A DNA stretch of 64,000 nucleotides from the sequence record NC_015251.1; one strand, written 5' to 3'. Positions 1 to 64,000 of this stretch are shown one piece after another. The notes under the pieces were generated by a model, which had not been told where the DNA came from, searched no databases, and was given only the letters and a program-made list of their open reading frames with translations. Each line of letters begins with the position of its first letter. Positions within the stretch are counted from its first letter, which is position 1. The translations under genes and the position numbers were made by a program.

Positions 1-2
1 AC

Positions 3-1409
3 AGCGTACTGGTCGATATAGACACGATACTTACCAGCCAGAACACCAGCAAACACAGATACAGATGTATCGGTATTCATGGTAGTTGTACCAGCATTAG
101 CTGGGCTGATCAGTTGCTCACTCGAACCAAGGATAACTGCAACGTTACGGGAACAGATTACAAAGTTACCGTTACCACGACCAGTCTGACGACCGATTTC
201 AGCAGCTTCTTTGTCAATCTGGGTTACCATAGATTTGGCACTTTCACCAGCCCAACGAGCACCACGTACATCATTCGGGTCACCGAAGTTGAATACACCG
301 GTAGCACCGCCATGCTTATTGGTCCAACCGGTTTTACCGATTTGAGCAGTAGCGTTAATCCACAGGATCATTTCGCGGTTGATTTCCAGCATGATTTCGT
401 TAGCCAGAATAGAACTCAGTTCGCTATCAGCATCCAGACCGTGAACGTTACGCAGATCTTGCGCCAGTTCGATGGAGTATTGAGCTTTCAGTTGACGAGC
501 TTTGGCTTCAACAACCTGCTTGTCAATACGGAAACTCATTTCGTTCCATGGGTTATCGCTAGAACCGTTAAAGTTTTCTTGCAGTTCTGCCAGAGAGGTA
601 GCCATACCTTCACCGATTTCAACAGCCAGACGGTCACCGATTACTTTCTGATAGCCAGCAGTTTTAACATCGGTAGCAGTACCAGCAACATAAGCAGCGA
701 TAAACTGAACGATCTTAGTACCAGAAGCAGAATAATTATCAACTTCTTCGTCCAGTTGGAAACGAGCCAGATCACCCACGCTATAAGCGGTATCCTTATC
801 GAAAGCTGGGATCAGGGGCTTGGTAGCACCGCGACCAGAGAAGCTTGCGTCAGGACCGTACATCGGATGGAAGGCTTCGCGAGCTTGTGCATCCAGAGCG
901 TCATCACCGTAGATAGCACGGAGAGTAAACACTTGACCGGTAGAACTTACCATCGGCTGAACACCACAGATATCAAAGGCGATCAGGTTAGCAATGGCAC
1001 GGCGAGCCAGACCCATAACAGCAGGACCAACGGTAGTAATGTTACCGGAAGCTTCACCAGAGGCAATCTTCACAGCGTCATAGCCATGGTCACCAACGAT
1101 GTTAGCCTCGGTCAGAACTTCTTGCATTTGGCTTTCATTCAGGGTTTCGCCGTTTGCTTCAGCATTAGATTTAGCTTCATCAAGCAGGGCTTTGGCTTCT
1201 GCGATACGTGCGGTACGACCGGCAACGTCAATCATAGAATCAACTACAGAACGGTCGGTATAAATACCGCCTTCGTTGGTACTGATATCAACCAGTTGGT
1301 TTTCCATCAGACGAGCAACGATATCTTTGCGTTTCAGAGAGGCGATTTCCGGTGCGCCTTCTTTTTCCAGAAGCGGCTTCCACTTAGCAATTAGATTAGC
1401 TTTAGACAT
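3..1409 (-). CDS. gp23: major capsid protein gp23 (5' part; runs off window start)
   Basis: Manual reverse translation from ATG at 1409 gives MSKANLIAKWKPLLEKEGAPEIASLKRKDIVARLMENQ; strong codon bias; position after gp22; not in the ORF track because there is no stop in the window. Confidence 0.95.
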   Translation of the reverse strand, partial: MSKANLIAKWKPLLEKEGAPEIASLKRKDIVARLMENQLVDISTNEGGIYTDRSVVDSMIDVAGRTARIAEAKALLDEAKSNAEANGETLNESQMQEVLTEANIVGDHGYDAVKIASGEASGNITTVGPAVMGLARRAIANLIAFDICGVQPMVSSTGQVFTLRAIYGDDALDAQAREAFHPMYGPDASFSGRGATKPLIPAFDKDTAYSVGDLARFQLDEEVDNYSASGTKIVQFIAAYVAGTATDVKTAGYQKVIGDRLAVEIGEGMATSLAELQENFNGSSDNPWNEMSFRIDKQVVEAKARQLKAQYSIELAQDLRNVHGLDADSELSSILANEIMLEINREMILWINATAQIGKTGWTNKHGGATGVFNFGDPNDVRGARWAGESAKSMVTQIDKEAAEIGRQTGRGNGNFVICSRNVAVILGSSEQLISPANAGTTTMNTDTSVSVFAGVLAGKYRVYIDQYA

Positions 1410-1481
1410 TTTTATTTTTCCTTTTGGATTTTAAGATAAAACTTTCGGAGTGAAGAACCATTTCCTCATCACCTTCAAATA

Positions 1482-1488
1482 TATTTAG
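1482..1488 (-). promoter_or_regulatory. T4-type late promoter (CTAAATA) upstream of gp23
   Basis: Motif recurs upstream of many virion genes; resembles T4 TATAAATA. Confidence 0.7.
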
Positions 1489-1533
1489 GGGTGTAAAAAT
1501 ACTTTATTTTTATGATTACACCCCAAAGCTGGA

Positions 1534-2372
1534 TTACATCCAATTCATAAGATTGGCAACTGATTCGTCAATCTTTTTCTCAGGTTTCTTTTTAGGGTCT
1601 TTCTTATCTTTGGCGTCTTTATCTTCCTTTTTCTCACCCTTATCATCTTCGTCTTCATCCGCCTTAAAATTCAAGCCATCACCGGCTTCATTAATAGGCT
1701 TTGAAGTGGGCTCTACTTTTTGAGCAACCATTTCAACGAGAGATTCTACACGGGTTTTAAATTGGTCAGATTTACCAAAAGAAATACCTTCACTCAGAGA
1801 AAGAACTTGTTCCTGTTGAACAACGGTAAGGTCCTTAATTGCTTCAGCGATAATATTACCGCGCTCTTGTTTCTGTACAGATTCCAGCAGTTCGGAATTT
1901 TTTGTAAGAAGAACATTAATTTCATCGCGAGCTTCAGAAAGTTCGGATTCCATTTCTTCTACAACATTAATAGACTCTTCAGGAATATGGACATTATGAG
2001 AAACAAATGCTTCTTTCAGAGAAGCCAGAAGGGATTCTGCCAATTGAGATTTAATACCGGACTCAATCGCTACTTTATTTTCGTCCATAAACTGTTCAGT
2101 TAGATGTTCGAAATAACTATCGATAGTGCTAGTAAGATCTACAATTTTAGCAGCAGCAGCTTCTTCAATTAGAGCTTCACTTTGAGCGGCAATCTGTTCG
2201 ATGTGAGATTCAGCAAGACGAGCGGATTCAACTTGAACTTTAGATTGGAACACTTCATTAAGAGTTTCTTTAACACTTTCACTCAGTTGAACACCTTCCA
2301 GTGCTTTAGAAAGTGCGTCAGTTTCACGACAATCTTTTTAGATTCGCTGAGTAGTTGGTCTTTAATAGACAT
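1534..2372 (-). CDS. gp22: prohead core/scaffold protein gp22 (1-bp indel near 2325)
   Basis: LAESHI, GIKSQLAESLL and FVSHNVHIPEES motifs; true start ATG 2372 (MSIKDQLLSESKKI) joins the 239-aa ORF frame after a 1-nt shift. Confidence 0.9.
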
Positions 2373-2396
2373 TTGGGTTTTTCCTTATTTTTAAAG

Positions 2397-3122
2397 TTAA
2401 TTCTTTAATGCTTCGATTAAAGCAATAACTGCTTTATCTGAATTATTTAGGGTGCTATTTTCTTGGGTTTTTGACTCATTAACTCGATAAGCATTGGTAT
2501 ATGCATTCGGAGCACTAGGTCCCCAAACAACATCAACCCCAACCGTAAGTTTATAACCCTCTTGAACTTCGTTTAAACCACGGGAGTTCTTTTTGAGTGA
2601 ACCCAATCCGCGAGAAGATACACCGGGAACCCAACCAGCACGTATCAAAGCCGCAACTTTATCACCATGAGCATGATCACCCTCTACAATACGAGCGCGA
2701 CCATATACGTCATTACCTTTCCACCACAGCTTTTCTATTACCAACGCCGATTTTGACGGGTCTGGATATGACCGATCTCCGGGGTGATTTAATTCACCCA
2801 AAGATTGTTTGGATGCAACCTGTTCTTTGATATATTTATCGACCGCCTTTTCCATAATAGCTTTGGGATATATACGCCCATTCCCATTCGGGACTTCAGC
2901 TTGTAGGAAAATTCCTTCAATATAAAGGTTGCCAGTAGATTTATCATCGAACGATTCAACTAAGTATTGTCCTTTATATGGGATATCCGACACACTCTTT
3001 TCTGTTAACGTTTCATTGGGAGTTCTATATTCATTGCTCCAATGTTCAATCAAAAGCATCGGATTTGATTGAACACCGTTATCTCTCCCTTCCCAATTTT
3101 CTACTAGAATATTTTCAAACAT
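2397..3122 (-). CDS. gp21: prohead protease gp21
   Basis: LYIEGIFLQAE, NGRIYP, GELNHP and GVSSRGLGSL motifs. Confidence 0.95.
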   Translation of the reverse strand: MFENILVENWEGRDNGVQSNPMLLIEHWSNEYRTPNETLTEKSVSDIPYKGQYLVESFDDKSTGNLYIEGIFLQAEVPNGNGRIYPKAIMEKAVDKYIKEQVASKQSLGELNHPGDRSYPDPSKSALVIEKLWWKGNDVYGRARIVEGDHAHGDKVAALIRAGWVPGVSSRGLGSLKKNSRGLNEVQEGYKLTVGVDVVWGPSAPNAYTNAYRVNESKTQENSTLNNSDKAVIALIEALKN

Positions 3123-3124
3123 AA

Positions 3125-3595
3125 TTAGAGCCCCATAGCGTCACGCTTGCGCATTGCCTTTTTATATTTTCTACGGGCACGAATTTGAATACTAGGATTA
3201 GCCCGTTTGGTCTTAACTGCATGACGCGCAATTTGACGGCGCTGACTTTTGCTAAGTCCAGTTGTTTGGCTGGCTCTACGTGCTCGCGTAGCTCGGTCGT
3301 GTATCCGAGTTACAGCACCAGCAGCGTTTACACGCTTAACTAGAACCTCATTTAAATCTTCTTGACCTTCAATAATAGATATAATAGCCAAAGCAGAAAT
3401 TGCATTTTGAGCTATCATATTTTCAGCAACGATAATTGCATCGTCTCCAAAAGATTCCATCATCTTTTTGGCTACTGGCGTTTGAGTTTCTACGCATTCG
3501 GAAATTGCTTGCATGAGCATGTCATACTCAAGATCAGATTCAATAACGCGAGAACCTTTTACGCCCCATTTGGAAATAACTAACTCTTTTTCCAT
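3125..3595 (-). CDS. gp68: prohead core protein gp68
   Basis: Basic C-terminus TTGLSKSQRRQIARHAVKTKRANPS; synteny. Confidence 0.9.
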   Translation of the reverse strand: MEKELVISKWGVKGSRVIESDLEYDMLMQAISECVETQTPVAKKMMESFGDDAIIVAENMIAQNAISALAIISIIEGQEDLNEVLVKRVNAAGAVTRIHDRATRARRASQTTGLSKSQRRQIARHAVKTKRANPSIQIRARRKYKKAMRKRDAMGL

Positions 3596-3621
3596 TTTTA
3601 TTTTCCTTGGGTTGTTAAAAA

Positions 3622-3777
3622 TTATTCTTGGTCATCCTCAAACGGGGCAAGAGTCGCCCCAATATGATTCCGCATATCCTGAGTTTTAGCAGCAATGCGA
3701 GAGTACATTTCATTCTCAAAAGCAGACCTAGCCGCAATCAAATCACCATTTTGTGCTGCATTAATAAATTCTTCCAT
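3622..3777 (-). CDS. gp67: prohead core protein gp67 (51 aa, below ORF-track cutoff)
   Basis: MEEFINAAQNGDLIAARSAFENEM resembles T4 gp67 NDLVAARKLFAEAM; synteny; late promoter at 3791-3797. Confidence 0.8.
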   Translation of the reverse strand: MEEFINAAQNGDLIAARSAFENEMYSRIAAKTQDMRNHIGATLAPFEDDQE

Positions 3778-3802
3778 CACTCTATACCTTTATTTAGTGT
3801 AG

Positions 3803-5377
3803 TTAAAAATCTTCAAGTTCATCGGGAGTTGGTTTATAAATAACATCCTTCAACTCTTCATCTATTTTACTTCTTTCTTCTTCGATCTGTTGATCTGTCA
3901 TCTTAAGGATGTTTTTCATTACCGTATCGTGGGAAATATATTTTCCGGTAATCTGGTTCTGAGCCATCATAGATATAATATTGATTCTACGTTCCAATAT
4001 TTCCAAATCCTTCAATTCTTCATAATAGGAATCTTTTGCGTAGACAATACGAATATTTTCTTTTTCCACATCCCATTCTTCTTGGGTCATTACTCCCTTA
4101 AGAATTAGGTTAGTAATTAGTGGGTCATAGAAAATAACATCAAATTGACGCTGCATTCCACGAACAATTTTACTGAATAACAGTTCATCGCGAGTAATAT
4201 CACCGCCAGACGAGAAAGTAACACCACCAGATTCCATAGGGAGACGACTAAGCGGAATTTTCATTGCTTCGAACAATTTACGGTTGAACCAACGAACGTC
4301 ATCCATTTCACCCATAGACTGAGCACCCGGAAGAGTAGATATTTCTGTAGTTGCTTTACCATCACGGCGCATCAACCAAAAATCTTCAGTCATACTTAGG
4401 TTATTTGAGGCAGTTTTAACTTTACCGGTAGAACTATCGTAAACAACTCGGTTTTTGAATCCCTGCATTACTTTGTTTACATGTTCAGTAGCCTTTTTAG
4501 GCTGCATATTACCTACATCAATATAAAATATTCTACGTTCTGGGGCGCGGGTTACACGATATATAACCATCGCATCTTCCAACATCTTCAATTGGTTTGC
4601 TGGTTTAATTGCAGCATGAAGATAACCAATTATAGAACGTCCATCACAAGAAACCTTACCGCTATGTGCGTAAGTCATCGCACTTTTAGGAATGGTTATT
4701 TGGTTGTTATTTGATGTGTTTATATTATTGAAAAGGAAGTTATCAGTACCTGAATACGTGAAATACTCTCTATATCCTTTATAAACCTGAGAACCGTTTT
4801 CGTCTTCTCTAAAGTTTTCTCTATGAAATTGTACCGTTCTTGGATCTAACAATCTAAGCTCAACGATACCTTTCTTTTTATCATTAGGGTCAATCATTTT
4901 ATGGAAGTAAATTCTACTATCTACGTACCATCTACGATATAACCGCTTTCCTTCTTTTTCAAATTTCAAGAGCCGCAATACTTCTTTAAATTCTTCTTGA
5001 ACTAGGTTTTTAACTCTTTCGTTCCATTTTGTGGAATCGAGATTAATAGATACACATTCTTTTTCATCTTCCTGTACTATCGCATCATTGATTATTTCAT
5101 CAATCGCATTATCAACTTCATGATAATTTGTTAGTGAGCGATATTGGTTGATTAATTGACGGGTATTTTGAATTTGGGGGTTTGTCCCGAAAGCATATGC
5201 TTGATACGCTTTATTTGGTGCAGACACATCATTTCTATCTATCGAGTTTGCGCCGTCTGGGTTATCAGGAGCGGCAAAACTATCAATACCTGATGTGAGT
5301 TCTTGCTTTAATTCTTTATCCTCGGATTTTGACCAAGGCTTTAAAAAACTAAGCATATTGAAGTAGCCATTTGCCAT
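3803..5377 (-). CDS. gp20: portal vertex protein gp20
   Basis: EVDNAIDEIINDAIV, YLHAAIKPANQLKMLEDAMVIYRVTRAPERRIFYIDVGN and EDFWLMRRDGK. Confidence 0.97.
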   Translation of the reverse strand: MANGYFNMLSFLKPWSKSEDKELKQELTSGIDSFAAPDNPDGANSIDRNDVSAPNKAYQAYAFGTNPQIQNTRQLINQYRSLTNYHEVDNAIDEIINDAIVQEDEKECVSINLDSTKWNERVKNLVQEEFKEVLRLLKFEKEGKRLYRRWYVDSRIYFHKMIDPNDKKKGIVELRLLDPRTVQFHRENFREDENGSQVYKGYREYFTYSGTDNFLFNNINTSNNNQITIPKSAMTYAHSGKVSCDGRSIIGYLHAAIKPANQLKMLEDAMVIYRVTRAPERRIFYIDVGNMQPKKATEHVNKVMQGFKNRVVYDSSTGKVKTASNNLSMTEDFWLMRRDGKATTEISTLPGAQSMGEMDDVRWFNRKLFEAMKIPLSRLPMESGGVTFSSGGDITRDELLFSKIVRGMQRQFDVIFYDPLITNLILKGVMTQEEWDVEKENIRIVYAKDSYYEELKDLEILERRINIISMMAQNQITGKYISHDTVMKNILKMTDQQIEEERSKIDEELKDVIYKPTPDELEDF

Positions 5378-5433
5378 TATGAGTGTTCCTTAACTTATAT
5401 ACATTATTTAGGGTAGTTAAAAAGTAAAGGAAT

Positions 5434-5453
5434 TGGGGATATATCAATATCCC
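5434..5453. terminator. intrinsic terminator after gp19
   Basis: GGGGATAT-atca-ATATCCCC hairpin. Confidence 0.65.
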
Positions 5454-5466
5454 CACACCCTTTTTA

Positions 5467-5955
5467 TTATTCCCACCAATCCAGAGTTGTTACTACTTCA
5501 AACATTTCAACTTCAGAACCGGTATCCCAATCAAGAGCGAGTTCTGAAATTTGTGAAGGCCACAATCCAAATATGGTATAAGAACGAGTACGATTACCCG
5601 CACGATCTAGCTGGTGAACAGTAGCTTCCTTTTTATAGGTTGCTGGCGCTTCACCGTTAATATTTCGACCAAGTGCTTGAGCTAGGTTTTGCCACTCAAT
5701 AAATTGTTGGCGGGTATTATGCTCTGGGTCATTATATACCGTAATAGTCCAGTCATCGAAAGTTCGGTCACCGGCAAGTTTCATTTTCTTATTTTGGTAA
5801 CCAAGAATAACCGGCTCTACGGTTGCAGCAGGCATAGAAGCCGCTTTAACTTTAAATCTGAGCGAATCCCCCATAAAAGGGATCTCTACTTCGAAAAGGT
5901 TTGGTCTTGCCAAGTCGCCATTTCCGAATGCTCTTGTAACATCTGTTAAATCCAT
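5467..5955 (-). CDS. gp19: tail tube protein gp19
   Basis: DLARPNLFEVEIP, KLAGDRTFDDWTITVYND and WPSQISELALDWD. Confidence 0.97.
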   Translation of the reverse strand: MDLTDVTRAFGNGDLARPNLFEVEIPFMGDSLRFKVKAASMPAATVEPVILGYQNKKMKLAGDRTFDDWTITVYNDPEHNTRQQFIEWQNLAQALGRNINGEAPATYKKEATVHQLDRAGNRTRSYTIFGLWPSQISELALDWDTGSEVEMFEVVTTLDWWE

Positions 5956-6010
5956 CAGAAAATCCTCTTAGAATATGGATTAATGGGGTTGTTACACCCC
6001 ATATATTAGT

Positions 6011-8047
6011 TTATACTGGTGCGCCGACAAGTTCTGCGAAATCAGTACCGGTTCCTACCGCCGAGAAATTCAGGGTAACGAAGTTGATAGAACGTGCTGG
6101 TTTGATCATGATGGTTGCAACAAACTCGTTACGGTCAATGACTGATGGAGTGTTGTTAGTTTCATCACATATAACCAAGAAGTCATAAATTCCGCCAAGA
6201 CTCTTAATAGAATCCAGATAGGAATTAACTTCACTACGGAAAGACGAACGGGTAAACGCATCGTTATTTTCGAACAGTTTGTATTTTGCACTTTCAGAAA
6301 TAGATTTCTTCAACAGGTTAAACAATCTACGAACGTTGATACGGTCAAACGGAGTAGGTGCCAAGCTCATTGTCTTATCACCGTACAGGATAAATCCTTG
6401 ACCGGGGAAGCCCACAACAGCGTTTAGACTATTCTGATAAAGCTCATCACGATGTGACTGACGGGTTTCTATAGCCAACTTACGAACGTTCATGATCTGT
6501 CCACGGTTGAAACCGGCAGGACTCATCCACGGTTGTGATACTGTGTCTGTACGTGCGCACAATCCAGCCAAGTCGGCAGACAGTGGGATCCAACGGTTAG
6601 TATCATTATACTTATCGTATTGATACTTGTAGTTGGCAGCAGCAGAACTATAGGTTGTACCAATATTCATGTTGTTATCAACTACAGCACCGCTATTAGT
6701 TAGACCTTTACGCCATTCAACTACTTTAGCAACCGCAGTCGCAACCGGTAGGTTGATCATATATTCCCGTGGTGGACTAATCCAACCCAAGCAATCCTGA
6801 CGCTCATCACATATTGCAGCTACAGACTTCTGTACGGTAGATGCAGTTTCAGCACCTTCACCAGCACAAGAACCAGCAATGAACAGGTTAACATCTACGT
6901 GCTCACGGTCAGAAAACATATCCCAACCAGTGATCCAATCCCCAGCACTTGCAGAATCGTTACCACTAGTTCCGCCACCGAATGTCAGAATACCAGAGAA
7001 TTCAGCGGGCCAGCTTTCAGAAACACCTTGAACGAATGTAGAATATCCGTTTACAAAGAATTCATCGATATGTATACTAGAACCATATATATCACGGTCT
7101 GATGGTTTAGTTGACAATACACGCGATTCAACGGCAGATCCGCCCATGAATACAATCATTGCAAACTGGTCTTTGGTTTGTGGACCATATTCCAGATAAG
7201 AACTTGGGGTTATATTTCCAAATTTAAGACCGGACGGGAAGGTATCCAAATTAACAGTATTAACTGTAGTTGGTTTTCCATCAACTCCAAATTTGTAATA
7301 ATCCTTATATGCAATAAATGCAACTTGAATATTATCACCCTTATCACCAGCATAACGAGATGCAACAACAGGGATCTTATATTTCTCACACATATCGATA
7401 TATGTGTCACTATTTTGATCTCGTCTTAGTAGAGATTCACGGGCATATTCATCATTTGGTATATAAATATTACTATCCTGTGAAATCCCATTAAGTACAC
7501 CAGTTGCACTTTGACCAGCACCGGGACCGCCCGAAGTAAATTGCATCTGCCAGCCATTTTGAAGATCTGGATAATCATTAAGCTCTTTGGCTTTTGCAAC
7601 GATTTCAGCAGATTTGAAAGTTACAAATTCAACACCACCAGTTGAGTTAACCGCAGTTACTTTACCGGTTGTTACAGTTACGCCATTTTGAAGAATTTTA
7701 ACATCGTCACCAATACGGTAATCTACGCCGGGTGATGTAATGGTAAAATCTACAGTATCAAATAGCGGGCTAGAGTTGCGAGCATTTACACTATCTAGAA
7801 TCCGGACAAGACGAAGGTCATTTCCATAATTCAAGAAGTTGATACCACTGAATACGCTATCAGCGGTTTGGTTATCTGGGCGTCCAAAACGATCTATTAG
7901 ATCTGGTTCGGAAACCACTTGAGATATCTGATATGCAGGCCCCCACTGGAATTTACCAGCTAATGCAGCGCGACCCGTAGAAGAACGCGCAATAGTAACC
8001 TGCATATTCATCTCTTTGGCTTCTACGCCGGGAGAAAGTAATGCCAT
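6011..8047 (-). CDS. gp18: tail sheath protein gp18
   Basis: MALLSPGVEAKE, KFQWGPAYQI, WMSPAGFNRG and FDRINVRRLF. Confidence 0.97.
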   Translation of the reverse strand: MALLSPGVEAKEMNMQVTIARSSTGRAALAGKFQWGPAYQISQVVSEPDLIDRFGRPDNQTADSVFSGINFLNYGNDLRLVRILDSVNARNSSPLFDTVDFTITSPGVDYRIGDDVKILQNGVTVTTGKVTAVNSTGGVEFVTFKSAEIVAKAKELNDYPDLQNGWQMQFTSGGPGAGQSATGVLNGISQDSNIYIPNDEYARESLLRRDQNSDTYIDMCEKYKIPVVASRYAGDKGDNIQVAFIAYKDYYKFGVDGKPTTVNTVNLDTFPSGLKFGNITPSSYLEYGPQTKDQFAMIVFMGGSAVESRVLSTKPSDRDIYGSSIHIDEFFVNGYSTFVQGVSESWPAEFSGILTFGGGTSGNDSASAGDWITGWDMFSDREHVDVNLFIAGSCAGEGAETASTVQKSVAAICDERQDCLGWISPPREYMINLPVATAVAKVVEWRKGLTNSGAVVDNNMNIGTTYSSAAANYKYQYDKYNDTNRWIPLSADLAGLCARTDTVSQPWMSPAGFNRGQIMNVRKLAIETRQSHRDELYQNSLNAVVGFPGQGFILYGDKTMSLAPTPFDRINVRRLFNLLKKSISESAKYKLFENNDAFTRSSFRSEVNSYLDSIKSLGGIYDFLVICDETNNTPSVIDRNEFVATIMIKPARSINFVTLNFSAVGTGTDFAELVGAPV

Positions 8048-8059
8048 TTTATTTTCCTT

Positions 8060-10285
<2,226 letters not shown>

Positions 10286-10296
<11 letters not shown>

Positions 10297-10792
10297 CGTT
10301 CACCTCTTCAGATTCACCCTCAATAATAAGGGATTTAGCCTGTGTCTGAGTTCCTTCCTTCATCATTAATTCTGATGGTGTTCCAACAAAAACAGTAGCA
10401 TTCTCAATATTAATAGAGTCTTCTTTCTTAGTAGGAGTACCAGCTTTTGTTTTCTCAGATGTAATTGCATCCATTTCTTTATGGAGTCTTAATATTTCTT
10501 TGGTGTTTGCTGTCATAGCAGTCATAAGACTAACAAACGCATTTACTTGATTAGGACTCTCTGAATTTTTAGCGTTTTCTAATGCGATAGCAGCCATAGC
10601 CATCATCATTTGTTGTTGCTGGTTTATAGACTTACGGGCAAGGTTATAATCATCAGCAAGGTCTTGAACACGTTCCACTGGATTTGATACTACATCGACC
10701 AAAACTGTGGGTTCGTAAACTACTACGTCCCCACCATCAAATCCGGGTAATCCCGTAGTGTCTAAAAGACTCTTTATATCTAAACCTCTCAT
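10286..10792 (-). CDS. gp16: terminase small subunit gp16
   Basis: SNPVERVQDLADDYNLARKSI, ALENAKNSESP and NIENATVFVGTPSELM. Confidence 0.92.
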
Positions 10793-11613
10793 GGATTATT
10801 CTCTCTTGGTTCTGGTGGATTAGGTTCCACTGGAATAGGTATGCTATGGGACATTGTTTCTATATAAGAACCATCCCAATCTGATTTCAGAACGTCTACC
10901 GGTACTACTTGACTGTCAGCAGATTCAAAATATGAATCATCTGTTGGTAGTTGTTTCATATTACCGTTGAAATCTAGATATGTTGTTCGAATCTCACCTT
11001 TAAGATCTGCAAAATTGGCATATAACCATCCATCCAATTCAAATATCAAAGTCCATTCTAACCGTCTACGTTCCGACCGATCACCTTCCACACTCTCTTC
11101 CATAGCAACTGATTGGAATGTAATCTGAATATCTCTATCAATCGGAGTTGCCTTATCGTACAATTCCGTCATCTTACATACGAAATTAGGCTGAAAGTAA
11201 GGTAATATTTGCTCTACGATTGTAAGCATATCAGTTTCATATCGAGTCATTATAGAAACTTCATACATGAATTTATATGGAACTGGGTTGAAAATCATAT
11301 ATGACTTTCCGCATTTCTTATTAATGTTTCTAACGTTCATAGCGGTTTTCATTTGCCCGTTATAGTTCATATCAACCATATGAACACCGATTCTAGGTAA
11401 TATAGTTTCGCCTCGGGCAATCTCACCATCGCGCATATTATTAAATTCACTATTTATTTTAGTAACAAATCTTTCTTTAGAAGCATAAGTTAAAGGTACT
11501 TTATTGTAATATTTAATACCGTCTCTTTCTCTTTCTACTTGAACGCCACTCAAAAGTTCCATAAGGAGTATTGAATATCGTCTCATCGAACTATTATAAT
11601 TATAACCAAACAT
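10789..11613 (-). CDS. gp15: tail sheath stabilizer/terminator gp15
   Basis: MFGYNYNSSMRRYSIL, KVPLTYASKE, EQILPYFQPNF. Confidence 0.95.
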   Translation of the reverse strand: MFGYNYNSSMRRYSILLMELLSGVQVERERDGIKYYNKVPLTYASKERFVTKINSEFNNMRDGEIARGETILPRIGVHMVDMNYNGQMKTAMNVRNINKKCGKSYMIFNPVPYKFMYEVSIMTRYETDMLTIVEQILPYFQPNFVCKMTELYDKATPIDRDIQITFQSVAMEESVEGDRSERRRLEWTLIFELDGWLYANFADLKGEIRTTYLDFNGNMKQLPTDDSYFESADSQVVPVDVLKSDWDGSYIETMSHSIPIPVEPNPPEPRENNP

Positions 11614-11663
11614 AGGGATCCCCTTTATTGTTATTTAGGGGGATTTAATCCCCCAATCATTTT

Positions 11664-12465
11664 TTAATCAAAACCCCAATCTTTTTGTTTATCTTCACAT
11701 GGATCTTGTGGTTTATATTCAACCCATGGTGTAAATGGTGCAGTTGCTATAGGTAATCCAGTACCAATTATGGTATCAAAATCATCTATAAAATCTTCGG
11801 CTTCATCCGCAATGAAATCGTCTTCTTCATATTCGATTATTGATGTATCAACCCGCTTATCTAGATTTCTAATTGGATCCAATCCAGAATCCATAACAAA
11901 ATCAGAAGGATTAAATTCAGGTTTTGAGTTCTTCACCAGAATAAATAAATTTCTGAGCAGTTATTTTGTATTGTGTTTCCTGACCCATTTGGAAAAATGG
12001 GTTATTAGGTTCAACCCAAGTAACCTCAAAAATGGCATTATTCATAGGGAAATATATAAGATCGCCCTCCCGAGCTTTATCACCATCCGCCTGTCTATTA
12101 AACAACTCTGGGGAAATAGTGAATTGAGCTTCGTCATTAACACTCATACCGAATTTAGAAAAGAATTCCTGACGACCCTCATAACCTTCAAAGCTGTCAA
12201 GATACATTGCGACTCGATATGCCTTGTTGAATTTGGATTGCATATCCTCACCAAATAAAAGGTCTAGCTTTACAAACTCTCTCCGCATATAATAAACTTC
12301 AATACCTTTCATCTGTATAGATTCGGATATCAATTGTCTTGCAAATGCTTGAGAATATCCATATTGATAGTTGTTCATGTGGGGATTTAAAATTTCTTTC
12401 TTGTTTGTGTCGTCTTCGTATCCAGTACCGTTTTCAAGACGAGCAAAAAGATTTTCATTGAACAT
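11664..12465 (-). CDS. gp14: neck protein gp14 (split by an extra base in the T4 run at 11922-11925)
   Basis: LISESIQMKGIEVYYMRRE and GDLIYFPMNN; FIYSGEELK continues as PEFNPSDF in the adjacent 90-aa ORF. Confidence 0.9.
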
Positions 12466-12470
12466 AGTAA

Positions 12471-13391
12471 TTACCCCACAATGATCGCATCAGGACCAGA
12501 TAATGAAAGAAGTTCTTCTCTAAGTTTTTCGATTTCTTCTTTAGCTTCTTGAATTAAACGAACCCCGTCAACGGTTACGCCTCCCGGTAATTGCATACCC
12601 TGATGTTTAGCCAATATACTACCCCATATGTCTTTTACGAATGCAGTAGACATATCTTTAATCCATCGGTTGTCGTATACCTTTTGATCTGGGAAATCAT
12701 TTCTAGCTTCGCCTACAACCCATTCAGGAAGTTTGTTATATGGATTAGCCCATTTTTGTTCTAGGGTTGCATTATCACCAGAACCAATCGGGGTATATGA
12801 CCCAAAATTATTATATGCAAATTCATCAAGATCTACGAAGTTTTGAATATATACTTCAATAACAAGAACGTCACCTTTTTTGAAATTTTTACCAGATATC
12901 TGAAGAATACCCGCCTTGGTATCAAAATCATATTCTGGTAATGGGTTTAGCTGATCTTGTAACAGCTTCTGATATGAACTAAATTGTGCAAAATAACCAA
13001 CACTACCAATATTACCGAATGGGCTTGGTCCGTGATAACAAGAACCACCTGCCCCACTAATGCTCATAATAAATCCGGTGAACCAGTTAAGAGGAACACC
13101 ACCACCTAACAGGGTTGTATTTCCAACTTGAGATCTAAGGATTTTTGTCACGGCGAATATAGGATATTCACTCAAATCTATATATCCCGTTAGAGCTTGT
13201 TCCTCGGTCATTACGATGGTAATGAAGGCTCTATTAAGTGCATCATGATGATAATCTTTATACAGTTCTAGGGCACGGCCTATACTGTCATAAATTTGAG
13301 TTTCCGTTACTTCTACGTTGATTACAGGGGCACCCAACCGGCGCAGAATATTATCTTTCAATTCTCTTGGATTGTTACAGGTATTAAACAT
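12471..13391 (-). CDS. gp13: neck protein gp13
   Basis: NPRELKDNILRRLGAPVINVEVT, YDNRWIKD and KHQGMQLPGGVTVDG. Confidence 0.96.
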   Translation of the reverse strand: MFNTCNNPRELKDNILRRLGAPVINVEVTETQIYDSIGRALELYKDYHHDALNRAFITIVMTEEQALTGYIDLSEYPIFAVTKILRSQVGNTTLLGGGVPLNWFTGFIMSISGAGGSCYHGPSPFGNIGSVGYFAQFSSYQKLLQDQLNPLPEYDFDTKAGILQISGKNFKKGDVLVIEVYIQNFVDLDEFAYNNFGSYTPIGSGDNATLEQKWANPYNKLPEWVVGEARNDFPDQKVYDNRWIKDMSTAFVKDIWGSILAKHQGMQLPGGVTVDGVRLIQEAKEEIEKLREELLSLSGPDAIIVG

Positions 13392-13424
13392 TTTAGGATC
13401 CTTATTGTATTTCCTTTATTTAGA

Positions 13425-13465
13425 GAAAAGCCCCAATGCGTTTTTATTATGCATTGGGGCTTTTT
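13425..13465. terminator. terminator upstream of gp13
   Basis: AAAAGCCCCAATGC...GCATTGGGGCTTTT. Confidence 0.7.
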
Positions 13466-13618
13466 ATTAAGATTTTTTATTCTTTTCGATCTCTTCCTGA
13501 TTTTCAAGTTGTTTTTTTGTTAACATTTCTCCCACGCCTTTAACACTTGTGTCAGGACTTCCAGCCGATTTGTTCTAAAGAACAAAAGTATGCCGGTTTG
13601 CATTTTATAGCCCCCCTT

Positions 13619-15115
13619 TCAAGAAAGTTGTATTCTCGTAGTTCTGGTTGAGACTGTACCATAAGGGTTAATAAACGATGCAAAATAGAATATTGATAAA
13701 TCCGTTTCGGCAGTTATTCCTATAGATAATTGTTTTTGGTTCCTAACAATATTACCTCTAGAGTCGTGCCACTCAACCGAATCATATCTTTCCGCATCAA
13801 CGTCTATAACAACCGTATCACCTATATTTGCAATATATACCATATTAGGTTGAAGGGTTATTTTTGGAGCTACGGTACTCCACCACGTCACATCTCCCTC
13901 AATATCCAACTCAAGTTTTCCGTTGGTTGAGGTTAATTTATTATCGCCATTGTTTGATATATTAAAAAGATAACTAACGTCATCTAGAAATATTTCAAAT
14001 TGTTCAATTCTGATACCAGAACCGTTTTTACCAAACACGGTATTAAGTCCATTATCTAAACTTAAATACGGTTCGGTTATTCTTGCGTATACTTCACCGT
14101 TAACATATAACCTTATGTTATTGGCGAATCCATTATTAACATCAAACCAAACAGATATACCAATACTAATACTACGTGGTATATTATATTTTAGTTTACT
14201 TCGATGATAAATTCCATCCGGTGTTTTTACCCAAAATTCATTTTTAATCAGATCTATACCGATACCAGTAGAGACGTTACCAACGTCCTTAGACGCAATT
14301 GTAAGCTCATCTGCACTATCACTCAATATCAACCCACCAGATATCTTATGGGAGCGGTTAGCGACCATTAGAGGCTGATTAGCAACAAACCCAGCAGCCC
14401 TATTGAATATTATAGATTCGTTGGTAATGGTTTGTGGTGTTGGGTGATAATCAATGACTTTATTTGTAGTTGTTACTTGTGGTGAATCGAATGAGAAGTT
14501 ACCATTGGTATTATACCTAACACCTATACCAAAGTTAAATTGAATAACGCAATCTTGTTTAGCGGTAAATGTAGAATATATGCTAGTTCTTGTATTATTA
14601 ACCAATGGATGATCATCAAACTTTTTGGTAAATGTTAGATAATCTGATGAATCTTCCCCATTATCCATATAGATATCTGCTAATACTCCACTATGGACCA
14701 ATGTTTCATCGTTATTTCTAACCATAACACTTGCCGTATATACCTTATCTTTCTTAAGGGATAGTCTGGTTTGGAAAAATATTCTAGAATCTATTGCTCT
14801 AAAAGTGTATCCTCTGGTATTTTCATTATCTTGATTGAAATACATAGCGAATGCATTGTTTCCAGTGTTAAACGAGTTATTATAAATCGTATAACATGGT
14901 GGAACGTGTCCAATTTTCGTATTATTTGCATACATGTATATATCAGAACCATTCAACATTCTACTATTTGATAATAGGTTTTCTTCCCCAATATCATATG
15001 CTCTATGCCAAGCCCCTTTAGAAAAAACCCAAGGTACAGATCTATGCCAGTTATTATGAAAAATATTAGGTGTGGCGTCATGCGCCACACCCTCCTTATA
15101 AATTTTGGTAGCCAT
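13619..15115 (-). CDS. putative whisker/fibre-associated adhesin (CBM-like + LamG-like + Ig-like)
   Basis: Aromatic N-terminus (WHRSVPWVFSKGAWHR), ENLLSNS start of a beta-sandwich, IRLYVNGE, and C-terminal APKITLQP...SVEW...FINPYGTVST Ig pattern; directly downstream of wac. Confidence 0.55.
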   Translation of the reverse strand: MATKIYKEGVAHDATPNIFHNNWHRSVPWVFSKGAWHRAYDIGEENLLSNSRMLNGSDIYMYANNTKIGHVPPCYTIYNNSFNTGNNAFAMYFNQDNENTRGYTFRAIDSRIFFQTRLSLKKDKVYTASVMVRNNDETLVHSGVLADIYMDNGEDSSDYLTFTKKFDDHPLVNNTRTSIYSTFTAKQDCVIQFNFGIGVRYNTNGNFSFDSPQVTTTNKVIDYHPTPQTITNESIIFNRAAGFVANQPLMVANRSHKISGGLILSDSADELTIASKDVGNVSTGIGIDLIKNEFWVKTPDGIYHRSKLKYNIPRSISIGISVWFDVNNGFANNIRLYVNGEVYARITEPYLSLDNGLNTVFGKNGSGIRIEQFEIFLDDVSYLFNISNNGDNKLTSTNGKLELDIEGDVTWWSTVAPKITLQPNMVYIANIGDTVVIDVDAERYDSVEWHDSRGNIVRNQKQLSIGITAETDLSIFYFASFINPYGTVSTRTTRIQLS

Positions 15116-15126
15116 TAAAATATTCC

Positions 15127-18100
15127 TTAGTTAATGAACTCAAAGAACAAATCCCCTTCTTTCGGTGTAGCTGGTGCATCGGTTGCGAAATCACGGTAGT
15201 AATATGCGCGGGTCCATTCACCATCCTGTCTAACGTATTTATTCCCATCGTCAGGAGCCTCAAATTCATTTTTGGTAAGTATTTCATCACCATTTATGGT
15301 CATTTGAGTTGCGTTTACTCTTATAGGAACTGTAGAATCACCCAGTTGAATAAATTTCTCGATGGTAGGCTGAGAAATACTAAGCATATTAACCGACTGA
15401 CCTGAGATTGTTGTTGATATACCAAACGAGTTATTAGCTCCTACTTCGGTAATCTTCATTTGTGTAACTTTACCAGCAAACTCTAAGAATGTAGTATTGT
15501 CACCAATCTTCATCAACTTATCAACGCCAACAGTTTCAACTTTAGCAACGTCATATGTTCCGATCTTATATGCTTTTGTAGAGTTGATAACAACGTCTTT
15601 ATTGGGGTCCACACCATCATGGATTAGTGTCCATTGCTTCCCTTTCCGCGCATAGAAATTGGTATCGTTCGGCGCATCGTCTGCGTCAGTCCATACCTTA
15701 CTTGCACTACCAACCAAGCCAACATAAAGAGCACCGGTTGAGTAAACAGGAACTACGTTAGTTGCATCACCGATAACAAGAGAAGATGCACCGCGATCAA
15801 TTACACTACCCAGAGCCGTTGATATTTTTCTATTCAAAACAAAATCGTTTACAACACCTTCCAGTTTAACAAAGCCAGATGCCGCGCCGATATGAGTGGT
15901 TACACTTGCAGAATCTACAGATATCGCATTTACAACACCACCATTAGTGGTTGCTCTAATTGCAACGTTGGTTCCAAGTTGGATATCACGACCACCAACT
16001 TCTTGCCATGCACCAACACCATCGTCATTGACTCTTGCATAAGCTTTTCCTGATTGTGGAACTTCTGGAATATTTCCAGACCCACCAGATCCAGATGTAA
16101 TTACTTCCCATTGGTTATTTTTTCTTGCGTAAAAACTTCCATCGGAAGGTGCATCCATTCCTTGATGCCAAACCTTATAAAGAGTTGAAGCCGGTCCTTG
16201 TACATAGAAATCAGTGGATAATACGTTCTGTGCGTCTGCATCACCAAATATTATTTTATTTGAAGATTGAGAAACGACTGTACGTTCTGTATCTATTCCG
16301 ACATTAAACTTAATAGAACCCATGGGATCCAATACAAGTTTGTTGATATTGCTATCTATGGTCATAGTAGTTTGAGCAGAACCAAGAACAAAATCACTAC
16401 CAACCAGTTTTATAAAATCAGCGCCTGCATATCCAATTTTAGAATCTTGGTCTAAAGTAAAACCATTTTCTGGGTTTATGTCAGAAATATAACTGTTATA
16501 GTTACCAACGTGAAGAACTTCATATTCTCCATTACTAGTTAGGTATTTCAATGAAGAGTTATTTTTCCCACTGATAACGAAACTCTTATCCAGTTGACCA
16601 ACTGATACAGTTCTATCGGTAGATCCAAATAATATTTGTCCGAATTTTATAATATCAGAGGTTTGTTCTAGATATACGTTACCAATCAATTCTCCCAAGA
16701 CACGAACTTTAGTTGTTCCGTTATGTCCTATGGTAGGGATGTATTTCCCATCAGACCCAAGAGTGTAAGATAATACGTTAGTATCATCGGCAGCTTTTAT
16801 CTTATTATCTTCACCAAGTAGGAAATCAGTTTTAAATATGTTTCTCCAATCCCATTTAGTGCCGTCATATTCCCGCGCCCATGCAGAACGTGTTACCTGA
16901 TCTGTTGGGTTTGTCGCGTAGCCATTACCGGACTGATATTCTTGAAACATTCCGTCATACATTTCTTTTGAAGAAAGATAAACACCTTTCTTAACAAAAT
17001 CCACATCGGATGGCTTTTTAGAACCTTCCATCTTAACGTATAAACCTGTATTTGGATCCGAAACCGTTTTCTGAAGGTCTGAGATTGCAGTTCTATATTC
17101 AACGTTTACTGTTTCAGTCAGATTACCAACCCTATTATCCAAATCAGTAAAATGACCAGCTTCTCTTATATCAATAGCCCCAACTTTACCTTGCAAACCA
17201 TCAAGTGGACTGGCTCCCAATATAATTTCGTTTGTGGCGACTCGAAGACCCAGATCATTTATTTTCCCCCAAGCGGAAGGATTCAGAGTGGAATCGGCAG
17301 GAGATCCCAATGACCGGTCAATATCATCGATCTTGTTGGCGCTCTGCTTAGTTATATCTGCGATATAATCGATATCTTTCTTATTATTCTTAGAATAATC
17401 TATTAGTGTATCTATATCGATGTATGTCTCTGTTTCAACATCAAGATATTGCAGCGGAAATTCATCTAAACCTGTATGAGTTACTAGATTTTCAACAATC
17501 GGTGTATTAGTTTCTTCAGAGGATTCTAAACTATCGATTCGATTATATATCGTTTCCGGATTACCATTCGAATCACCCAATTCACTTCTTATTTGGTTAA
17601 CTTCTTCCATCAAAGACGCTGGGGTTGAATCGTCCCACCATTTTTCAAGAGCGGTAATTCTAGAGCCTTGGTTAACTAAAGAATTATAATTTCGCTCCAC
17701 TTGACCCTTAACACCATTGGCAGTAACGCCGGGGGCGGGATCCCCATCTATATTAAAATCGGTATAATTACCAATCATTCTTTTAATATGGAGATCGTCT
17801 TCCCTTAGAGTTCTATATCTCATAGAGGGATCGCCAACACCAATATTATCGGATATAGATTTTATCTTGACTTCAGTAACGGTATCAACATCCTTTAGGA
17901 TGGTTATTTCATTACTATGGGTTGTAGTAATGTCTTCTAACGCATCTACACGCTCATATAAATCAAGCCCATCACCCGAGTTTATAATCTCGTCATGTAT
18001 ATTGACTTTAGTTATAATCTCATTAACAGTCTCTAACATAGTATCTTGGTTTTTATCCAAAATATCTACGTTAGTTGATACTTGTACGGATGTTCTATTA

Positions 18101-18252
18101 ATAACACCACTTTTATCACCAACTATAGTTGGGTCTGCACCTACTGAACGTTCCCCATTTTTAACCCAGTCGATTTGTTGCTGACCGGAGCCAGCAACAG
18201 GAACTTCTGTGGTATATTTAAGATCGTCTAATATTGGTTTAATAATTTCCAT
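15127..18252 (-). CDS. wac: fibritin/whisker protein Wac, extended (about 1040 aa) with multiple foldon motifs
   Basis: N-terminus LDDLKYTTEVPVAGSGQQQIDWVKNGE...VINRTSVQVSTNVDILDKN matches T4 Wac; coiled coil; foldon-like APxDGxxYxRxxxxW repeats. Confidence 0.9.
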   Translation of the reverse strand: MEIIKPILDDLKYTTEVPVAGSGQQQIDWVKNGERSVGADPTIVGDKSGVINRTSVQVSTNVDILDKNQDTMLETVNEIITKVNIHDEIINSGDGLDLYERVDALEDITTTHSNEITILKDVDTVTEVKIKSISDNIGVGDPSMRYRTLREDDLHIKRMIGNYTDFNIDGDPAPGVTANGVKGQVERNYNSLVNQGSRITALEKWWDDSTPASLMEEVNQIRSELGDSNGNPETIYNRIDSLESSEETNTPIVENLVTHTGLDEFPLQYLDVETETYIDIDTLIDYSKNNKKDIDYIADITKQSANKIDDIDRSLGSPADSTLNPSAWGKINDLGLRVATNEIILGASPLDGLQGKVGAIDIREAGHFTDLDNRVGNLTETVNVEYRTAISDLQKTVSDPNTGLYVKMEGSKKPSDVDFVKKGVYLSSKEMYDGMFQEYQSGNGYATNPTDQVTRSAWAREYDGTKWDWRNIFKTDFLLGEDNKIKAADDTNVLSYTLGSDGKYIPTIGHNGTTKVRVLGELIGNVYLEQTSDIIKFGQILFGSTDRTVSVGQLDKSFVISGKNNSSLKYLTSNGEYEVLHVGNYNSYISDINPENGFTLDQDSKIGYAGADFIKLVGSDFVLGSAQTTMTIDSNINKLVLDPMGSIKFNVGIDTERTVVSQSSNKIIFGDADAQNVLSTDFYVQGPASTLYKVWHQGMDAPSDGSFYARKNNQWEVITSGSGGSGNIPEVPQSGKAYARVNDDGVGAWQEVGGRDIQLGTNVAIRATTNGGVVNAISVDSASVTTHIGAASGFVKLEGVVNDFVLNRKISTALGSVIDRGASSLVIGDATNVVPVYSTGALYVGLVGSASKVWTDADDAPNDTNFYARKGKQWTLIHDGVDPNKDVVINSTKAYKIGTYDVAKVETVGVDKLMKIGDNTTFLEFAGKVTQMKITEVGANNSFGISTTISGQSVNMLSISQPTIEKFIQLGDSTVPIRVNATQMTINGDEILTKNEFEAPDDGNKYVRQDGEWTRAYYYRDFATDAPATPKEGDLFFEFIN

Positions 18253-18290
18253 CAGGATTCCCTTATTTATATAAATCACTACTTTAGTAT

Positions 18291-19637
18291 TTAGGCTTGC
18301 GCATACACATCCTTATATCCATATACTCTCCACAATCTTGAGTTTTCTGAGGAAGTAAAGAATGTTCTTCCATCTGAACCAAATTTACCCATCCAATATA
18401 TTCCATCGGTTGAAAATACAAAGTAATTCACACGTTGTTGAAGTAGAGTTAATTCGGTTTTATCAAATGATTTTGTCACAAACCCATATTGATCATCTCC
18501 GGACCCTTCAAATATAATACCATCATAATTATCCCAACGATCATTTAATGAAAAGTTTCCGTTGGGTAGACCACCATTATAATTGAATAGTTGAGTAAGA
18601 ACCCGATTTGTCTTTTTAAATAAAGAACCATTGACAATTCTATTATTTATTTGAGTTTGAAGATTCGCATCCGCGCCATCAACATAATCTTTTCTTGTCA
18701 AAGCATTGGGATCTAACGATTGTGCTACGTTACTCCACATACCGTTCGCAGATATAGGAGCAGATATAGCCCCACCGGTAATCTTAGAAAGAAGGTTTGT
18801 TGCACCGTGGGCAGACAAAGCCTTATTGGTTGCCCCTGATTGAACCACGTCTAGAAGCGCTGTAATGCCGTATTGAGACGATGAAGCTATTGGTAGGGTA
18901 GCAGGACTAAGGGCAACATCGGTTGCTGTACGTGCGTTTGCTTGCGCCTGTGTAGCCATCACAACAGTACCGACCCTTGACTGGGTAGCTCTGGTTTCTA
19001 TAAATCCTTTCGGACTAACCGCAACCCCAACATGTAGGGCAGAATTTATAACTGGACTTGGGGATATTTTAACAACCCCATTTGTTGTTTCGGTTGCGGC
19101 GGCGGGGTTAGTGGTGATTGCAAATGTATCGATCATTGCCTTTACTACAAGCGGAGTTGTTACAGTTGTATTATCTGTACCAATTTGTCCAATTGCGGTA
19201 GTGGATAATTTAACCGATCCATTTTTGGTAGTAGTACCTAATGATTTGTTTCTTACAATATCCCATACACCGGCGGTATTCATACCAATAGAAACACTGG
19301 CAGACGCTTCAGCTCGTTCAGCTACGGTCGCGTATCTAACCAAACCCTTTACGGTATCAGATGCATCTGGTCTTATCCATTTAGCCTGTAATGTGGCTGG
19401 GGTTACAGTTGCATCAGTAACCATTCCCGCTAACACTTCAGCCTCGGTTGCTATTCTCAAAATACCCATTTTTGTGGTACTTGCTTTCATACTCTCATAT
19501 GTACCAATAGCATGAGGCTGAATAAGATTTGCCATCTTTTGTACATCAGTTGTATTAGATGGAAAATTAGTAGAGCTAGGATCTAGCTCCACCGATTCCG
19601 CTTTAGAACTGATATGTTGTTCTGTATTGTTTAACAT
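18291..19637 (-). CDS. gp12: short tail fibre gp12
   Basis: MLNNTEQHISSKAESVELDPSSTNFP; repeats GILRIATEAEV, GLVRYATVAE and GVVKIS; divergent C-terminal head domain. Confidence 0.9.
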   Translation of the reverse strand: MLNNTEQHISSKAESVELDPSSTNFPSNTTDVQKMANLIQPHAIGTYESMKASTTKMGILRIATEAEVLAGMVTDATVTPATLQAKWIRPDASDTVKGLVRYATVAERAEASASVSIGMNTAGVWDIVRNKSLGTTTKNGSVKLSTTAIGQIGTDNTTVTTPLVVKAMIDTFAITTNPAAATETTNGVVKISPSPVINSALHVGVAVSPKGFIETRATQSRVGTVVMATQAQANARTATDVALSPATLPIASSSQYGITALLDVVQSGATNKALSAHGATNLLSKITGGAISAPISANGMWSNVAQSLDPNALTRKDYVDGADANLQTQINNRIVNGSLFKKTNRVLTQLFNYNGGLPNGNFSLNDRWDNYDGIIFEGSGDDQYGFVTKSFDKTELTLLQQRVNYFVFSTDGIYWMGKFGSDGRTFFTSSENSRLWRVYGYKDVYAQA

Positions 19638-20604
19638 TTATCCAATCCTTTTCCAGTAATATAATTTTACTACGCTGGTATCATTCGCGGTTTTATCTTC
19701 CGATAAAAACATATTCCAATATCCATACCCATATCTAGCAGGAGATCCGACCGACCAATCCATATTCATACCGTATTGGCTCCATGGCTCTGGGGTATGA
19801 TCTCGCATATCTCGATAAGCAAAAGTTAATTGTATCTGTTCCTAAAGGGACCACATCACGAACATATAGATCATTAGTTTGGAAATCCAATAGCATTTCT
19901 AACGTTGCGTCACGGACCGCAGTTGCACTAGAACCATCGGGAACTGTAACTCTACGCCCAAATATATCAAGAATAGCTACATCACCAGCGTTTGGTGAAC
20001 TAACTAAACCAGAAAAAACAAGGGTATCTAATTGAGGGGAACCGCCGGGGTCGGTATTATCAGTATTAATGATTATACTATTAACATTCAAACGTCCAAC
20101 ATAAGCCGCATCAGATATTGCATTTTGTACGGTAGGAAAATCTACATGTTTTGTAATATCCTGTAGTGTTGCGTTTCCGATATTCCAACAACCGAAAGTG
20201 TATCCATTACGGGTTTGTATAAATTCATGATCCGTGGATTTACGTGATCGAATCTTAGAACCATCACGCGCCCTTGTGGGTTTTCCGCTGGTTCTTCCAT
20301 CAAATACGGTTGCACTGGCTACGTCAGATTCTACCGTTGATGTAACTGCCCCTAGAGGATTCAATTCCTCAATTACTACTTTGTATTTGGTTTTTCCATA
20401 TGCCAAATTGGTAGGTGTTATTTTTAGATTATCAGTTGCAGCCGTTGGGTCGGCTACAACTGTCCAAGATATACCATCATTAGAAGAACTCCATTCATAC
20501 CGAACAGTATATTCCGGCAAATCTGAAGAAGCTAATACACTGAATTGGTAAGCACTTCCCGAGTAGTATGTAACATTACTCGGCTGTTTATAAATATTTA
20601 TCAT
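19638..20604 (-). CDS. gp11: baseplate wedge/tail pin gp11 with N-terminal Ig-like domain (indel at 19821-19824)
   Basis: FPTVQNAISD and PQLDTLVFSGLV; the shifted frame gives RYGYGYWN...KLYYWKRIG* as at the gp11 C-terminus. Confidence 0.8.
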
Positions 20605-22747
20605 ATTCTACCCTTAACCATCTATGGGCTGTAATTGTAGGTTGAACGATTTGGATCGGGTTTACTGTTGCACTTGGTCTAGTCAACACATAATCCTCTC
20701 TGTATTTTTTATATCCCGGTCCTTCTTCGTCTGGGTCATATTGACAACCACCAACTAGAATATCACCATCAGGATCTGATATAAGTGATTTCTCTGTACT
20801 TTTTGTACCGGGGGTATTTTCTGCCAGAATAACAATCTCATTCGATCCTATGGTTCCACCCGCACTGTGGCGAGGATTCCCGTTTAGATCCAAATCATTA
20901 TTATTCAATCCATATAATGGATCGTTCATATTTTGACTATTCCAACCAGCAACTGTCATTCCCTCTGCATATCGAACCCATACACCCATTCCCATATAAG
21001 ATTGTGGGTTATTTGGGTTGTCAGCATTTTCGTAAATGGTCCCGATTGGATGAAACATATCAAACAACATAGAAACCGTACTTACTTTAACACCGATTTG
21101 GTCATTCGGATCTGGAATAACAGTAGTAGGACCGGGTCTGAATGGATCAGAATACATAATCTTTCCAGTTATGTTAACTGGGGATGATGCAATATATCTC
21201 TCATCAGTTTCACCAAGTATTTCATCAAGTTCTAACAAGGACCCTATATCGTTATTAAACCAACGAATGGTAACAACATCTTCATGTTCCAATTCATCAT
21301 TTATAACGATATCTCTCATCATACCCGCAGAATCCGGAACTGGGCTATAATCCACACCAGAAGGAACCCAGACACCACCAGAACCAATACACGATTCCTC
21401 GGTTATTGCATCCGCACCCTCACATATAAAGAATGGGATATCAGCAGAACCAGATTTAACTAATTGACGACCGTTTACCAAAAGTTCCAACGTATTCGGG
21501 TTGAATGTTTCGTTTGGCTGGAATCCGAATTCGGTAATAGTGAATCGATATTTAGATGATAAATCACCAACATAACGTCTACCCGTCTCAGATACATAAT
21601 CTATAGGTGTTAGTTTGTTCGAATATACACGAATAGTCGCAGTTTCGTATGAACTTCTATATGTAGCCAAACCATCAAGGAAAGTCTCTACAATAACCAC
21701 ATCACCAGCTTCACAAGGTTTATCCAAACGTATTGTATAACCATCAAGAGCTGTTATTTTACTAACACCAACTTTTAAAGTAACGTTAGCAGTTCCTTTA
21801 AAAGCGGCTACGATTTCAGGAACTACACCAGTTGAAACGTATTCTTTAGATGATGGTGATTGTTTGAATATGTAATCTTTTCCGTTGAACGTTACCTTTA
21901 AGAAGTTTTGATTCAGGGGAGTTTTATTAAGATCAAAAAGAATATATGATAAGTTTTTAGTATCATCGATATAGAATTTTGTAATCTCAATATTTTCTAC
22001 TTTACCTGTCAAAACAGAACTAGCAACACCTTTAGTATATCCATACTTAGTGTTATCAAGTTTTTTAGGAGTAACTACTATATTGGATTGTGGTGCTGGA
22101 TTAACACCAACGATAGAACCGTAGTTAGATTCCGGACCGTAGTCTGCACCATAATAAAGAATGTTACCGCGCTTATATACGTTCACAGCAGCGGGATTAT
22201 ATCCTGATGGAAATATATCAGAAAAGTCGGTTTGACCTTCAGTAGCAATATATTCCCGTTTTGCTACAGTAGAAACGTCCCCAGATTTAATATCATCAAC
22301 GAACTTACTTGATACGTATTCCCAATTACCAGGAGAGCAATACACAAGCTCTACGTCCATACGGTTTTTATCTAATCTGTGAGTTCCAGATCCACCCTTA
22401 ACCGTGTTAAAACCCGCAGGGATCAACAGGACTGGGTTAGAACCCCATGTACCATTAACATCACGAATACGAACCACGTTACCGTAATCAGCAACGGTCC
22501 CTAGAGGTAGTTCTACTGTGATCCGACCTGTGGTTGTGTTGATAACCCAAGCCTGTCCCATAACCGCCTTTAGAGGCTTAGTATGGTCTGAATATGGCTT
22601 CCATGCACCAGCGGCATGGGGGATATTACCATCCCCCAGATTGTAATATAACTCGTTAAAGTTATCGTTTGTCTTCTGTCCCCCTTTGCGGAGATAATCA
22701 CCAGTTCCGTCATCAACACGGTTACCTATTATAATTTGCTGTTTCAT
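20588..22747 (-). CDS. gp10: baseplate wedge subunit/tail pin gp10
   Basis: MKQQIIIGNRVDDGTGDYLRKGGQKTNDNFNELY, HPIGTIYENA, VQPTITAHRWLRV. Confidence 0.93.
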   Translation of the reverse strand: MKQQIIIGNRVDDGTGDYLRKGGQKTNDNFNELYYNLGDGNIPHAAGAWKPYSDHTKPLKAVMGQAWVINTTTGRITVELPLGTVADYGNVVRIRDVNGTWGSNPVLLIPAGFNTVKGGSGTHRLDKNRMDVELVYCSPGNWEYVSSKFVDDIKSGDVSTVAKREYIATEGQTDFSDIFPSGYNPAAVNVYKRGNILYYGADYGPESNYGSIVGVNPAPQSNIVVTPKKLDNTKYGYTKGVASSVLTGKVENIEITKFYIDDTKNLSYILFDLNKTPLNQNFLKVTFNGKDYIFKQSPSSKEYVSTGVVPEIVAAFKGTANVTLKVGVSKITALDGYTIRLDKPCEAGDVVIVETFLDGLATYRSSYETATIRVYSNKLTPIDYVSETGRRYVGDLSSKYRFTITEFGFQPNETFNPNTLELLVNGRQLVKSGSADIPFFICEGADAITEESCIGSGGVWVPSGVDYSPVPDSAGMMRDIVINDELEHEDVVTIRWFNNDIGSLLELDEILGETDERYIASSPVNITGKIMYSDPFRPGPTTVIPDPNDQIGVKVSTVSMLFDMFHPIGTIYENADNPNNPQSYMGMGVWVRYAEGMTVAGWNSQNMNDPLYGLNNNDLDLNGNPRHSAGGTIGSNEIVILAENTPGTKSTEKSLISDPDGDILVGGCQYDPDEEGPGYKKYREDYVLTRPSATVNPIQIVQPTITAHRWLRVEYDKYL

Positions 22748-22752
22748 CGTTA

Positions 22753-23680
22753 TTATGCCCCCGATTGCATCAATAGATTTAACGTATACATCTATTGCTG
22801 TTTGACTGATATTAGTTACTGTCAAAATAACAGAACTTCCAGTTATACTATAAGTTGCATCAAATAGAAGGTTATCTTCCGGCTTTGATGGAGTTCTTGT
22901 TCGTATACGCGCATATTCAGTTGAATATACATTGGTGTCTGTATTACTGGTATTATTTACCATCAGTAAAGTTTCGCAAGATTCTTGATGTACAGATGCA
23001 CCACGCTGAGTTACAAATAACATATGCTTTACTACGTTATATTGAGCTTTATTGAAAAGAACTACGTTACGTTGAGCACCAGCGGCTATATTAAGAATAT
23101 TGGCAGCGTATGAAGTAGCACTATCACCAAACATAGAATCTAATTTATAATTCCATTTAGAACCGGCTGGACTACCTTCTGTAACCCACAATCTAATTCT
23201 AAAGTTGGTTCTATTGATTACCATTCTGTTACCCAACGATCCGATAGAATCTCCGGTCCCAGTAGTTTTGATAATTACCTCTCTACCGGTTCCAAATCCT
23301 ACGGAACCATCAGTATTGACCAACTCAATACATTCCCCCGCATGACCACTACCAGCAGGAAGGTTTATTGTAATATCACCCGCACCATCTCTTGTAACTG
23401 ATATATCATGCATAGACCCAAAATCTACAGGGTTACCTGATGGCTGTTCTGAACCTGCATAATACGCTCTTGTATGTTTCTGGTAATAACCGGTTCCATG
23501 CAATGTTTGTACTCGGTTTCCAAATCCAGAAGTTTTACCTATTCTATAATCCCCGAACACGTTCCACATACTATTCAGATCTGCGTTTAGTTTTTCACCA
23601 CCATCAAATAGTGTATCACCCGTTCCCTCTTGACCACGTATACCAGTATCGATTAGCTCTTTTGGTTTTTGAATCGACAT
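22753..23680 (-). CDS. gp9: baseplate wedge tail-fibre connector gp9 (appears fused to gp10 in the ORF track)
   Basis: MSIQKPKELIDTG...GTGDTLFDGGEKLN, HGTGYYQKH, STEYARI; removing one G from the G5 run at 22758-22762 restores a TAATAA stop. Confidence 0.88.
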
Positions 23681-23729
23681 TATTTTATCCTCGTTGATAG
23701 ATTACTTTAGTATTTAGGGTTTTGAAATA

Positions 23730-23764
23730 AAAATCCCCAGCCGTTTAAGACTGGGGATTTTTTA
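23730..23764. terminator. terminator between gp8 and gp9
   Basis: AAAATCCCCAG...CTGGGGATTTT. Confidence 0.7.
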
Positions 23765-24745
23765 AAAACTAAACACTACGTTAAATTCTTCGGTTTGATC
23801 TCTCGAACGAATTACCGGTTGTCTATTATCCATGTATATGATATTTCCTGTATGCCTCTCCAATTGAGAAGGTACATAGCTCATTGCAGTTGCTTTTACG
23901 TCCGGATCGCTAGGGTTTGCTTTGGCAAGTAACGGATTATAAATAATCCCCATTTGACGAAAACCGGTATTTCCTATCTTACTAGAAGCAGGAAAATTAT
24001 AACTATCAAAATATGCTCGGAATCTCAAAGTGCTACATCTGATTCTATTCAACAAATTGTAATCATTCGGATACCAAGTTATAACATGCTGATATCCCCA
24101 AGCGGAAGGATCCGCTTTAAGTTCGTCCGGTGTTGGTACAACAATATATTCGTTAGAACAATCGTTAATAGCAACATCTGACGGGATGGTATATAGATAT
24201 TCCCAAATGTACCCATCTTTCATATCAACACCATCAGATTTTCCGACAGGTAATATACTTTCGTGTGATGGAGTCCAATCACCCCCAACTTTCAAACAGT
24301 CTGTTTTATTGATTATAGAAGTGATAGAACATGCCCCATCTTCCGGAACATCAACACATCGATACACAATCCACCCAGAACCAATTTCAGTTCTGTTATA
24401 TGGAGCAGTGTTAGTAACCACGATATCATTGATATGGAAAGTGTATGGATTTGAATATCGTTGATCTCCCCAATCATTACGAGAAACTACAGGACGGATC
24501 ATCTCTTTTTGTATTTTTACCGCCCCCAACATCCTAGCCCACACATCAGAATATCCCTCAGTTGTATCGTCTGGATATGGGGGAGCAAATTTAGGATCAG
24601 ATTCGTTATCTGCCCAAGCTTGATCCCTCCCAAAATACGCATAAAGTGTATTTTTAGTGGGGTCATCCCCCACTAATGCATAGAAGTTAAGCAGGTTTGA
24701 TACCCTAAAATCGCTGGTAACAACCGCTCTATAAATTACTGACAT
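23762..24745 (-). CDS. gp8: baseplate wedge subunit gp8
   Basis: SVIYRAVVTSDFR, PKFAPPYP, WIVYRCVDVP, DGYIWEYLYTIP and RSRDQTEE. Confidence 0.96.
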   Translation of the reverse strand: MSVIYRAVVTSDFRVSNLLNFYALVGDDPTKNTLYAYFGRDQAWADNESDPKFAPPYPDDTTEGYSDVWARMLGAVKIQKEMIRPVVSRNDWGDQRYSNPYTFHINDIVVTNTAPYNRTEIGSGWIVYRCVDVPEDGACSITSIINKTDCLKVGGDWTPSHESILPVGKSDGVDMKDGYIWEYLYTIPSDVAINDCSNEYIVVPTPDELKADPSAWGYQHVITWYPNDYNLLNRIRCSTLRFRAYFDSYNFPASSKIGNTGFRQMGIIYNPLLAKANPSDPDVKATAMSYVPSQLERHTGNIIYMDNRQPVIRSRDQTEEFNVVFSF

Positions 24746-27700
24746 TTTTCACCTACCTTTATTTGTGTCGGCTGTTCTGGAATAACCAAATTACTAACAT
24801 CTCTGGGGTTATTCAGATCGTCTTTAAGTCTCTTAACACTCAATCTTGATAGATCTGTATATCTACTAGAAAAATAACTAAACAAAGGACTACCGTCTAA
24901 ACGTCTCTGAGACGGCGTATAAACGACTCCATCTATTGTCCAATTATCCTCATCGGCGTCATAATCCCTTGGCTCAAAAACGTTCCCAGTGGCTTCATTT
25001 ATCGCATTGTTCCATTCAGTCACACTAAAAGGTGTTTGTGTAAGTTCTTCCTGAACAAGTACACCAGTTGTCGGGTCGAACAATGGCAACGGATCAATAA
25101 ATGAACTGTTTGGATCCTGAACAGTTTTAAACTTTGGAGTCATAGAAGGTAATCCAGAATCCCATCTATAAGCCTTGTTTATTTCTGCAAAGGTTTCTTC
25201 ATGTTTCATAGATACACCACCATTAACAAATACGGTCAATAGAGTTATACCAACGAATCCAAAACCTACTGGATGAACAAAACGAATAACATCATCCTTG
25301 TATCTTGCTGTATTTAGCTCTGACCGGATACGCATAATGTAATATGAACGATTTCGGTTTATGTAATCAAGGTCTGAATATGCGAGTTCTTTACCCTTAA
25401 CCCCCCGAGTAATATTACCCTCAAACGGATTAGATTCAGATTTTATTATTTGACCATCCTCGAACTTACCTATAAGGTTATGAATTGTGATTTTCCATCT
25501 AAGGTTACCATCAACAAATTCACGTTCTATATAAGTTACGTTAGCTCTACCGGTTTTCGTATATATCGTTCTACCAACAAGATCCGGACTGATATTGGGT
25601 GATTTTACCAGTATATCATAGTCAACACCAACTTGTGATTCCGATTTCATATCCACATCAGCATTATATAGCAATTTGAACAAAAACTTATAACTATCTA
25701 TTTTTCCTCTAGAGCTATAAAAAGTAGCCGCATTTGCCTCAAAGAATTTACCACCTTCTCCCCGTTGGTTTGATCTAGAATATATTACGTCCTTCTCATT
25801 TCCGACCAAAGATATACAAAAGAATCTTTCTCTCTTGGATATTACAGTTTTATGAAGTTTTAACAATTTTACCATACATTGAGTCAGAACCCTCTGAAAG
25901 GAATTGCATATAATATTCCCCAAACTTAGTAAAGTTAGAATCGTTAAAGTAATATTCCCGGTCCCATCAATCTCAACATAGGGCTAATATCTGGGTCTAT
26001 CAAACCCGGTTATATCTTTCTCTTCTTCAACTCCCGGACGTTCTTGATTTACCCAATGAAGCCTTGTAGTGCGACATTTTCCGGCTTCCATAATAACAGA
26101 TGCAGTATCACGAACCCGATATGGAAACTCGTAATATCCAAATATTTCACCCCCTAAATCATTTTCTCTATTGTATTTCTTATGTATCAAAATACCATTC
26201 CAATATTTACTAAAGTTTTGGAAGTTTATATTATCTAAGAAGAACGTAACAGATCCAACATCCCACACTTCTTTGTTGATTTGACGTTTTTGGTCTATGG
26301 TGTATTGGTATTTTTCTGATGGAGTAACCAAAACTATTCTATTTTCATGGTTTTTCCAAATACGCTCACCAGTAATCGCCATATAATCAAATCCCGCCTC
26401 GTTGTAATATTTTGCGGGTTCTAATTTAAAGGTTATACCATCAGAGGTTTCCCATTGATACATATATACTTTTTTGTTACTAAGATAAGAATAATCCGAA
26501 CTATATTTAACCGCAGATGATACATCTTCCGGATAACAACTAGGTAGATCCAAATCAACTACGGTATCAGTATATTTGTAATTTGCCGCAGAAACAAACA
26601 GCTTAACCCCATTAATACTCATATCCGAGTATTCATGTTCTATATTAAATCGTTCCTCTTCGGACTCACCAAATACTCTTGTCCACGTTCCACCAGTAGG
26701 TACTGAAGGTTCCACGATTTGACCATTTTCCATGTATAGATCGAAAGTTGCCGGATATGCGAAATCCGCAACAAATCTTGCATATTTAAGTGGGTCAATA
26801 ATTTTATTAACTGGATCTGAATATATATCAGCAATAAATTTAAATGAATCCCGATTCCCAGCAGTAAACAAAAATCCACATCCATTAATGTCCCGTGAGT
26901 TTTCCCTTTGAAAATACGGGGTTTCCCAGCGAGGACTAACTTGCCCAACATGAGTACCATCAGGTAAAAACGTTGCGATACTTCTTACCCAACCATCAAT
27001 ACCATTAGTAAAATCAACATCTCCATCTGTTAAATTCATTTCCCCAAGTCTAAACACTTCCTTTTCATAGGTTTCATCGAATCTATAAACCCCAGAACAC
27101 TCAGATCTAACAACAAGTTTTTTATTCCGTTTGTCGTCATTTATAGATTTAACTTCACCACTAACTAGCGCATAGCAAGTATTGTTAAGTACGTCCATTT
27201 TTTTAATAACAATTCTTGGATTATCTGGGCAAATTTTATATTGAGTAGGATCCCACAATATTTTGCCGTTACTATCAACAGGACCACCACTTAGCTGAAT
27301 CCTACGCATAACACCATTAGCGGCAGCGTATAACCAACGATCTGATACTGTCTGAGATTCAACCTTACGGCGAATATCGTCCGGATACATGGCAAACGAA
27401 CCAAATACCATAGTTGGGAAAGGTATGGATGTATCAATATCCATTTTAACAAAGGTAAGTTCATCATCAGACCAGAAATGAAGATCTGAACTGAATCTAA
27501 CTTCATCCACGTTACGACCATAAAAAGCATAATCATAACCTAACAGGAATGCAGTATTATCATTTTGACTCATAATACTATTACCGGTAGGATATCCTAT
27601 ACGATCAGTAACCGCTTGGTAATAATACCAGTTTTGTCCACCGTCATTCGTTACTTTACTAAAGTTTTGATATTTCTCGAATGCATAGACTACTCTATTG

Positions 27701-28263
27701 TTCGCACCCAAATATATATTGGATAGATTGCTACAAATCTTAGAAACAGAACCAAGAATTTCATGATATTCATCATCTTCAGCTATCTTATCTTCTACGT
27801 TGGAGACGTTAGATATACCCGGATCGTATATGAAATTTTCATTCATAAGACTTGCCTGCATTACATCAGAGTTGAAATTGATATAATTCAATTTGTTCTT
27901 ATAAAGCTTCTTATCTATAAATTCAAACGAAGGGATAAAGTTTGACATAGTAGTTACTTGATAAGCATTCTCTGTAAATGTTTCAATTACTTCACTAGTC
28001 ACCCAATCGGATTGAGTAAGACCCGGATGTGTTGTTGAAATTCGGAGTTTATATTTTGTATCTGGTATTAAAGAAGAACTAAAATATTCAGGGGCGGATA
28101 CCACCCCTAATTGAGTCCAACTGTCATTACCAACTACATCAGAAACCATTGTATATTCAACAATATAATAAAAGTTAGAACCTACATCATCCCATTTCAG
28201 ATGAATAAAGTTTGCGCCTAACATAGCTACGCGCAAACTTGTAATAGTTGGAGCTTTATTCAT
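24736..28263 (-). CDS. gp7: baseplate wedge initiator gp7 (multiple indels clustered at about 25740-26100)
   Basis: MNKAPTITSLRV; YYEFPYRVRD; SYKFLFKLLYN; RFVHPVGFGFVGITLLT; the intervening gp7-like peptide is recoverable only by several frame changes. Confidence 0.9.
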
Positions 28264-28264
28264 T

Positions 28265-30220
28265 TTATATTACCACCGCATTCATTTTAATGTTTGTGTA
28301 TTGTGGTCTGAGATTATTTTCAAAAACAATCAACGTCCCATCGGACGGGAATATGTTAAGAGAAATTGGGGAACTATGAAGTTCAATATAAGCACTTACA
28401 AACTGATCGGAATCTTTATTAAGAACCCCAAGGTCATAGCTTATTTGATCCGTTTCATAGTTAACAGACCCTACTGAATAGTATTTACTTCTCCCATCTA
28501 TAACCTTTCTATCAAAATCACTTCTGGTATATTCGGGAACAGATGTAATATGACCGGCAGAAAATGGACCAACCAACATCAATCCAGTATTCGCGTTACC
28601 GGTTCCTGTTGGGTCTAAAATACCATTTTTCTTAGTTGCTACGTAATGAACATCATATTTTGTAGATGTGTTATGGATATAACTAATCTCTGAGCTATAG
28701 ATAGACCCTTCTGTAAGGTCATTATTAAACCTTATACCATCCATCGGACTAGTATAATAGTTTTCTATCTCACGCACAAGCCCTATTTTTGTTTCAGTAC
28801 CAAGTATAGAAACGTCAGTTGCATCTATACGGCCATTCATCTTAGATGTATAGAAACCAGCGTTGAAAATCTCAACCTCTTCTGTATAATAGCGGTCAAT
28901 TGAGTTCAATACCTGCCCTTGTAACCACTCTTCAGTTTGTGGTAATTGGTTCAATGCGTAAGTTACCTTTATGTCAGACTTGACATACATGTAATTTGGA
29001 CTATGAACTACGGGGGTGATTGTACTAACGTTGTATGGTCTGAGATAGTTCTGTATATCTTCTTTCTGAACGGTAGTTAGATACAACCCATTAGTTGGTT
29101 TAATCGCTATAAAAGCATAACCGGGTTTCTCGGGGTTTGTATAGCACTGGATAGCCTGTGTGATGTTACCGAATCGAGCAGAAACAAACGTCTCATAATC
29201 TGAAGCAGTTACACAACGGCGCTGTGTTTCTCTCATAACAGGACCAAGAGCCCGAATTCTCTCAATATCTTCTGGCTCACCACCACCGATAGATCCGACA
29301 TAGTTTGGATCTTCGATACCTAGCGGGTTGTATGGATTTTCATCAATCGATTCTACAACCAAATTAGGAATGGTATCAACGTAATCAAAACCGCGAGTAC
29401 CGTTAGCAGCGGATCCTTTTGTATTGATATATTCAATTACAATAGTATCACCTACAGACGGACGCATACCACCCACATAATTACTACGCAACATACCATT
29501 AGTATCAACGGATGATTCACCTTCACCAAAATATATTTCAGTGAATGTATCTATGGTTTCTCTCTGGTAAAATACAGAAGAAGTGCCACCAACCCGAACT
29601 ATTGGGTTATTTGTCCAATCCGTCCATTTAGCTCCATTAACATAAACGTTAACATAACGGCGATCTATATTTGGGTCTTGAATAATTATACTAGCGTCTT
29701 TACCAAACGTAATTTGTTGGCGGATAATACGACCTTGAACTAAATTGAGGTCTGTTATATAACGCTTATCGATACCTCTAATAACTTCAACATCTTCCCA
29801 AGTAACGTAATCATAGAACTCAACTTCTTCAATAGAGGCGGTAAACTTGGTTCCTTTAGGAATAGTTATTGAAATCGGGCTACTATCGATTGGGCTGTAA
29901 TATGCTTTGAATCTGATAGTATTAGTTGATGCACTAGTACCAAATGGCATATATCCCATATCTTGAGCTAATTGTACTATAGACGAACGAAGGCGAGCAG
30001 TTTGGTTATACCCTTCAAACAATGCACCATTAGCAAACTGTTGATGATACAACAGCGCATATGACATTGCTTCAAGAAGAACGGTTAAACGGGATCCTTC
30101 GAAATCGTAATCTTTAAATTCATTTTGGTTTTTGAGGAAATCCCTCAATTTTTGTTTGAATCCATCAAAGGTACTTTCTTTAAATACATTTGGGATTTCT
30201 ACTGCATTAATCTTAGCCAT
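28265..30220 (-). CDS. gp6: baseplate wedge subunit gp6
   Basis: FKDYDFEGSRL, TARLRSSIVQLAQD, GGGEPEDIERIR, QRRCVTASDY. Confidence 0.96.
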   Translation of the reverse strand: MAKINAVEIPNVFKESTFDGFKQKLRDFLKNQNEFKDYDFEGSRLTVLLEAMSYALLYHQQFANGALFEGYNQTARLRSSIVQLAQDMGYMPFGTSASTNTIRFKAYYSPIDSSPISITIPKGTKFTASIEEVEFYDYVTWEDVEVIRGIDKRYITDLNLVQGRIIRQQITFGKDASIIIQDPNIDRRYVNVYVNGAKWTDWTNNPIVRVGGTSSVFYQRETIDTFTEIYFGEGESSVDTNGMLRSNYVGGMRPSVGDTIVIEYINTKGSAANGTRGFDYVDTIPNLVVESIDENPYNPLGIEDPNYVGSIGGGEPEDIERIRALGPVMRETQRRCVTASDYETFVSARFGNITQAIQCYTNPEKPGYAFIAIKPTNGLYLTTVQKEDIQNYLRPYNVSTITPVVHSPNYMYVKSDIKVTYALNQLPQTEEWLQGQVLNSIDRYYTEEVEIFNAGFYTSKMNGRIDATDVSILGTETKIGLVREIENYYTSPMDGIRFNNDLTEGSIYSSEISYIHNTSTKYDVHYVATKKNGILDPTGTGNANTGLMLVGPFSAGHITSVPEYTRSDFDRKVIDGRSKYYSVGSVNYETDQISYDLGVLNKDSDQFVSAYIELHSSPISLNIFPSDGTLIVFENNLRPQYTNIKMNAVVI

Positions 30221-30641
30221 CTGAGAGTTCCATTTTAAGTTCTATAACGTGGGCCAAATCGGTAATCAATGAATAATATATAGATACTATATATTCGTTT
30301 CTATCATACATAGGGACAACTTTAACTTGTCTGATTTGGGCTCTGGGTTCGTAATTTCGTATTGCATCATAAATACTACGTTCTACCGCACTAGTAGATG
30401 CATCGTTCATTAATTCAAATAATTGGGCTCCTATATCACAACCGAAATTTGGGTCGAATGGTTTCTCTCCTTTCCTTGTTGCAATAATACCAGCCATTGA
30501 TTGTTGTACAGCACTGACGTTAGTTATCATCAATACGTCATTGGTTTTAATATCTCTTCTGAATAACGAATCGATATCAGAATAATACGTTATTTTTTCG
30601 TTAGATATTATTTTTAACCGGTTACCGAAAAATTTAGACAT
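30213..30641 (-). CDS. gp25: baseplate wedge subunit gp25
   Basis: YSDID, VQQSMAGIIATRKGEKPFDPNFGC, IRNYEPR. Confidence 0.95.
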   Translation of the reverse strand: MSKFFGNRLKIISNEKITYYSDIDSLFRRDIKTNDVLMITNVSAVQQSMAGIIATRKGEKPFDPNFGCDIGAQLFELMNDASTSAVERSIYDAIRNYEPRAQIRQVKVVPMYDRNEYIVSIYYSLITDLAHVIELKMELSDG

Positions 30642-30653
30642 AAGGTTTTCCTC

Positions 30654-30950
30654 TTAAACTACAAATACATTAGTTGAACACTCAACTATAACTTCACCTT
30701 CAGTACAAATATCGGCAAGTTGGGCAACCCGTTTTCCTTCAATAAAAACCTTAGCAGAGCTTGCAATGACTAATCCACTTTTTGGACTAGGGTCATCACC
30801 GGGTTTTATATGTGTTATTACTCGATCATCTTCTCTAACTAATATTTGTCTTCCATTAGCAAAAACCGTTGAAGTAGTCCCTATTACCTGACTTGGTAAC
30901 CACGGACCCGGTCCTATAGTTTTTGCTCCACTCAATACTAATCCAGCCAT
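30654..30950 (-). CDS. gp5.4: PAAR-like baseplate spike tip gp5.4
   Basis: 98 aa; TVFANG, ITH, SAKVFIEGKRVAQLAD; synteny. Confidence 0.85.
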   Translation of the reverse strand: MAGLVLSGAKTIGPGPWLPSQVIGTTSTVFANGRQILVREDDRVITHIKPGDDPSPKSGLVIASSAKVFIEGKRVAQLADICTEGEVIVECSTNVFVV

Positions 30951-31463
30951 TTAAATCTCCAATTTTGGGAACGGGCCAGATGCTTGTACATATGCCCGAA
31001 ATTTAGAAACCCAACCATTAAAAGACCCATAGATAGTCATTGTTTCATTTCGTGTTATCGTATGACGAACAGGAACCGTAGGTACTGTTATGTCATCATA
31101 AATCAACGGTTGGGTGTATGTGATTACACGTACCAACTCGCTAGGCGGGTTAAATGCTACAAGATCGCACGTACTGGCGTTGGGTAAGCTCGCGAATGAG
31201 TTAGTTTGGTGTATTTGTAAACTAACTCGGTACCTATACTTCAAAACCAAATCTACTTTTCCATCAAAATAATCGTTGACTTGTCCGTGAAGTCTGTTAC
31301 CATCTAGGAACAAACCATCAGATGACAGATCTTCGGATGGTACTACTTGAAAACTTACTAGCCTGTCAGTAGGTAGTAAGCTATACGAAAAAATGCTATC
31401 AATCTGGGTTTCGTTGTCATAAACAATCGGTTTCCAGTTTGTAGGTGTTATAATTTGTGCCAT
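30951..31463 (-). CDS. gp5.1-like protein
   Basis: MAQIITP start, LPNASTCDLVAFNPP; position between gp5 and gp5.4. Confidence 0.7.
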   Translation of the reverse strand: MAQIITPTNWKPIVYDNETQIDSIFSYSLLPTDRLVSFQVVPSEDLSSDGLFLDGNRLHGQVNDYFDGKVDLVLKYRYRVSLQIHQTNSFASLPNASTCDLVAFNPPSELVRVITYTQPLIYDDITVPTVPVRHTITRNETMTIYGSFNGWVSKFRAYVQASGPFPKLEI

Positions 31464-31515
31464 TGGGAATTCCTCCTATGGTATTTAGGGCTAGTTATAT
31501 AAAAACGAGGTAATT

Positions 31516-31875
31516 ATGTATTACAAATTTAAAAATGAAGAAACAATTCAAGAATTTAATAAATCTAATATTAACTCAGAAGCTAATCATAAAATATCAA
31601 AAATTATCGGTAACTCAATTTTTAAAGTAAAGAAAATGGATGTTCGGGGTCAAATCGTTGATATAGAAGGAACTAACCTAAATGAAACATTACATCCAAT
31701 TTTTAACGGAGATGAAGTTTCAGAATTCCTAGAAGAGGTAACGTTTTTAGAATCAGAAAAATCAGATAACCACGTTATTAATAGTGTTAAAAATGAATTA
31801 TTGGTTATGCGTCAACGTCTTTTGGATCAAACATTTCGAATTGATGAGCTTTTGAACAAAATGGAGAATATGTAA
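31516..31875 (+). CDS. hypothetical protein (counter-oriented insertion in late cluster)
   Basis: RBS GAGG; 119-aa ORF. Confidence 0.75.
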   Translation: MYYKFKNEETIQEFNKSNINSEANHKISKIIGNSIFKVKKMDVRGQIVDIEGTNLNETLHPIFNGDEVSEFLEEVTFLESEKSDNHVINSVKNELLVMRQRLLDQTFRIDELLNKMENM

Positions 31876-32135
31876 TGAAATTAGTATATATTGGAAGTAA
31901 AGATGATCATCAAGTTAAAAACTTCCGAGTGAGAAGAGAACTGAAAAACTTCATTAAAGAATTTGATAAAGTGGAAGATGAAGATTTGCTGATGGAAGTA
32001 AAAATGAAAGAAACCATCTACTGGGATTACTGTCCTTATGATATGGATATAGGTAATGGAAAACAAACCTTCGTGTGGGGTCTTGAAAAAGAAGCTTTAT
32101 CCGACTATATCAATGAACGGGCACAAGATATTTAA
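31875..32135 (+). CDS. hypothetical protein
   Basis: Coupled by TAATG overlap to the previous ORF. Confidence 0.7.
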   Translation: MKLVYIGSKDDHQVKNFRVRRELKNFIKEFDKVEDEDLLMEVKMKETIYWDYCPYDMDIGNGKQTFVWGLEKEALSDYINERAQDI

Positions 32136-32139
32136 AAAC

Positions 32140-32168
32140 AAAAGGGATCCCAATCGGGATCCCTTTTT
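32140..32168. terminator. bidirectional terminator
   Basis: AAAAGGGATCCC-aatc-GGGATCCCTTTTT between converging genes. Confidence 0.8.
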
Positions 32169-32170
32169 CA

Positions 32171-34012
32171 TTAGTTAATACTAACAGTTGCACCACTAAG
32201 TTCAGTTGTACCCTGAGAAGGAATAAGGCGATTGAGCAGCCTGTGATTTGTAACTACCTGCCACAGTAACATCATAATCACCCAACACGTTTAAAGACAT
32301 ATCGCCTTCAACATTTTGATTACAATTACCTTGAACAGTAGCAGTCAAATTTACTTTCTACTTCACTACCCACATTCCCCCCAACAGACATAGTAACATC
32401 AACGTCTGTGCGCGATTCTAAGCTACCGTTTATAGTTTGGCTTGGCATTCCCCTTGATTGTCTGGTCAACGTCCCCGTGTATCGTCTCAGACACGTTTCC
32501 TTTGACAACCTGAGTTAGATTACCATCCACTTGTTGTAAACAATTACCCATAACGTATACAGTTGCATTACCTTCAACTACAACTTGATAATCCCCTTTG
32601 ACGTTGACCAATTTATTAGCCATATCAATAGTAAAATCATCACCATATACTTTATTTAATTGACGACCATCACCAGAAACCTCTAAAAAAGTTCCAGATG
32701 GATGTTTCAAATGATAACGTTCCGCACCGGGAGTATCGTCAAATTCTTGAACATGACCGCTCTCCGATTCATATACATGATTATATGGATATTGTGCATT
32801 GTAAGAACTTTTAGGTTCTTCAAATAGCAATCCATCATCTCTAGGGACCGGTGGAACTGACGGATCATCAGGGTCTGTTTCTGCTAATGGTGTTGGGGCA
32901 GGAGCCGCAGAAAATGAACGAAGCATAGTTCTTCCCATTCTCATAGGAATCGGCAACTCTGGTTCTTCTTTAACCATAACCCCATAAGATTCTAAGTTTC
33001 CGGTTAATACGATTCTAGCGACTCTATTTGCTCGACCCGGCGTTTGTTTTGCCCATAACGAGTCCAACATACCAAGTTGAGCTTCTTTCCAACGTTCATT
33101 ATACATATGATCTAGCGTAGTTCTAAACTTTGAAAGACCACCCGCACCCATTTGGAAAGCCATATTTTCAAGAGCCATCTGACGAGAACGGTTTACTTTA
33201 ATATATACCTGTCGGATATTTTCAAATCTCAACATATCAGCTCGGGTTTTATTAATATCACTAGAAAATAAAGTTGATACTTCTTCGGCAGTAATAACTC
33301 CATTTACTTGTCTGCCTAATTGCTGAGATAATATTGAGTTGATTCTACCCATATCTCGGGTTTTTTCAAATATTATTAAATGACCAATACCTACAGTTGG
33401 ATATCCAAGATGATCCCAATATACGTCATTTCTAACGCCTTCATCACCTTTAAGCATTTCCTCAATTGTGAAATCTGGATTATCATCAGGTTTAACATCT
33501 GCAATATCTCGGTCATCAGGGGCAACTGCAACCGTTGTATTTTCGTCTTGGGTATAAACCCCAATAGGTTTTCCACCATACGATGGCGGTGATGAACCGT
33601 TTATACTATTACCCTTCTGACCGCCCCCAGCAAGGATATTAACATCATTACCGATATAACGTGGAAACCTACCAAATGGATCACAAAACCCTCTAAGGGT
33701 GTTTGGTTTTTCAGTATAGGAACCGGGAATACTAAACAATATCAATCCGTCCTGACGAAATGCGTCTCTAAACACCCCCATAACCCACGTACCCTCAACT
33801 AGGTTAGTTGGGCTATGACCTATACCGGAAATAGATGCGGAATCCGTAGAAGTGGCGGCATGGAACCATAACAGTTCTTCGGTGGGTATACCTACCATAT
33901 CACTTTTAGATTTTTGGTCAGTATGTATACCAAATACCCTTACTCTATATCTTCCTTGGTGAAGAGGATCGAATCGATCCTCAACTACCCCATAGAAAAA
34001 ATCACTGATCAT
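32171..34012 (-). CDS. gp5: baseplate hub/tail lysozyme gp5 (C-terminal beta-helix broken by indels)
   Basis: GVVEDRFDPLHQGRYRVRVFG (OB-fold); EMLKGDEGVRNDVYWDHLGYPTVGIGHL (T4-type lysozyme); YPYNHVYESESGH; VxGxxxxx repeats continue to TAA at 32171. Confidence 0.95.
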
Positions 34013-35250
34013 TCTTTCTCTCCTTACCACGAATATCAGAATCTGAAATCAGTTCTGCGCTTATGAAATATGTTTCGCGTGTTAATGTGTGTGTCAACGA
34101 ATTTACTAACCAATGACCGGCGTCTTTTGATGTTAGTTCCCCGTTGGTATCACCAGCTATTATATTTACCGATGGTTCCACAAGACAGATCTGTATTACC
34201 GGGAATCTGTATCAGCATACGTTTTGCGTTGAGAGAAGCCCTATTTGTAGTTCTAATTCCAACAGAGTTACCATTAGACCCAATGTTTATATATTTATAC
34301 ATTTGATCTTCGTTGGAAAGAATAACACATGTATTCCGTTCTGGGGTTATTTCACCACCAAACCAAGGCTCTGGGTTTAATTTAGCGATATATCTGCTTA
34401 ACCCATAATAATCTTGGTAACTACTTCTATATGATTTATTTGTTATGCTCATTGTATGAACATCCACACCTAAACCACCAGATCTATATTGTTCTGCAAG
34501 ATTATATCCCTTCACCCTCTGTAGTTTTATTATTTTATTGTACATTGATATATCATGGGTTGCTTCAAATGTAAGATCCACTTTAGGTTCTTCTATCATT
34601 AAAGTGGTTCCACTCTTAAAGTTCACTCCATTTATATCTTCGTAAAAATAAAAATTACTATCCCCTTTAGCATTCGGTTCAGAAGATTGTGAATTCTGAG
34701 CTAAATGATTTATAACAGATAATGGAGTTAGGTTAGGTATTACTATATCCCGATTATATAAAGTTTTTTCTATAAAAATATAATCATCTTTAAATCCTAT
34801 TAAATTAAGCATATCCTTAATTATAGAATGAATTGAAGTATTCAAATAACTTTTACTAACTTTACGATATTCGTTATTCATTTCCTCTTCAGACTGAAAA
34901 TACATTCTAACATATTTCTTTATCTGTGTATTTGGAGAGGTTATATCTTCATATCTCAATATTTTAAACATCTTAGAATATGTTTTTGCTTCTTCACCAT
35001 TTAGATGTACTGACCGAAAACTTATTTGTATCTTTTCATCACCACGGGGGTTTATTGTGTTTATAAGGTTCATGGAATCTACAAAATCCATTGAACCTTT
35101 CAACAACCCTTGGGTGATTCCTTCGGTAATACTAACCGACTTAAATATTTCCGATATATCCAAGCCGGTAGGATCATTACCCTGAACAAAAGCAATTCGG
35201 TCGATAGTAAAGTTTTCATAAGCAACTGAACTACGGCGACTAATTCCCAC
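34002..35250 (-). CDS. baseplate hub protein (gp27-like; indel near 34155)
   Basis: SVSITEGI, RDIVIPNLTP and FYFYEDINGVNF; the shifted frame gives GHWLVNSLTH; lies between gp53 and gp5. Confidence 0.7.
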
Positions 35251-35803
35251 GGATTTTCTCCATCATTCTGGTATATTCATCCATAAAGCGACCAAGATCG
35301 TTTGGATTCAATACGTTAATAGTTCGTCTGGATTCATTCACAGACAATTCATGTTCGATTGCAGTTACCGGAACGAGCGTTCCTACATGTTGGGGATATA
35401 AATGCATAGTATCCCCTATATCATACCAGACTTCTGATTGAATTGGATATTCAGTTAATCTGAAATACATTTCACCTTCATCATCCACATGATAAAGAAC
35501 GGTCCCTTCCTTAGCCTCAAGATTTGCATATTTTCTTAATGTATATTGATGAACTACTTCTTCAGGACATATCCAATCGTAAAAAGGATCGTATATATCA
35601 TTTAACATTAACAGTATCCAATAATATTTGGTGTCCCCATATATATCATAAGATACCTGTTCCGGACGAGGGGAACCAGAAAGAATATATTTTCTAACAA
35701 CGAATCTACTAATTATATCAGCAAAATAATCGCCATGCGGTTTGAATATATTTGCGGTAGGAGCGCCATTATAATTTATTGGTGGAAAGAAATTAAAAAG
35801 CAT
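35240..35803 (-). CDS. gp53: baseplate wedge subunit gp53
   Basis: MLFNFFPPINY, RPEQVSYDIYGDTKYYWILLMLNDIYDPFYDW. Confidence 0.95.
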   Translation of the reverse strand: MLFNFFPPINYNGAPTANIFKPHGDYFADIISRFVVRKYILSGSPRPEQVSYDIYGDTKYYWILLMLNDIYDPFYDWICPEEVVHQYTLRKYANLEAKEGTVLYHVDDEGEMYFRLTEYPIQSEVWYDIGDTMHLYPQHVGTLVPVTAIEHELSVNESRRTINVLNPNDLGRFMDEYTRMMEKIRGN

Positions 35804-36879
35804 TATTTATCACCTTTAGTTGAACCATAAGAACCAAAGAAGAATTCCCCAGTATCAGGAGTACCAAGCCCTTTAGTAAGTTGTTCCCAGTAGTCACGAT
35901 AAACTGGACGCAATTCGGAGACGGTAATCTCAAAGTCGATTGCTATTGAATCCGCAGCGGTAGACGCAAACGTATCATATAATTGATCAGGTGTTTTGTT
36001 TATCCGAATGTTGGTTATACCGGCTGGACCCATAGCAAATTTAGGAGTAAACCTAATCTTATTGGTCCCTTCTTGGTTTACACGTTCTTCAATGAACCAT
36101 AGAGGGGGAACAGCAAGCGATGTATAGCCAGCACCAGCACCCAATTGTGAGTCTGTAGGAATACCAAGATCCTTCATACTAACAGCCCCACGGTTTTCAG
36201 CGGAACTATATATCATGAAAGTTTTGATGATCTGTCCTACTTCTTTAAGTTCTGCCATAGATCTAGGTCTAAACTGAAACATAAAGTTTTGTTGTCTAAC
36301 ACCAGTACCTTTATACATCTGTGCGGAACGGTCACCAAGTATATTTCCGGTTACTTGTGAGTTAAATCTTTGAGTTAATCCACCGGCTTCTACGATTAAT
36401 TTTTGTACTGCTGTTGTTGCGGTCGCAGATAGCGCATTTTTAGCAACGTCCATAAGGTCATCATTTGATTTTCCAGAAGATGCATAGTTCATTAGCAAAT
36501 CTTGCATAAAACCACCATCATTAGAATCGTATGTATGACTTATATTTTCATTCATGTTGGGCATATATAACTGAATTACTGCCAACGTTTCTTCATTGAA
36601 AGAACCTTTTACCGAATTCATAGACCGTTCATTTATATTATTATTGCTCAATCCACCGGTTGTTGGCTTTACTGCATAGAATACAAGATACGATGCATGT
36701 TTATTATCAGAACCTTTCATAGTTAGTGGATATTGCAATGCGGCTATTCCTTTTTGCTTCATATCAACGTTTTCTAAAATTAGCTCTGCTCCCTCGGCTT
36801 TAACACCACCATTACCGTATAAGGGTTTTGATTTTTTTGTGGTATTAGCTTTACTTACTATATTAACCTTCATTGTCAT
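35803..36879 (-). CDS. gp48: baseplate tail-tube cap gp48
   Basis: LQYPL, IQLYMP, MYKGTGVRQQNFMFQFRPRS; synteny. Confidence 0.8.
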   Translation of the reverse strand: MTMKVNIVSKANTTKKSKPLYGNGGVKAEGAELILENVDMKQKGIAALQYPLTMKGSDNKHASYLVFYAVKPTTGGLSNNNINERSMNSVKGSFNEETLAVIQLYMPNMNENISHTYDSNDGGFMQDLLMNYASSGKSNDDLMDVAKNALSATATTAVQKLIVEAGGLTQRFNSQVTGNILGDRSAQMYKGTGVRQQNFMFQFRPRSMAELKEVGQIIKTFMIYSSAENRGAVSMKDLGIPTDSQLGAGAGYTSLAVPPLWFIEERVNQEGTNKIRFTPKFAMGPAGITNIRINKTPDQLYDTFASTAADSIAIDFEITVSELRPVYRDYWEQLTKGLGTPDTGEFFFGSYGSTKGDK

Positions 36880-36899
36880 ATACCTCTGTCATTTATATT

Positions 36900-36922
36900 T
36901 ATTTAGGGCTGGTCCCTAAATA
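36900..36922. promoter_or_regulatory. divergent pair of late promoters (CTAAATA on both strands)
   Basis: TATTTAGGG...CCCTAAATA between gp48 (-) and gp4 (+). Confidence 0.75.
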
Positions 36923-36946
36923 TAAGTAAACAACGGAGGAATTATA

Positions 36947-37417
36947 ATGGCTGGTCATAAAGCCCATAAGGGGCAGTATTTTGTGAAGAACCCAGAAAAA
37001 TATAAAGGGGACCATAGAAAAGTAACCTATAGGAGTTCTTGGGAAAAATACATTATGGAACTTCTAGATAACCATCCCGATGTTAAATATTGGAACAGTG
37101 AAGAATTGGTAATTCCATATTTTTCAAATGCAGATGGAAAGAAAAGACGGTACTTTATGGACATGTATATACAATGGATTGATGGTAGCGTATCGCTTTG
37201 GGAGGTAAAGCCCACACACGAATGTTATCCCCCAGTACCACCAAAAAGAAATACATTGAAAGCTAAAAATGCATACATACATGCTCAATATACTTGGGCA
37301 GTAAATAATGATAAGTGGAAAACCACAGTCGCATTATGTGAAAAGAAGGGATGGAAATTCAATATAATAACTGAAATCGCTCTAAAGAAAATGGGCTTTA
37401 AAGGATTGAAGAAATGA
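36947..37417 (+). CDS. gp4: head completion nuclease gp4
   Basis: KNPEKYKGD, YRSSWE, WNSEELVIPY, RRYFMD, EVKP. Confidence 0.95.
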   Translation: MAGHKAHKGQYFVKNPEKYKGDHRKVTYRSSWEKYIMELLDNHPDVKYWNSEELVIPYFSNADGKKRRYFMDMYIQWIDGSVSLWEVKPTHECYPPVPPKRNTLKAKNAYIHAQYTWAVNNDKWKTTVALCEKKGWKFNIITEIALKKMGFKGLKK

Positions 37418-38073
37418 ACTATCATAAAATATACGATGACCTAATAAATAGGTCATTTAATAGAATCATTCCAAAAGAACAATATAAAGAGAAACATCAT
37501 ATTGTACCAAAATGTATGGGAGGTTCTGACGATAAAAGTAATATAGCAATATTAACACCAGAAGAACATTATCTCGCTCATCAATTGTTAGTTAAGATAT
37601 ACCCAAATGAGGGTAAAATAATTTATGCAGCGAGATGTATGGCAGTTTTATGTAATGACGAACGAAGATCAAATAATAAATTATTTGGTTGGTTGAGAGA
37701 AAAATATTCTAAAGAAACATCAAATAGAATGAAACATCGTAAAATATCTAAAGAAACTTTAGATAAAATGCGTTTGGCTCAACGTAAAAGAGATGTTAAT
37801 GGTGATAAAAATCATTTTTACGGGAAAATACATACACCAGAAGTAAAGGAAAAGATCCGACAATCCAGATTAGGTAAGTCAGGACATATAAACCAAATAA
37901 ATGCAGCAAAAGAATATATGTCTGGTATAGTACATACAGAAAAATGTAGAAAATTGATATCAGAGAAGTTAAAGAGTAACCCAAAGGTTACATGTCCTCA
38001 TTGTGGGAAAGTTGGTGCAAAATCTCCCATGGTTAGACACCATTTTGATAATTGTAAAATGAGGAAATTATAA
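37414..38073 (+). mobile_element. free-standing HNH homing endonuclease (Mob-like, NUMOD3 repeats, C-terminal Zn knuckle)
   Basis: EKHHIVPKCMGGSDDKSN...LTPEEHYLAH; NHFYGKIHT; CPHCGK...HFDNCK. Confidence 0.9.
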
Positions 38074-39068
38074 TGATTTTTGAACTTAATGAAAGAGAAG
38101 AAACCCCCGCAGAGAAACGAAGAAAGCGAGATTGGATCGGTATAGGATCCGATTATATGGCTACTCGAAAGAAATCTGGAATTACTGCTAAAAAGTATGC
38201 AGAAGAAAAAGGATTGAATTACGAAACGTTTAGTCGTGCGATGAGACGACACAGAGAGGATATAAAGAAATATTACTCCCTAACTAATCCTAATAAGACA
38301 AAAGAACAATGGATTGAACTTGGTGTTGATTATCTTACCAAGAAAGAAAAATCTAATATTACTCAGAAAGAGTATATAGAACGAAGTGAACTCAATAAAG
38401 AAACCGCAGAAAGGGCGTTTAGAAGATTCAAGGATGATATTATCATCGCTAAGAGAGTAAAGGATGCCAAATACTCAAATAAGAAACTAACTAGTGGTGA
38501 AAAATATCAAGTTCTGTTACAGGATTTTCGGGGTAAGGTGAGGCAATTTGAGAAAGAACCTCAAAAATCTGAACGGAAATCCATTGAATGGTTTAGTGGG
38601 TTTATAAAGAAAAACGTTAGAGGTCATAAGGTAACTAGACCGGTAGCGGGCAGACTATATACATTCGCATATGATGCAAAACATAAAGCAACCTTGCCAT
38701 ATTGGGATAAATTTCCATTGATTGTATATTTGGGAGAAAGTCGCAAGCATAAAGGTATGCTCATGGGTCTGAACTTGCATTATATACCAGTGAAAGCCCG
38801 TAAAGAATTTATGGAAGAACTTCTTAAATATGCAACAACAGACCGAATTACTAACAGAACGTCCCTAAATATAAATTGGGGAAAGGTTCGAGGAATGAAA
38901 GGTGCAGATCATATGATAAAAGCATATTTGCCTAATCATGTGAGAGGACCGTTTATGGAAGTTAAACCGCAGGATTGGAGTTCTGTTATTAATCTTCCGA
39001 CACAACGGTTTGTTACTGGACCAGAATCTAAGACCTTCAATACTAATAAAGTTTGGAGTTCATACTAA
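38073..39068 (+). CDS. gp2: DNA end protector gp2
   Basis: GRLYTFAYDAKHKATLPYWDKFPLI, GLNLHYIP, IKAYLP. Confidence 0.95.
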   Translation: MIFELNEREETPAEKRRKRDWIGIGSDYMATRKKSGITAKKYAEEKGLNYETFSRAMRRHREDIKKYYSLTNPNKTKEQWIELGVDYLTKKEKSNITQKEYIERSELNKETAERAFRRFKDDIIIAKRVKDAKYSNKKLTSGEKYQVLLQDFRGKVRQFEKEPQKSERKSIEWFSGFIKKNVRGHKVTRPVAGRLYTFAYDAKHKATLPYWDKFPLIVYLGESRKHKGMLMGLNLHYIPVKARKEFMEELLKYATTDRITNRTSLNINWGKVRGMKGADHMIKAYLPNHVRGPFMEVKPQDWSSVINLPTQRFVTGPESKTFNTNKVWSSY

Positions 39069-40015
39069 TGTCACTTATACCACCGATTCCGTCAATTGAT
39101 AGCATGATAAATAGTGTTATCGGTTTTGGCGAAGATACTTTTAATAGTCTACTTGATGATGGGGATTCTAACGAAATCCCCGATTTAACTAGGTTTATGA
39201 GAAAAGTAGAAAATTCAGATCTTGCTAGAGCTAACATGTTTATTGTTAGATTTGGGGATTTTAGTTCCACATTATATAGTGATGGTGTGTTTGACATGGA
39301 TTTACCTATATTTCCAGATACAAACAGTCCGGATGTTAATGGGGGATTATTCTCAGGGAGTTCATATTCTTGGCATAGAATTCAAGATATGGCACTTGGT
39401 GAAGCCCATAAAGTTCTTACCCCTAGCATGAAAAAGATATTTGGTGCTTGGGATCCTTCACTGATACGGATTATACCGGGTGCGGGAGATATACTGGATG
39501 GATTTTTAGGAACCGATTACGATGTGAATAAAGATTTAGCTCTGATGGTTAAAAGTGTTGGGTTGCCTAGTTCTACCCTTGAGACTACAATTAACCGTAT
39601 TGATAAATTACCTAGACACGAAGTAAAGGGTCGGAACTATGGAACTATGACCATGACGTTTTATTGTTCCCCCGGTTATGAGGAACGGTCGTTAATGCTT
39701 ACATGGCAAAATACAATCGTAAACCCGAATAACGGGAGATTTGGTTTTTACCAACAATACGCAAAACCTATAGACGTAATTACTCTTGATCGTCATGGGG
39801 TCAAAAGGTCTACAGTTCACAACACCGGATGTTTTCCTATTGAAGTTGGTGAGGTTCAACTTGATTTTGAGAACAATTCTCAAGTAGCAACATTCACAGT
39901 AACGTTTGCAGTTGCAACAACCGTTCATGTACCTACACAAGGTAAGGAAACTGGTATTGATTCGATTGAATCTATTATAAGAAGAACCACCGGAGTTTTA
40001 AAAGCTATTCGGTAA
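39053..40015 (+). CDS. gp54: baseplate tail-tube initiator gp54
   Basis: DLARANMFIV (gp19 paralogue), LMVKSVGLP, CFPIEVGEVQL. Confidence 0.85.
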   Translation: MEFILMSLIPPIPSIDSMINSVIGFGEDTFNSLLDDGDSNEIPDLTRFMRKVENSDLARANMFIVRFGDFSSTLYSDGVFDMDLPIFPDTNSPDVNGGLFSGSSYSWHRIQDMALGEAHKVLTPSMKKIFGAWDPSLIRIIPGAGDILDGFLGTDYDVNKDLALMVKSVGLPSSTLETTINRIDKLPRHEVKGRNYGTMTMTFYCSPGYEERSLMLTWQNTIVNPNNGRFGFYQQYAKPIDVITLDRHGVKRSTVHNTGCFPIEVGEVQLDFENNSQVATFTVTFAVATTVHVPTQGKETGIDSIESIIRRTTGVLKAIR

Positions 40016-40018
40016 AAA

Positions 40019-40049
40019 TAAAGCCTGTTTCTAACGAAGCAGGCTTTTT
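40019..40049 (+). terminator. terminator after gp54
   Basis: AAAGCCTG...CAGGCTTTTT. Confidence 0.75.
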
Positions 40050-40150
40050 GCTATCTGAATGGGCTTGTAAGCTCACTCAAGACGATTCAACCAACAATCG
40101 TTATGGTTACCCTCTAGAGTTACAAAGGCTCTCATATAAGGTCCTAGAGG

Positions 40151-40353
40151 TTAGTTTCAATTGAAATCAAATTATAAAGTTTCTATTAATATATTATAGG
40201 ACTTTATAATTAGAAATTCTTAAATGAAAATCAATATCATTTGTAAAACCGATATCGGGCTTTGCCCGCGCCAAAGGCGATTCCATCATTCTAACTGTAA
40301 AGTTTCTATTAATATATTATAGAACTTTATAATTTGATTTCAATTGATACTAA
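40151..40353. repeat. nested inverted repeat with twin AT-rich quasi-palindromic cores and a central twin GC hairpin (candidate origin or recombination site)
   Basis: 30-bp outer arms (1 mismatch), 20-bp cores in direct orientation (19/20 identical), 15-bp inner arms (2 mismatches), CGGGC-TTT-GCCCG directly followed by CGCC-AAA-GGCG. Confidence 0.9.
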
Positions 40354-40426
40354 AAAGTCATAGAGTTACTGGGGTATGGTACAATGCCTAGATACATTTA
40401 GACTATTTTAAACAAGAATTTATAAA

Positions 40427-41205
40427 ATGCCACTAAGATTGATAAAAGTGCTCTGCTCGCTGCCATTCAAAAAACAGTACAACAGACTAAATTAACTTTG
40501 TCTGATGGTAGAGAGATTATGATTAGAGCTTTCGTAATGAAAGAAATGAAACTTCTAATGTTAGCAAATGAAGCGGGTGTAGGTATTGAAGAAGCTATTA
40601 TTCAAATAGTTAAAAACTGTGTATTAACTAAAGGTATTGATGTTGAAACACTACCAAGATTCGATCTTGAATCTATATATCTAGCACTATATAAGCTTTC
40701 TAAAGCATCCCCAATAATTCCTGCTATGTTTACATGTGCGAATGAGATTCTGGATGAAGAGGGTAATGTTACCTATGACCAGTATGGAGAAGTCGCGAAG
40801 TGCGGTAATGAGATTAAAGTTAATATCAATTTGAATAGCTCTAGATTAACAGAAGCTCCTGATCGTAGTATAGTTCTTAGTGATGATATAACTATACTAA
40901 TGCGATATCCTAACATTAGCGAAATGGAATATTTTAATGTACAGAAAGAATCTGACTTGTTCAATTTAATCGTTCGCTGTATTGATGAAGTTCATATGGG
41001 GAATAGTATCGTTAGAGCTGGTGTAGACCTTCCATACGAAGATATGGGGGAGATTATGGAATATGTCGATGATAAGGCAATTATTAAACTGAGTAGTTTT
41101 GTTACCGGTATTCTTCTACATATATCAAATATACAAGTACGCTGTAAAAAATGTGGACACGAAGAGATCGTAACTCTTACGGGGGTAGCTAGTTTTTTCG
41201 CTTAA
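40427..41205 (+). CDS. gp26: baseplate hub assembly/tail chaperone gp26 (probable 1-nt deletion just after ATG 40427)
   Basis: IRAFVMKE, two CxxC-like Cys clusters, ILMRYP, C-terminal GVASFF. Confidence 0.85.
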
Positions 41206-41372
41206 CCCTCGTTAATAATACAATATTTGACCACTTTAATACAGTTTATAAGTTACGAAAAGATGGATGGAGTCATTCCGATCTTGAAGAAATGACTCCA
41301 TTCGAATTCGGTATATATGTTCATCTATATTTGAATGAACTAAAAGAAGCGGCGAACGAGGGTAATAAATGA
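41199..41372 (+). CDS. gp51: gp51-like hub assembly peptide; no start codon, reachable by -1 shift from gp26
   Basis: Open frame RLTLVNNTIFDHFNTVYKLRKDGWSHSDLEEMTPFEFGIYVHLYLNELKEAANEGNK* resembles the short gp51 family; stop overlaps the gp29 ATG. Confidence 0.7.
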   Translation, partial: RLTLVNNTIFDHFNTVYKLRKDGWSHSDLEEMTPFEFGIYVHLYLNELKEAANEGNK

Positions 41373-43177
41373 TTAACGATAAGCAATCAAGGGAACTAAC
41401 CGCATCTGTAAATGATGTGGTAGAATCCATGAATATCGTTACGGATTCTATGCTGACCCTAGATGATAAATCTGGGGTTCTAGCCAAAACCACAACGGAT
41501 TTAACCGCAGCCTATGATATTAATTCTGATTCTTCTATACAAGTTGCACAAGAGCAAGAAAAGCTTGCAACTCAATTAAAAAAGAGTAGAAAGAATATAA
41601 AGGCCCGAGATAAATCTGAGGATGGATTTGCCGAGGAAAGACGTAGGTATCTTAGTGATATTCTAAATAGACAACAGCCTTTAGTAGATCATACTTCTCC
41701 TGAATCTCCAAATACGGTTCCTGAAGATACAAGGGAAACGCTAGAAGAATTTATTAAAAGGGAGATTGGAACTAAAGATGAATTCATAGAAGAATTCAAA
41801 AAGGAAAATGGAAAGACTGGAAAATTTATTCGAGACGTTGCTTCAAAGGCAAATATTGTTGGTCGAATGAAAAATTCAGAGACTTCCGCGACTGCTAAAA
41901 TTCTTGGTCATACGATGAGTGCCGGTGTCGGTATGATCACAGGAACCATTAATGATATATTGTCAACTATTCCCGGTTTTCAACAGGTGTCTAATGCTTC
42001 TAAGTTTGTAGGTGGGGCAGTTCTTGACGCACATAACGCACGTAAGGAAAAGAATCTAGATGAAAGGGCATCAAAGGCTTATTCAGAGAAGAAGGCTGAC
42101 GCAGTTTCTAAATTCAAACAAATCCCAACAAACTCAGGATCCCCCGAAGAAAAAGTAAAAGAAGAACGGGAAAACGCTAATAAGAAAAAGGATAGAGACG
42201 AGAATAAACAAGAACGTGATAAAAGTGAAAAACGTTTTGGTGGATTGATGAAATGGCTTAAAGCGTTTCAAATGTCTATGATATTCAGTAAGCTATTAGG
42301 TTTCCTTCTTCCTATTGGTGGAATACTAATGAGTCTTGCCGGTTCTATTCCTGCTTTAATGGCTACTCTTGGTGGATTGGCTGGTGCGATTGGGCTTGCT
42401 ATATCGGGTGCTATGACTAAGTTTTTGGATTTGGCAAAAGGTTTATTTGGTATAAAGAAACCAACAGGAACTCCAAAAACTTCCAGTCCAGATCCTAAAA
42501 AAACAACCAAAACTCCTACATCAACTTCTCCTGATGTGAATGGTAAAAAACAACCTACTCCATCAACAACGCAACCGAAACCTAGTGGTCCTGCTGATAA
42601 GATACCAAAAGATGCAGGTAAAACTTTGGGTAAAGAAGCGGCTAAAGATGTTGCCGGTAAAAAGTTAGGGAGAAAAGGTGCAGAGATTGCAGGTGAAAGT
42701 GTATTTAAGCGGGTTGCTTCTAGTGGTGCTATAAAGGTTGCTGCTAAAGTCGGTCTTAGAATGATTCCATTTGTAGGAACTGCTTTAACCCTGTATGAGA
42801 TCGGTAGTTATTTGGCAGAAAACCCCGATGTAGTTGATAAAGGGAAAGCTATGCTGAGTGAAGGGGCTTCAGCCGTTGGAAACTTCTTTGGTTTCGGTGA
42901 AGCTCAAGCTTCCGAATCTAAAATAGAGCCGGTGATCCGATCTGGTGAAGATAAAGCACAATCGCAGAGAATCGAAGAGAGTAATAAGAAGGTTGAAGAA
43001 TATAGGAAAAAAGTAAATGCGGAAAAAGAAGAAATGGCTTCCCGTAGAATGGGGGCTGAGTATGCGGCTTTGCATAATACTACCTATAACGCTATGAGTT
43101 CCGTTCTTCCTTCTGGATTTGGTCCTTATAATGCAGAACAACCTATTGGTTCATATGGAGTACAACCGTTATCATGA
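41369..43177 (+). CDS. gp29: tape measure protein gp29
   Basis: 602 aa, helical, hydrophobic Gly/Ala segment and Lys/Pro/Thr linker; follows gp26/51; size close to T4 gp29. Confidence 0.75.
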   Translation: MINDKQSRELTASVNDVVESMNIVTDSMLTLDDKSGVLAKTTTDLTAAYDINSDSSIQVAQEQEKLATQLKKSRKNIKARDKSEDGFAEERRRYLSDILNRQQPLVDHTSPESPNTVPEDTRETLEEFIKREIGTKDEFIEEFKKENGKTGKFIRDVASKANIVGRMKNSETSATAKILGHTMSAGVGMITGTINDILSTIPGFQQVSNASKFVGGAVLDAHNARKEKNLDERASKAYSEKKADAVSKFKQIPTNSGSPEEKVKEERENANKKKDRDENKQERDKSEKRFGGLMKWLKAFQMSMIFSKLLGFLLPIGGILMSLAGSIPALMATLGGLAGAIGLAISGAMTKFLDLAKGLFGIKKPTGTPKTSSPDPKKTTKTPTSTSPDVNGKKQPTPSTTQPKPSGPADKIPKDAGKTLGKEAAKDVAGKKLGRKGAEIAGESVFKRVASSGAIKVAAKVGLRMIPFVGTALTLYEIGSYLAENPDVVDKGKAMLSEGASAVGNFFGFGEAQASESKIEPVIRSGEDKAQSQRIEESNKKVEEYRKKVNAEKEEMASRRMGAEYAALHNTTYNAMSSVLPSGFGPYNAEQPIGSYGVQPLS

Positions 43178-43743
43178 TAACCAATCAGTCACACATTACA
43201 AATATGCGTCTGGAAATACCAGACGCAAATGCAACAATTCATTTTGTTAGTGCTGCTCAATCCGTGACCCTTCCATCAATTGAAATGGAATTGTCTCGGG
43301 TTAGTACAAATCAAATGAGTATGGGTATGCTTCCCGGTTCTAAGATAAACTATGAACCTGTGAGAATTCGATTTTTACTTGATGAAGAATTTGAAGCATA
43401 TAAAGAAATATACCAATGGATTATATCAACAACTGATAGTCGGTCATTTAATTCAACCGCACATCTACCGGGTATGCGACCATTATCTATGTCGGTTCAT
43501 ATTTTGGATAACCATAAACGAAAAATTTTAATGACCTTGAAATTGAATAACCCATTTCCATTTTCTATAGACGAAATTGAGATGGGTTATACTGAAGAAG
43601 GAAACCAAGCTTTGTTTGGTATGGTCTCGTTTGGATATTCATCGTTTTCGTTGTTATCCGGCGATGGAGATCGCGGTGTGGAAATCTTACCTAAACAAGA
43701 CTCAGTAGGGACTCCGAACTTTCATCCATTTTCTGGAAAATAG
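43174..43743 (+). CDS. gp3: tail completion/sheath stabilizer gp3
   Basis: QSVTLPSI, LPGSKINYEP, FLLDEEFEAYKEIYQW. Confidence 0.92.
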   Translation: MITNQSHITNMRLEIPDANATIHFVSAAQSVTLPSIEMELSRVSTNQMSMGMLPGSKINYEPVRIRFLLDEEFEAYKEIYQWIISTTDSRSFNSTAHLPGMRPLSMSVHILDNHKRKILMTLKLNNPFPFSIDEIEMGYTEEGNQALFGMVSFGYSSFSLLSGDGDRGVEILPKQDSVGTPNFHPFSGK

Positions 43744-43805
43744 AGTTTGTTCATAACCTCCCTTAACGTGTGTTATAATCAATACATATCAAGGGAGATT
43801 ATGTT

Positions 43806-44543
43806 ATGATATATGCTGTGTCCGGTTTAAAGAGAACCGGAAAGGACACGGTTTCATCTTTCATTAAAGATCTGACCGGAGCTAAACCCTATGCTCTAGC
43901 AGAACCAATCAAACGTTCATTGTTTTATGCTCTGAGTCCACGTTCAAAATTAAATTTGACGTGGGAAGATGTAAATGGTCAGACTGATTATGATAGAGAA
44001 ACTGATTTAGAACTTTCCACATTAGAACTTAGAAACATCCTAAATACTGCTGTGATGTTCTGTAACAGAACTAATAAATTTAACCATGACGAACTTAGTC
44101 AGATTTTTCTAAAGATAAAAAATCTTAGTGCTCTGGATAATATGAAGTTCAAAGATATTATTTGTTGGAGTTTTGCTAACTTCTTTGGAAATAAGAGATT
44201 AGCAAATGACATTGAGAATAAATATCGATGGTCAGTCAGAAGATTGATGCAAGTTTTAGGAACTGACTTAGTTGTTAGTGTTAGACGAGATTACTGGTTA
44301 GAATGTATCCCAGAAACTGATGGAGACATTATAATTACTGATATTCGTCAAACTCACGAAATGCAATATTGTAGAGAAAATAACGCTCATGTTATTTTTG
44401 TTGTAAAAACTGGGATCGTATCTACGGATAGCCACATAACAGAAAAAGGCTTAGAACCTAGTGCTAGTGACACCATCGTTTATAATGATGGAACTCTTGA
44501 AAATCTCAAATCAAAAATTGAATCTATAATTAAAGGAAAATAA
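43806..44543 (+). CDS. gp1: deoxynucleoside monophosphate kinase gp1
   Basis: GLKRTGKDT, ALAEPIKR, RRLMQVLGTD, ITDIRQTHE, HITEKGL. Confidence 0.95.
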   Translation: MIYAVSGLKRTGKDTVSSFIKDLTGAKPYALAEPIKRSLFYALSPRSKLNLTWEDVNGQTDYDRETDLELSTLELRNILNTAVMFCNRTNKFNHDELSQIFLKIKNLSALDNMKFKDIICWSFANFFGNKRLANDIENKYRWSVRRLMQVLGTDLVVSVRRDYWLECIPETDGDIIITDIRQTHEMQYCRENNAHVIFVVKTGIVSTDSHITEKGLEPSASDTIVYNDGTLENLKSKIESIIKGK

Positions 44544-44544
44544 A

Positions 44545-44769
44545 ATGCAAGACCAAGTTAAACAACTTCAAACCACTATTATCGAACTGAAAGCCCGTAT
44601 TTTTGACGTTAGTGAAGAACTGCAACGTAGTACGAGTTTCCATGGTGAACTGTTTGCACATCTAGCAAAACAGCTCGGTCTGGAAGGTGAGAAGGCTACT
44701 CAGTTTGAATCTTTTGTAGAAGCTATTGAAGTTCTGAAGCAAAATCAAGTTGAAGTTGTTGCCGAATAA
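44545..44769 (+). CDS. gp57A: tail fibre chaperone gp57A
   Basis: VKQLQTTIIELKARIFD; follows gp1. Confidence 0.8.
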   Translation: MQDQVKQLQTTIIELKARIFDVSEELQRSTSFHGELFAHLAKQLGLEGEKATQFESFVEAIEVLKQNQVEVVAE

Positions 44770-44888
44770 TGTTATAAGGGGGTTGCTTAACGGCAATCCC
44801 CTTTTATTTTAAGAAATGTGTTGATTTTGGTATTAGGTATTGATATGATAACCACGTTCCCTAAATACAGCTTTACAAGGAAATAAAA

Positions 44889-45903
44889 ATGTCTAAAACC
44901 TTCTCCGAACTGTTTGGGTCTGTATCTCAAGCCGTTGCTATGAAAACCTTGGGATTGTCCTCTAGATTTACTGAGGAAGATCTTAAGGCTGCTTACCGTA
45001 AAGCTGCAAAAGAAAACCATCCGGATCGTGGTGGTTCTACAGAAAAAATGCAAAATATCAATACTGCATATGAAGCCCTTAAGGGTAAATCTGGTGCAGA
45101 TCAAGAAATGTCATTTCAAGATAGACAGGCTAAGAGTAAAGAAGAAAAGCAAGTTATTTTGAACTTTGTTACTCATATGTTTGATAAGTTTTTCGACACT
45201 CAGGCTTATCTAGCTTACTTTGAAAAGATGGCAGGGAAGAAATTCCGGTTTGAGCGACATATCAAATCTCCGTCTATCGGAAATTTTGTAGCGGTTGATT
45301 ATAAGTTTACATCAGAAGATAATACCGTATTCTTTGATATGACTGCCATGGCTACTATATTCATTACTAAAGCTCTTGGAGCTGGGTTTGATAAGCCTGA
45401 ACTTAGTGATATGGGCGTAACCACTGAGGTTATGATTGACCGTAAGAAAGTTAAAATGACCCAGACAAATTACAATCGTTCTGAAACTGAAAAGTTCATG
45501 AAAGATCCGAAAGTTCTGTTTCCAGAAACAAAACTGAAAAAGGCTTTTGCAAGTGACAAAAAAGTAAACCCTTTGAAGAAGGCAGATTACGGTTCTGTTT
45601 GTCAAGAAAGAACTTGGCGGTAGAAATCTGGGTGGCGATGATTATGCTATTGACTTAGGTAATGGTTCCGTTTTATACTTCAGTCGTATGACTTGGATGA
45701 GGAAAGGATTGTGGAACGTTTCCGGTCGCACTGCTGACAAACAGCGTTGGTCTGTTACTGCATCGATTTATGAGATTGAGACTCATGAAAATATGGATGT
45801 TATGGCGAATCTTGTAAAAGATCTTAAAACTCACAATTCTGAATCTGTAGACCAGATTGAGACTCGTGTCAAGAAAAATCTTCTAAACGTAAAAACCTTC
45901 TAA
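44889..45903 (+). CDS. J-domain (DnaJ-like) protein; split by an indel near 45590
   Basis: LGL...DLKAAYRKAAKENHPDRGG...MQNINTAYEAL (HPD motif); the frame continues KELGGRNLGGDDY into the 45688-45903 ORF. Confidence 0.85.
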
Positions 45904-45906
45904 ATA

Positions 45907-45941
45907 AAAAGTTTACAAATGGGTTATATTCGTGAGATAAT
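45907..45941 (+). promoter_or_regulatory. T4 early-type sigma70 promoter
   Basis: AAAAGTTTACA-N15-TGaGATAAT; same architecture at 49510-49544 and 50104-50138. Confidence 0.75.
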
Positions 45942-45956
45942 AACCCTATCAAAGAA

Positions 45957-46041
45957 GCTTGTGTGGTGGAACTGGTATACACATTAGACTTAAAATCTAA
46001 CGCCTTCGGGATTGGGGGTTCGAATCCCCCCACAAGCACCA
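45957..46041 (+). tRNA. tRNA-Leu(UAA)
   Basis: Cloverleaf GCTTGTG/CACAAGC, loop CT-TAA-AA, long variable arm, CCA. Confidence 0.95.
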
Positions 46042-46066
46042 AATTTAAAAACAATAGGAAAATATA

Positions 46067-46285
46067 ATGTCTCAGTTTGTTGTAACTCTAGTGGATCCTT
46101 CTCAATTTAACGACATTGAGCGTATGGTTGTTGATACTTCCTTTATCAAAGGACTCTCCGAACGAAAGGGTCTGGCTTATATTACAGTAGAAACTAAAAC
46201 CTCTAGTTATAAGACAATTGCCGTACATGAATCATTTGATCATATTTCGAATATTATGATTCAAACCAGTCGCGGTTACCTGTAA
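46067..46285 (+). CDS. hypothetical protein
   Basis: RBS AGGA; 72 aa. Confidence 0.75.
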   Translation: MSQFVVTLVDPSQFNDIERMVVDTSFIKGLSERKGLAYITVETKTSSYKTIAVHESFDHISNIMIQTSRGYL

Positions 46286-46349
46286 TTTTTAAACGTGTTT
46301 CATCCCCTATCAAATTTTGGTAGGGGATTTTTATTACCAAGAGGTTAAT

Positions 46350-46493
46350 ATGAAAGTTGTTATGAAATCCGGTCAAAATATTGAAGTTAAAGAAGTTATT
46401 TCTATGGCTAATAACCAATCGCTTTTGGTAACCGATACATATGCGGTATGGGTATATGATAATGAAATCAAAGATGTTTTTGTAGGTGATTAA
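46350..46493 (+). CDS. hypothetical protein (47 aa)
   Basis: RBS GAGG; MKVVMKSGQNIEVKEVISM...; stop adjoins next ATG. Confidence 0.65.
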   Translation: MKVVMKSGQNIEVKEVISMANNQSLLVTDTYAVWVYDNEIKDVFVGD

Positions 46494-46494
46494 T

Positions 46495-47691
46495 ATGGAT
46501 TGGGTTGGTATGCCTGCATTTAAGCAGGAAAAACAAAAAGAATATCACCTAATAACTGCAATAGAAATCGTTGATATGTTTTCTGATAAATCACCACAGA
46601 AAATCCTAATTCGTTTTGATAATGATGTAGATCTTAAATTATTTTCTGATAGATTGGGTGTTCCTTTATCCAAATCAGATAAAGAGATTTATTTTGATGA
46701 CATACATACTTTATCTATCCAGACGGATCAACCATTGACCGATAGAACAAAATCTATCTGGTTTCCTCAACTAGTTAGAGGTATTAATGCTGATAAAAGA
46801 TGGTTTGGTGATGATAAGAAAAATCGATATCCTATCTATATTGTTTCGAAAGGTCGTTATAAAAATGGCTTGACATGGAAAGCCTTGGATAGGGTAGGTG
46901 CCGATTATTATGTAGTATGTGAAAACCATGAATTAGAAAATTATTCTGAAGTTGTAGGTGTTCAACGTTGTTTGGTTCTTCCTCAACATTATCTAGATGA
47001 ATATGATACTTGTGATGATCTAGGTAATACAAGAAGTAAGGGACCGGGAGCGGCACGTAATTTTTGTATAGACCATTCAAAAGAACTTGGGTTTAAACGT
47101 CATTGGGTAATGGATGATAATTTGGATGATTTTCATCGCCTGCATAATAATATGAAGTTGCCGGTTAGGACACCTGCATGTTTTAGAGCAGCCGAGGATT
47201 TTGTTGATAGGTTTGACAACGTTCCCGTTAGTGGGTTAAACTACTATTCATTCTGTAAGTCTACAGATAAGGTAAATCCATACACTAAGAATACCCGAAT
47301 TTATTCTTGTCTTTTGATTGAGAATGATAGTGGTTATCGATGGAGAGGACGATATAACGAAGATACCGATCTAAGTTTGAGAGTTCTAAAGGATGGATTG
47401 TGTACTATTCAATTTAACGCATTCTTGTGTGGAAAAGTTACAACTCAAAGAATGCGGGGCGGAAACAGTAAAGAGTTTTATGACGAAGAGGGTACAATGC
47501 CAAAATCAAAAATGATTGAGGACCTACACCCTGACGTTGCCAAAGTAGTTTGGAAATTTAATAGATGGCATCACCATGTTGACTATACAGCTTATAAGAA
47601 TCTTAAATTGAATCTTATAAATCCGGATCAAAAATATAATGAAGTTGATGATTACGGTATGTATATGATTGATGGTATTAAAACAAAATAG
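46495..47691 (+). CDS. GT-A fold glycosyltransferase, TAGT/GREB1-like (putative DNA base hypermodification)
   Basis: YPIYIVSKGR, GPGAARNF, WVMDDN (DxD-like), NTRIYSCLLI, RWRGRYNEDTDLSLRVLKDG, QRMRGGN; fused N-terminal WVGMPAFKQE...TKSIWFP domain. Confidence 0.75.
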   Translation: MDWVGMPAFKQEKQKEYHLITAIEIVDMFSDKSPQKILIRFDNDVDLKLFSDRLGVPLSKSDKEIYFDDIHTLSIQTDQPLTDRTKSIWFPQLVRGINADKRWFGDDKKNRYPIYIVSKGRYKNGLTWKALDRVGADYYVVCENHELENYSEVVGVQRCLVLPQHYLDEYDTCDDLGNTRSKGPGAARNFCIDHSKELGFKRHWVMDDNLDDFHRLHNNMKLPVRTPACFRAAEDFVDRFDNVPVSGLNYYSFCKSTDKVNPYTKNTRIYSCLLIENDSGYRWRGRYNEDTDLSLRVLKDGLCTIQFNAFLCGKVTTQRMRGGNSKEFYDEEGTMPKSKMIEDLHPDVAKVVWKFNRWHHHVDYTAYKNLKLNLINPDQKYNEVDDYGMYMIDGIKTK

Positions 47692-47702
47692 GATACTTAA
47701 AA

Positions 47703-48125
47703 ATGAAAGTTAAGCTAGGTGTATATAATTCTCGAATTTCTGATAAGATGATTAAAAATAGGAATGGAACCATTTTTGTTATTGATCCGAGTGCATTGGA
47801 AAAATACAAACAAACTCTTCCTACAGAGATCAATTACGGTCAACAAATCGATCTTGATGAAATTCGGTCAACCCCAAAACCGGTAGGTCGTATTGATGAA
47901 ATTGAATATGATATCGAAAATGACCTAGTTCATGTTTACGCCAATATCACGAAATATTATAGTGAAATTTGGAATGAACAGCGTGGATTTACTTCATTCT
48001 CTGCTAGGTTGATCGGAAATCTTAGTAAAAAGAATTTTGATAGTGTTTTTGTTACAACTGATGTAATTACATGGGATGTTGAGAATTTCAAAACCGGTTT
48101 GGAGACGGAAGATGGGAAGCTTTAA
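47703..48125 (+). CDS. hypothetical protein, possible degenerate prohead-protease fold
   Basis: NRNGTIF, ALEKY, VHVYANI and SFSARLIG parallel the gp21 motif order. Confidence 0.6.
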   Translation: MKVKLGVYNSRISDKMIKNRNGTIFVIDPSALEKYKQTLPTEINYGQQIDLDEIRSTPKPVGRIDEIEYDIENDLVHVYANITKYYSEIWNEQRGFTSFSARLIGNLSKKNFDSVFVTTDVITWDVENFKTGLETEDGKL

Positions 48126-49137
48126 TACTATTTGTTCGGTAAGTCGCCAGATTGTTGAATGTGGGGATAAGGTAGTATTGTTGGCTATGGCAAATGGCGC
48201 TTGTATTAGCGCCATCCCATTAAACGCCGTATACGATGATTACGGAGACTTCGATGTAGCAAATGACCTTGGCTATGAATGTTTGTTCAAAAACGTTTCT
48301 ATGCACAACGAAGGCGTTACACATGATAATCTGATGTGTTGTTTGGGTTTAAACTCAGATAAACGGTGGACTGTTCCAAATCTATTTTCTACCACAAAAC
48401 GGTCTGAAATTACTTTGTCTGTCATAAAATCTTCGGTATATGATCTAGTTGCAGAATATGGATCCAGAAAATGGAACTACAAGAAAGAGTATAATTTAGA
48501 TCTTAGTTCCCGTTGGGAAAATCGTACTCCCGAATCTACAGCTAAAAATATAAAAAGGTTGGAACTTCAAATTGAAGAATATAAAAAGATGGATGAAGAA
48601 GACTTTTTAATCAATCATATGTATATGATGATTGATAATTTGAAGATGGGTAACGTTCGCCACCACGAACTATATTCACTTAGTCAGTATGGCGATATGA
48701 TCGATCATTATGCACACCATGATGATTCAACCAAAGCTATATTCGATAATATTGATATTTTTTCCAAATTAGAGGATTTCTTTATTGGTATTTCTGCTCT
48801 GGATATTACCCTTGTTCCTCAAGAATATGGTCGCCAGACAGTAAATCAATTCGAACGAGTTAAGATTTTGACTGATATCCAAATTGCTGGATTCAATCAA
48901 ACGGAAAAAATTCAGTTGACACCAATTGAATGGGATGTTAAAGTACCTTCAAATATAGTTGAAGAGTATACCAAACCTAACTGGTCTAATGAAATTGATC
49001 TTATTCGTATTGGAAATTCTCTTGAAATTACGGACTCGAAATATAATGAGTTTAAACAATACAAATACCCAAATGTTTTCTTGAGTGAAGAATTGGTATG
49101 GCCTAACGGTAATTTTGTTGAAAGTGATATGATATGA
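48112..49137 (+). CDS. hypothetical protein
   Basis: Long ORF starting MGSFNTICSVSRQIV. Confidence 0.8.
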   Translation: MGSFNTICSVSRQIVECGDKVVLLAMANGACISAIPLNAVYDDYGDFDVANDLGYECLFKNVSMHNEGVTHDNLMCCLGLNSDKRWTVPNLFSTTKRSEITLSVIKSSVYDLVAEYGSRKWNYKKEYNLDLSSRWENRTPESTAKNIKRLELQIEEYKKMDEEDFLINHMYMMIDNLKMGNVRHHELYSLSQYGDMIDHYAHHDDSTKAIFDNIDIFSKLEDFFIGISALDITLVPQEYGRQTVNQFERVKILTDIQIAGFNQTEKIQLTPIEWDVKVPSNIVEEYTKPNWSNEIDLIRIGNSLEITDSKYNEFKQYKYPNVFLSEELVWPNGNFVESDMI

Positions 49138-49511
49138 CACATGACTCATTTGTATATACTGTTTATAGTCCATGTTTTTGTATTGATGCAAAAACAAATA
49201 TACCGGTTTGGGGTTATCCTAAAGAAGGGGAACCGCCAATTAACATAATTCATCTAGAGAATCAAAGAGTTTATTTTGATGAGTCGATCCGTATTGATCT
49301 GCACGGTCTTGTAACTGCGGTACTTATGTTTATTAGAGAACGAACCCCAGAAGCAACACATCTTTATATGTACAATATAAATGTGGAACATCAATATGTT
49401 GAATATACTTTCATCAATAAAGAAAAGAAGTTGCGCCTAGCAAGGAGTAATATTCATAATAAAAATACACCTTTTGTTGAAAGTGAATGGTTGACCCCTA
49501 ATGAAAATTAA
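49134..49511 (+). CDS. hypothetical protein
   Basis: ATGA overlap with the previous ORF. Confidence 0.75.
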   Translation: MTHDSFVYTVYSPCFCIDAKTNIPVWGYPKEGEPPINIIHLENQRVYFDESIRIDLHGLVTAVLMFIRERTPEATHLYMYNINVEHQYVEYTFINKEKKLRLARSNIHNKNTPFVESEWLTPNEN

Positions 49512-49544
49512 AAGTTTACAAACCACATTTTGATATGTTATCAT
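49510..49544 (+). promoter_or_regulatory. early-type promoter driving CCA-ended ncRNA
   Basis: AAAAGTTTACA-N15-TGtTATCAT. Confidence 0.75.
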
Positions 49545-49551
49545 TGTTTTA

Positions 49552-49690
49552 GATACGAAAAGGTCGAGCGCGATGCGGTAAGGAAGCAAAGCGGTTACAT
49601 CCTTAATACTGAACCGATTAAGTTACGGCGGATGGACTGGGCTTTGGTAAACGGGGAAGCATAGACCCGAGCACCTGAGTAGTATCACCA
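49552..49690 (+). ncRNA. 139-nt CCA-ended structured RNA (T4 species-1/RNA C-like candidate)
   Basis: 5' GATAC pairs with 3' GTATC followed by ACCA; starts about 7 nt after the -10 box; GC-richer than its surroundings; no ORF. Confidence 0.65.
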
Positions 49691-49708
49691 AATTATGGGA
49701 GTTTATTT

Positions 49709-50104
49709 ATGACACGTAATGAGAAATATAAATTAGGAGTTTCTAAATTTATCAAGAAAGGTTTAACATTGATACAATCTAGTATCATGTATAAACAGAC
49801 AGATCCTGAATGGGAAGAAAAAGACGAAATTTATTGCTACCTAAATAAGGATGATAAAGAGATTTACATTATTAAACGTCTTGGGTCGTGTTGTGGTCCT
49901 TGGCTTAGTGTAAGTTGTCGAATTCTTCGTAGAAAAGGTTATGCGGAATTCAATTTTGATGATACAATAGAAGCTGATTATATGGGTGGTAAACGAACTG
50001 CATATCGTGTGATGTTTACATCCGAACCGGAAGTAGTGTATAATGAAAACTTCCCGTTCTACAAATCGAATCTAATTCAGATTTATGAAAAACTAACCAA
50101 ATAA
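49709..50104 (+). CDS. hypothetical protein
   Basis: RBS GGGAG; 131 aa. Confidence 0.75.
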   Translation: MTRNEKYKLGVSKFIKKGLTLIQSSIMYKQTDPEWEEKDEIYCYLNKDDKEIYIIKRLGSCCGPWLSVSCRILRRKGYAEFNFDDTIEADYMGGKRTAYRVMFTSEPEVVYNENFPFYKSNLIQIYEKLTK

Positions 50105-50138
50105 AAAGTTTACACATCATTGAATATTGTGATATGAT
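50104..50138 (+). promoter_or_regulatory. early-type promoter for tRNA array
   Basis: AAAAAGTTTACA-N15-TGaTATGAT. Confidence 0.75.
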
Positions 50139-50202
50139 GGTTATATCGATGAGTCATCGAACAAACAGTTTTGTGATGTACATCTAGAATGTTTAAACTT
50201 GT

Positions 50203-50279
50203 GCGCTGTTAGCTCAGTTGGATAGAGCAACGTTCTTCTAAAGCGTGGGTCGCTGGTTCGAATCCAGCACGGCGCACCA
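50203..50279 (+). tRNA. tRNA-Arg(UCU)
   Basis: GCGCTGT/ACGGCGC, loop CT-TCT-AA, CCA. Confidence 0.95.
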
Positions 50280-50285
50280 AAATTC

Positions 50286-50369
50286 GGGGATGTGGTGAAA
50301 TTGGCAGACACACCAGATTTAGGTTCTGGCGCTTATAGCGTGACGGTTCGAGTCCGTCCATCCCCACCA
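50286..50369 (+). tRNA. tRNA-Leu(UAG)
   Basis: GGGGATG/CATCCCC, loop TT-TAG-GT, CCA. Confidence 0.95.
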
Positions 50370-50385
50370 GATTTAAGGGATAACT

Positions 50386-50454
50386 ATGAAAATCCTCAAA
50401 ATGAAGAAATACCCTTACACATGTAGATTGTGTGGTTGGGATTATGAAAATTGA
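50386..50454 (+). CDS. Cys-containing micro-ORF A (22 aa)
   Basis: MKILKMKKYPYTCRLCGWDYEN*; RBS AAGGGA; paralogue at 51913. Confidence 0.6.
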   Translation: MKILKMKKYPYTCRLCGWDYEN

Positions 50455-50477
50455 AGTTTGTGAATAAAAAGCTTTAT

Positions 50478-50553
50478 GCGGGTGTAGCTCAGTTGGTAGA
50501 GCTTCTGATTTCCAATCAGAATGTCGCGTGTTCGAGTCACGTTACCCGCTCCA
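50478..50553 (+). tRNA. tRNA-Gly(UCC)
   Basis: GCGGGTG/TACCCGC, loop TT-TCC-AA, CCA. Confidence 0.95.
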
Positions 50554-50555
50554 AA

Positions 50556-50630
50556 TTTGTATGTAACTCAATTGGTTAGAGCACGGGACACAAATCCCGT
50601 AGGATGTTGGTTCGAGTCCAATCATACAAA
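50556..50630 (+). pseudogene. tRNA-like element with 6-nt anticodon loop and no encoded CCA
   Basis: TTTGTATG/CATACAAA stem, normal D and T arms, CGGGA-CACAAA-TCCCG. Confidence 0.7.
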
Positions 50631-50641
50631 AATTTCAAGAT

Positions 50642-50719
50642 GGCCCCCATAGCTCAGTTGGTTAGAGCGTCCGACTCATAATCGGGTGGTCACTGGTTCG
50701 AGTCCAGTTGGGGCCACCA
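50642..50719 (+). tRNA. tRNA-Ile2(CAU, lysidine type)
   Basis: GGCCCC(C)A/TGGGGCC acceptor and CT-CAT-AA loop like enterobacterial ileX; one extra C is probably an error. Confidence 0.85.
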
Positions 50720-50740
50720 AATTTTGATGAGAACTATATT

Positions 50741-50935
50741 ATGTCTGGTATAAAATCCATAATTGAAAATTGGTCAGTTGGTGATGGTATAATCCACTGG
50801 AAGAATGGACGTCATAGTTTAGTAGTCTTTGGGTTTGCTCCAAATGGAGAACCTGCATTTAAGTTTAAAGGTAAGAATAAACTTACGTCAGTAAGACAGA
50901 TTGAAAAATCAATAGTGATGGCACATATTCTATAG
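50741..50935 (+). CDS. hypothetical protein
   Basis: MSGIKSIIENWSVGDG...; 64 aa. Confidence 0.65.
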   Translation: MSGIKSIIENWSVGDGIIHWKNGRHSLVVFGFAPNGEPAFKFKGKNKLTSVRQIEKSIVMAHIL

Positions 50936-51177
50936 TCGTAAGCTCTCACGAATTTAATGGTCGTTGACCTTACGATAACAATAAAGCGGGTATGAGTCCC
51001 CTAGCTTTTAAAATTATAAAAGGGATGTTGATGCGCGTATGTAGCCGGGTTATAATGACCGAGATTCATGAAGGGTAAAAGACTACCCTAAATATTAGTG
51101 TAAGAAGAGTATTTTGGGGTTATCGCAATTAAATTGTTATAATTTTTCGGAATACCAGTTACACTAATAAATATTAT

Positions 51178-51253
51178 TGCGAGTTGGAGAAGTGGTCATC
51201 TCGACAGGCTCATTACCTGTAGGTCGGTTGTTCGAATCAACCACTCGCAACCA
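51178..51253 (+). tRNA. tRNA-Met(CAU), fMet-like
   Basis: TGCGAGT/ACTCGCA-A-CCA, loop CT-CAT-TA. Confidence 0.9.
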
Positions 51254-51259
51254 AATTAA

Positions 51260-51335
51260 GGGCGTGTAGTTCCAGCGGTAGAACGATGGACTGTTAATCC
51301 ATGTGTCGGGGGTTCGAATCCCTCCACGCCCGCCA
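51260..51335 (+). tRNA. tRNA-Asn(GUU)
   Basis: GGGCGTG/CACGCCC, loop CT-GTT-AA, CCA. Confidence 0.95.
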
Positions 51336-51337
51336 AT

Positions 51338-51456
51338 TTTGTGTATAGTTTAATCGGTTAGAACATGGTGTGGATCGACTCCACCTTTGCTGAATAGCGA
51401 AATAAATAACTGGCTTTAGTCGCCGGATGGTGCGGGTTCGAATCCCGTTACACAAA
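51338..51456 (+). ncRNA. 119-nt tRNA-like RNA with expanded multi-hairpin anticodon region
   Basis: TTTGTGTA/TACACAAA acceptor, canonical D arm and GCGGG-TTCGAAT-CCCGT T arm; TGGTG/CGCCG stem encloses an insert of about 50 nt. Confidence 0.7.
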
Positions 51457-51464
51457 AAAGTTTA

Positions 51465-51558
51465 GGAAGGTCAACCCGACGGTAGGCGACGGGAGCGGTC
51501 TTGAAAACCGCCGAGGCGTAACAGCGCCTTGTGAGTTCGATCCTCACATCTTCCGCCA
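51465..51558 (+). tRNA. tRNA-Ser(UGA)
   Basis: GGAAGGT/ATCTTCC, loop CT-TGA-AA, long variable arm, GCCA. Confidence 0.92.
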
Positions 51559-51567
51559 AGTTTTAAT

Positions 51568-51643
51568 GCATCGTTAGCTCAGCAGGTAGAGCATGGGACT
51601 TTTAATCTCAGGGTCGCTGGTTCGAATCCAGCACGATGTACCA
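51568..51643 (+). tRNA. tRNA-Lys(UUU)
   Basis: GCATCGT/ACGATGT, loop CT-TTT-AA, CCA. Confidence 0.95.
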
Positions 51644-51649
51644 GTTTTA

Positions 51650-51733
51650 GGATGCATAGGCAAATGGTTAAGCCAGCGGTCTGTAAAACCGTAGCCTTCG
51701 GGCTTCTTGGTTCGAATCCAAGTGTATCCACCA
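51650..51733 (+). tRNA. tRNA-Tyr(GUA)
   Basis: GGATGCA/TGTATCC, loop CT-GTA-AA, CCA. Confidence 0.95.
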
Positions 51734-51739
51734 AATAAT

Positions 51740-51814
51740 AGGTCTATGGTGTAGTGGTAACATGCCGGATTCCAAATCCGTGCGTCTGGGGTTCAAGTCC
51801 TCATGGGCCTGCCA
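51740..51814 (+). tRNA. tRNA-Trp(CCA)
   Basis: AGGTCTA/TGGGCCT, loop TT-CCA-AA, GCCA. Confidence 0.9.
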
Positions 51815-51819
51815 AGTTT

Positions 51820-51896
51820 GGGGGATTAGCTCAGTTGGAATGAGCGACTGGTTTGCAACCAGTAGGTCATCGGTTCGACCCCGATATCCTCCACCA
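51820..51896 (+). tRNA. tRNA-Ala(UGC)
   Basis: GGGGGAT/ATCCTCC with G3:U70, loop TT-TGC-AA, CCA. Confidence 0.95.
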
Positions 51897-51912
51897 ATTT
51901 TAATGAGCTTTT

Positions 51913-52008
51913 ATGAAAATAATCAAGGTAAGAAAGTATCCATATACATGCAACGTTTGTGGTAACGACTATGACGACTGTTATTGTGGATTCTTGTTAA
52001 GTGTGTAA
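51913..52008 (+). CDS. Cys-rich micro-ORF B (31 aa)
   Basis: MKIIKVRKYPYTCNVCGNDYDDCYCGFLLSV*; CxxC...CxC. Confidence 0.6.
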   Translation: MKIIKVRKYPYTCNVCGNDYDDCYCGFLLSV

Positions 52009-52014
52009 ATAGAT

Positions 52015-52313
52015 TATAATTAGGTTATGGGCTCTAGATTCCTAGTCAGTTTCGCACCCTATAATCGCAACGCTGGTTCGAATGTAGATGTTTTGACCGA
52101 CTATAAACTACAGCCAGCAACGTATAAAAATCAGGATAAGTCCTGTAAAATCCTCGGTTGTTTCTAAGTCCCTCTCTGGTTCGTGAGTAATCAGGCGATA
52201 CTAATTATATAAACGGGGTAAATAATTTAAGCGAGATTAGGGTTGCAAACCGAAATCGTAAGTCGTCTTGTACATACCCACTCAAAGAAGGTATGAGTTT
52301 ACAAGGTGCGCCA
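52015..52313 (+). ncRNA. candidate multi-stem ncRNA with interrupted T-arm motif, ending GCCA
   Basis: 9-bp long-range stem 52015-23/52201-09 and several hairpins; no credible ORF. Confidence 0.5.
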
Positions 52314-52339
52314 GTTTTCAGTCTGGTTAAAACTGTTAT

Positions 52340-52417
52340 CCGTGTGTAGGCTAGGCAGGTCAAGTCGTCTGTTTTGGGACCAGAAGATCGAAGGTTCGAA
52401 TCCTTCCACACGGACCA
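52340..52417 (+). tRNA. tRNA-Pro(UGG)
   Basis: CCGTGTG/CACACGG, loop TT-TGG-GA, CCA. Confidence 0.93.
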
Positions 52418-52423
52418 ATTTTT

Positions 52424-52715
52424 ATGAGGAAAAATGATATGTGGCGATCTGTTGAAGTTACTGTTAAAAAGTTTGAAGAATCTCATCTCCGAAAATTGAC
52501 AAAATCGCGTATTAAGGCATTCAAAGCATCCTTGTCTCCGCGAAGTTGGTATGCGATTTACAGATGTTTGTTGTGAATCACGATGCGAAAGTATTGAAAA
52601 AGATCGCCAAACAGAAGCATATGAAATTTATATTCATAATATGGCTAATATCAACGCCATTTATGCCGAGAAATCAACAGACCTTTCCAATGGTTGCACC
52701 AACTGGTCAAATTAG
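52424..52715 (+). CDS. hypothetical protein (apparently frameshifted near 52540)
   Basis: Two abutting protein-like frames (MWRSVEVTVKKFEE... and GMRFTDVCCESRCES...). Confidence 0.35.
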
Positions 52716-52988
52716 CACAAAGAACGGGATAACGGCGTATATCCCCGGAAGAAGCCAGCCATAGAGAATCTGGATATCCTATAAAGTGCTTGTAATTTAT
52801 AGGCGGGATTGGTAGTATAAAGACGATATGGTAACTACCCATTGACTAGCAGTGTGAAACTAGAGGTTACTGTCCTTAACCAAACTACGAACAGATGGAC
52901 AAAATGGTTGATTTCCCTTCCTCTTAGTGATAGCGTATCAACCAAATTAGGATATAATCACAATCTACGGACCCTGATTATATTCCGA
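52716..52988 (+). ncRNA. candidate ornate ncRNA (string of about 7 hairpins)
   Basis: GGGATA/TATCCC, CCTATAAA/TTTATAGG, GGTAGT/ACTACC, TGTCC/GGACA, TGGTTGAT/ATCAACCA, GGATATAATCA/TGATTATATTCC. Confidence 0.5.
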
Positions 52989-52990
52989 CT

Positions 52991-53066
52991 GCCGAATTAG
53001 CTCATCTGGTAGAGCACAGCCTTTGTAACGCTGGGGTGGTCCGTTCGAGTCGGACATTCGGCACCA
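52991..53066 (+). tRNA. tRNA-Thr(UGU)
   Basis: GCCGAAT/ATTCGGC, loop TT-TGT-AA, CCA. Confidence 0.95.
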
Positions 53067-53078
53067 AATTAATTAAAT

Positions 53079-53154
53079 AGTGGATTAGCTCAGTAGGTAG
53101 AGCACTCGACCGATAATCGAGAGCGCATTGGTTCAACCCCAATATCCACTACCA
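53079..53154 (+). tRNA. tRNA-Ile(GAU)
   Basis: AGTGGAT/ATCCACT, loop CC-GAT-AA, CCA. Confidence 0.93.
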
Positions 53155-53160
53155 ATTCTA

Positions 53161-53248
53161 GGAGAAGTGGATGAGCGGCTTAAATCGCTCCCCTGCTAAG
53201 GGAGTAAACCGGAAGGTTTCGAGAGTTCGAATCTCTCCTTCTCCGCCA
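53161..53248 (+). tRNA. tRNA-Ser(GCU)
   Basis: GGAGAAG/CTTCTCC, loop CT-GCT-AA, long variable arm, GCCA. Confidence 0.95.
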
Positions 53249-53255
53249 AATATTT

Positions 53256-53331
53256 GAGGATGTAGTATAGTGGTCAATATCCCTGCCTGTCACGTAGGAG
53301 ATCGCGGGTTCGAGTCCCGTCATCCTCGCCA
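53256..53331 (+). tRNA. tRNA-Asp(GUC)
   Basis: GAGGATG/CATCCTC, loop CT-GTC-AC, GCCA. Confidence 0.95.
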
Positions 53332-53336
53332 ATTTG

Positions 53337-53736
53337 GATTCCCGTCAATAGTCCGGTCTATGGGAATCAACGCTTTAAGTAGCCCACCGGTATTTGTAAA
53401 GAGTGACTGTATCTAGTGGAAACATTAGACAAGGCTTAGATTCCCTTTCTCAGGGCCTAAGCGTAAAGTAACGAGCAAGACCTTCTTGTAGGCTTAACCC
53501 ATTGGGGTGTTTGAGGTTTACATGTGTGGGCTCGGATAGCCAATGCTATTAAGTCTGGTGATGGTGCGACCGGATCAATTTTTGGAACCACAATAAACAA
53601 GTATGTGCCTTGGTGGTTCGACCTGCTTTGCAGCCGTACATGAAGCTAAAGTTTTTGGATTTCTAAATAAGAGTATGGGACTCTGGAAATCGACACATTA
53701 ATTTGTATCCCGTTAAACTAAAAACTGTGAGGTTGT
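53337..53736 (+). ncRNA. candidate ornate ncRNA of about 400 nt with nested domains
   Basis: GATTCCC/GGGAATC; AGCCCAC/GTGGGCT enclosing a GAAA-tetraloop hairpin and GCTTAG/CTAAGC; GAACCAC/GTGGTTC; GCAGCC/GGTTGT enclosing AGTTTTTGG/CTAAAAACT. Confidence 0.55.
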
Positions 53737-53738
53737 AT

Positions 53739-54063
53739 ATGTCGCCGCTAAACGCAAGCCGTTAGGACGTAAAAGTAAAAAATAGTATTTTCATAAATGG
53801 TTATCCTAATGATGGTGTTCCTGTATTATGTAACGTGTTTTATCAATATGAAACTAATGGAGGTCCGTTAGACATAATGATAGAAACCCCTGTATAATTC
53901 CGGATATATTATTGATTGGTATTCTTTCATAAAAGATGCATTAAACATTGGATGGAAGAAAGAGACTATAATTAAGAAAATAAAGTATGCATTCGATGAT
54001 GTTGAAATACAAAATTCGGATGATATATTAAAAAGAGTTATCCAGTATATAGAAAGCCTATAA
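53739..54063 (+). CDS. hypothetical protein (frameshifted)
   Basis: RBS GAGGT + ATG; protein-like frames ending IDWYSFIKDALNIGWKKE...QYIESL*. Confidence 0.4.
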
Positions 54064-54074
54064 AGGAAAATGGT

Positions 54075-54323
54075 ATGGGTAAAACTGTTCGCCGTAAAAA
54101 TGAAAAATATCTCCACGAATTGTACGATAGTATTGATGTGACCCGCGATTTGGGAGATTATTACAATAAAAGTCCGGATAGTGGTGTTAAGGATCGATAT
54201 AATGTATTGTCCCGACAGCGGGATCGTAAGCTGAAGCATGACATTCTACATGGTGACCATGATGTTTTTGTTGATGATGATTACGAAAAGAAACGTTCAA
54301 ATTCAGGTTATCAATACAGTTAA
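54075..54323 (+). CDS. hypothetical protein
   Basis: RBS AAGGA; 82 aa. Confidence 0.7.
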   Translation: MGKTVRRKNEKYLHELYDSIDVTRDLGDYYNKSPDSGVKDRYNVLSRQRDRKLKHDILHGDHDVFVDDDYEKKRSNSGYQYS

Positions 54324-54371
54324 GGATATTCTATGTACAGAGAAGAAAACGAAGGCTGGTTTTAAGTGTAA

Positions 54372-54598
54372 GGGGTAATTAATATACCCCAGCGGCGTCA
54401 AACTATGTAGTCAATGGTGTGGTGACACCATACATAGTCACTAGACGAAAAGAGGGCGTATAACCTCGCATACGCTTCCCGTTATTAGAGGGTAGTGTGA
54501 CCTACTACAACACGAAAGGTTGTCTCTCAACTTCACCTAGAGGGGCGCATTACAACGGGGACTCTATCTTGCTTTGACTGGCTTGATATAGTCCCCGT
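54372..54598 (+). ncRNA. candidate structured RNA
   Basis: GGGGTA/TACCCC; ACTATGTA/TACATAGT enclosing TGGTGT/ACACCA; GCGTAT/ATACGC; GAAA-capped hairpin; ACGGGGACT/AGTCCCCGT. Confidence 0.45.
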
Positions 54599-54624
54599 TT
54601 CCTTTGGTATAATGGAGTTTTATA

Positions 54625-54828
54625 ATGATTACTTCTTTACTATTAATTTATATTATTTTTATCTTTGTGTTTATGGCGGCATATGGATTAATTGATTACC
54701 GAGAGTCAGAACAAAAACGATATCCTGATATAAATGAAATATTTGACTACTTCTTGGCTGGTTGTATGTGGCCTATAAGTATTGCTATCTGTGTAATTTA
54801 TAAAGTGTCAGAAGGTAGCTCTAAATAA
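54625..54828 (+). CDS. small membrane protein
   Basis: Two hydrophobic segments, including WPISIA. Confidence 0.7.
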   Translation: MITSLLLIYIIFIFVFMAAYGLIDYRESEQKRYPDINEIFDYFLAGCMWPISIAICVIYKVSEGSSK

Positions 54829-54906
54829 CAGTATATGTATAACCGATGACGAGAACGAACCTCCCACCAACGATCAAGACGGATTCGGTTCTACTGATTC
54901 TTATTA

Positions 54907-55152
54907 ATGCATGATTTTACAATACAAAATGATGAGGTTTATCCCGTGGCAATGATGCACGAAAAGAAACATGCCCGTGAGGGTAGAGGTTCCGCTAATG
55001 GTGGAAATGAAAAATGGTATAACTCCCCACTTTGGGAAAAAGTGGAAGCCAAGCAAGTATCATTGGATGCAACTCCTGATGATCTGCTAAAAGAGAAAGA
55101 AAATGAAGACCTTAGAGCAAAACAGCGCCGTATGTTTGCAATGGCTTATTAA
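54907..55152 (+). CDS. hypothetical protein
   Basis: 81-aa ORF. Confidence 0.65.
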   Translation: MHDFTIQNDEVYPVAMMHEKKHAREGRGSANGGNEKWYNSPLWEKVEAKQVSLDATPDDLLKEKENEDLRAKQRRMFAMAY

Positions 55153-55174
55153 CAACTAAAAAGGTAAAACAGAT

Positions 55175-55729
55175 ATGATAGTATCGCCAAACAGTTTCTT
55201 TAGAGACGAATATGTTAGTATGATAAATAAAAAGTTGAAACTTTTTAAAAGTTCCGATTACGTTAGTAGAATGAGACTTCAACTAGCCCCACATTCTTTT
55301 CAATCTGAGTTTGCAACCATATGTTTAGATATGGGTAGACAAACCGGTAAAACGTCTGCGGCTTTGATGTTACTTGAGCAACATAGTGATGCACTTTATA
55401 TTGTTCATAATAGCGCCGCGATGAGATCTATTGTTTGTTTTGCTCCGCATTTGAAAAATCAAGTATTGTCAATTAGTGATTTTGTCAATAGGTTCTATTC
55501 TCGCGGAACATATAACCATGTAGTTTTAGGTAGTAGAATAGAAAAATATAGTTTGATCATTCTTGATGAACCATATTTTACGTGTACGAATGGACAAAGA
55601 CAATATACAAATAAACCAAACTGTTCTTATTTCGAAAGTATAGACGGTGAGAGTGTGAAAACTTATGACCTTGTAAGTTTTGCAGCATTTAAAATGGATT
55701 CATTAATAGTTAAGTTGGGAATGCAATGA
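55175..55729 (+). CDS. small P-loop NTPase, terminase-ATPase/SF2-like
   Basis: Walker A MGRQTGKT and Walker B IILDE. Confidence 0.7.
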   Translation: MIVSPNSFFRDEYVSMINKKLKLFKSSDYVSRMRLQLAPHSFQSEFATICLDMGRQTGKTSAALMLLEQHSDALYIVHNSAAMRSIVCFAPHLKNQVLSISDFVNRFYSRGTYNHVVLGSRIEKYSLIILDEPYFTCTNGQRQYTNKPNCSYFESIDGESVKTYDLVSFAAFKMDSLIVKLGMQ

Positions 55730-56127
55730 AAATAGCTTATAAATATGATATTAAACGTATATCAGATCGGGTTTCTCAATTTGTTACTGTTGGTTTAAAA
55801 ACCGTAGCTAAGATCCATTATCTTCATTTGGTAACAAGTAACTATGCGTTGCATATGGCACTTGATGAATTTTATAAAGAGTTCCCAGATGATTATCTGG
55901 ATGGGGTTGCTGAGAGTGCGTTAGCCAACGATATAACGTTATCCTATGTACCCTTCGAAGTGTCCGGAGAAGACGCGCTAGAGGTCTTACAGAAGCTATA
56001 TGATACCGGTATTGAACTGGTTTCTATACTGGAAGGTAAACCTGAATTTAAAGGTACTCTAAACGCAGTTGAGGACTCACTTGAATTTATTAAGAAAGTG
56101 ATCTACAAGGTAAAACGATTCAATTAA
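55726..56127 (+). CDS. Dps/ferritin-like four-helix protein
   Basis: IHYLHLVTSNYALHMALDEFY...YLDGVAE; C-terminal KVIYKVKR. Confidence 0.7.
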   Translation: MKIAYKYDIKRISDRVSQFVTVGLKTVAKIHYLHLVTSNYALHMALDEFYKEFPDDYLDGVAESALANDITLSYVPFEVSGEDALEVLQKLYDTGIELVSILEGKPEFKGTLNAVEDSLEFIKKVIYKVKRFN

Positions 56128-56204
56128 AAAATAATCCCTCGTCTATTGACGGGGGATTTTTATTTGTGTATAGTAAAGAAATTATAAGAATAAGGAATAA
56201 AAAT

Positions 56205-56456
56205 ATGTACGATGTACAACGTGTGATTGATATTTGTAAAGATTCGTATGAATTTGTTGAAGTTGTTGATATGGGGTCGTATACAAAGATAAAAACTTAT
56301 TACAGCAAGGCTTGTTTCATTGACGAACCCTGTGTAATGGAATGTGAATATGTAATTGGGGTTTTGAATAGTGGTATTGTAGTTACTCCATTTAAAGACA
56401 AAAAAAGTATGGTTTTCAAAACCGTTGAGGAATTTTCTTATTGGGTAGATGCCTAA
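56205..56456 (+). CDS. hypothetical protein
   Basis: RBS AAGGA; MYDVQRVIDIC... Confidence 0.7.
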   Translation: MYDVQRVIDICKDSYEFVEVVDMGSYTKIKTYYSKACFIDEPCVMECEYVIGVLNSGIVVTPFKDKKSMVFKTVEEFSYWVDA

Positions 56457-56488
56457 ATATCAAGGTAATAACCTAAAAGGAAAATAAA

Positions 56489-57337
56489 ATGAAAAAGTTT
56501 AGTGAATTTATAAAGTTGGAAGAAAAATTGATGGTATTTGGTAAGAAAGCATACCCTAAATTTGGAAACGTTCTTATTCTCGCAGGCGGTGCAGGTAGCG
56601 GTAAGGGCTTTGTAACATCTAAATTAGTAGGTATTGAAGGTATTATTCTTGATGTGGATCGCGTTAAAGAACTGGCTATGGCATCTACAAAACTTTCTGC
56701 TCGTATCAAGAGAGAAACCGGTCATGATATTTCTCAGTTCGACCTAAAGAAACCGGAGAATGTATCTACGCTCCATAATCTACTTGCGTCTGAATATAAG
56801 ACTACCAAGAAAATGGATAAGCGGGTGTTTGATGGGGTTCTTGCCGCACCAGAAGGACGTAAACCCAATATTATATTTGACGTTACCTTGAAAGATATGG
56901 GTAAAATGGCTCAAATAGCAAAACAAGTTCGAGATCTTGGATATGAAAAGGAAAACGTTCATATTGTATGGGTTATGAACAAGGTTGATGTTGCTATCGA
57001 TCAGAATAATAAGCGTAGTCGTACAGTCCCTCTTGAAATTCTAGTATCTACCCATGAGGGGGCAGCAATGACCTTCAAAAACCTAATGGCGATGGGTGAA
57101 GGTGCTAAGAACTATGCGGATGGAGATTGGTATATCGCGTTTAACCAAGTTGGGGTTGACTCAGAACTTGCCAAGTCTGGTAACGGTGGTAGTTATATCA
57201 AAGAAGCCAACTATATTAGAGTAAAACAACAAGGCAAAGCTCCAATGAAAGCAACTGAATTAGATAAAGCTATTGTTGGTAAGATTGCCGATTATATTCC
57301 AAATCCGGAAACTTGGGCTATGATAATGAAGAAATAA
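56489..57337 (+). CDS. P-loop kinase (zeta-toxin/AAA_33-like) with capsid-targeting N-terminus
   Basis: MKKFSEFIKLEE; Walker A AGGAGSGKG; IIFDVT; VAIDQNNKRSRTVP; late promoter at 56453. Confidence 0.8.
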   Translation: MKKFSEFIKLEEKLMVFGKKAYPKFGNVLILAGGAGSGKGFVTSKLVGIEGIILDVDRVKELAMASTKLSARIKRETGHDISQFDLKKPENVSTLHNLLASEYKTTKKMDKRVFDGVLAAPEGRKPNIIFDVTLKDMGKMAQIAKQVRDLGYEKENVHIVWVMNKVDVAIDQNNKRSRTVPLEILVSTHEGAAMTFKNLMAMGEGAKNYADGDWYIAFNQVGVDSELAKSGNGGSYIKEANYIRVKQQGKAPMKATELDKAIVGKIADYIPNPETWAMIMKK

Positions 57338-57381
57338 TTTTCCCTAAATACCAATGAACATAAAATAAGAGGAAAATTAAA

Positions 57382-58176
57382 ATGGCTTATGTTTATATTG
57401 TAAAAGGTAAGTCCACTACTTTGACTTCTACTGTCACGGGTGGTACTGCCGAAGGATATTCTTTCGTATGGAAGAAAGATTCTTCTGTTATTTCCGGAAC
57501 TGGGAAAACTAAAACACTTAGTAACTTCACAGATGCGGATGCTGGGGTTTATACGGTTACAGCTTCTAAAGATGCAGAAGCTGACGTAGTTGATACATTC
57601 GAGCTTGGGTGTGTTGAACATGTTCCTGCTATTACAACTCCAACTCCTGTAGTTAATAAGGTTGAAGGTGATTCAGTTACATTCACAGTAACTAAAGGTA
57701 CTATTAAATTTACTCCAACCACTACAGATCCTTCAGTCACCAGTCTATATGATGTTTCTACACAATGGAAACGGGGTTCTGATGATATCCCTAGCGCAAC
57801 TTCTACGGTTTATACAAAAGTAGTTGATCTTGCTGATGATGGAATTACTTTTAGTGTGGTTCAGTCTTTCCTTAAAGAAACCGTAAGTCAATCAACAACT
57901 CCGTTTGATGTTGGTATACTGAATGTTTCTGAAGTGGTTCCGCTTGTTGCAGAATGGGCGGTTGTTCCATTGACATATCGGAACGCTTCATTTACTTGGA
58001 TTGGATATTGGGTAATAGATGAAATTAAATCTAAATCTGATTGGTTTGATGATTACTCTACCATGAAATACAAAAGTGAAGTAGAAACAATTGTTAAGGC
58101 ATTTAATGACTATGGTGAGGTTTTCCTTTTGGAAAGTCGAAATGGTCGCCTGTTGAAAGTTAGTGATTTGAAATAA
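57382..58176 (+). CDS. hoc: Hoc-like head outer capsid protein 1 (Ig-like domains)
   Basis: SFVWKKD...DADAGVYTV Ig pattern; C-terminal PLTYRNASFTWIGYWVIDEI...ESRNG as in T4 Hoc; late promoter at 57344. Confidence 0.85.
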   Translation: MAYVYIVKGKSTTLTSTVTGGTAEGYSFVWKKDSSVISGTGKTKTLSNFTDADAGVYTVTASKDAEADVVDTFELGCVEHVPAITTPTPVVNKVEGDSVTFTVTKGTIKFTPTTTDPSVTSLYDVSTQWKRGSDDIPSATSTVYTKVVDLADDGITFSVVQSFLKETVSQSTTPFDVGILNVSEVVPLVAEWAVVPLTYRNASFTWIGYWVIDEIKSKSDWFDDYSTMKYKSEVETIVKAFNDYGEVFLLESRNGRLLKVSDLK

Positions 58177-58179
58177 TAT

Positions 58180-58203
58180 TAGGCTCCTTCGGGAGCCTTT
58201 TTT
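58180..58203 (+). terminator. terminator with UUCG loop
   Basis: AGGCTCC-TTCG-GGAGCCTTTT. Confidence 0.85.
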
Positions 58204-58234
58204 GATCCTAAATATAATTTTAGGAGATAACAAA

Positions 58235-58663
58235 ATGAAATATGAAAAAAGTCGCGGGATATCCCGCGATAAAATGCCACAAATAACGGTTGCGAATGTT
58301 CCAGTTTTCTTAGAGTTTATGTTAAAGAAAGGTGTTACCTATAGAAAAGAAAGGGTAGCGGTTAAATCTCTTCTTCCTACTCAATCTGAGTATAATGAGG
58401 ATAAAGTTAAAAATATGGTATCTGCTCCGGATTCTGTTCTGTGTGCTCCGATCATAACTTCTGATGATGATTATATTTTAGACGGGCATCATAGATATAG
58501 TGCTGTATTGGCTCAAAATCCAAATAAGCTGATGGAAATTTATAGAGTAGACATTCCTATTGATGATCTGTTACAATATGCATATGCGTTTCCTCTTACA
58601 TTTTATAAAGGCATAAATGAATGTAAGATTGGATTTAGTAAATTTATGAAATTAAAAGGATAA
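58235..58663 (+). CDS. ParB/sulfiredoxin-like domain protein
   Basis: SLLPTQSEY...KV, PIITSDDDYILDGHHRYSA; late promoter at 58208. Confidence 0.8.
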   Translation: MKYEKSRGISRDKMPQITVANVPVFLEFMLKKGVTYRKERVAVKSLLPTQSEYNEDKVKNMVSAPDSVLCAPIITSDDDYILDGHHRYSAVLAQNPNKLMEIYRVDIPIDDLLQYAYAFPLTFYKGINECKIGFSKFMKLKG

Positions 58664-58671
58664 TAAAAGAA

Positions 58672-59247
58672 ATGTCATCATTACATTTTCATCACTCTGC
58701 TATGAACTCCGGAAAAAGTACACACCTATTACAAGTTGCTTATAATTATGAAGAACGTGGTATGAATGTTCTGGTTATAAAGCCAAACATTGACACCCGA
58801 GATGGAGATTTTGTTAAAGCTAGAATTGGGCTATCAAGACCCGCCGTAATGTTCTCGAAAGACGAAAATCTGATAGATCTATTCCTAAGTTATAGTATTG
58901 GTTCAAAAAGAGATTGTATTCTTGTTGATGAAGCTCAATTCATGACAATAGAACAAGTAAAACAGTTGGCTAAAATTGTTGATGATTATGATGTTCCTGT
59001 CATGTGTTATGGTCTTATGTCAGATTCCAATGGTAATATGTTTGATGCGTCCCGTCAGTTGGTTGTAATGGCTGAACAGCTCGTTGAGCACAAAACTATA
59101 TGTTGGTGTGGATCTAAAGCTTCAATGAATATGCGTATTAATGAAGGTGGTGAGAAAATTCTAGGAGATCAGGTTTGTATCGGTGGAAATGATAAATTTA
59201 TTTCAGTATGTCGTAAACATTGGGTGAGTGGGAAACCACACCCTTAA
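58672..59247 (+). CDS. tk: thymidine kinase
   Basis: SAMNSGKST, ILVDEAQF, VPVMCYGL, KTICWCG, SVCRKH. Confidence 0.97.
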   Translation: MSSLHFHHSAMNSGKSTHLLQVAYNYEERGMNVLVIKPNIDTRDGDFVKARIGLSRPAVMFSKDENLIDLFLSYSIGSKRDCILVDEAQFMTIEQVKQLAKIVDDYDVPVMCYGLMSDSNGNMFDASRQLVVMAEQLVEHKTICWCGSKASMNMRINEGGEKILGDQVCIGGNDKFISVCRKHWVSGKPHP

Positions 59248-59250
59248 AAC

Positions 59251-59283
59251 AAAAGGGATCCCCAATTGGGATCCCTTTTTTTT
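59251..59283. terminator. bidirectional terminator
   Basis: AAAAGGGATCCC-caatt-GGGATCCCTTTTT. Confidence 0.8.
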
Positions 59284-60103
59284 ACGTAAGGTCTGCTCTA
59301 CCAAGAATTCTACCGTTTCTCGATTCCATTACTGTGAAGTTTGGATAGGTTTCAAAACCTTCTGCCAATAATGAAACTAAACATGGATATTTAAATCTTG
59401 GGTTTGTTGGATCGGATATCCAGTTAAATCCTTCATTCTTTGCTTTTAGAATTTCATCAGTTACCCAATAACCAACCCAAGTAAATCCGGCACTTCTATA
59501 ATGTAATGGAACAATATAGTAAGATCTACAGGATTCTGGTTCGATTTCATCAAACAGTCTTATATTGAATGTTTCGGTTTTCGGTATATATGCTCCGAGC
59601 TTAGTGGCAGTAACCACATAATTATATTCTCCATAATCCGAATCTGAAACTATTTTATTCAATGTATTTTCTGTGCTAATGGTATTACCATTTCGAATCC
59701 AATTGTAGCTAAGTGTACTTCTATTCCTAGAAACTAATATACTTGGTGTTAGAGTTAAATTAGCACCTTCTTCCACATGTATATCTACACTGGAAAGTAT
59801 TGATATATCAATTTCTCTGGGAATTACACCCACCTCAAAATTTATCTCATTTGATAATATATATGATGTACTACCTTCTTTGGTATAAATTAGTCTAGCA
59901 TAATATACCCCAGCGGCTGGATAATCTATATCATAAAGATCAAATGAATTGGGGCTCTCTTGTGGTAATTGGGGCATTAACGCCCCAGATTTATACCATT
60001 CAATACCAACAAGAATTCCCCCAACCGGTAATACCATTGAGTCGATAACGAAACTTACATTGTCACCAACTAATGCATAGTCTGGACCATTTATAAGAAT
60101 CAT
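59282..60103 (-). CDS. hoc: Hoc-like head outer capsid protein 2 (Ig-like domains)
   Basis: IEWYK...AAGVYY and YNWIRNG...DYGEYNY Ig patterns; C-terminal PLHYRSAGFTWVGYWVTDEI...ESRNG. Confidence 0.85.
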   Translation of the reverse strand: MILINGPDYALVGDNVSFVIDSMVLPVGGILVGIEWYKSGALMPQLPQESPNSFDLYDIDYPAAGVYYARLIYTKEGSTSYILSNEINFEVGVIPREIDISILSSVDIHVEEGANLTLTPSILVSRNRSTLSYNWIRNGNTISTENTLNKIVSDSDYGEYNYVVTATKLGAYIPKTETFNIRLFDEIEPESCRSYYIVPLHYRSAGFTWVGYWVTDEILKAKNEGFNWISDPTNPRFKYPCLVSLLAEGFETYPNFTVMESRNGRILGRADLT

Positions 60104-61164
60104 TGTGTTAAGTCCCTATGATTCAATTTAACTATTTCTGCTCTAACTACGTGGTTTGAACTTGTAGTATTTTCTCCAGAAACTGTTAAAAACACTTTAT
60201 ACCATTTATTGGTTGTTTGGTTATAAAAAGAACTACTATGTAATTCCATACTTCCACCATAAACACCATTATCTATTTCTGTATTTATTGTAGTTGCTAC
60301 CCAACCGGATTGATACCAAGAACGAATTCCGTTTGCACCACTTTGTATTGTATATTTTATATCATAAATTGCAGGAATTGTGGGATCTGTCAATTTAACA
60401 TTAAGGCTACTAGTGTTTCCAGTTCTTCTATTTAAAACTATAGTAAGACCTGAATCTCCAATTGGAAATGAATATGTTCCATTTAACGCAGGAGTTTGGA
60501 TTGTTCCCGAATAACTCCAATATGTTTGGGGTAGATATGGCAATAGTTTATTAAGGAGATTTCTTAGGTCTGTATCAGTAAGGGAATCCACATCAAATAC
60601 ACCAGACACTCCTTGTATTCCTTGGTCACCTTTATCTCCCTTGTCGCCCTGTATTCCTTGTATCCCTTGTATTCCTTGGTCACCTTTATCTCCCTTGTCG
60701 CCTTTATCACCTTTTGCCCCAACTGCCGACATTAATGCCCAATACACAGTATCTGTCGGTAATATTCCAGTTGATGATGTTATACAAAAATATGTAGCTC
60801 CTTCATAGGAAACTGCATCGTCATCAATGTATGCTACCAGCGGGTCATATATCCCTTTCCAGTTTAATCCAGATGGTCCAATAGGTCCTATATCCCCTTT
60901 ATCTCCCTTGTCGCCTTTATCTCCCTTCTCTCCCGGAACACCATCGAGCATTTCTTGGGTTATTCCTAAAATACCTCTAGCTTCCTCTGCGGTGTTTGAC
61001 TTAATTATAGATTTACCATAATCCGGAGAAGTTAATTTATCGGTGTCTAATGGGCTGGTAGATTTTAGTATAGAATCAAATTGAATTTTTGTTTCATCCA
61101 TTTCAACAAGATTCACCCCCTTAAAATCCCCACGACCATTATGACCAAATAACGGATCTGTCAT
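60100..61164 (-). CDS. collagen-like repeat protein with CBM5/12-like insert (putative head or fibre decoration)
   Basis: Two (Gly-X-Y)n blocks (GDK/GIQ) flank WKGIYDP...DAVSYEGATY...W; translationally coupled to Hoc2. Confidence 0.75.
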   Translation of the reverse strand: MTDPLFGHNGRGDFKGVNLVEMDETKIQFDSILKSTSPLDTDKLTSPDYGKSIIKSNTAEEARGILGITQEMLDGVPGEKGDKGDKGDKGDIGPIGPSGLNWKGIYDPLVAYIDDDAVSYEGATYFCITSSTGILPTDTVYWALMSAVGAKGDKGDKGDKGDQGIQGIQGIQGDKGDKGDQGIQGVSGVFDVDSLTDTDLRNLLNKLLPYLPQTYWSYSGTIQTPALNGTYSFPIGDSGLTIVLNRRTGNTSSLNVKLTDPTIPAIYDIKYTIQSGANGIRSWYQSGWVATTINTEIDNGVYGGSMELHSSSFYNQTTNKWYKVFLTVSGENTTSSNHVVRAEIVKLNHRDLTQ

Positions 61165-61185
61165 TTTATTTTTCCTTCTTTGTAG

Positions 61186-61214
61186 TTGACTTCAACAAAA
61201 CCTTATGTTAACCT
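61186..61214 (+). promoter_or_regulatory. sigma70-type promoter
   Basis: TTGACT-17-TAACCT with an extended TG. Confidence 0.55.
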
Positions 61215-61264
61215 ATAGCCAAAATAAAGTTTGAAATCATCATTTATATTTACGGGAGTTAAAA

Positions 61265-61636
61265 ATGAGTAAATTGCCTGAGTTTGTAAGTTTCAATAAA
61301 TCTGTTAAAATAGATGATATGACATTAATGTTACCAGTTAACACCCATAAATTTGATAAATTTGCGGTAACTATTAACGATAATGGATTGGTTGAATTGT
61401 GGCCTGAATCTTGTGTAGATGTGGGTATTTCTTACAACGAAAATATTGGATTTCATGTAAGTGCTAATCCAGATCATTATAGTTGGGATAGTGAAATTAT
61501 GGTTGGTCATATGTACGAAGATGATCCGGCTTCTGCCACATACCTTAATTGTATGTGGCAGTTTAAAAGAGAGGGTAGTTCAATTAAATTTATTTCAAAA
61601 GAATGCTTTACTTCTTACTCTGGTCGTGTAAAATAG
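61265..61636 (+). CDS. hypothetical protein
   Basis: RBS GGGAG; 123 aa. Confidence 0.75.
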   Translation: MSKLPEFVSFNKSVKIDDMTLMLPVNTHKFDKFAVTINDNGLVELWPESCVDVGISYNENIGFHVSANPDHYSWDSEIMVGHMYEDDPASATYLNCMWQFKREGSSIKFISKECFTSYSGRVK

Positions 61637-61662
61637 GTTTTAGACATTAAGGGAGAGACGAC

Positions 61663-62001
61663 ATGAAAACCATCCATTGTAAGCCTGAGTTTGTGGAATT
61701 CTATCACGGTTCGTGTACTCTCGGCCTTAAAGGAAATATGTTGCTTCCTCCTGAAATGACTGATACTATTTCTGAGAAGGGTAGAAAGAAGAATCTAGAT
61801 CGGGTATTCTTCACCAAGGATAAAGGTCTTGCTAAGGTATACGCAAGGCGGGCGGCTCGGTCTATTGGTGGGGAACCTACTTTGTTTCGAGTTGTTGCGC
61901 CGGTAGATACCGTGTTTATGTCAGAAACTCCGGGGGCGACTGTGTATCATGCCGCATGGGCATTCGTTGAAGAAATGCCTTTTGGTAAATTGAGCGACTA
62001 A
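61663..62001 (+). CDS. ADP-ribosyltransferase-like protein (Arr/ART fold)
   Basis: FYHGS, LLPP, VFFTKDKGLAKVYA: H-G-S/T...F-T...A-x-x-Y-A pattern. Confidence 0.65.
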   Translation: MKTIHCKPEFVEFYHGSCTLGLKGNMLLPPEMTDTISEKGRKKNLDRVFFTKDKGLAKVYARRAARSIGGEPTLFRVVAPVDTVFMSETPGATVYHAAWAFVEEMPFGKLSD

Positions 62002-62011
62002 GGAAATTATT

Positions 62012-62386
62012 ATGAATTTTAAACTTGACGACTCTAATCTTGTTATCAATCACCTTTTTCTCAACCAATCTCAAGAAATCCTAGAGAAAATCCGAGAAAC
62101 CCGTAGTAAAGATGTAATTGATGAACCATTTAAACTTACCATCATGATCAATGGTGTTGAGATTGAACATGTAGATTCATATGAAAACTTTATGAAATAT
62201 CAATATGAAGTTATGGAAAACCGACTTAAACAGGAATATAACGTTGATGCGTTTGATATGCGGGTGAGGGATGCTGCGGAAAAGATCATCAAGGATAAGT
62301 TTGGTGATTTGATGGACAAGATGTATGATTTTGAACGTTCTGTTGATTTTGGAAACTCTGTAATAGAAACCGAATGGGGTATGTAA
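62012..62386 (+). CDS. hypothetical protein
   Basis: RBS AAGGA; 124 aa. Confidence 0.75.
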   Translation: MNFKLDDSNLVINHLFLNQSQEILEKIRETRSKDVIDEPFKLTIMINGVEIEHVDSYENFMKYQYEVMENRLKQEYNVDAFDMRVRDAAEKIIKDKFGDLMDKMYDFERSVDFGNSVIETEWGM

Positions 62387-62387
62387 T

Positions 62388-62636
62388 ATGAAACTTGATT
62401 CTGGATTTTTCGAAAAAGTAAAGTACACAAACCGTTATGATGTTAAACATTTTCGTACATTTGATAATGAAGTGTTGTACGTTTGGGAAAAACATTCTAC
62501 CAATGAAGATCCGGTAATTGAGTTGGTTATGGTTGATGATGAAGTCTTTATGACCGGTAGATATTTTGACCAATACGATTATGATGATTTTATCTATAAT
62601 ATAGAAAAAGATTGCATTCCTGACCCATTCTGGTAA
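62388..62636 (+). CDS. hypothetical protein
   Basis: 82 aa, operonic. Confidence 0.7.
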   Translation: MKLDSGFFEKVKYTNRYDVKHFRTFDNEVLYVWEKHSTNEDPVIELVMVDDEVFMTGRYFDQYDYDDFIYNIEKDCIPDPFW

Positions 62637-62673
62637 TATCTATCACGTAGACAACAAAACAGAGGAAGTAATC

Positions 62674-63237
62674 ATGAAAGTAGGCTCAATGGTTCAGATC
62701 AACGTAAATAACTTTACTGGTGAAAATGACCACGAAAATCCGTTTGGTATTGTCGGTGAGGTTATCGATCATAGTCCTGAAATCTGGACAAAAGTTGAAT
62801 GGCCTAATGGTGTCATAAGTTATTACGATGAGGATGAACTGATTTGTCTTGACTATCAGGAAGAAACCAAAATTCCAACAGTTGTTCAACCAGAAACCGG
62901 ATTTAATCCAGTGTTTGTTGCTCGCGTCATTGCAAAAATTGACGAATATCATAAAACCTATCTGGTAGAACATCCACATGATTGGGATTGTTGTGGATTT
63001 GCTTCTGTATCCATTGAGTTTGGTCGCAAACGTAAGATGAAGGAACAGGTTCAAGCTCTTGGTTTTAATATCGCTTATAAAAGTGGAACCGATTCAATTA
63101 TGGATCCCACGTTTCGAATTCCCTCTTGTGGTCATCAGTCGTTGACTTACAAGGAAGAAATCACCAAGATTATTTGTGAAGAAATTAACAATGTAGTTGG
63201 TGAAAAAATTGCCCGTGTATCATCTTATATGGATTAA
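62674..63237 (+). CDS. hypothetical protein
   Basis: RBS GAGG; 187 aa with WDCCGFA. Confidence 0.75.
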   Translation: MKVGSMVQINVNNFTGENDHENPFGIVGEVIDHSPEIWTKVEWPNGVISYYDEDELICLDYQEETKIPTVVQPETGFNPVFVARVIAKIDEYHKTYLVEHPHDWDCCGFASVSIEFGRKRKMKEQVQALGFNIAYKSGTDSIMDPTFRIPSCGHQSLTYKEEITKIICEEINNVVGEKIARVSSYMD

Positions 63238-63252
63238 AATGAGGAAAAATAA

Positions 63253-63834
63253 ATGAAAGTAGGTGTTTTTGTTTTTAAGAGTCCGTATTTCGTGGATAAA
63301 TTTATTAAGTCTGCGGAAAACCGAGATTTTATTTTGAATGTGTATATGAACCATGAAGCTGACGGTTCAATCGAACTACACGCTTCAACTACCGCGCTAA
63401 GGTATGCAGATCGAGATGGATACCTTAGTCGATTTATTGTAAATGGTGTAGAGAAGATTGACGAAATCAATTCAATTGATGTTTCTGATTTTGGTGAATA
63501 TTTCGAATGGGTCCGTGATTATGACGTGGAAGACCCAGAAGAAGATACCCCGATTGATGAAGATGTATTGTATTCTGCCATCATGAAGGATCTTTACGTT
63601 CCAGAACCGCAAAAAGAACCAGAAGATGATTTTACAAAAGATCTGTATGGTATGAGTATGTCTGGGGAATTGAAACTGACTGGGCTTCCTAAACCCGTTG
63701 AGCATATCAAAATTGATAATATTGAGATTCTTGATTTGGTATCAAATGTAATGGAAGGTGTTTCCAAATACGAAATGACTATTTCCAAAGACTCGGAAGG
63801 TAAACAATGTTTTCAACTGAAAATCGAATGGTAG
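63253..63834 (+). CDS. hypothetical protein
   Basis: RBS GAGG; 193 aa, acidic middle. Confidence 0.75.
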   Translation: MKVGVFVFKSPYFVDKFIKSAENRDFILNVYMNHEADGSIELHASTTALRYADRDGYLSRFIVNGVEKIDEINSIDVSDFGEYFEWVRDYDVEDPEEDTPIDEDVLYSAIMKDLYVPEPQKEPEDDFTKDLYGMSMSGELKLTGLPKPVEHIKIDNIEILDLVSNVMEGVSKYEMTISKDSEGKQCFQLKIEW

Positions 63835-64000
63835 TAGAAGGGCGGTATCAATTCCGCTCATTAGAATCTCGTCATGCATATAGAAATAGTTGTGAAAGCA
63901 ACCGTTTCAATTATGAGCTGATGAAAGATGGATTTCGTGTATTTCATACTGACGAAGATGATAACGTTATTGCGATCTGTTCCATTGATGATGTTCTTGG
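63828..64000 (+). CDS. hypothetical protein, partial (runs off window end)
   Basis: ATG overlaps the previous stop; MVVEGRYQFRSLESRHAY... stays open to the window end. Confidence 0.6.
   Translation, partial: MVVEGRYQFRSLESRHAYRNSCESNRFNYELMKDGFRVFHTDEDDNVIAICSIDDVL

Follow-up and report, generated by a model that had tools for sequence, protein, structure and literature searches.

Between genes 54 and 26 of Aeromonas phage 65 lies a nested palindrome (40151-40353), about 200 nt long, whose symmetry raises a simple question: is it one elaborate element built for a single DNA transaction, or is it assembled from parts that occur elsewhere? An earlier note on this DNA had likened its centre to the T-shaped tip of a parvovirus inverted terminal repeat (ITR) and its cores to FRT/lox sites, and had proposed a replication origin, a recombination or resolution site, or a structure involved in packaging. 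The window, i.e., the whole 64,000-nt stretch that was analysed, corresponds to bases 62001-126000 of the phage 65 genome (GU459069.1), and genome positions are obtained by adding 62000 to window positions. Five-digit coordinates below are window positions unless they are called bases of the record, while positions in kb refer to the genome.

The locus and its two facing units

Phage 65 belongs to the T4-like phages (family Straboviridae, subfamily Emmerichvirinae, genus Ishigurovirus), and the nested palindrome lies at about 102.2 kb within its 235,229-bp double-stranded DNA genome. The upstream neighbour on the plus strand is gene 54, encoding the baseplate-tail tube initiator (39068-40015 in the GenBank annotation of GU459069.1), and the downstream neighbour, also on the plus strand, is gene 26, encoding a baseplate hub protein. 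Gene 26 is annotated at 40519-41205 in the phage 65 record and begins about 90 nt earlier, near 40427, in the relatives 65.2 and avDM6; from the annotations of the three genomes and their alignment, it is placed here at 40427-41205. The true non-coding gap between genes 54 and 26 therefore measures about 411 nt (40016-40426). In the alignment, one frameshift near the 5′ end of gene 26 separates phage 65 from 65.2 and avDM6, and it may be a sequencing error or a genuine difference. The earlier note had described the gap as the only large one of the morphogenesis region, a claim that does not fit the record, in which 11614-12470 and 32136-32422 are also unannotated. The former comprises 857 nt without an annotated feature between genes 15 and 13, where locus tags 65p093 and 65p094 are missing and where gene 14 is expected. 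Elsewhere in the window, a putative HNH (Mob-like) homing endonuclease gene (37414-38073) is found between genes 4 and 2, at the same place as in avDM6, and 18 tRNA genes are clustered at 45957-53331, one of them (50556-50631) called with an irregular two-base anticodon.

Directly after gene 54, the gap contains a bidirectional intrinsic terminator (40020-40052), with a 12-bp stem followed by a U-run on either strand and RNA folds of -17.0 kcal/mol (plus strand) and -14.1 kcal/mol (minus strand), z being about -4.3. It is followed by a variable spacer (40053-40142), by the nested palindrome and, towards gene 26, by a candidate late promoter (40386-40394, plus strand). The late motif of phage 65 was recognised within the window as CCCTAAATA-type 7-mers that are enriched 16-17-fold 5′ of long open reading frames; it is thus of the CCCTAAATA type rather than the T4 octamer, which occurs just 24 times in the phage 65 genome and seldom before genes. 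The sequence at 40386-40394 is a one-mismatch variant of this motif, and avDM6 has the exact motif at the aligned place, both of which suggest that it is likely the late promoter of gene 26. A late promoter within the palindrome core was considered and rejected, as the phage's late motif differs from it and sits downstream, at the position just given.

The symmetry itself is well established. The outer inverted repeat extends over 31 nt (40151-40181 with 40323-40353) at 97% complementarity, and the inner arms (40201-40215 with 40289-40303) pair at 13 of 15 positions, in agreement with the earlier description. The two cores that had been reported in direct orientation are both contained in a 48-nt direct repeat (40167-40214 and 40290-40337; 90% identity), and each core is the centre of a quasi-palindrome of its own, with 14-nt arms at 93% around 20 nt in copy 1 and 15-nt arms at 80% in copy 2. 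Chance is excluded, the 30-nt core pattern having two matches in the window against 0.00 expected, and the single-stranded DNA fold of 40143-40360 reaches -44.6 kcal/mol (z = -10.2). The structure is also present in 65.2 (99.3% identity over the surrounding 701 nt) and in avDM6 (84%), so the check proposed earlier, retention of the symmetry in close relatives, came out in its favour. Because three independently sequenced genomes carry the nested palindrome, a fold-back assembly artefact is excluded.

The nest is a convergent, tail-to-tail pair of AT-rich palindromic units of about 66 bp, each beginning with a 16-nt extension, after which two 14-nt arms enclose a core of 20 nt. Copy 1 (40151-40216, plus strand) comprises the extension (40151-40166), the left arm (40167-40180), the core (40181-40200) and the right arm (40201-40216), and copy 2 (40289-40353) lies on the minus strand. 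Copy 2 is a canonical member of its family, aligning with five other canonical copies in phage 65. In copy 1, the extension and the arms are canonical on the plus strand, but the 20-nt core runs the opposite way to the arms that enclose it: when copy 1 is compared with reverse-complemented copy 2, the left part matches at 29 of 30 positions and the right arm at 13 of 16, while the core matches at 5 of 20 positions as it stands and at 19 of 20 once flipped. It is because the copy 1 core is flipped relative to its arms that the two cores appear in direct orientation within inverted flanks. Inversion of a segment between short inverted repeats in hairpin-forming palindromes is a known class of mutation (PMC2903610). 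The flipped core is in the same state in 65, 65.2 and avDM6, and the flip is consequently old and fixed; a flip/flop orientation polymorphism, which the earlier note had proposed to look for, is contradicted by this genome comparison.

Between the two units lie a central spacer (40217-40255), which includes a small AT hairpin (40222-40242), and the twin GC hairpins (40256-40268 and 40269-40279), which have 3-nt loops, TTT and AAA respectively, and fold as the earlier note had claimed. Twenty-three of their 24 nucleotides are identical in avDM6, the single change falling in a loop. A small protein encoded in the centre was also considered: an open reading frame for 32 aa (40224-40322) is open in avDM6, but it has no ribosome-binding site, and its changes, in an alignment judged by eye, are mostly non-synonymous; it was rejected.

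A dispersed family of intergenic units

The units of the window belong to a dispersed family. When the complete phage 65 genome was searched by relaxed BLAST and by pattern, exactly seven units turned up at six loci, all intergenic and centred near 35.4, 59.3, 102.2 (the pair), 136.6, 174.5 and 227.0 kb. The earlier note described the site correctly, yet it is not unique, being one of the six loci of a repeat family. Six copies sharing one exact core are present in CC2 (Ceceduovirus), and syntenic copies occur in ZPAH1, P19, AS-sw and AS-zj, in the vs.1/alc gap, in the gap beside ndd and in the gp54-gp26 gap. Both copies of the window can be aligned with the remaining five of phage 65 and with copies from CC2, ZPAH1, P19 and AS-sw. 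Starting from the gp54-gp26 locus and going round the genome, the strand pattern is -,-,-,+,-,+ in both phage 65 and CC2, and the order of the loci and the distances between them are likewise the same. The gaps between loci, of 24-52 kb, are more even than random placement would give (post hoc test; in phage 65, smallest gap P = 0.009, coefficient of variation P = 0.002); the P values for CC2 are similar, the two genomes not being independent.

Copies within one genome share an identical core and have slightly varying arms, whereas lineages have different core types, a 65-type and a CC2/ZPAH1-type. Eighteen distinct units agree without exception in the TG of the -35 element and the block that follows it, in the core's 5′ half and in the terminal part of the right arm. 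The units contain 15-17% GC and so rank, among all 66-nt windows of the phage 65 genome, in the lowest 0.1%. They are co-oriented with their neighbours at four of the six loci and antisense at two, including gp54-gp26, and at three or four of the six loci the unit faces no real gene. In P19 and CC2, at one locus only, a module leads directly into a ribosome-binding site and a start codon. Downstream of two of the cassettes, at 59.5-60.1 kb and 226.8-227.15 kb, the phage 65 record has unannotated gaps of about 540 and 330 nt, which could hold unannotated small RNAs or small genes.

A search of 185,579 bacterial and archaeal genomes with the gapped unit pattern yielded no true copy, and among metagenomes the same pattern found two phage-65-like contigs, the other 18 hits being due to chance. 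An origin as a mobile element of the host was rejected, given the zero true copies in bacterial and archaeal genomes and the fact that the metagenomic carriers are just these two contigs. An extra degenerate copy at 23157-23205 of the window was likewise attributed to chance, as it sits within the gene 9+10 open reading frame. An unrelated 29-kb viral contig of IMG/VR (UViG_3300028534_000069) contains the exact 20-nt CC2-type core within a different palindrome, which has GC-containing arms and lies directly 5′ of a gene start. No published description of the cassette family was found in the literature on promoter-early stem-loops (PeSLs), in the P19 paper or under the names of the taxa; the earlier statement that no such element had been described for T4-like phages thus agrees with the literature search, and the six-locus family is apparently undescribed so far.

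In ZPAH1, CC2 and P19, the gp54-gp26 gap holds a single minus-strand unit, followed by a module, an imperfect palindrome of about 45 nt that is richer in GC, and then by the bidirectional gene 54 terminator. A second unit facing the first one, like the twin hairpins, is confined to 65, 65.2 and avDM6. Since the gap of the other three phages holds a single unit, the nest is specific to the 65/avDM6 lineage and represents a derived state; its eye-catching symmetry is not that of a designed ITR-like or recombinase site. The twin hairpins of the window are of the same kind as the single GC triloop hairpin found beside the units at other loci, and the T-shaped tip is therefore best understood as a pair of hairpins that belong to two facing cassettes. 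After the right arm, where the other loci have the hairpin module, the window has the twin hairpins without the conserved motifs that flank the hairpin elsewhere. Compensatory change in the module is seen in the central GC stem only, where one pair is GC in four and CG in four of eight sequences. A pseudoknot reading of the neighbouring module was considered and replaced by a simpler nested imperfect hairpin. At the locus beside ndd in AS-sw and CC2, and at 174.4-174.5 kb in phage 65, the short conserved motifs of the module are ordered differently around the central hairpin from those at the other loci, and the module appears to be partly inverted or reshuffled.

The units show strong conservation. 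In a comparison of phage 65 with avDM6, identity is 97% for copy 1, 95% for copy 2 and 94% for the gene 54 terminator, compared with 88% for the start of gene 26, 79% for the centre as a whole (40217-40288), 64% for the right spacer and 43% for the left spacer. Judged by these identities, the units are under stronger constraint than the adjacent coding sequence.

Promoter, origin or binding site

The explanation that we favour, at somewhat less than even confidence and from sequence features, is that the cassette is a promoter-type regulatory element, which in the window would launch a short non-coding transcript from the minus strand, a reading absent from the earlier note. Copy 2 carries sigma-70-like hexamers that match at 11 of 12 positions, with a -35 element at 40343-40338, a 16-nt spacer and a -10 element at 40321-40316, all on the minus strand, and this -10 element forms the centre of the palindrome, pointing leftwards. 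Two other phage 65 copies match at 9 of 12 positions, and no promoter-like site was called in copy 1 on either strand. Transcription from a cassette would start in the core, cross the right arm and enter a GC-rich hairpin. In the window, copy 2 would be the only good promoter; its minus-strand RNA, antisense to the late genes, would cross the twin GC hairpins and copy 1 and would extend no further than the bidirectional gene 54 terminator. The palindromic arms may serve as a binding site for a dimeric factor, or as a hairpin signal, controlling the promoter, and the hairpin-loop flip that presumably inverted the copy 1 core would have removed a plus-strand -10 element. In ZPAH1, CC2 and P19, the arrangement of a single unit, a module and a terminator has the predicted layout of a small transcription unit, the fold of the predicted CC2 transcript having a z of -3.45. 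Four small proteins encoded near gene 52, considered as possible MotA-type activators, gave no MotA domain match.

Several features argue against a promoter. In the CC2-type units, the -10 element ends in G, not T, in all copies, which makes it a poor sigma-70 hexamer, and the -35 element of most phage 65 copies matches at just three of six positions. The abundant ordinary early promoters of the phage differ in form, so the cassette would be a rare, special promoter class, and at three or four of the six loci no real gene lies ahead of it. Directly after the twin hairpins or the units of phage 65 there is no U-run, and no terminator-like site was called there; the combination of a GC stem and a U-run that defines an intrinsic terminator is found at 40020-40052 instead. 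Moreover, the long palindrome, the invariance of the core within a genome and the even spacing of the loci are left unexplained if the cassette is nothing but a promoter.

The main rival explanation, an unlikely one though in line with the origin or primosome-loading structure of the earlier note, is that the six cassettes are early replication origins of the T4 oriF/oriG kind. In such a scheme, the promoter RNA would persist as an R-loop in the AT-rich palindrome, which would act as the unwinding element; the displaced strand would form stable GC hairpins and mini-hairpins that exclude the single-strand-binding protein and offer a loading or priming site, and the paired copy of the window would be a doubled origin. 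T4 provides a precedent, as its minimal origins are about 100 bp long and consist of a promoter and a downstream AT-rich unwinding element, and as it uses at least five origins, mostly in late-gene regions, where most early synthesis starts (PMC3016281). The six loci have their place and orientation fixed in two genera at distances more regular than random, the units are among the most AT-rich 66-nt windows of the genome, and several cassettes face no gene. DNA mini-hairpin motifs, whose stability is far greater in DNA than in RNA, have been reported at phage and plasmid priming sites (PMC13037366), and motifs of this class are enriched beside the units (12 against 1.1 expected in CC2 and 3 against 0.64 in phage 65). 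However, the TTT/AAA loops of the twin hairpins fall outside the mini-hairpin class, and the modules are not unusually stable when nearest-neighbour DNA energies are used (z about -0.5). The spacing tests were post hoc and drew on two genomes that are not independent, and T4 origins have no common sequence motif (PMC3016281). The GC-skew peak that the earlier note had proposed to look for is not there: the site coincides with no extremum at 40.2 kb of the window, the sign change being about 3.3 kb away, at the divergence of genes 48 and 4. As for the promoter-like hexamers and the low GC content, they are compatible with an R-loop origin of the oriF/oriG type but not specific to it. A bolder version, in which the six cassettes would be a sequence-defined, evenly spaced origin family, serving as R-loop priming and helicase-loading sites with a doubled origin in the window, is rather doubtful.

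It is quite unlikely, though in keeping with part of the evidence, that the main role of the palindrome is to bind a dimeric protein encoded by the phage, as an operator, as an architectural or domain-boundary site, or as a recombination hot spot like the PeSLs of T4-type phages; the promoter-like hexamers would then be incidental. The arms are kept symmetric partly by paired changes, the core-proximal segments differing between 65-type and some CC2-type units while remaining complementary; the core, invariant within a genome and different between lineages, behaves as expected from co-evolution with a trans-acting factor; and phage 65 and avDM6 differ by a replacement of the spacer beside the unit, as happens beside PeSLs (PMC4122927). 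A purely symmetric site would need no fixed orientation of the asymmetric extension or of the module, yet the orientation of both is conserved, and no candidate protein was identified. A role at the RNA level appears distinctly improbable. The palindrome, being nearly identical on both strands, would fold strongly in read-through transcripts of either direction, and its AU-rich hairpin of about 20 bp (a fold-back of about 200 nt at this locus) could be a processing or stability signal, such as the target of a double-strand-specific RNase between genes 54 and 26. But the arm sequence itself, beyond its pairing, is conserved across genera, a strong terminator (40020-40052) lies upstream on the plus strand, and no Rfam family matches: Rfam and tRNA (ARAGORN) searches at all loci returned only sub-threshold chance hits and no tRNA. 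Finally, the layout of an arm, an asymmetric core and a second arm, the identity of the cores within a genome and the two small hairpins that tip a long stem all recall FRT/lox-like recombination sites, telomere resolution sites or an ITR-like priming or packaging hairpin, a resemblance that in all probability is formal. The six loci have kept an identical order and orientation between phage 65 and CC2, two genera, nothing pointing to inversions or deletions between the sites, and the flipped core is in one state in 65, 65.2 and avDM6, which contradicts a recombination or resolution site. Across the inspected regions of the record (bases 111001-125800 lie outside them), the annotation contains no integrase, recombinase or protelomerase. 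The likeness to an ITR fails by location as well, the site being internal, at 102 kb of a 235-kb double-stranded DNA genome, and relatives carry a single unit and one hairpin in the gp54-gp26 gap.

Whether the cassettes are promoters, as we tentatively prefer, or origins bears on how T4-like phages are organised, since their origins and regulatory cassettes are thought to have little or no sequence in common. The cassette is a compact element found at six fixed, evenly spaced places in two genera and better conserved than the adjacent coding sequence, and it offers a handle on the organisation of early transcription or on the initiation of replication in 230-kb genomes. Were the cassettes origins, T4-like phages would have their first origin family recognisable by sequence; were they instead promoters of a short structured RNA encoded in six copies, this RNA would be a hitherto unknown player in infection.

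Related systems

Various known elements share part of this layout. T4 oriF and oriG (PMC3016281) resemble the cassettes in their size of about 100 bp, in the succession of a promoter and an AT-rich unwinding region, and in being several, spread round the genome and partly located in late regions; unlike these origins, which have no common sequence, the phage 65 cassettes form one sequence family and are candidate origins only. The archaeal halovirus HF2 has AT-rich repeats of about 30-60 bp, dispersed between its genes, that have proved to be promoters (PMC8707807); their sequence is unrelated, and neither a long palindrome nor a fixed six-locus pattern was noticed in the parts of that report consulted. 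The hairpin-loop inversions of the plastid trnH-psbA spacer (PMC2903610) flip a segment between inverted repeats and leave the arms in place, just as in the copy 1 core, but they are a mutational phenomenon and not a functional element, and in the phages the flip has become fixed, being shared by three genomes. DNA mini-hairpins (PMC13037366), known from priming sites and hairpin promoters, are comparable to the GC stems over G-N-A loops in the modules of the relatives and, in part, of phage 65; the twin hairpins of the window differ by their TTT/AAA loops, and recognition by a primase or polymerase is putative. With FRT/lox sites and the parvovirus ITR, only the formal layout is shared, namely inverted arms, an asymmetric centre and two small hairpins on a long stem, and the phage site differs from them in having no recombinase annotated in the inspected regions and no rearrangement between sites, in being internal and in consisting of a single unit in the relatives.

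Close counterparts are also found in the PeSLs of T4-type phages (PMC2839356, PMC4122927), which are likewise short, conserved, repeated intergenic cassettes combining sigma-70-like hexamers with a stem-loop, and whose neighbouring sequence is also prone to replacement. The stem-loop of a PeSL is a terminator placed upstream of the promoter, and a ribosome-binding site and start codon close the cassette. The phage 65 palindrome, by contrast, is centred on the -10 element, which it straddles, has no U-run and often faces no gene, and no terminator stem-loop precedes the hexamers. Where PeSLs have -35 and -10 elements separated by 16-18 nt, copy 2 matches at 11 of 12 positions and other phage 65 copies at 9 of 12, and the CC2-type -10 element ends in G. 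PeSLs are numerous and clustered in hyperplastic regions, whereas the phage 65 cassettes occupy six fixed loci only, and a gene start follows the cassette at the one P19/CC2 locus alone.

A second class of promoter cassette, abundant in the early regions of phage 65 (125.8-225.7 kb), is present in at least 15 copies between small early genes. It has a good -35 element, a 9-bp inverted repeat that fills the spacer and overlaps an unusual -10 element, and then a conserved T-rich tail. With its stem-loop inside the promoter, this second class looks like phage 65's own version of PeSLs.

What the first reader, a model, noticed from the sequence alone, without database searches (positions are those of the whole stretch)
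41181..41372. Probable lambda G/GT-type programmed -1 frameshift joining gp26 to a start-less gp51, right before the tape measure gene
Seen: gp26 ends AGT-TTT-TTC-GCT-TAA, containing the canonical X-XXY-YYZ heptamer T-TTT-TTC (41193-41199). An SD-like GGGGGT lies a few nt upstream (41181-41186), and a small TTAAC/GTTAA hairpin lies just downstream. The -1 frame is open for 57 codons, encodes a gp51-like peptide (DGWSHSDLEEMTPFEFGIYV), has no ATG/GTG/RBS of its own before that conserved part, and its stop overlaps the gp29 ATG. Established: long-tailed phages make tail-assembly chaperones G and GT by such a shift directly upstream of the tape measure gene; T4 itself is usually treated as an exception. 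Inference: gp26 and gp51 here are G and T.
Basis: partly seen in the sequence, partly recalled or inferred. Interest (0 to 1): 0.75.

Follow-up and report, generated by a model that had tools for sequence, protein, structure and literature searches.

The report
Conserved -1 frameshift in T4-like chaperone gene
Aeromonas phage 65 most likely makes a short and a long form of its tail/hub assembly chaperone from gene 26 by ribosomes slipping back one base at an invariant U-rich site, the same two products that phage T4 encodes as two separate genes (26 and 51); it is a well-supported member of a known kind of phage recoding, not a new one.

Summary
The window is Aeromonas phage 65 (GU459069.1). 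Gene 26 ends with an in-frame T TTT TTC heptamer one codon before its stop. The -1 frame is closed just 5' of the heptamer, then open for 57 codons, and its stop overlaps the ATG of the next gene, a 602-aa tape-measure candidate. That -1 peptide is the C-terminal domain of T4-type gp51. In about 115 related loci the heptamer is invariant, the gp51-C homology starts at the heptamer's last base in the -1 frame, and the variable codon position changes phase there. These loci span Aeromonas, Cronobacter, Vibrio, cyanobacterial, rhizobial and uncultured T4-like phages. In phage 65 the 31 conserved codons before the first possible start codon change mostly synonymously. T4, Phi1 and Lazarus instead carry a stand-alone gp51 (gp26 paralogue plus the same C-domain in one frame), and their gp26 lacks the heptamer. 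An independent sequence (phage 65.2) keeps the site. The claimed hairpin is negligible, and the SD-like element is strong here but not conserved. GenBank records do not annotate the shift. Vladimirov, Gautam and Davidson (Virology 2022, not readable here) already identified gp26/gp51 as the T4-like tail assembly chaperones. Verdict: real, well supported, a new member of a known kind.

The parts
40426..41205 (+). Gene 26 (short chaperone form, PF12322 T4_baseplate). The conserved reading frame runs from 40426; the GenBank CDS starts at ATG 40519.
   Evidence: Pfam PF12322 E 9.2e-46; phrog_150 'baseplate hub' E 3.8e-51. The N-terminal codons align with avDM6/CC2 gp26. It is a single copy in the genome. 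AF2 model pLDDT 86.
41181..41186 (+). SD-like GGGGGT, 6 nt upstream of the heptamer; a possible, unproven stimulator.
   Evidence: Anti-SD duplex -9.9 kcal/mol, the best within this gp26. It is strong in Aeromonas phages and weak in cyanophages (-2.2). Only the GG of a conserved Gly codon is invariant.
41193..41199 (+). Slippery heptamer T TTT TTC in the gene 26 frame: the recoding site.
   Evidence: It is invariant at positions 1-6 in 83-85 unique contexts. The variants seen are TTTTTTG (phiM9) and TTTTTTT (VmeM-32, phiM12). The site is the same in the independent sequence of phage 65.2. U_UU.U_UU.C is among the shift-prone heptamers in E. coli (PMC4066793).
41203..41205 (+). TAA stop of the short form, one codon after the heptamer.
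   Evidence: The stop lies 1 codon after the heptamer in 105 of 107 loci of the first survey, and 3 codons after in the other 2.
41199..41372 (+). -1 frame extension of 57 codons plus TGA, equal to the gp51 C-terminal domain and translated only after the shift.
   Evidence: phrog_634 'baseplate hub assembly catalyst' E 1.3e-11. It aligns colinearly with the C-termini of Phi1 gp51 and with the -1 peptides of distant phages (A2). A profile of A2 hits T4 gp51 at E 9.7e-13. In the 31 start-less codons there are 14 synonymous and 4 non-synonymous codon changes versus CC2.
41292..41372 (+). GenBank ORF 65p119 (26 aa, 'hypothetical'). It is most likely an annotation artefact: the tail of the -1 extension from its first ATG.
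   Evidence: Conserved homology extends 31 codons upstream of this ATG.
41369..43177 (+). 602-aa ORF 65p120, the tape-measure (gp29-equivalent) candidate. Its ATG overlaps the TGA of the -1 extension.
   Evidence: phrog_11300, unknown function. It has no significant match to Phi1 gp29 (E 0.068) or to the PDB. It is the only unassigned long ORF in the tail cluster and lies between gene 26 and gene 3. The phiM12 counterpart is annotated 'similarity to phage tape measure proteins'.
39068..40015 (+). Gene 54 (tube-like baseplate-tail tube initiator), the upstream neighbour.
   Evidence: The same order, tube-like gene - gene 26 - tape-measure candidate, occurs in Aeh1, S13, ValKK3, phiM12 and a Logan contig.
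43174..43743 (+). Gene 3 (tail terminator / sheath stabiliser), downstream of the tape-measure candidate.

Best explanation
Gene 26 of phage 65 carries a programmed -1 ribosomal frameshift site.

**Proposed mechanism.**
- Most ribosomes read AGT TTT TTC GCT and stop at TAA. This gives the short form, gp26.
- A minority slip back one base while the two Phe codons of T TTT TTC occupy the P and A sites. They then read 57 further codons in the -1 frame, which adds the gp51 C-terminal domain, and terminate at a TGA that overlaps the start of the next gene.
- The phage therefore makes two proteins that share the PF12322 body and differ by a C-terminal extension. T4 encodes the same pair as two paralogous genes, 26 and 51.
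- By analogy with lambda G/GT, and following the published assignment of gp26/gp51 as the T4-like tail assembly chaperones, the pair would chaperone the tape-measure protein encoded immediately downstream during hub and tail-tube initiation, in a ratio fixed by the shift frequency.

**Shown here:** the site, the frames, their conservation, the homologies and the selection on the -1 codons.

**Inferred:** that ribosomes (rather than RNA polymerase) slip, the ratio of the two forms, and the chaperone function and its client.
For: 1. **Geometry.** The -1 frame is closed immediately 5' of the heptamer, and the 0 frame closes 4 nt after it.
2. **Conservation.** The arrangement 'T TTT TT[C/G/T] plus gp51-C domain in the -1 frame, starting at the heptamer's last base' is found in 106 of 107 loci with DNA downstream in the first survey. 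It is also found in 9 more loci from other lineages. Together these cover Emmerichvirinae, Cinqassovirus, Schizotequatrovirus, Kyanoviridae, Pootjesviridae, Emdodecavirus and uncultured contigs.
3. **Synonymous sites.** The heptamer's third-position bases are 99-100% conserved against 31-65% for flanking third positions. The codon before it is AGT, GAT, AAT, TCT or GGT, always ending in T.
4. **Change of coding phase.** The least conserved phase is the third position of the gp26 frame upstream (0.54) and the third position of the -1 frame downstream (0.66).
5. **No possible start.** There are 31 conserved codons before the first ATG/GTG/TTG in phage 65. Against CC2 they show 14 synonymous and 4 non-synonymous codon changes, with 15 of 20 base differences at the third position.
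6. **Natural in-frame equivalent.** Phi1 and T4 gp51 consist of a gp26 paralogue (BLASTP E 1e-12 and 1e-5; both hit PF12322) plus a C-terminus that aligns colinearly from the junction onward.
7. **Negative control.** T4, Phi1 and Lazarus gp26 keep the Phe-rich C-terminal motif but have no in-frame heptamer and no T run longer than 3.
8. **Independent sequence.** Phage 65.2 keeps the site, while two other frame discrepancies of the phage 65 record are absent from it.
9. **Known slipperiness.** U_UU.U_UU.C is a known shift-prone heptamer in E. coli (PMC4066793).
10. **Single copy.** Phage 65 has only one PF12322 gene and no separate gp51.
Against: - There is no expression evidence of any kind: no peptide, footprint or immunoblot.
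- No conserved downstream RNA structure was found, and the local hairpin is negligible, so efficiency is probably low and cannot be estimated.
- The SD-like element is not conserved.
[quoted passage not shown] I could not read it.
- In phiM9 an ATG overlaps the gp26 stop, so coupled initiation is possible there.
- gp26 has no detectable sequence or fold similarity to solved chaperone structures.
- The client is assigned as tape measure by position only.
Confidence: 0.85

Rival explanations
1. Transcriptional slippage. RNA polymerase stutters on the T6 run, so a fraction of mRNAs carry an altered run length, and standard translation of those mRNAs gives the same long form.
For: The site is a homopolymer run. 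Two lineages have a run of seven T. The protein product would be indistinguishable. No stimulatory RNA structure is needed.
Against: - The run is only six bases in about 110 of the loci.
- From my own knowledge, known bacterial slippage sites use longer runs, and I did not test this.
- The run is always aligned as X XXY YYZ with the gp26 frame.
- Its seventh base is 99% conserved, which polymerase slippage does not require.
- U_UU.U_UU.C is an established ribosomal shift motif.
Confidence: 0.07
2. Independent initiation. A small separate gp51 is made from its own start, as GenBank annotates (65p119; cyanophage g51), or by termination-reinitiation after the gp26 stop.
For: All records examined annotate a short separate ORF or nothing. 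In phiM9 an ATG overlaps the gp26 stop.
Against: - In phage 65 there is no ATG/GTG/TTG for 31 codons, yet those codons are conserved and under purifying selection.
- Homology begins at the heptamer in 100+ loci, upstream of every annotated start.
- Independent initiation does not explain the invariant heptamer or its loss in T-evens.
- Gene callers find no such ORF in the protein collection.
Confidence: 0.05
3. Assembly or sequencing error in a homopolymer run. On this view the true gene is a single in-frame ORF.
For: The phage 65 record does contain two other single frame discrepancies, in gene 14 and at the 5' end of gene 26. Both are absent from the near-identical phage 65.2.
Against: The same run length and frame offset appear in phage 65.2, in avDM6, Aswh_1 and CC2, and in about 110 other independently assembled genomes and metagenome contigs. 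Of the 150 best cluster representatives, 137 end within 4 residues of the Phe-Phe motif.
Confidence: 0.01
4. Decaying relic. The -1 domain is a remnant of an ancestral fusion and is no longer expressed in phage 65.
For: None specific, apart from the lack of expression data.
Against: The frame is open in 85 of 85 contexts. Substitutions are mostly synonymous. Identity to CC2 is 82% at the protein level against about 70% at the DNA level. The genome has no other gp51, and T4 genetics says gp51 is essential (PMC3004832).
Confidence: 0.02

Closest known systems
Phage T4 gp26 and gp51 (hub assembly chaperone/'catalyst'; assigned as the tail assembly chaperones of T4-like phages by Vladimirov, Gautam & Davidson, Virology 2022, PMID 34826709)
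   Same: - The body belongs to the same protein family (PF12322).
- The C-terminal domain is the same one as in gp51 (phrog_634; the A2 profile hits T4 gp51 at E 9.7e-13).
- The outcome is the same pair of products: a short form and a long form that share one body.
   Different: - T4, Phi1 and Lazarus encode the two forms as two diverged, divergently transcribed paralogues, and gene 26 there has no slippery site.
- Phage 65 has one gene and two frames, so the ratio of forms would be set by recoding rather than by separate expression signals.
- In phage 65 the gene sits directly upstream of the tape-measure candidate, whereas in T4 genes 27 and 28 intervene.
Lambda G/GT-type tail assembly chaperone frameshift (Xu, Hendrix & Duda 2004; reviewed in PMC5009743)
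   Same: [quoted passage not shown]
- The -1 extension has no start of its own.
- No RNA structure seems to be required.
- The gene lies just before the tape-measure candidate and after a tube-like gene.
- Two products share an N-terminal body.
   Different: - There is no detectable sequence or fold relationship to solved chaperones.
- The body is larger (about 230-260 aa) and has Cys pairs that look like a zinc ribbon (weak Pfam hints).
- The extension is only 57 aa.
- The heptamer is all-U and lies 1 codon from the stop.
- The review states that the G-T shift is conserved in long-tailed phages 'except T4'.
Short 'gp51' ORFs annotated in cyanophage, vibriophage and rhizobiophage genomes (noted by Sullivan et al. 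2010, PMC3037559)
   Same: They are the same -1 stretch downstream of gene 26. [quoted passage not shown]
   Different: They are annotated as independent genes from internal ATGs. The conserved region and the heptamer upstream of those ATGs indicate that they are the tail of a frameshift product. Aeh1 is not missing the domain.
dnaX-type -1 frameshift with an upstream SD-like stimulator and a downstream hairpin
   Same: A strong SD-like element lies upstream of the heptamer in phage 65 and its Aeromonas relatives.
   Different: The spacing is only 6 nt, there is no stable downstream hairpin, and the SD-like element is not conserved across the family.

Membership tests
Tail assembly chaperone -1 frameshift (lambda G/GT type) | [quoted passage not shown] | tested here: met
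   T TTT TTC at 41193-41199, one codon before the stop.
Tail assembly chaperone -1 frameshift (lambda G/GT type) | Downstream ORF in the -1 frame, overlapping, with no start codon or RBS of its own before its conserved part | tested here: met
   The -1 frame is open only from 41193. The first ATG/GTG/TTG comes 31 codons later, and the conserved homology starts at the heptamer.
Tail assembly chaperone -1 frameshift (lambda G/GT type) | Heptamer and frame offset conserved among relatives despite sequence divergence | tested here: met
   About 115 loci share it. Heptamer positions 1-6 are invariant in 83-85 unique contexts.
Tail assembly chaperone -1 frameshift (lambda G/GT type) | Located between the tail tube gene and the tape measure gene | tested here: inconclusive
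   The upstream gene is gp54, which is tube-like. The downstream gene is a 602-aa ORF that is a tape-measure candidate by position and elimination only, with no significant similarity to gp29.
Tail assembly chaperone -1 frameshift (lambda G/GT type) | Sequence or fold homology to characterised chaperones | tested here: not met
   Pfam gives only PF12322. A PDB profile search found nothing. Foldseek against the PDB found no match at E <= 0.001 and no TM-score above 0.16.
Tail assembly chaperone -1 frameshift (lambda G/GT type) | Two products made in a fixed ratio, both needed for tail assembly and absent from virions; the body binds the tape measure | not testable with these tools
   No expression or interaction data are available. 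T4 gp51 is reported as required but absent from particles (PMC3004832).
T4 gp26/gp51 family | PF12322 (T4_baseplate) body | tested here: met
   E 9.2e-46. BFVD fold matches to gp26/gp51 proteins reach E 1e-24.
T4 gp26/gp51 family | gp51 C-terminal domain | tested here: met
   phrog_634 E 1.3e-11. The A2 alignment is colinear with Phi1 gp51. The A2 profile hits T4 gp51 (E 9.7e-13) and Lazarus gp51 (E 8e-12). A homologous ORF on a Logan contig carries PF28602 Gp51_C (weak).
T4 gp26/gp51 family | Long form encoded as one continuous ORF (as in T4 gene 51) | tested here: not met
   The body and the C-domain are in different frames in phage 65, and the genome has no second PF12322 gene.
Transcriptional slippage site | Long homopolymer run (longer than six, from my own knowledge of bacterial cases) | tested here: inconclusive
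   The run is six T in nearly all loci and seven in two lineages. Sequence alone cannot exclude low-level slippage.
dnaX-type stimulated -1 frameshift | Conserved upstream SD-like element and stable downstream stem-loop | tested here: not met
   The SD-like element is strong only in some clades. There is no consensus structure, and the hairpin is -1.1 kcal/mol.

The most novel reading that the evidence does not exclude
A -1 frameshift at an almost invariant U_UUU_UUC, one codon before the gene 26 stop, may be the ancestral and general way in which the T4 superfamily makes its long chaperone form. The superfamily here means cyanophages, vibriophages, rhizobiophages, 'schizo-T-evens' and thousands of uncultured lineages. 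On this reading the T-even clade is a derived exception that replaced recoding by gene duplication and in-frame fusion. If this has not been spelled out in the 2022 paper that I could not read, it explains the 'except T4' statement in the recoding literature and the 'truncated' or 'missing' gp51 of comparative genomics. It also implies that every database record I examined, and probably most others, mis-annotates these genes.
Probability: 0.35. Interest if true: 0.7.

Novelty: new member of a known kind. Interest (0 to 1): 0.45.

Why it matters
It links phage T4's long-puzzling hub 'catalyst' gp51 to the universal short-form/long-form chaperone logic of long-tailed phages. T4 is not an exception in principle: its relatives use the classic frameshift, and T4 hard-wired the two products as two genes.

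In practice, gene 26/51 is mis-annotated in phage 65, Aeh1 and every cyanophage, vibriophage and rhizobiophage record I examined (gp51 'missing', 'hypothetical' or truncated), and no record annotates the shift.

The site is also an unusually clean natural example of a stimulator-poor U_UUU_UUC shift, conserved across hosts as different as cyanobacteria, rhizobia and gamma-proteobacteria.

The general idea is already published (tail assembly chaperone frameshifts, 2004; gp26/gp51 as T4-like chaperones, 2022), which limits the surprise.

Tried and rejected
- **Downstream stimulatory RNA.** RNAalifold on 13 diverse sequences gave no pairs. Rfam found nothing relevant. Rejected as part of the signal.
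- **SD-like stimulator.** It is real in phage 65 but not conserved, so I kept it only as a possible local enhancer.
- **Homology of the 602-aa ORF to T-even gp29.** BLASTP E 0.068, no PDB hit, and a different PHROG. Not shown.
- **Fold similarity of gp26 to solved chaperones.** None found.
- **The search for related loci with the 8-sequence gp26 alignment.** It failed because the alignment is too divergent, so I used single-protein queries instead.
- **Protein-word search with the 57-aa peptide.** It found no called ORFs.
- **Literature.** Ten full-text searches found no paper describing a gp26/gp51 frameshift. The key 2022 Virology paper surfaced only as a reference and is not held.
- **Sigma-70 promoter and terminator scan.** Nothing above the shuffled expectation between gene 26 and the next gene.
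Full report
**Identity of the window.** The window matches Aeromonas phage 65 (GU459069.1; Straboviridae, Emmerichvirinae) at 100% identity, and window base 1 is record base 62001. The finding lies in the tail/baseplate cluster. On the + strand the gene order is 4, an HNH endonuclease, 2, 54, 26, a 26-aa 'hypothetical' ORF, a 602-aa 'conserved hypothetical' ORF, 3 and 1. No gene 27, 28, 29 or 51 is annotated in the window, which holds the tail and baseplate cluster.

**The observation.**
- Gene 26 ends AGT TTT TTC GCT TAA. T TTT TTC lies at 41193-41199, in register as X XXY YYZ.
- The -1 frame has a stop immediately 5' of the heptamer and is then open for 57 codons after it. It ends at a TGA that overlaps the ATG (41369) of the 602-aa ORF.
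- A ribosome can therefore enter the -1 frame productively only within the roughly 10 nt that contain the heptamer.
- The first ATG/GTG/TTG of the -1 frame is 31 codons further on. That ATG is the start of GenBank's 26-aa ORF.
- GGGGGT (41181-41186) and the TTAAC/GTTAA inverted repeat are both present.

**What the two pieces are.** The gene 26 frame is a PF12322 'T4_baseplate' protein (E 9.2e-46) and matches phrog_150 'baseplate hub'. The -1 peptide has no hit in the Pfam copy at hand. It matches positions 58-111 of phrog_634 'baseplate hub assembly catalyst', that is gp51, at E 1.3e-11. A tblastn of the peptide finds the border between genes 26 and 51, or the C-terminus of gene 51, in Aeromonas, Cronobacter, Vibrio, Synechococcus, Rhizobium and Escherichia (Krischvirus) phages.

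**Conservation of the signal.** I read the junction in the following sets of sequences:
- three Aeromonas relatives at 70-90% DNA identity;
- Aeh1, Cronobacter S13, cyanophage S-RSM4 and Sinorhizobium phiM9;
- 80 IMG/VR contigs related to S-RSM4 and 18 related to S13 at 28-36% protein identity.

A script located the gp26 frame and the gp51-C domain with profiles of alignments A1 and A2. Of 108 loci:
- 106 have T TTT TTC and phiM9 has T TTT TTG;
- the 0-frame stop follows after one codon in 105 and after three codons in 2;
- the gp51-C homology is in the -1 frame in 106 (one further locus is cut off);
- the homology starts at the last base of the heptamer in 103 of those 106, and within two codons of it in the other 3.

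Nine more loci from further lineages show the same arrangement, with TTTTTTC or TTTTTTT: Synechococcus phages B3 and Sf-CH11, Vibrio phage VmeM-32, the KVP40-like ValKK3, Paraglaciecola GD1, Sinorhizobium phiM12, phage 65.2 and two Logan contigs.

A profile search of 1.84 billion cluster representatives finds 4,385 family members. Of the best 150 (none more than 50% identical to another), 137 end within four residues of the Phe-Phe motif.

**Selection rather than chance.**
- In 83-85 unique contexts, heptamer positions 1-6 are invariant and position 7 is 99% conserved. The third positions of the preceding codons show only 31-65% for the commonest base.
- The codon before the heptamer varies (AGT, GAT, AAT, TCT, GGT) but always ends in T.
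- The least conserved codon phase switches at the heptamer, from the third position of the gp26 frame (0.54 over 45 nt upstream) to the third position of the -1 frame (0.66 over 45 nt downstream).
- The -1 frame is open for at least 49 codons in 85 of 85 contexts, and the other two frames in none.
- Between phage 65 and CC2, the 31 codons with no possible start show 14 synonymous and 4 non-synonymous codon changes. Fifteen of the 20 base differences are at third positions.
- The first four residues of the -1 peptide, directly after the heptamer, are among its best conserved (A2).

**The T-even comparison.** The one exception in the first survey is Phi1 (Krischvirus).
- Phi1 has a stand-alone 256-aa gp51, transcribed divergently from gene 26.
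- Phi1 gp26 and gp51 are paralogues (BLASTP E 1e-12 over 190 aa) and both hit PF12322.
- The last 59 residues of gp51 align colinearly with the -1 peptides, beginning right after the shared Phe-rich motif.
- T4 itself is the same. Its gp26 and gp51 match at E 1e-5, and its gp51 carries the gp26-like body (E 6e-24) followed by the C-domain (E 9.7e-13) in one frame. Acinetobacter phage Lazarus is also the same.
- T-even gp51 is therefore the natural in-frame counterpart of the product predicted for phage 65. I did not build any joined sequence.
- As a control, gene 26 of T4, Phi1 and Lazarus has no in-frame heptamer and no T run longer than three. T4 keeps the Phe-Phe dipeptide, Phi1 has Phe-Leu and Lazarus Phe-Val, each spelled with non-slippery codons.
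- A tblastn finds full-length gp51 in 1,381 phage records, mostly T-even-like phages of enterobacteria and Acinetobacter. Phage 65 has a single PF12322 locus.

**Assembly error.** The phage 65 record does have two other single frame discrepancies. One splits gene 14, and one leaves the conserved 5' codons of gene 26 without an in-frame ATG. Both are absent from the 99%-identical, independently sequenced phage 65.2. Phage 65.2 nevertheless has exactly the same heptamer, stop and -1 stretch. Together with the distribution above, this excludes an error at this site.

**Stimulators.**
- RNAalifold finds no shared structure in the 100 nt after the heptamer.
- The SD-like element pairs with the anti-SD at -9.9 kcal/mol in phage 65, at -6.9 to -7.9 in Aswh_1 and CC2, at about -5 to -6 in Aeh1 and S13, and at -2.2 in S-RSM4.
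- Across 82 contexts the site averages -4.5 kcal/mol against -1.4 for background. Part of this comes from an invariant Gly codon.
- The signal is therefore essentially the heptamer, perhaps helped locally by rRNA pairing and by the nearby stop.
- Sharma et al. list U_UU.U_UU.C among the shift-prone heptamers in E. coli, active above 0.1% without stimulators, and found it in IS elements (PMC4066793).

**Function.**
- The 602-aa ORF is the only unassigned long ORF of the tail cluster. It lies between gene 26 and gene 3, and in the local alignment with gp29 a charged, Lys/Glu-rich stretch is followed by a hydrophobic segment in both proteins.
- It is not significantly similar to Phi1 gp29 (E 0.068) or to anything in the PDB.
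- Its phiM12 counterpart is annotated as similar to tape measure proteins.
- The order 'tube-like gene - gene 26 with -1 extension - long ORF' recurs in Aeh1, S13, VmeM-32, ValKK3 and phiM12. In cyanophages a lysozyme- or peptidase-domain hub protein follows instead, so adjacency to the tape-measure candidate is not universal.
- T4 literature calls gp26 and gp51 hub assembly chaperones and states that gp51 is essential but absent from particles (PMC3004832). The Lazarus record annotates gp26, gp51 and gp28 as 'tape measure protein assembly chaperone'.
- An AlphaFold2 model of gp26 (pLDDT 86) has no PDB neighbour. It matches gp26/gp51 proteins of T4-like, Campylobacter, PaBG-like and jumbo phages in BFVD.
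- The fold family is therefore distinct from solved chaperones, and the G/GT relation is one of logic, not of demonstrated homology.

**Prior knowledge.**
- The 2016 recoding review says the G-T shift is conserved in long-tailed phages 'except T4' (PMC5009743).
- Sullivan et al. 2010 saw that cyanophage and vibriophage gp51 are about 20% of the normal length and that Aeh1 'lacks' gp51. They did not invoke recoding (PMC3037559).
- None of the GenBank records I opened, up to 2025, annotates a joined CDS.
[quoted passage not shown] It summarises that some T4-like phages carry one short gene and one fused long gene instead of frameshifting (PMC10885494).
- That paper is not held. I cannot say whether it also describes the conserved heptamer in the other T4-like phages.
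- The identification of gp26/gp51 as the chaperone pair is therefore published. The phage 65 site is a new, unannotated member. The breadth and invariance of the signal may or may not be new.

**Verdict.** The mechanism is most likely -1 ribosomal slippage on U_UUU_UUC, giving a short and a long chaperone form. This is a new member of a known kind, and I score interest as moderate.

Noticed in passing
window 11664-12465 (- strand): Gene 14 (neck protein) is not annotated in GU459069: locus tags 65p093/094 are missing between gp15 and gp13. It reads as two overlapping ORFs of 182 and 90 aa, which means one frameshift-type discrepancy. Phage 65.2 (99.9% identical) and avDM6 annotate two neck proteins here, so this is probably a sequencing error in the phage 65 record.
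   Followed up: partly
window 40426-40518 (+ strand): The 5' end of gene 26 holds about 30 codons in the gp26 frame that align with the N-termini of avDM6 and CC2 gp26. They have no in-frame ATG in phage 65 (one frame discrepancy relative to avDM6), and GenBank starts the CDS at 40519. Phage 65.2 annotates the full 259-aa protein.
   Followed up: partly
window 34150-35250 (- strand), 65p111: This 'conserved hypothetical' gene next to gene 5 matches phrog_350 'tail protein' (E 9e-79) and phrog_1135 'baseplate hub' (E 6e-6). It is probably the unannotated gp27 equivalent.
   Followed up: partly
window 20588-28263 (- strand): GenBank annotates genes 9 and 10 as one fused gene ('9plus10') and gene 7 as two genes (7a, 7b). 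These are unusual baseplate wedge architectures compared with T4.
   Followed up: no
gp26 protein (window 40498-41202); Phi1 gp26 in L008: Two conserved Cys pairs (one invariant Cys and a C-x-x-C near the C-terminus) give weak zinc-ribbon Pfam hints (PF03604 E 0.25; PF08792 E 0.0096 in Phi1). gp26 may be a zinc-binding protein.
   Followed up: no
L120 2367-2495 (Logan contig SRR30872623_1951): A Pfam family PF28602 'Gp51_C' is on record for the short ORF downstream of gene 26. It is not in the Pfam copy available to search_protein_families, so the phage 65 peptide could not be scored against it directly.
   Followed up: partly
L111 (Acinetobacter phage Lazarus, MN782535.1): gp26, gp51 and gp28 are all annotated 'tape measure protein assembly chaperone'. 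This functional assignment exists in annotation space, but I could not trace it to a readable paper.
   Followed up: partly
BFVD matches of model m80bd253059fb: The gp26 fold is also found in uncharacterised proteins of non-T4-like large myophages: Campylobacter CP220, Pseudomonas PaBG, the Erwinia jumbo phages Yoloswag and phiEaH2, Bacillus BCD7 and Achromobacter Motura. I did not check whether those genes carry a frameshift or a long-form paralogue.
   Followed up: no

Follow-up and report, generated by a model that had tools for sequence, protein, structure and literature searches.

A new family of structured non-coding RNA beside the tRNA genes of Aeromonas T4-like phages, indicated by comparative sequence analysis

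Among the conserved RNAs of phages and prophages, ROOL and GOLLD, which are 500-800 nt long and are represented in Rfam, are of unknown function and are often located beside tRNA genes. Structured RNA is also found right after a promoter, ahead of a long untranslated unit, in the put sites of phage HK022 and in the boxB-boxA-boxC leaders of rrn operons; these sequences exert their effect in cis, on RNA polymerase, and no closed unit is cut out of the transcript. Two further RNAs, RNA C and RNA D of phage T4, have been known for approximately fifty years without a function being assigned to them (PMC3014915, PMC9697503). RNA C (species 1, rnaC, 139 nt) and RNA D (species 2, rnaD, 119 nt) are small, non-coding, and encoded within the tRNA cluster of the phage.

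A comparable element is described here for Aeromonas phage 65, in a 64,000-nt stretch of record NC_015251.1 (the window), where an RNA gene of approximately 139 bases is, as judged by comparative sequence analysis, a structured, non-coding member of a new family. It resembles RNA C and RNA D in being small, non-coding, and associated with a tRNA cluster, but the T4 RNAs are situated at the distal end of their cluster, behind tRNA-Arg, while the phage 65 family occupies the head, directly behind a promoter. With ROOL and GOLLD it shares conservation, structure, and proximity to tRNA genes, but it differs from these two RNAs by its length of about 139 nt and by having no match in Rfam. The likeness to the put and rrn leaders, a structured RNA immediately behind a promoter-like site, is accompanied by the differences that the Aeromonas RNA has a clamp stem that joins its ends, that in one lineage an ORF comes after it, and that no sequence match to these leaders was found beyond a 7-nt boxA-like word inside a stem.

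The RNA gene of phage 65 and its fold

The gene is predicted to extend over 49552..49690 on the plus strand (139 nt, from stem P1 to CCA), and is supported as a unit by the family covariance model R1, the homologues, and G+C content. R1 yields 164.5 bits at this interval, its single match in the 235-kb genome, and the G+C fraction of 0.48 is close to that of the neighbouring tRNA genes, as opposed to 0.24-0.38 in the flanks. The promoter-like site upstream (49515..49544, plus strand) is of the T4-early or sigma70 type and matches 10 of 12 positions, with a -35 element TTTACA at 49515-49520, an 18-nt spacer, and a -10 element TATCAT at 49539-49544 that is preceded by the TG of an extended -10 (TG-n-TATCAT). 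This site ranks among the best-scoring matches within 49000-50400 and is conserved in avDM6; its AAAAGTTTACAAA motif also precedes tRNA-Leu(UAA) at approximately 45910. GATAC (49552-49556) lies 7 nt past the -10 hexamer, and transcription is predicted to start at about 49551-49552, which is where P1 begins. At the 3' end the sequence reads GTATC (49682-49686), A (49687), and CCA (49688-49690). Both the early-type promoter some 7 nt ahead of GATAC and the GTATC-A-CCA end, which the initial annotation had pointed out, are thus present.

That annotation had also supposed that no ORF is involved. Only two long ORFs overlap the element, both TTG-started: a 44-aa frame on the plus strand, which begins upstream of the predicted start of the RNA, and a 50-aa frame on the minus strand (49437-49589). 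No ORF is conserved, the interval carries no annotation in the GenBank record, and homologues differ by 1-nt indels at three places, which indicates that the RNA is non-coding. Downstream of the element, phage 65 presents an ORF and further promoter-like sites, the tRNA genes coming only after these, with tRNA-Arg about 510 nt away; this arrangement argues that the element is not tied to a tRNA.

The RNA is predicted to fold into a four-way junction, supported by compensatory changes, that consists of a clamp (P1 and P2), a mini-hairpin (Ha), a long bent arm (P3 to P5), and a hairpin (P6), all on the plus strand. In the terminal stem P1, GAUAC (49552..49556) pairs with GUAUC (49682..49686), and three versions of the stem are seen when the lineages are compared: GAUAC/GUAUC, (C)AAAUAAC/GUUAUUU(G), and GAAAUAU/RUAUUUC. 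P2 joins AGGU (49561..49564) to ACCU (49673..49676) and is paired in all 14 sequences, with one change of U-A to U-G. Ha, a small hairpin of the form CGC-NNN-GCG (49569..49577), belongs to a 24-nt 5' module; its stem is kept, as C-G or U-G, while the loop varies (GAU, AGC, AAG, AAC, AAU). The long arm (49587..49646), which ends in a 9-nt apical loop and has a 7-8 nt bulge on its 3' side, shows covariation and has all of its alignment cells paired: P3 (49587-49592 with 49641-49646) has two compensatory pairs, C-G to U-A and G-C to A-U, and P4 (49598-49601 with 49631-49634) has three, in avDM6, while P3b (49593-49596 with 49635-49638) and P5 (49602-49607 with 49617-49622) are paired in all cells. 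In P6 (49652..49669), CGGG (49652-49655) and CCCG (49666-49669) enclose a 10-nt, nearly invariant loop, GAAGYAUAGA, and the closing pair covaries, being C-G in 10 sequences and U-A in 4. The pairing of P2 and that of P6 had already been recognized from the phage 65 sequence, and both hold. The consensus structure evaluates to -29.0 kcal/mol, and P3 and P4 also appear in the centroid fold of the phage 65 sequence.

Other pairings were considered. A kissing interaction that would join AUGC of Ha to GCAU of the P6 loop was discarded, since types 50AhydR13PP, Aes012, and Asfd_1 do not preserve it, and an alternative hairpin that competes with P3, UGC-GGUAAGGAA-GCA, was set aside as less well supported than P3 with its two double compensations. 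Candidate pseudoknots between ACCG of the P5 loop and CGGU or CGG involve invariant bases only.

Taken by itself, the phage 65 sequence gives a weak signal: its minimum free energy (-34.1 kcal/mol) is ordinary, with z = -0.13, single-sequence folding energies in general are no better than those of shuffles (z from -0.13 to +0.53), and when the 3' tail is shuffled 2000 times, 171 of the shuffles also yield a terminal helix of 5 bp (p ~0.08). It is the comparison with homologues that argues for a real element, whose significance therefore lies in conservation, covariation, and constant position. In the model-fitted alignment of 14 sequences, 94% of cells are paired, a value that reaches 100% in all helices except P1, which is misregistered; 8 pairs are changed on both sides, versus 0-3 in slid controls and 0/500 shuffles. 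An unfitted MAFFT alignment gives 93.4% of cells paired and 6 double-changed pairs. The covariation among homologues for which the initial annotation had asked is therefore present, in these 8 pairs as in the three versions of P1. Because wobble pairs are used (34 cells, two invariant G-U pairs included), which would become A-C mismatches if read on the opposite strand, the structure is assigned to the plus strand only. Sequence diversity is low (mean column identity 87%), and therefore P2, P5, and most of P3b rest on invariant pairs, which are uninformative either way.

Distribution and apparent exchange among Aeromonas phages

Homologues are present in about 47 records of Aeromonas T4-like phages from three genera, in none of which they are annotated, and as far as the searches reach the family appears confined to Ishigurovirus, Tulanevirus, and Biquartavirus, all of which are T4-like and infect Aeromonas. 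In all 14 phages examined the RNA gene adjoins the tRNA array on the same strand, and in two genera it is the first gene of the array. Every lineage has a promoter-like site immediately ahead of the element; in lineages other than that of phage 65 this is an invariant ATAAATAG late-type box, a 7-8/8 match to TATAAATA judged by eye, at which the sigma70 scan was empty. Where tRNA-Leu(UAA) adjoins the element in these other lineages, it starts 2-7 nt past P1; avDM4 has its closest tRNA-Leu about 460 nt further on, and in avDM6, as in phage 65, the tRNAs come only after an ORF and two additional promoter-like sites. Conservation, covariation, and this constant position together bear out the proposal of a non-coding, promoter-proximal RNA linked to the tRNA cluster.

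The 120-nt core is 80-97.5% identical among five lineages compared pairwise, and between genera all pairs fall within 88.4-97.5% except Asfd_1/avDM6 (79.8%), while the tRNAs shared between the same phages show lower mean identities, of 70-83%. The core of phage 65 is 97.5% identical to the core of another genus but 85% identical to that of its sister phage; the core thus appears to have been exchanged laterally between phages, and part of its high identity may come from recent exchange and not from constraint.

Searches beyond these genera were negative within their respective scopes. R1 found no match in phiAS5, Aeh1, PX29, or KVP40, which is weak evidence, as the search was prefiltered and no candidate passed, and none at the tRNA locus of T4 or in the whole T4 genome, where the best hit, at an unrelated place, had E = 1.3. 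A BLAST search with avDM6, the most divergent member, revealed no new lineages, and three pattern scans of IMG/VR returned nothing beyond members already known and the enterobacterial form of the 5' module, which is discussed below. Three metagenome matches were discarded, having the 22-nt pattern only, 20-29 bits, no nearby tRNAs, and a number equal to chance expectation, as was a second R1 match in KP179 (122490-122571), which is spurious and lies within a coding sequence. As a check for a host gene captured by the phage, two exact-pattern scans with invariant blocks of 20 and 23 bases, which would overlook diverged copies, gave 0 matches in one genome each of 185,579 prokaryote species. The Rfam check that had been suggested for identifying a known family drew a blank: release 15 has no match in the element, either at gathering thresholds across the window or at E up to 10 over 49300-50250. 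Neither a conserved protein-coding neighbour nor a binding partner emerged from the comparison of lineages; the flanking ORFs 65p130-132 match no Pfam family and are common to avDM6 only, not to the other genera.

The 24-nt 5' module, AAGGUCGAGCGC-NNN-GCGGUAAGG, is also found in Klebsiella Jiaodavirus, in Erwinia phage FBB1, and in two IMG/VR contigs (23/24 identical). The Klebsiella/Erwinia element likewise has an ACCU partner for its AGGU, and is intergenic and on the transcribed strand of T4-like phages. It differs, however, in forming another, three-way junction, in which ACCU is 5' of AGGU and GGUAAGGGG is paired with CCUUUUCC; it has neither the long arm nor P6, reaches only 16-20 bits with R1, and lies upstream of a GTTTACA promoter, whereas the Aeromonas RNA is downstream of one.

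Possible functions of the RNA

The explanation that best accommodates these observations, with a probability of roughly 55%, is that of a stand-alone, stable structured RNA that is freed by the tRNA-processing machinery and probably acts in trans through a protein partner. Transcription would start at the first base of P1, and the 3' end would be generated by tRNA-processing enzymes. In most phages this would occur by the RNase P cut at the 5' end of tRNA-Leu(UAA), 2-7 nt past P1; in phage 65 and avDM6, where an ORF follows instead, the RNA would bear a tRNA-type ACCA-AAUU end of its own. Such an end, consisting of an unpaired A, CCA, and an AAUU trailer (49687..49694, plus strand), is like that of the phage 65 tRNA genes, which suggests similar processing: in 16 of the 17 real ARAGORN calls in the window the tRNA gene has an NCCA end and an A/U-rich trailer (tRNA-Gly ends in UCCA), and in five the trailer is exactly AATT. 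The P1-P2 clamp would conceal both ends, leading to accumulation of the RNA, and the near-invariant bases of the junction and loops could make up a binding surface. The protein bound would most likely come from the Aeromonas host or else be a phage factor peculiar to this group, and the RNA could serve as a decoy, a sponge, or a component of an RNP. A host-linked accessory character is suggested by the lack of matches in Aeh1, phiAS5, PX29, KVP40, and T4, within the searches described above, and by the apparent exchange of the core.

A more specific possibility, which we put forward tentatively, is that of a host-specific counter-measure, in which the RNA would be a decoy or inhibitor of an Aeromonas protein of defence or RNA metabolism, carried on a cassette that T4-like phages of Aeromonas would pass to one another even when unrelated, each of them expressing it from its own class of promoter.

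A role in cis, as the 5' leader of the unit in which the tRNAs are transcribed, is by comparison unlikely. Such a leader would protect the long untranslated precursor from decay that depends on its 5' end, insulate the folding of the first tRNA, aid RNase P, or mediate antitermination in the manner of the rrn and put leaders. The element immediately follows a promoter-like site and, in two genera, precedes the first tRNA of the array by 2-7 nt, which would suit such a role, and P1 would form the extreme 5' end of the transcript. A UCCUUAA stretch, moreover, resembles the core of rrn boxA, but it is buried in the fully paired P5 stem. In addition, an ORF and two promoter-like sites intervene before the tRNAs in phage 65 and avDM6, and 120 nearly invariant bases exceed the needs of a mere 5' stabilizer. 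Aeh1, despite its 24 tRNAs (PMC1524935, Table 1), yielded no copy in the prefiltered search, and tRNA arrays can therefore do without the element.

The initial annotation had raised the idea of a tRNA mimic or of a decoy for host RNases or defence systems. In the form considered here, a CCA-ended mimic would be seen by RNase P, the CCA-adding enzyme, or a synthetase, or by defences that target tRNA, and would act as a decoy. The RNA is indeed a four-arm junction closed by paired ends, with the arms in cloverleaf order and a 5-nt linker ahead of the last hairpin; its gene resides among tRNA genes, with which it is presumably co-processed, and in phage 65 and avDM6 a stem is followed by an unpaired A, CCA, and the AAUU trailer, as in the tRNAs of these phages. 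This resemblance does not extend further. ARAGORN makes no tRNA or tmRNA call that overlaps the element, and the Rfam tRNA model RF00005 finds nothing in 49552-49690 even at E up to 10. The RNA lacks an anticodon arm, a T-loop, and a D-loop signature, and the apical loop of the long arm keeps neither U33 nor a purine at 37; the arm proportions are wrong, with a 'D arm' of 3 bp and a 3-nt loop and a 'T arm' of 4 bp and a 10-nt loop devoid of T-loop sequence, separated by 3 nt from an acceptor side whose stem is split by a 4x5-nt internal loop. The encoded CCA, furthermore, cannot be regarded as a trait of the family, since it is present in 2 of 14 sequences, phage 65 and avDM6, which form one lineage, and is missing from the other 12 although nearly all tRNA genes of every phage compared include the CCA. 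Mimicry of tRNA is thus considered improbable.

Even less probable is a riboswitch-like sensor, in which an aptamer in the 5' leader would govern the downstream tRNA-Leu or ORF 65p132. An aptamer would typically show such a size, such a promoter-proximal place, a closing P1, covarying stems, and a near-invariant junction. Downstream of the element, however, no terminator-like expression platform occurs in phage 65, phiAS4, or Asfd_1, and phage 65 offers no complement to GGGAG, the ribosome-binding site of 65p132; P1 stops 2-7 nt short of a tRNA in most phages, the downstream unit varies by lineage between tRNA and ORF, and no Rfam riboswitch family was matched.

The suggestion that the element is an analogue or homologue of the T4 RNAs is retained as regards position, in that it is a positional analogue of RNA C and RNA D, but not as regards descent. 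A diverged homologue of rnaC or rnaD could be imagined from the annotated length of rnaC, also 139 nt, the same tRNA-cluster neighbourhood, and, in rnaD, a CACCA end followed by AAUUAU, similar to the encoded ACCA and AAUU of phage 65, together with the shared short words GGUCG and CGGUAAG near the 5' end. A MAFFT alignment with rnaC and rnaD nevertheless gave only scattered matches, with 10 invariant columns and no common blocks, and R1 recognized nothing at the T4 locus, its best hit in the T4 genome lying elsewhere, at 5211-5291. The canonical T arm of rnaC (GGGUUCGAAUCCC) and its very stable fold (z = -4.6) are both missing here, and the order in the array is reversed, first in Aeromonas and last in T4. 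Common descent is therefore very improbable, and at the level of sequence and secondary structure appears already largely refuted.

Least credible is a DNA-level element without an RNA product, a homing-endonuclease target or recombination hotspot kept alike by recombination: Seg endonucleases are known to be active in the tRNA regions of T4-like phages, segB is annotated in that of T4, and the phage 65 core (97.5% to another genus, 85% to its sister) attests to lateral exchange, but compensatory substitutions that hold six helices paired, strand-specific wobble pairs that are meaningless for duplex DNA, a tRNA-like G+C island, and a promoter-like site directly upstream in every lineage all speak against it.

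Implications for small RNAs of phage tRNA arrays

The Aeromonas element, on the evidence of alignment and covariation, is a second family of the RNA C/RNA D kind, a small RNA in a tRNA array, unrelated to the T4 RNAs, and it illustrates that a structured RNA in such an array can be missed by annotation pipelines. According to reviews, neither a trans-acting RNA nor a riboswitch has been characterized in phages of the T4 type. The phages that carry the family include some that infect a fish pathogen and can be cultured (65, 25, 31, 44RR2.8t, and others), and the RNA is short and has a well-defined fold, with natural variants such as avDM6 that already carry compensatory changes, which makes it useful for experiments. 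Signs of lateral exchange and of host restriction suggest a selectable, host-linked role. If the counter-measure explanation were true, this RNA would provide a handle on the purpose of the small stable RNAs of phage tRNA arrays, RNA C and RNA D of T4 included, a question that dates from the 1970s.

Locus and distribution of the RNA

The window corresponds to bases 62001-126000 of the 235-kb record of Aeromonas phage 65 (GU459069), and the 139-nt element (49552-49690, plus strand) occupies an unannotated gap between two hypothetical genes, 65p131 (49134-49511) and 65p132 (49709-50104), with the main tRNA array following approximately 510 nt downstream. The features initially read from the sequence are all in place: an early-type promoter-like site, TTTACA-18-TATCAT, with an extended -10 TG and 10/12 matches (49515-49544); GATAC at 49552, with 7 nt between it and the -10 hexamer; the end GTATC-A-CCA (49682-49690); and the inner pairings AGGT/ACCT and CGGG/CCCG. 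Taken by itself, the phage 65 sequence makes a weak case for an RNA, since its 5-bp terminal helix arises in 8.6% of shuffles and its folding energy is unremarkable (z = -0.13). Base composition is the first feature to suggest an RNA gene, with a G+C content of 0.48, like that of nearby tRNA genes, against 0.24-0.38 in the flanks.

A BLAST search of 50,697 phage records with the 120-nt core (49558-49677) yielded matches in approximately 47, all from Aeromonas T4-like phages, ‘Stenotrophomonas’ phage IME13 being among the matches; none of these records annotates the RNA. Carriers fall into Ishigurovirus (phage 65, 65.2, avDM6), Tulanevirus (phiAS4, 25, Aes012, Aes508, 50AhydR13PP and others) and Biquartavirus (44RR2.8t, 31, Asfd_1, AhFM11, B614 and others). 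Among the examined phages outside Ishigurovirus, the RNA is directly followed by tRNA-Leu(UAA), which opens the tRNA array and starts 2-7 nt beyond the terminal stem, except in avDM4, whose nearest tRNA-Leu lies approximately 460 nt downstream. Between genera, core identity is 88-97.5% for all pairs but Asfd_1/avDM6 (79.8%), whereas tRNAs common to the same phages average 70-83%. Three places show 1-nt indels between homologues, and no reading frame is therefore conserved. R1, a covariance model built from the family, finds one copy in phage 65 and none in Aeromonas phages phiAS5, Aeh1 and PX29 or in KVP40, although these negatives carry little weight; Aeh1 does carry 24 tRNAs (PMC1524935). 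Three metagenome matches had only the search pattern in common and were taken as chance. Invariant blocks of 20 and 23 bases are absent from 185,579 prokaryote species (one genome each), giving no indication that the RNA came from a host.

Within the array of phage 65, two further stretches are unannotated in GU459069. The first (50556-50631), between tRNA-Gly and tRNA-Met, is called ‘tRNA-???’ by ARAGORN, has an anticodon of 2 bases, lacks a CCA end and scores 45.5 bits with the Rfam tRNA model; ARAGORN makes no call between the same two tRNAs of avDM6. The second (51465-51558) is a 94-nt tRNA-Ser(UGA) that just exceeds the Rfam tRNA-Sec gathering score (47.7 vs 47), most likely owing only to its long variable arm.

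Fold and covariation

RNAalifold, combined with manual inspection, gives a four-way junction consisting of a terminal stem, P1; P2 (AGGU/ACCU, 4 bp), separated from P1 by an internal loop; a mini-hairpin, Ha, whose loop varies (CGC-NNN-GCG); an extended arm, P3-P3b-P4-P5, capped by a 9-nt loop; and the P6 hairpin, whose 10-nt loop is nearly invariant. Covariation among homologues, whose absence the initial annotation would have counted as a refutation, is seen. A MAFFT alignment of 13 sequences has 93.4% of cells paired and six pairs changed on both sides, a number matched in 0/500 shuffles, while a model-fitted alignment of 14 sequences has 94.0% of cells paired, with eight both-side changes against 0-3 in slid controls and every helix 100% paired except a misregistered P1; the fitted alignment leans towards the model, and both sets of figures are therefore given. 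In P3, the compensations turn C-G into U-A and G-C into A-U; in avDM6, three P4 pairs are compensated (CAUC/GAUG to UCCA/UGGG, one of the four being a U-G wobble); and the basal pair of P6 changes from C-G to U-A in four sequences. P1 occurs in three sequence versions, GAUAC/GUAUC, (C)AAAUAAC/GUUAUUU(G) and GAAAUAU/RUAUUUC, which are singly only modestly unlikely (p ~0.004 to ~0.1 for the main versions, with weaker 5-bp variants in 50AhydR13PP and avDM4) and taken jointly are strong. Diversity is low, P2, P5 and most of P3b resting on invariant pairs, and single-sequence folding energies are not better than those of shuffles. A genuine structured RNA gene is nonetheless very probable.

Predicted transcription start and processing

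The position of the early-type promoter places the likely start in phage 65 and avDM6 at 49551-49552 (phage 65 coordinates), the first base of P1. Upstream of the RNA in Tulanevirus and Biquartavirus, a sigma70 scan found no promoter; an invariant ATAAATAG box lies approximately 7 nt before P1 in the phiAS4 locus (L002 2470-2500) and at the same place in 11 other loci of these genera. In phages 31 and 44RR2.8t the box is a perfect TATAAATA, which we take to be the T4 late-promoter consensus. Since one or the other element stands just before P1, every lineage would have a transcription start at the 5' end of the RNA, with the promoter class differing; and since one is early sigma70-type and the other late-type, the timing of its expression may vary from phage to phage. 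T4 RNA C and RNA D have been assigned to the late RNAs (PMC9697503). Phage 65 has a lone tRNA-Leu(UAA) (45957-46041), located 3.5 kb upstream of the RNA and not directly after it as in other genera; this tRNA has its own AAAAGTTTACAAA promoter-like site (45905-45956), with a -35 word identical to that of the RNA promoter.

At the other end, RNase P cleavage of tRNA-Leu, 2-7 nt past P1, would release the RNA in most lineages. In phage 65 and avDM6 an ORF follows instead, and the RNA ends in ACCA-AAUU, matching nearly every tRNA of these phages, which end in NCCA and then an A/U-rich trailer. The encoded CCA end thus holds for phage 65 (and avDM6) but not as a trait of the family, and would represent a lineage-specific solution. 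All of these processing steps are predicted from sequence.

Ancestry and likely role

The phage 65 core is 97.5% identical to that of phiAS4, from another genus, versus 85% to that of the sister phage avDM6, while shared tRNAs are 96% identical between phage 65 and avDM6 and average 70% between phage 65 and phiAS4. Flanking proteins of phage 65 and avDM6 are 88-95% identical, and their promoter, P1 and 3' tail are nearly identical; similarity to other genera begins at AAAAGGUCG and ends at CACCUG, inside P1. Because core identity contradicts that of tRNAs and flanks, the core may have moved between co-infecting phages, or one lineage may have diverged fast under compensation; P1 would be supplied locally and required only to pair. 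Genes for tRNA-Ile, tRNA-Ser(GCU) and tRNA-Thr, 95-96% identical across genera, follow the same pattern, and Aeromonas phages appear to swap RNA genes.

A 24-nt module of the 5' part, AAGGUCGAGCGC-NNN-GCGGUAAGG, recurs at 23/24 outside this group, between genes and without annotation, in Klebsiella Jiaodavirus phages, Erwinia phage FBB1 and two 175-kb IMG/VR contigs; it is absent from T4, phiAS5, Aeh1, PX29 and KVP40. The conserved element that contains it in these enterobacterial T4-like phages, approximately 130 nt long (KP179, L009 1440-1572; FBB1, L010 1444-1574; also loci L022 and L023), is closely followed by a GTTTACA promoter-like site and differs from the Aeromonas RNA in having ACCU 5' of AGGU and a three-way rather than four-way junction. 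The BLAST E-value of the match is only 0.5; common descent of the sub-module is plausible, in view of intergenic position, strand and the retained ACCU partner, but unproven.

An own promoter, a clamp that joins the ends, two routes to the 3' end and no fixed downstream gene favour a stand-alone stable RNA over a leader acting in cis, which we consider improbable. Mimicry of a tRNA, which the CCA end of phage 65 would suit, is less probable still: the interval holds no tRNA or tmRNA call, and a tRNA as such was rejected, no detector recognising one. A riboswitch-like sensor is a slightly fainter prospect than mimicry. No Rfam 15 family matches, even at E = 10, and the proposed kinship with T4 rnaC/rnaD is very unlikely: neither alignment nor R1 over the whole T4 genome detects homology, and rnaC, unlike this RNA, carries a canonical T arm and folds very stably. 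An 11-nt end, CACCAAAUUAU, is common to rnaD (T4 locus L005 1551-1560) and the phage 65 RNA (49686-49696); it consists of CCA plus an A/U trailer of the type that the tRNAs of these phages carry, which suggests that a 3'-processing signal is shared, not that the RNAs are homologous. An element acting at the DNA level is the least credible reading; 34 wobble cells, including two invariant G-U pairs, place an RNA structure on the plus strand, that of the tRNAs.

The near-invariant unpaired junction and loop bases would suggest a particular tertiary fold or a surface that binds protein, and the family's confinement to three genera of Aeromonas phages and its lateral exchange would fit a host-linked accessory role. 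These observations, with the stand-alone traits, favour a stable RNA that acts in trans by binding protein and is freed by the tRNA-processing machinery, a chain to which, as a whole, we assign a probability of approximately 0.55. The RNA, which is real, clean and experimentally tractable, represents a new family of a kind that is known but unexplained, the small stable RNAs inside phage tRNA clusters.

Follow-up and report, generated by a model that had tools for sequence, protein, structure and literature searches.

A conserved tRNA-like element with a two-hairpin insert in the tRNA array of Aeromonas phage 65, probably a tRNA mimic or an unusual insert-bearing tRNA

The stretch of DNA analysed here, referred to as the window (64,000 nt), comes from Aeromonas phage 65 (NC_015251), a 235-kb T4-type phage of the genus Ishigurovirus, and a window position equals the record position minus 62,000. 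Within the tRNA array of this phage lies a tRNA-like element of ~119 nt on the plus strand (51338-51456). It starts 2 nt past the CCA of tRNA-Asn (51260-51335) and ends 8 nt ahead of tRNA-Ser(UGA) (51465-51558). Neither the element nor the adjacent tRNA-Ser(UGA) is annotated in the RefSeq record of phage 65, which leaves a gap in the annotation of the array; in the record of the sister isolate 65.2 the element is labelled 'tRNA-OTHER' with a length of 118 nt. The Ceceduovirus relatives do not have the element, and in these phages tRNA-Tyr directly follows tRNA-Asn. A search of the window for a repeat or mobile-element origin found no other copy of the insert described below. Scanning for promoters and terminators gave nothing significant within the element, the counts being those expected from shuffled sequence, and readings of its linker as a T4 late promoter or a MotA box were ruled out by spacing and by non-conservation in two of the variants (X1 and avDM6).

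The initial annotation described a tRNA-like gene that keeps the elbow and carries an extra domain, and this has been borne out by direct reading and by the variants, which show the whole elbow and core together with a structured domain. It proposed an 8-bp acceptor stem, TTTGTGTA/TACACAAA (51338-45 / 51449-56). The stem is present and its 5' strand (51338..51345, plus strand), which pairs with 51449-51456, is identical in 4/4 variants, but it has 7 bp (51339-45 / 51449-55) and the eighth pair, T51338:A51456 (U-1:A73), is optional. Direct reading and the ARAGORN drawing place U8 and A9, the D arm GTTT-AATCGGTTA-GAAC, and A26 at 51346..51365. In its RNA form the D arm (51348-64) is GUUU-AAUCGGUUA-GAAC, with A14, G18G19, and A21 present, and the sole change among the variants in the 51346-51365 segment is a 1-nt D-loop deletion in avDM6. 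The invariant variable loop AUGGU (51427..51431) has 5 nt and contains G46 and a U48 able to pair with A15. It is followed by the T arm GCGGG-UUCGAAU-CCCGU (51432..51448), in which avDM6 shows one loop change (A to G). An intact D arm and a canonical T arm, as originally described, are thus seen by direct reading, and the tertiary-core nucleotides U8, A9, A14, A15-U48, G18G19, G46, and T54-A58 are all canonical. The 3' strand of the acceptor stem, UACACAA, ends with A73 (51449..51456) and is followed by AAAAG, in agreement with the earlier statement that no CCA is encoded and that the length is about 119 nt. By comparison, CCA is encoded in 16/16 canonical tRNAs of the cluster, the exceptions being the element and an odd tRNA at 50556-50631.

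Four variants of the element, all from one narrow lineage, have been compared: phage 65, avDM6, and the metagenomic variants X1 and X2, which were obtained from Logan contigs of four metagenomic runs aligned to the locus. In blastn searches the element matches only phages 65, 65.2, and avDM6, and avDM6 is the sole divergent homologue in the phage collection, with 87% identity across the element. X1 carries 12 substitutions and one deletion, all within 51367-51425, and X2 differs from phage 65 by T51411C. The changes are concentrated in the insert and in the hairpin that follows it. Between phage 65 and avDM6 the tRNA body is ~98% identical, and the neighbouring tRNAs are mostly 95-100% identical.

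The insert (51366-51409, 44 nt) is located at the hinge between nucleotides 26 and 27 and is made up of two covarying hairpins, H1 and H2, and an A-rich linker. H1, GG(U)GUGGA-[UCGAC]-UCCACC(U) (51367..51386), has an invariant loop, and its pairs 67:85 and 68:84 swap between G-C and A-U in avDM6 and X1. In H2, UUUGCU-[GAAU]-AGCGAA (51386..51401), a G-C to A-U and a U.G to U-A change occur in avDM6/X1, and the loop is GAAU, GAAC, or GAAA among the variants. The TGGA/TCCA and TTTGC/GCGAA hairpins of the initial annotation therefore exist, as parts of H1 and H2. The linker AUAAAUAA (51402..51409) is single-stranded in all constrained and consensus folds and reads UCAAUAC in X1 and UAAAUAC in avDM6. 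It leads into a third hairpin on the same strand, H3, CUGGC-[UUUAGUC]-GCCGG (51410..51426), with a 5-bp stem (51410-14 / 51422-26) and a 7-nt loop that contains U33, UAG at the anticodon position, U37, and C38. The second pair of H3, 51411:51425, is U.G in phage 65, C-G in X2, G-C in X1, and G.U in avDM6. Because this local stem, with its 7-nt loop, is supported by covariation and is followed by the 5-nt variable loop, H3 is assigned as the anticodon arm.

Several features of the original description change with this assignment. Its ACT/AGT mini-hairpin is superseded by the CTGGC/GCCGG stem of H3, with its covarying second pair. The anticodon loop, which was thought to be replaced, belongs to an intact anticodon arm, and since the variants support this arm the insert is placed at 26/27 with 44 nt, outside the anticodon loop. 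The number of hairpins in the extra domain falls from three to two. A private, unconserved insertion had been named as the outcome that would speak against the original claim; instead, the insert is kept with compensatory changes in avDM6, X1, and X2.

Unconstrained RNAalifold on the four variants recovers the cloverleaf together with H1, H2, and H3. In the hand-drawn middle part all pairs are canonical in 4/4 variants, no pair-disrupting substitution was found, and the covariation amounts to about five double-compensatory events and three wobble-to-Watson-Crick changes. The insert diverges between phage 65 and avDM6 with its stems kept. The G.U pairs exist on the plus strand only, which points to selection at the RNA level. 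For single sequences, unconstrained minimum free energy (MFE) folding prefers a long helix that joins H1 to the T arm and is almost equal in energy; the z-scores are only -1.4 to -2.0, and as a result of this alternative helix and the weak z-scores such folds are uninformative alone. The predicted structure is well supported for a four-variant sample. The element is not a chance structure, since it lies in register in the tRNA array, is conserved in relatives, and is recovered by RNAalifold.

Standard detectors pass over the element. ARAGORN with default settings makes no call on it, tRNA or tmRNA, and the Rfam tRNA family (RF00005) does not match it at the gathering score or at E<=10. In the region 51320-51475, Rfam at E<=10 returns T-arm fragments only, and no tRNA, YrlA, ribozyme, or intron family. 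A tmRNA was rejected because only the T arm matches (8.5 bits), and a group I intron because the insert has 44 nt, compared to more than 200 nt with a P1-P9 core, and no Rfam intron family matches. Hammerhead, twister, pistol, hatchet, and HDV-like ribozymes likewise have no Rfam match at E<=10 in 51320-51475, and a hammerhead reading of CUGAAUA...GAAA lacks G8 of the core and is not conserved. Once 51366-51409 is ignored, the features of an elongator tRNA are present, namely the acceptor stem, the D arm with G18G19, a 5-bp/7-nt anticodon arm with U33, the variable loop, and the T arm. A purine at position 37 is near-universal in elongator tRNAs; the element has U37 in 4/4 variants and has no 3' CCA.

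Close relatives of the element were not found by sequence-pattern scans of IMG/VR, which returned only phage 65 itself and 16 chance matches, by an element-specific scan of GTDB genomes, or by a D-arm pattern scan of metagenomes. The metagenome scan instead returned further tRNA-like genes of excess length, two false positives that look mitochondrial, and one ambiguous locus (L028), and the D-arm pattern on GTDB genomes gave one copy, in a Prevotellaceae MAG, of another locus (L031). Long tRNA-like genes in general were found with a D-arm-anchored pattern that has an over-long distance between the D and T arms. With the commonest D arm, the scan of IMG/VR gave 85 loci, 64 of them with a full acceptor stem. 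A brute-force deletion test on these genes identified a large class with an insert of 42-56 nt after nucleotide 28, which splits the 5' strand of the anticodon stem. Without the insert, a gene of this 28/29 class reads as a perfect tRNA with U33, R37, and an anticodon stem of 5 Watson-Crick pairs, and the isotypes include Lys, Asn, Ile-like, His, Pro, and Val. The inserts share a plan that opens with G|UA and an A-rich leader and continues with a hairpin of 6-10 bp, the conserved motif (UA)CAGCAA(Y), and a final 7-12 nt. A 'GUA...UAC' junction helix occurs in about 10/16 members with no covariation and is not claimed.

Members of the 28/29 class occur in cultured jumbo phages, including Serratia BF, Cronobacter GAP32, Pectobacterium CBB, Yersinia fHe-Yen9-03/04, and several Erwinia phages, where the insert-bearing genes are annotated as tRNA-Lys, tRNA-Phe, OTHER, or Undet; the KVP40-like vibriophage D479 has four such genes. 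A second type of insert has the motif GUUACUU(C), and a third is a eukaryote-style 37/38 tRNA-Tyr intron, with two examples on contigs labelled as giant-virus MAGs. Nothing is said about the inserts in the papers on CBB and phi-pp2. Our literature search found neither the element nor the 28/29 class described; it found only the tRNAs with 'enigmatic introns' of Lak megaphages (bioRxiv 10.1101/356790; PMC6784885). In the deletion test the insert of phage 65 and avDM6 lies at p=0-1 (26/27) with Y37, whereas the members of the class lie at p=3. The segment corresponding to the CAGCAA motif reads CAGCAAU in X1, at the right distance, UAGCGAA in phage 65, and AAGUAUG in avDM6, and is the paired 3' strand of H2. 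Because of its position, its two hairpins, U37, and this non-conserved, base-paired motif, the element is treated as a distinct variant and not as a member of the 28/29 class.

A second odd tRNA-like gene is located in the same array (50556-50631). Its anticodon loop has 6 nt, and it is absent from avDM6; like the element it lacks CCA and begins its acceptor with the U-rich UUUGU, and the two also agree in the D loop and in a G49.U65 pair. Elsewhere in its genome, beyond the window, phage 65 has genes for a class-II nucleotidyltransferase (ST65p392, of the CCA-enzyme/poly(A)-polymerase family), the RNA ligase RnlA (Rnl1; ST65p333), and the polynucleotide kinase PseT (Pnk; ST65p409). Since every canonical phage tRNA encodes its CCA, no phage transcripts other than those of the two CCA-less tRNA-like genes would depend on its addition, although repair of CCA ends would account for the ST65p392 enzyme just as well. 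RnlA and PseT could seal a spliced tRNA.

In our reading, phage 65 and its close relatives have at this locus a tRNA-derived gene that is probably functional, with a complete class-I body; the comparative data show its architecture, and its expression, processing, and partner are inferred. The conserved element probably represents either a mimic of a tRNA or a tRNA of an unusual, insert-bearing kind. Our leading but tentative reading, to which we give a little less than an even chance, is that of a stable, unspliced, non-decoding tRNA mimic, analogous to the T4 species 1 RNA. The element would be transcribed together with the tRNA array and, because its acceptor, D, and T arms are canonical, it is proposed to be released by RNase P and 3' trimming. 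A CCA may be added by the host enzyme or by the phage class-II nucleotidyltransferase, and the insert would most likely be retained in a mature RNA of about 118 nt. This RNA would present an L-shaped body, a loop resembling that of tRNA-Leu(UAG) but spoiled at positions 37/38 (U, C), and two hairpins with the invariant UCGAC loop. Its tRNA-binding partner may be an anticodon-loop nuclease of the host, a modification enzyme, or a factor from the phage, and the RNA may accordingly act as a decoy or an adaptor.

The element is probably no ordinary decoder because of U37 and C38, which are both invariant in all four variants, its type-I body, the missing CCA, its redundancy with a phage tRNA-Leu(UAG), and its being missed by ARAGORN default and by RF00005. 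Phage 65 already has a canonical type-II tRNA-Leu(UAG) with the loop UUUAGGU (50286-50369). By direct reading, the GACU of the H1 loop is complementary to the AGUC of the H3 loop, and pairing between the two could mask the anticodon loop; the loops are invariant, and 4-nt matches are not uncommon between loops of 7 nt.

The main competitor of the mimic is an insert-bearing tRNA that is spliced, which we regard as somewhat unlikely. The 44-nt module would be excised at 26/27 by an endonuclease or by self-cleavage, PseT and RnlA would heal and seal the ends, and CCA addition would complete a 76-nt decoding tRNA with the anticodon UAG. In its favour, deleting 51366-51409 in silico leaves a 76-nt cloverleaf with a canonical tertiary core, which ARAGORN calls as tRNA-Leu(tag); an intron would be expected to leave such a product. 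Inserts of 40-56 nt occur in many phage tRNA genes, which become perfect tRNAs after removal, tRNAs with 'enigmatic introns' have been reported from Lak megaphages, and phage 65 encodes RnlA, PseT, and a PolyA_pol-family nucleotidyltransferase. Schwer et al. are said to have reported in 2004 that T4 Pnk and Rnl1 can substitute for yeast tRNA ligase in splicing. On the other hand, splicing would give a tRNA that combines a Leu anticodon with U37, C38, and a type-I body and that duplicates the phage tRNA-Leu(UAG). In position (26/27) and sequence the insert is unlike those of the common 28/29 class, whose CAGCAA motif this lineage does not conserve. No gene for a candidate RNA endonuclease emerged; the two proteins annotated as 'endonucleases', CapR/DUF723 and UvdE, are DNA enzymes, and no splicing endonuclease is known in bacteria or T4-type phages. 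Inspection of the element gave no bulge-helix-bulge motif, and there is no Rfam ribozyme at E<=10. A wider form of the same idea, which we hold to be distinctly doubtful, would make the element and the widespread insert-bearing tRNAs of T4-superfamily and jumbo phages together substrates of a phage-borne, protein-dependent splicing, with cleavage at 26/27-28/29 by an endonuclease or by self-cleavage guided by the hairpin and motif of the insert, and with healing and sealing by Pnk and Rnl1. If true, the 'tRNA repair' enzymes known from T4 would serve bacterial viruses in a further, constitutive capacity, as a tRNA-splicing ligase, and the hinge insert could be a switch holding the tRNA inactive until it is processed.

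The non-canonical anticodon loop, the missing CCA, the failure of standard detectors, and the absence of the element from Ceceduovirus relatives would also agree with a disabled tRNA gene, decaying and without function after a selfish or accidental 44-nt insertion. This is improbable, as between phage 65 and avDM6 the body has changed no more than the working tRNAs have, the insert stems are kept by compensatory changes, and the H1 and H3 loops are invariant in the four variants. A Y-RNA-like partner of a Ro-type protein, as suggested in the initial annotation and comparable to bacterial YrlA with its tRNA-like module, is very improbable. An insert-bearing tRNA-like gene analogous to the element (L024a = L030) does lie immediately downstream of the gene for a DUF2828/DUF7788 protein in an uncultured phage of 223 kb; this protein belongs to phrog_850 'RNA-binding protein', some phage homologues of which are annotated 'Ro-like RNA binding protein', and on another contig a YrlA-like RNA lies some 550 nt away from a DUF2828-type gene. 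However, the element has no YrlA (RF02553) match at E<=10, it ends in an acceptor stem where YrlA ends in a Ro-binding stem, and no DUF2828 homologue was found in 214/235 kb of phage 65 or among the 45 best phage matches. Hardly credible at all is an ochre suppressor, in which the anticodon stem TGGTG/CGCCG (51366-70 / 51421-25) of the initial annotation would enclose a 43-50-nt insert in the anticodon loop and removal would yield the anticodon UUA. The check with the ARAGORN intron option that had been proposed does call a tRNA, and for phage 65 and X2 it is tRNA-Stop(tta) with a 43-nt intron, but the anticodon differs among the variants, with Leu(tag) for X1 and Tyr(gta) for avDM6, so that the calls are regarded as forced fits. 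Two of the five stem pairs are lost in avDM6 (TGATG/CGCCT) and in X1 (G51367A and G51425C), so that the covariation contradicts this stem. The loop CTTTAGT becomes CCTTAGT in avDM6 and X1, with loss of U33, and the variable loop would have 6 nt.

The small stable RNAs of T4-type tRNA clusters (species 1 and 2) have had no explained function for fifty years, and large phages also have tRNA genes with unexplained short inserts. The element is a compact case in a cultured phage with a host that can be grown in the laboratory, and it combines a canonical core, a 44-nt two-hairpin module, and natural covariation. It raises the questions of whether and by what such inserts are removed in bacteria, and of whether phages make use of non-decoding tRNA mimics, for instance against tRNA-targeting defences.

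Compared to the phage tRNA-Leu(UAG), the element has the same U33-U34-A35-G36, A73, and A15-U48 pair, and differs in its type-I body without a long variable arm, in U37/C38 instead of G37/U38, in the missing CCA, and in the 44-nt hinge insert. Archaeal tRNA introns are also short inserts away from 37/38, but they are of the bulge-helix-bulge type, which was not seen in the element on inspection. YrlA and other bacterial Y RNAs are non-coding and have a tRNA-like module recognised by tRNA enzymes (PMC4201824); the element resembles YrlA (RF02553) in this module, with the topology of YrlA being permuted relative to it. With the 28/29 class the element shares a short structured insert (40-56 nt) in the D-stem/anticodon-stem region of an otherwise perfect tRNA gene from a large T4-superfamily phage. 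In both, a hairpin precedes an A-rich stretch that is single-stranded, and the motif region lies about equally far from the anticodon arm. The class differs in having the insert at 28/29 with one hairpin and U33/R37 restored, whereas the element has it at 26/27 with two hairpins and U37.

The T4 tRNA cluster contains rnaC (the species 1 RNA, 139 nt) and rnaD (119 nt). The initial annotation proposed a T4 RNA D-like species; rnaD has no T-arm consensus on reading, and the RNA that matches in outline is rnaC. Its function is still unknown (PMC3014915; PMC12685909). An alignment of rnaC from five genera has 19 covarying pairs and a layout that runs from an acceptor-like stem through a large internal domain and an A-rich linker to a conserved hairpin (loop CGUCAA) and a T arm. 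rnaC has no canonical D arm or G18G19, two conserved U.U mismatches in the acceptor, a 6-nt loop (CGUCAA), and ~1 nt for a variable loop, whereas the element has the full core and a 5-bp/7-nt anticodon arm. The two have no detectable sequence similarity, and blastn with rnaC gives only Tevenvirinae. The likeness lies in the design: each is an RNA of 119-139 nt in a T4-type tRNA array, in which the 5' and 3' ends form an acceptor-like stem that stacks on a canonical T arm, with internal covarying hairpins and an A-rich linker that leads into a conserved hairpin just 5' of the T arm.

The tRNA array of phage 65 carries a second tRNA-like gene without CCA (window 50556-50631), which ARAGORN reports as 'tRNA-???' and which scores 45.5 bits against the Rfam tRNA model. 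It has a U-rich acceptor of 8 bp (TTTGTATG/CATACAAA) and an anticodon loop of 6 nt, CACAAA. Since its D loop and its G49.U65 pair are shared with the studied element (51338-51456), the gene is, on sequence grounds, probably a paralogue of that element. It is also present in the sister isolate 65.2, where it is labelled tRNA-OTHER, and the divergent relative avDM6 has no counterpart. Outside the window, phage 65 encodes RnlA (NC_015251 192134-193309), PseT (223011-223922), and its own tRNA nucleotidyltransferase of the PolyA_pol family (215183-216229), yet CCA is encoded in all of its canonical tRNAs.

Several other features of the array have been observed. A tRNA-Ser(UGA) at window 51465-51558 is not annotated in the phage 65 RefSeq record. 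The same interval scores 47.7 against the Rfam tRNA-Sec model, barely above the gathering score of 47; its anticodon, however, is UGA (Ser) and not UCA, and the Sec assignment is very probably spurious. Two unannotated, paralogous mini-ORFs occupy gaps in the array at window 50386-50454 and 51913-52008 (MKILKMKKYPYTCRLCGWDYEN and MKIIKVRKYPYTCNVCGNDYDDCYCGFLLSV) and have in common a KYPYTC..CG.DY motif, which looks like a zinc ribbon. The avDM6 gap matching the first mini-ORF is just 7 nt long. The gap between tRNA-Ala and tRNA-Pro (window 52040-52140) contains a lone T-loop-like GCTGGTTCGAATG, followed ~40 nt on by ACAGCCAGCAAC, and may hold a degenerate tRNA-like remnant. Just upstream of its tRNA-Pro, avDM6 has a further odd tRNA call from ARAGORN (L002:2817-2888; '???'), with a 4-nt anticodon, ggtg; the program reports nothing at the corresponding position of phage 65.

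The family of T4 rnaC, represented by L021:1409-1547(-), has a well-covarying consensus structure in its alignment (A2), with 19 pairs showing double changes, two conserved U.U mismatches in the acceptor-like stem, and an invariant hairpin loop, CGUCAA. This structure could underpin an Rfam-style family.

Inserts also define a class of tRNA genes that is widespread in phages, in which 42-56 nt follow nt 28 and so interrupt the anticodon stem in its 5' strand. Members occur among the IMG/VR loci L039-L123, in Vibrio phage D479 (L124:1181-2615), and in Serratia phage BF (296567-296688) and its relatives; its carriers are jumbo GAP32/BF/CBB-type phages and KVP40-like phages. The insert runs from G|UA and an A-rich leader through a 6-10-bp hairpin and a conserved (UA)CAGCAA(Y) motif to a 7-12-nt spacer, and its removal leaves perfect tRNAs for Lys, Asn, His, Pro, Val, and others. 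No description of this class was found in the literature searched.

In a 223-kb uncultured phage (L030), a gene for a 524-aa DUF2828/DUF7788 'Ro-like' RNA-binding protein (5136-6710, minus strand) sits directly upstream of a tRNA-like gene (4831-4922, minus strand) that has C37 and carries its insert in the hinge region. In contig L025, a YrlA-like RNA (2789-2903; 49 bits, E 1e-9, under the Rfam gathering score) lies ~550 nt upstream of a tRNA-His-like gene with an insert.

A second type of tRNA insert has a G(U/C)UUACUU(C) motif close to its 3' end and has been identified at L065, L077, L078, L098, L101, L109, L051, L025:3454-3572, L031, and L125. The example in a Prevotellaceae MAG has a tRNA-Glu(UUC)-like loop with the insert at 37/38. 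This type may be the kind of 'enigmatic intron' described for Lak phages.
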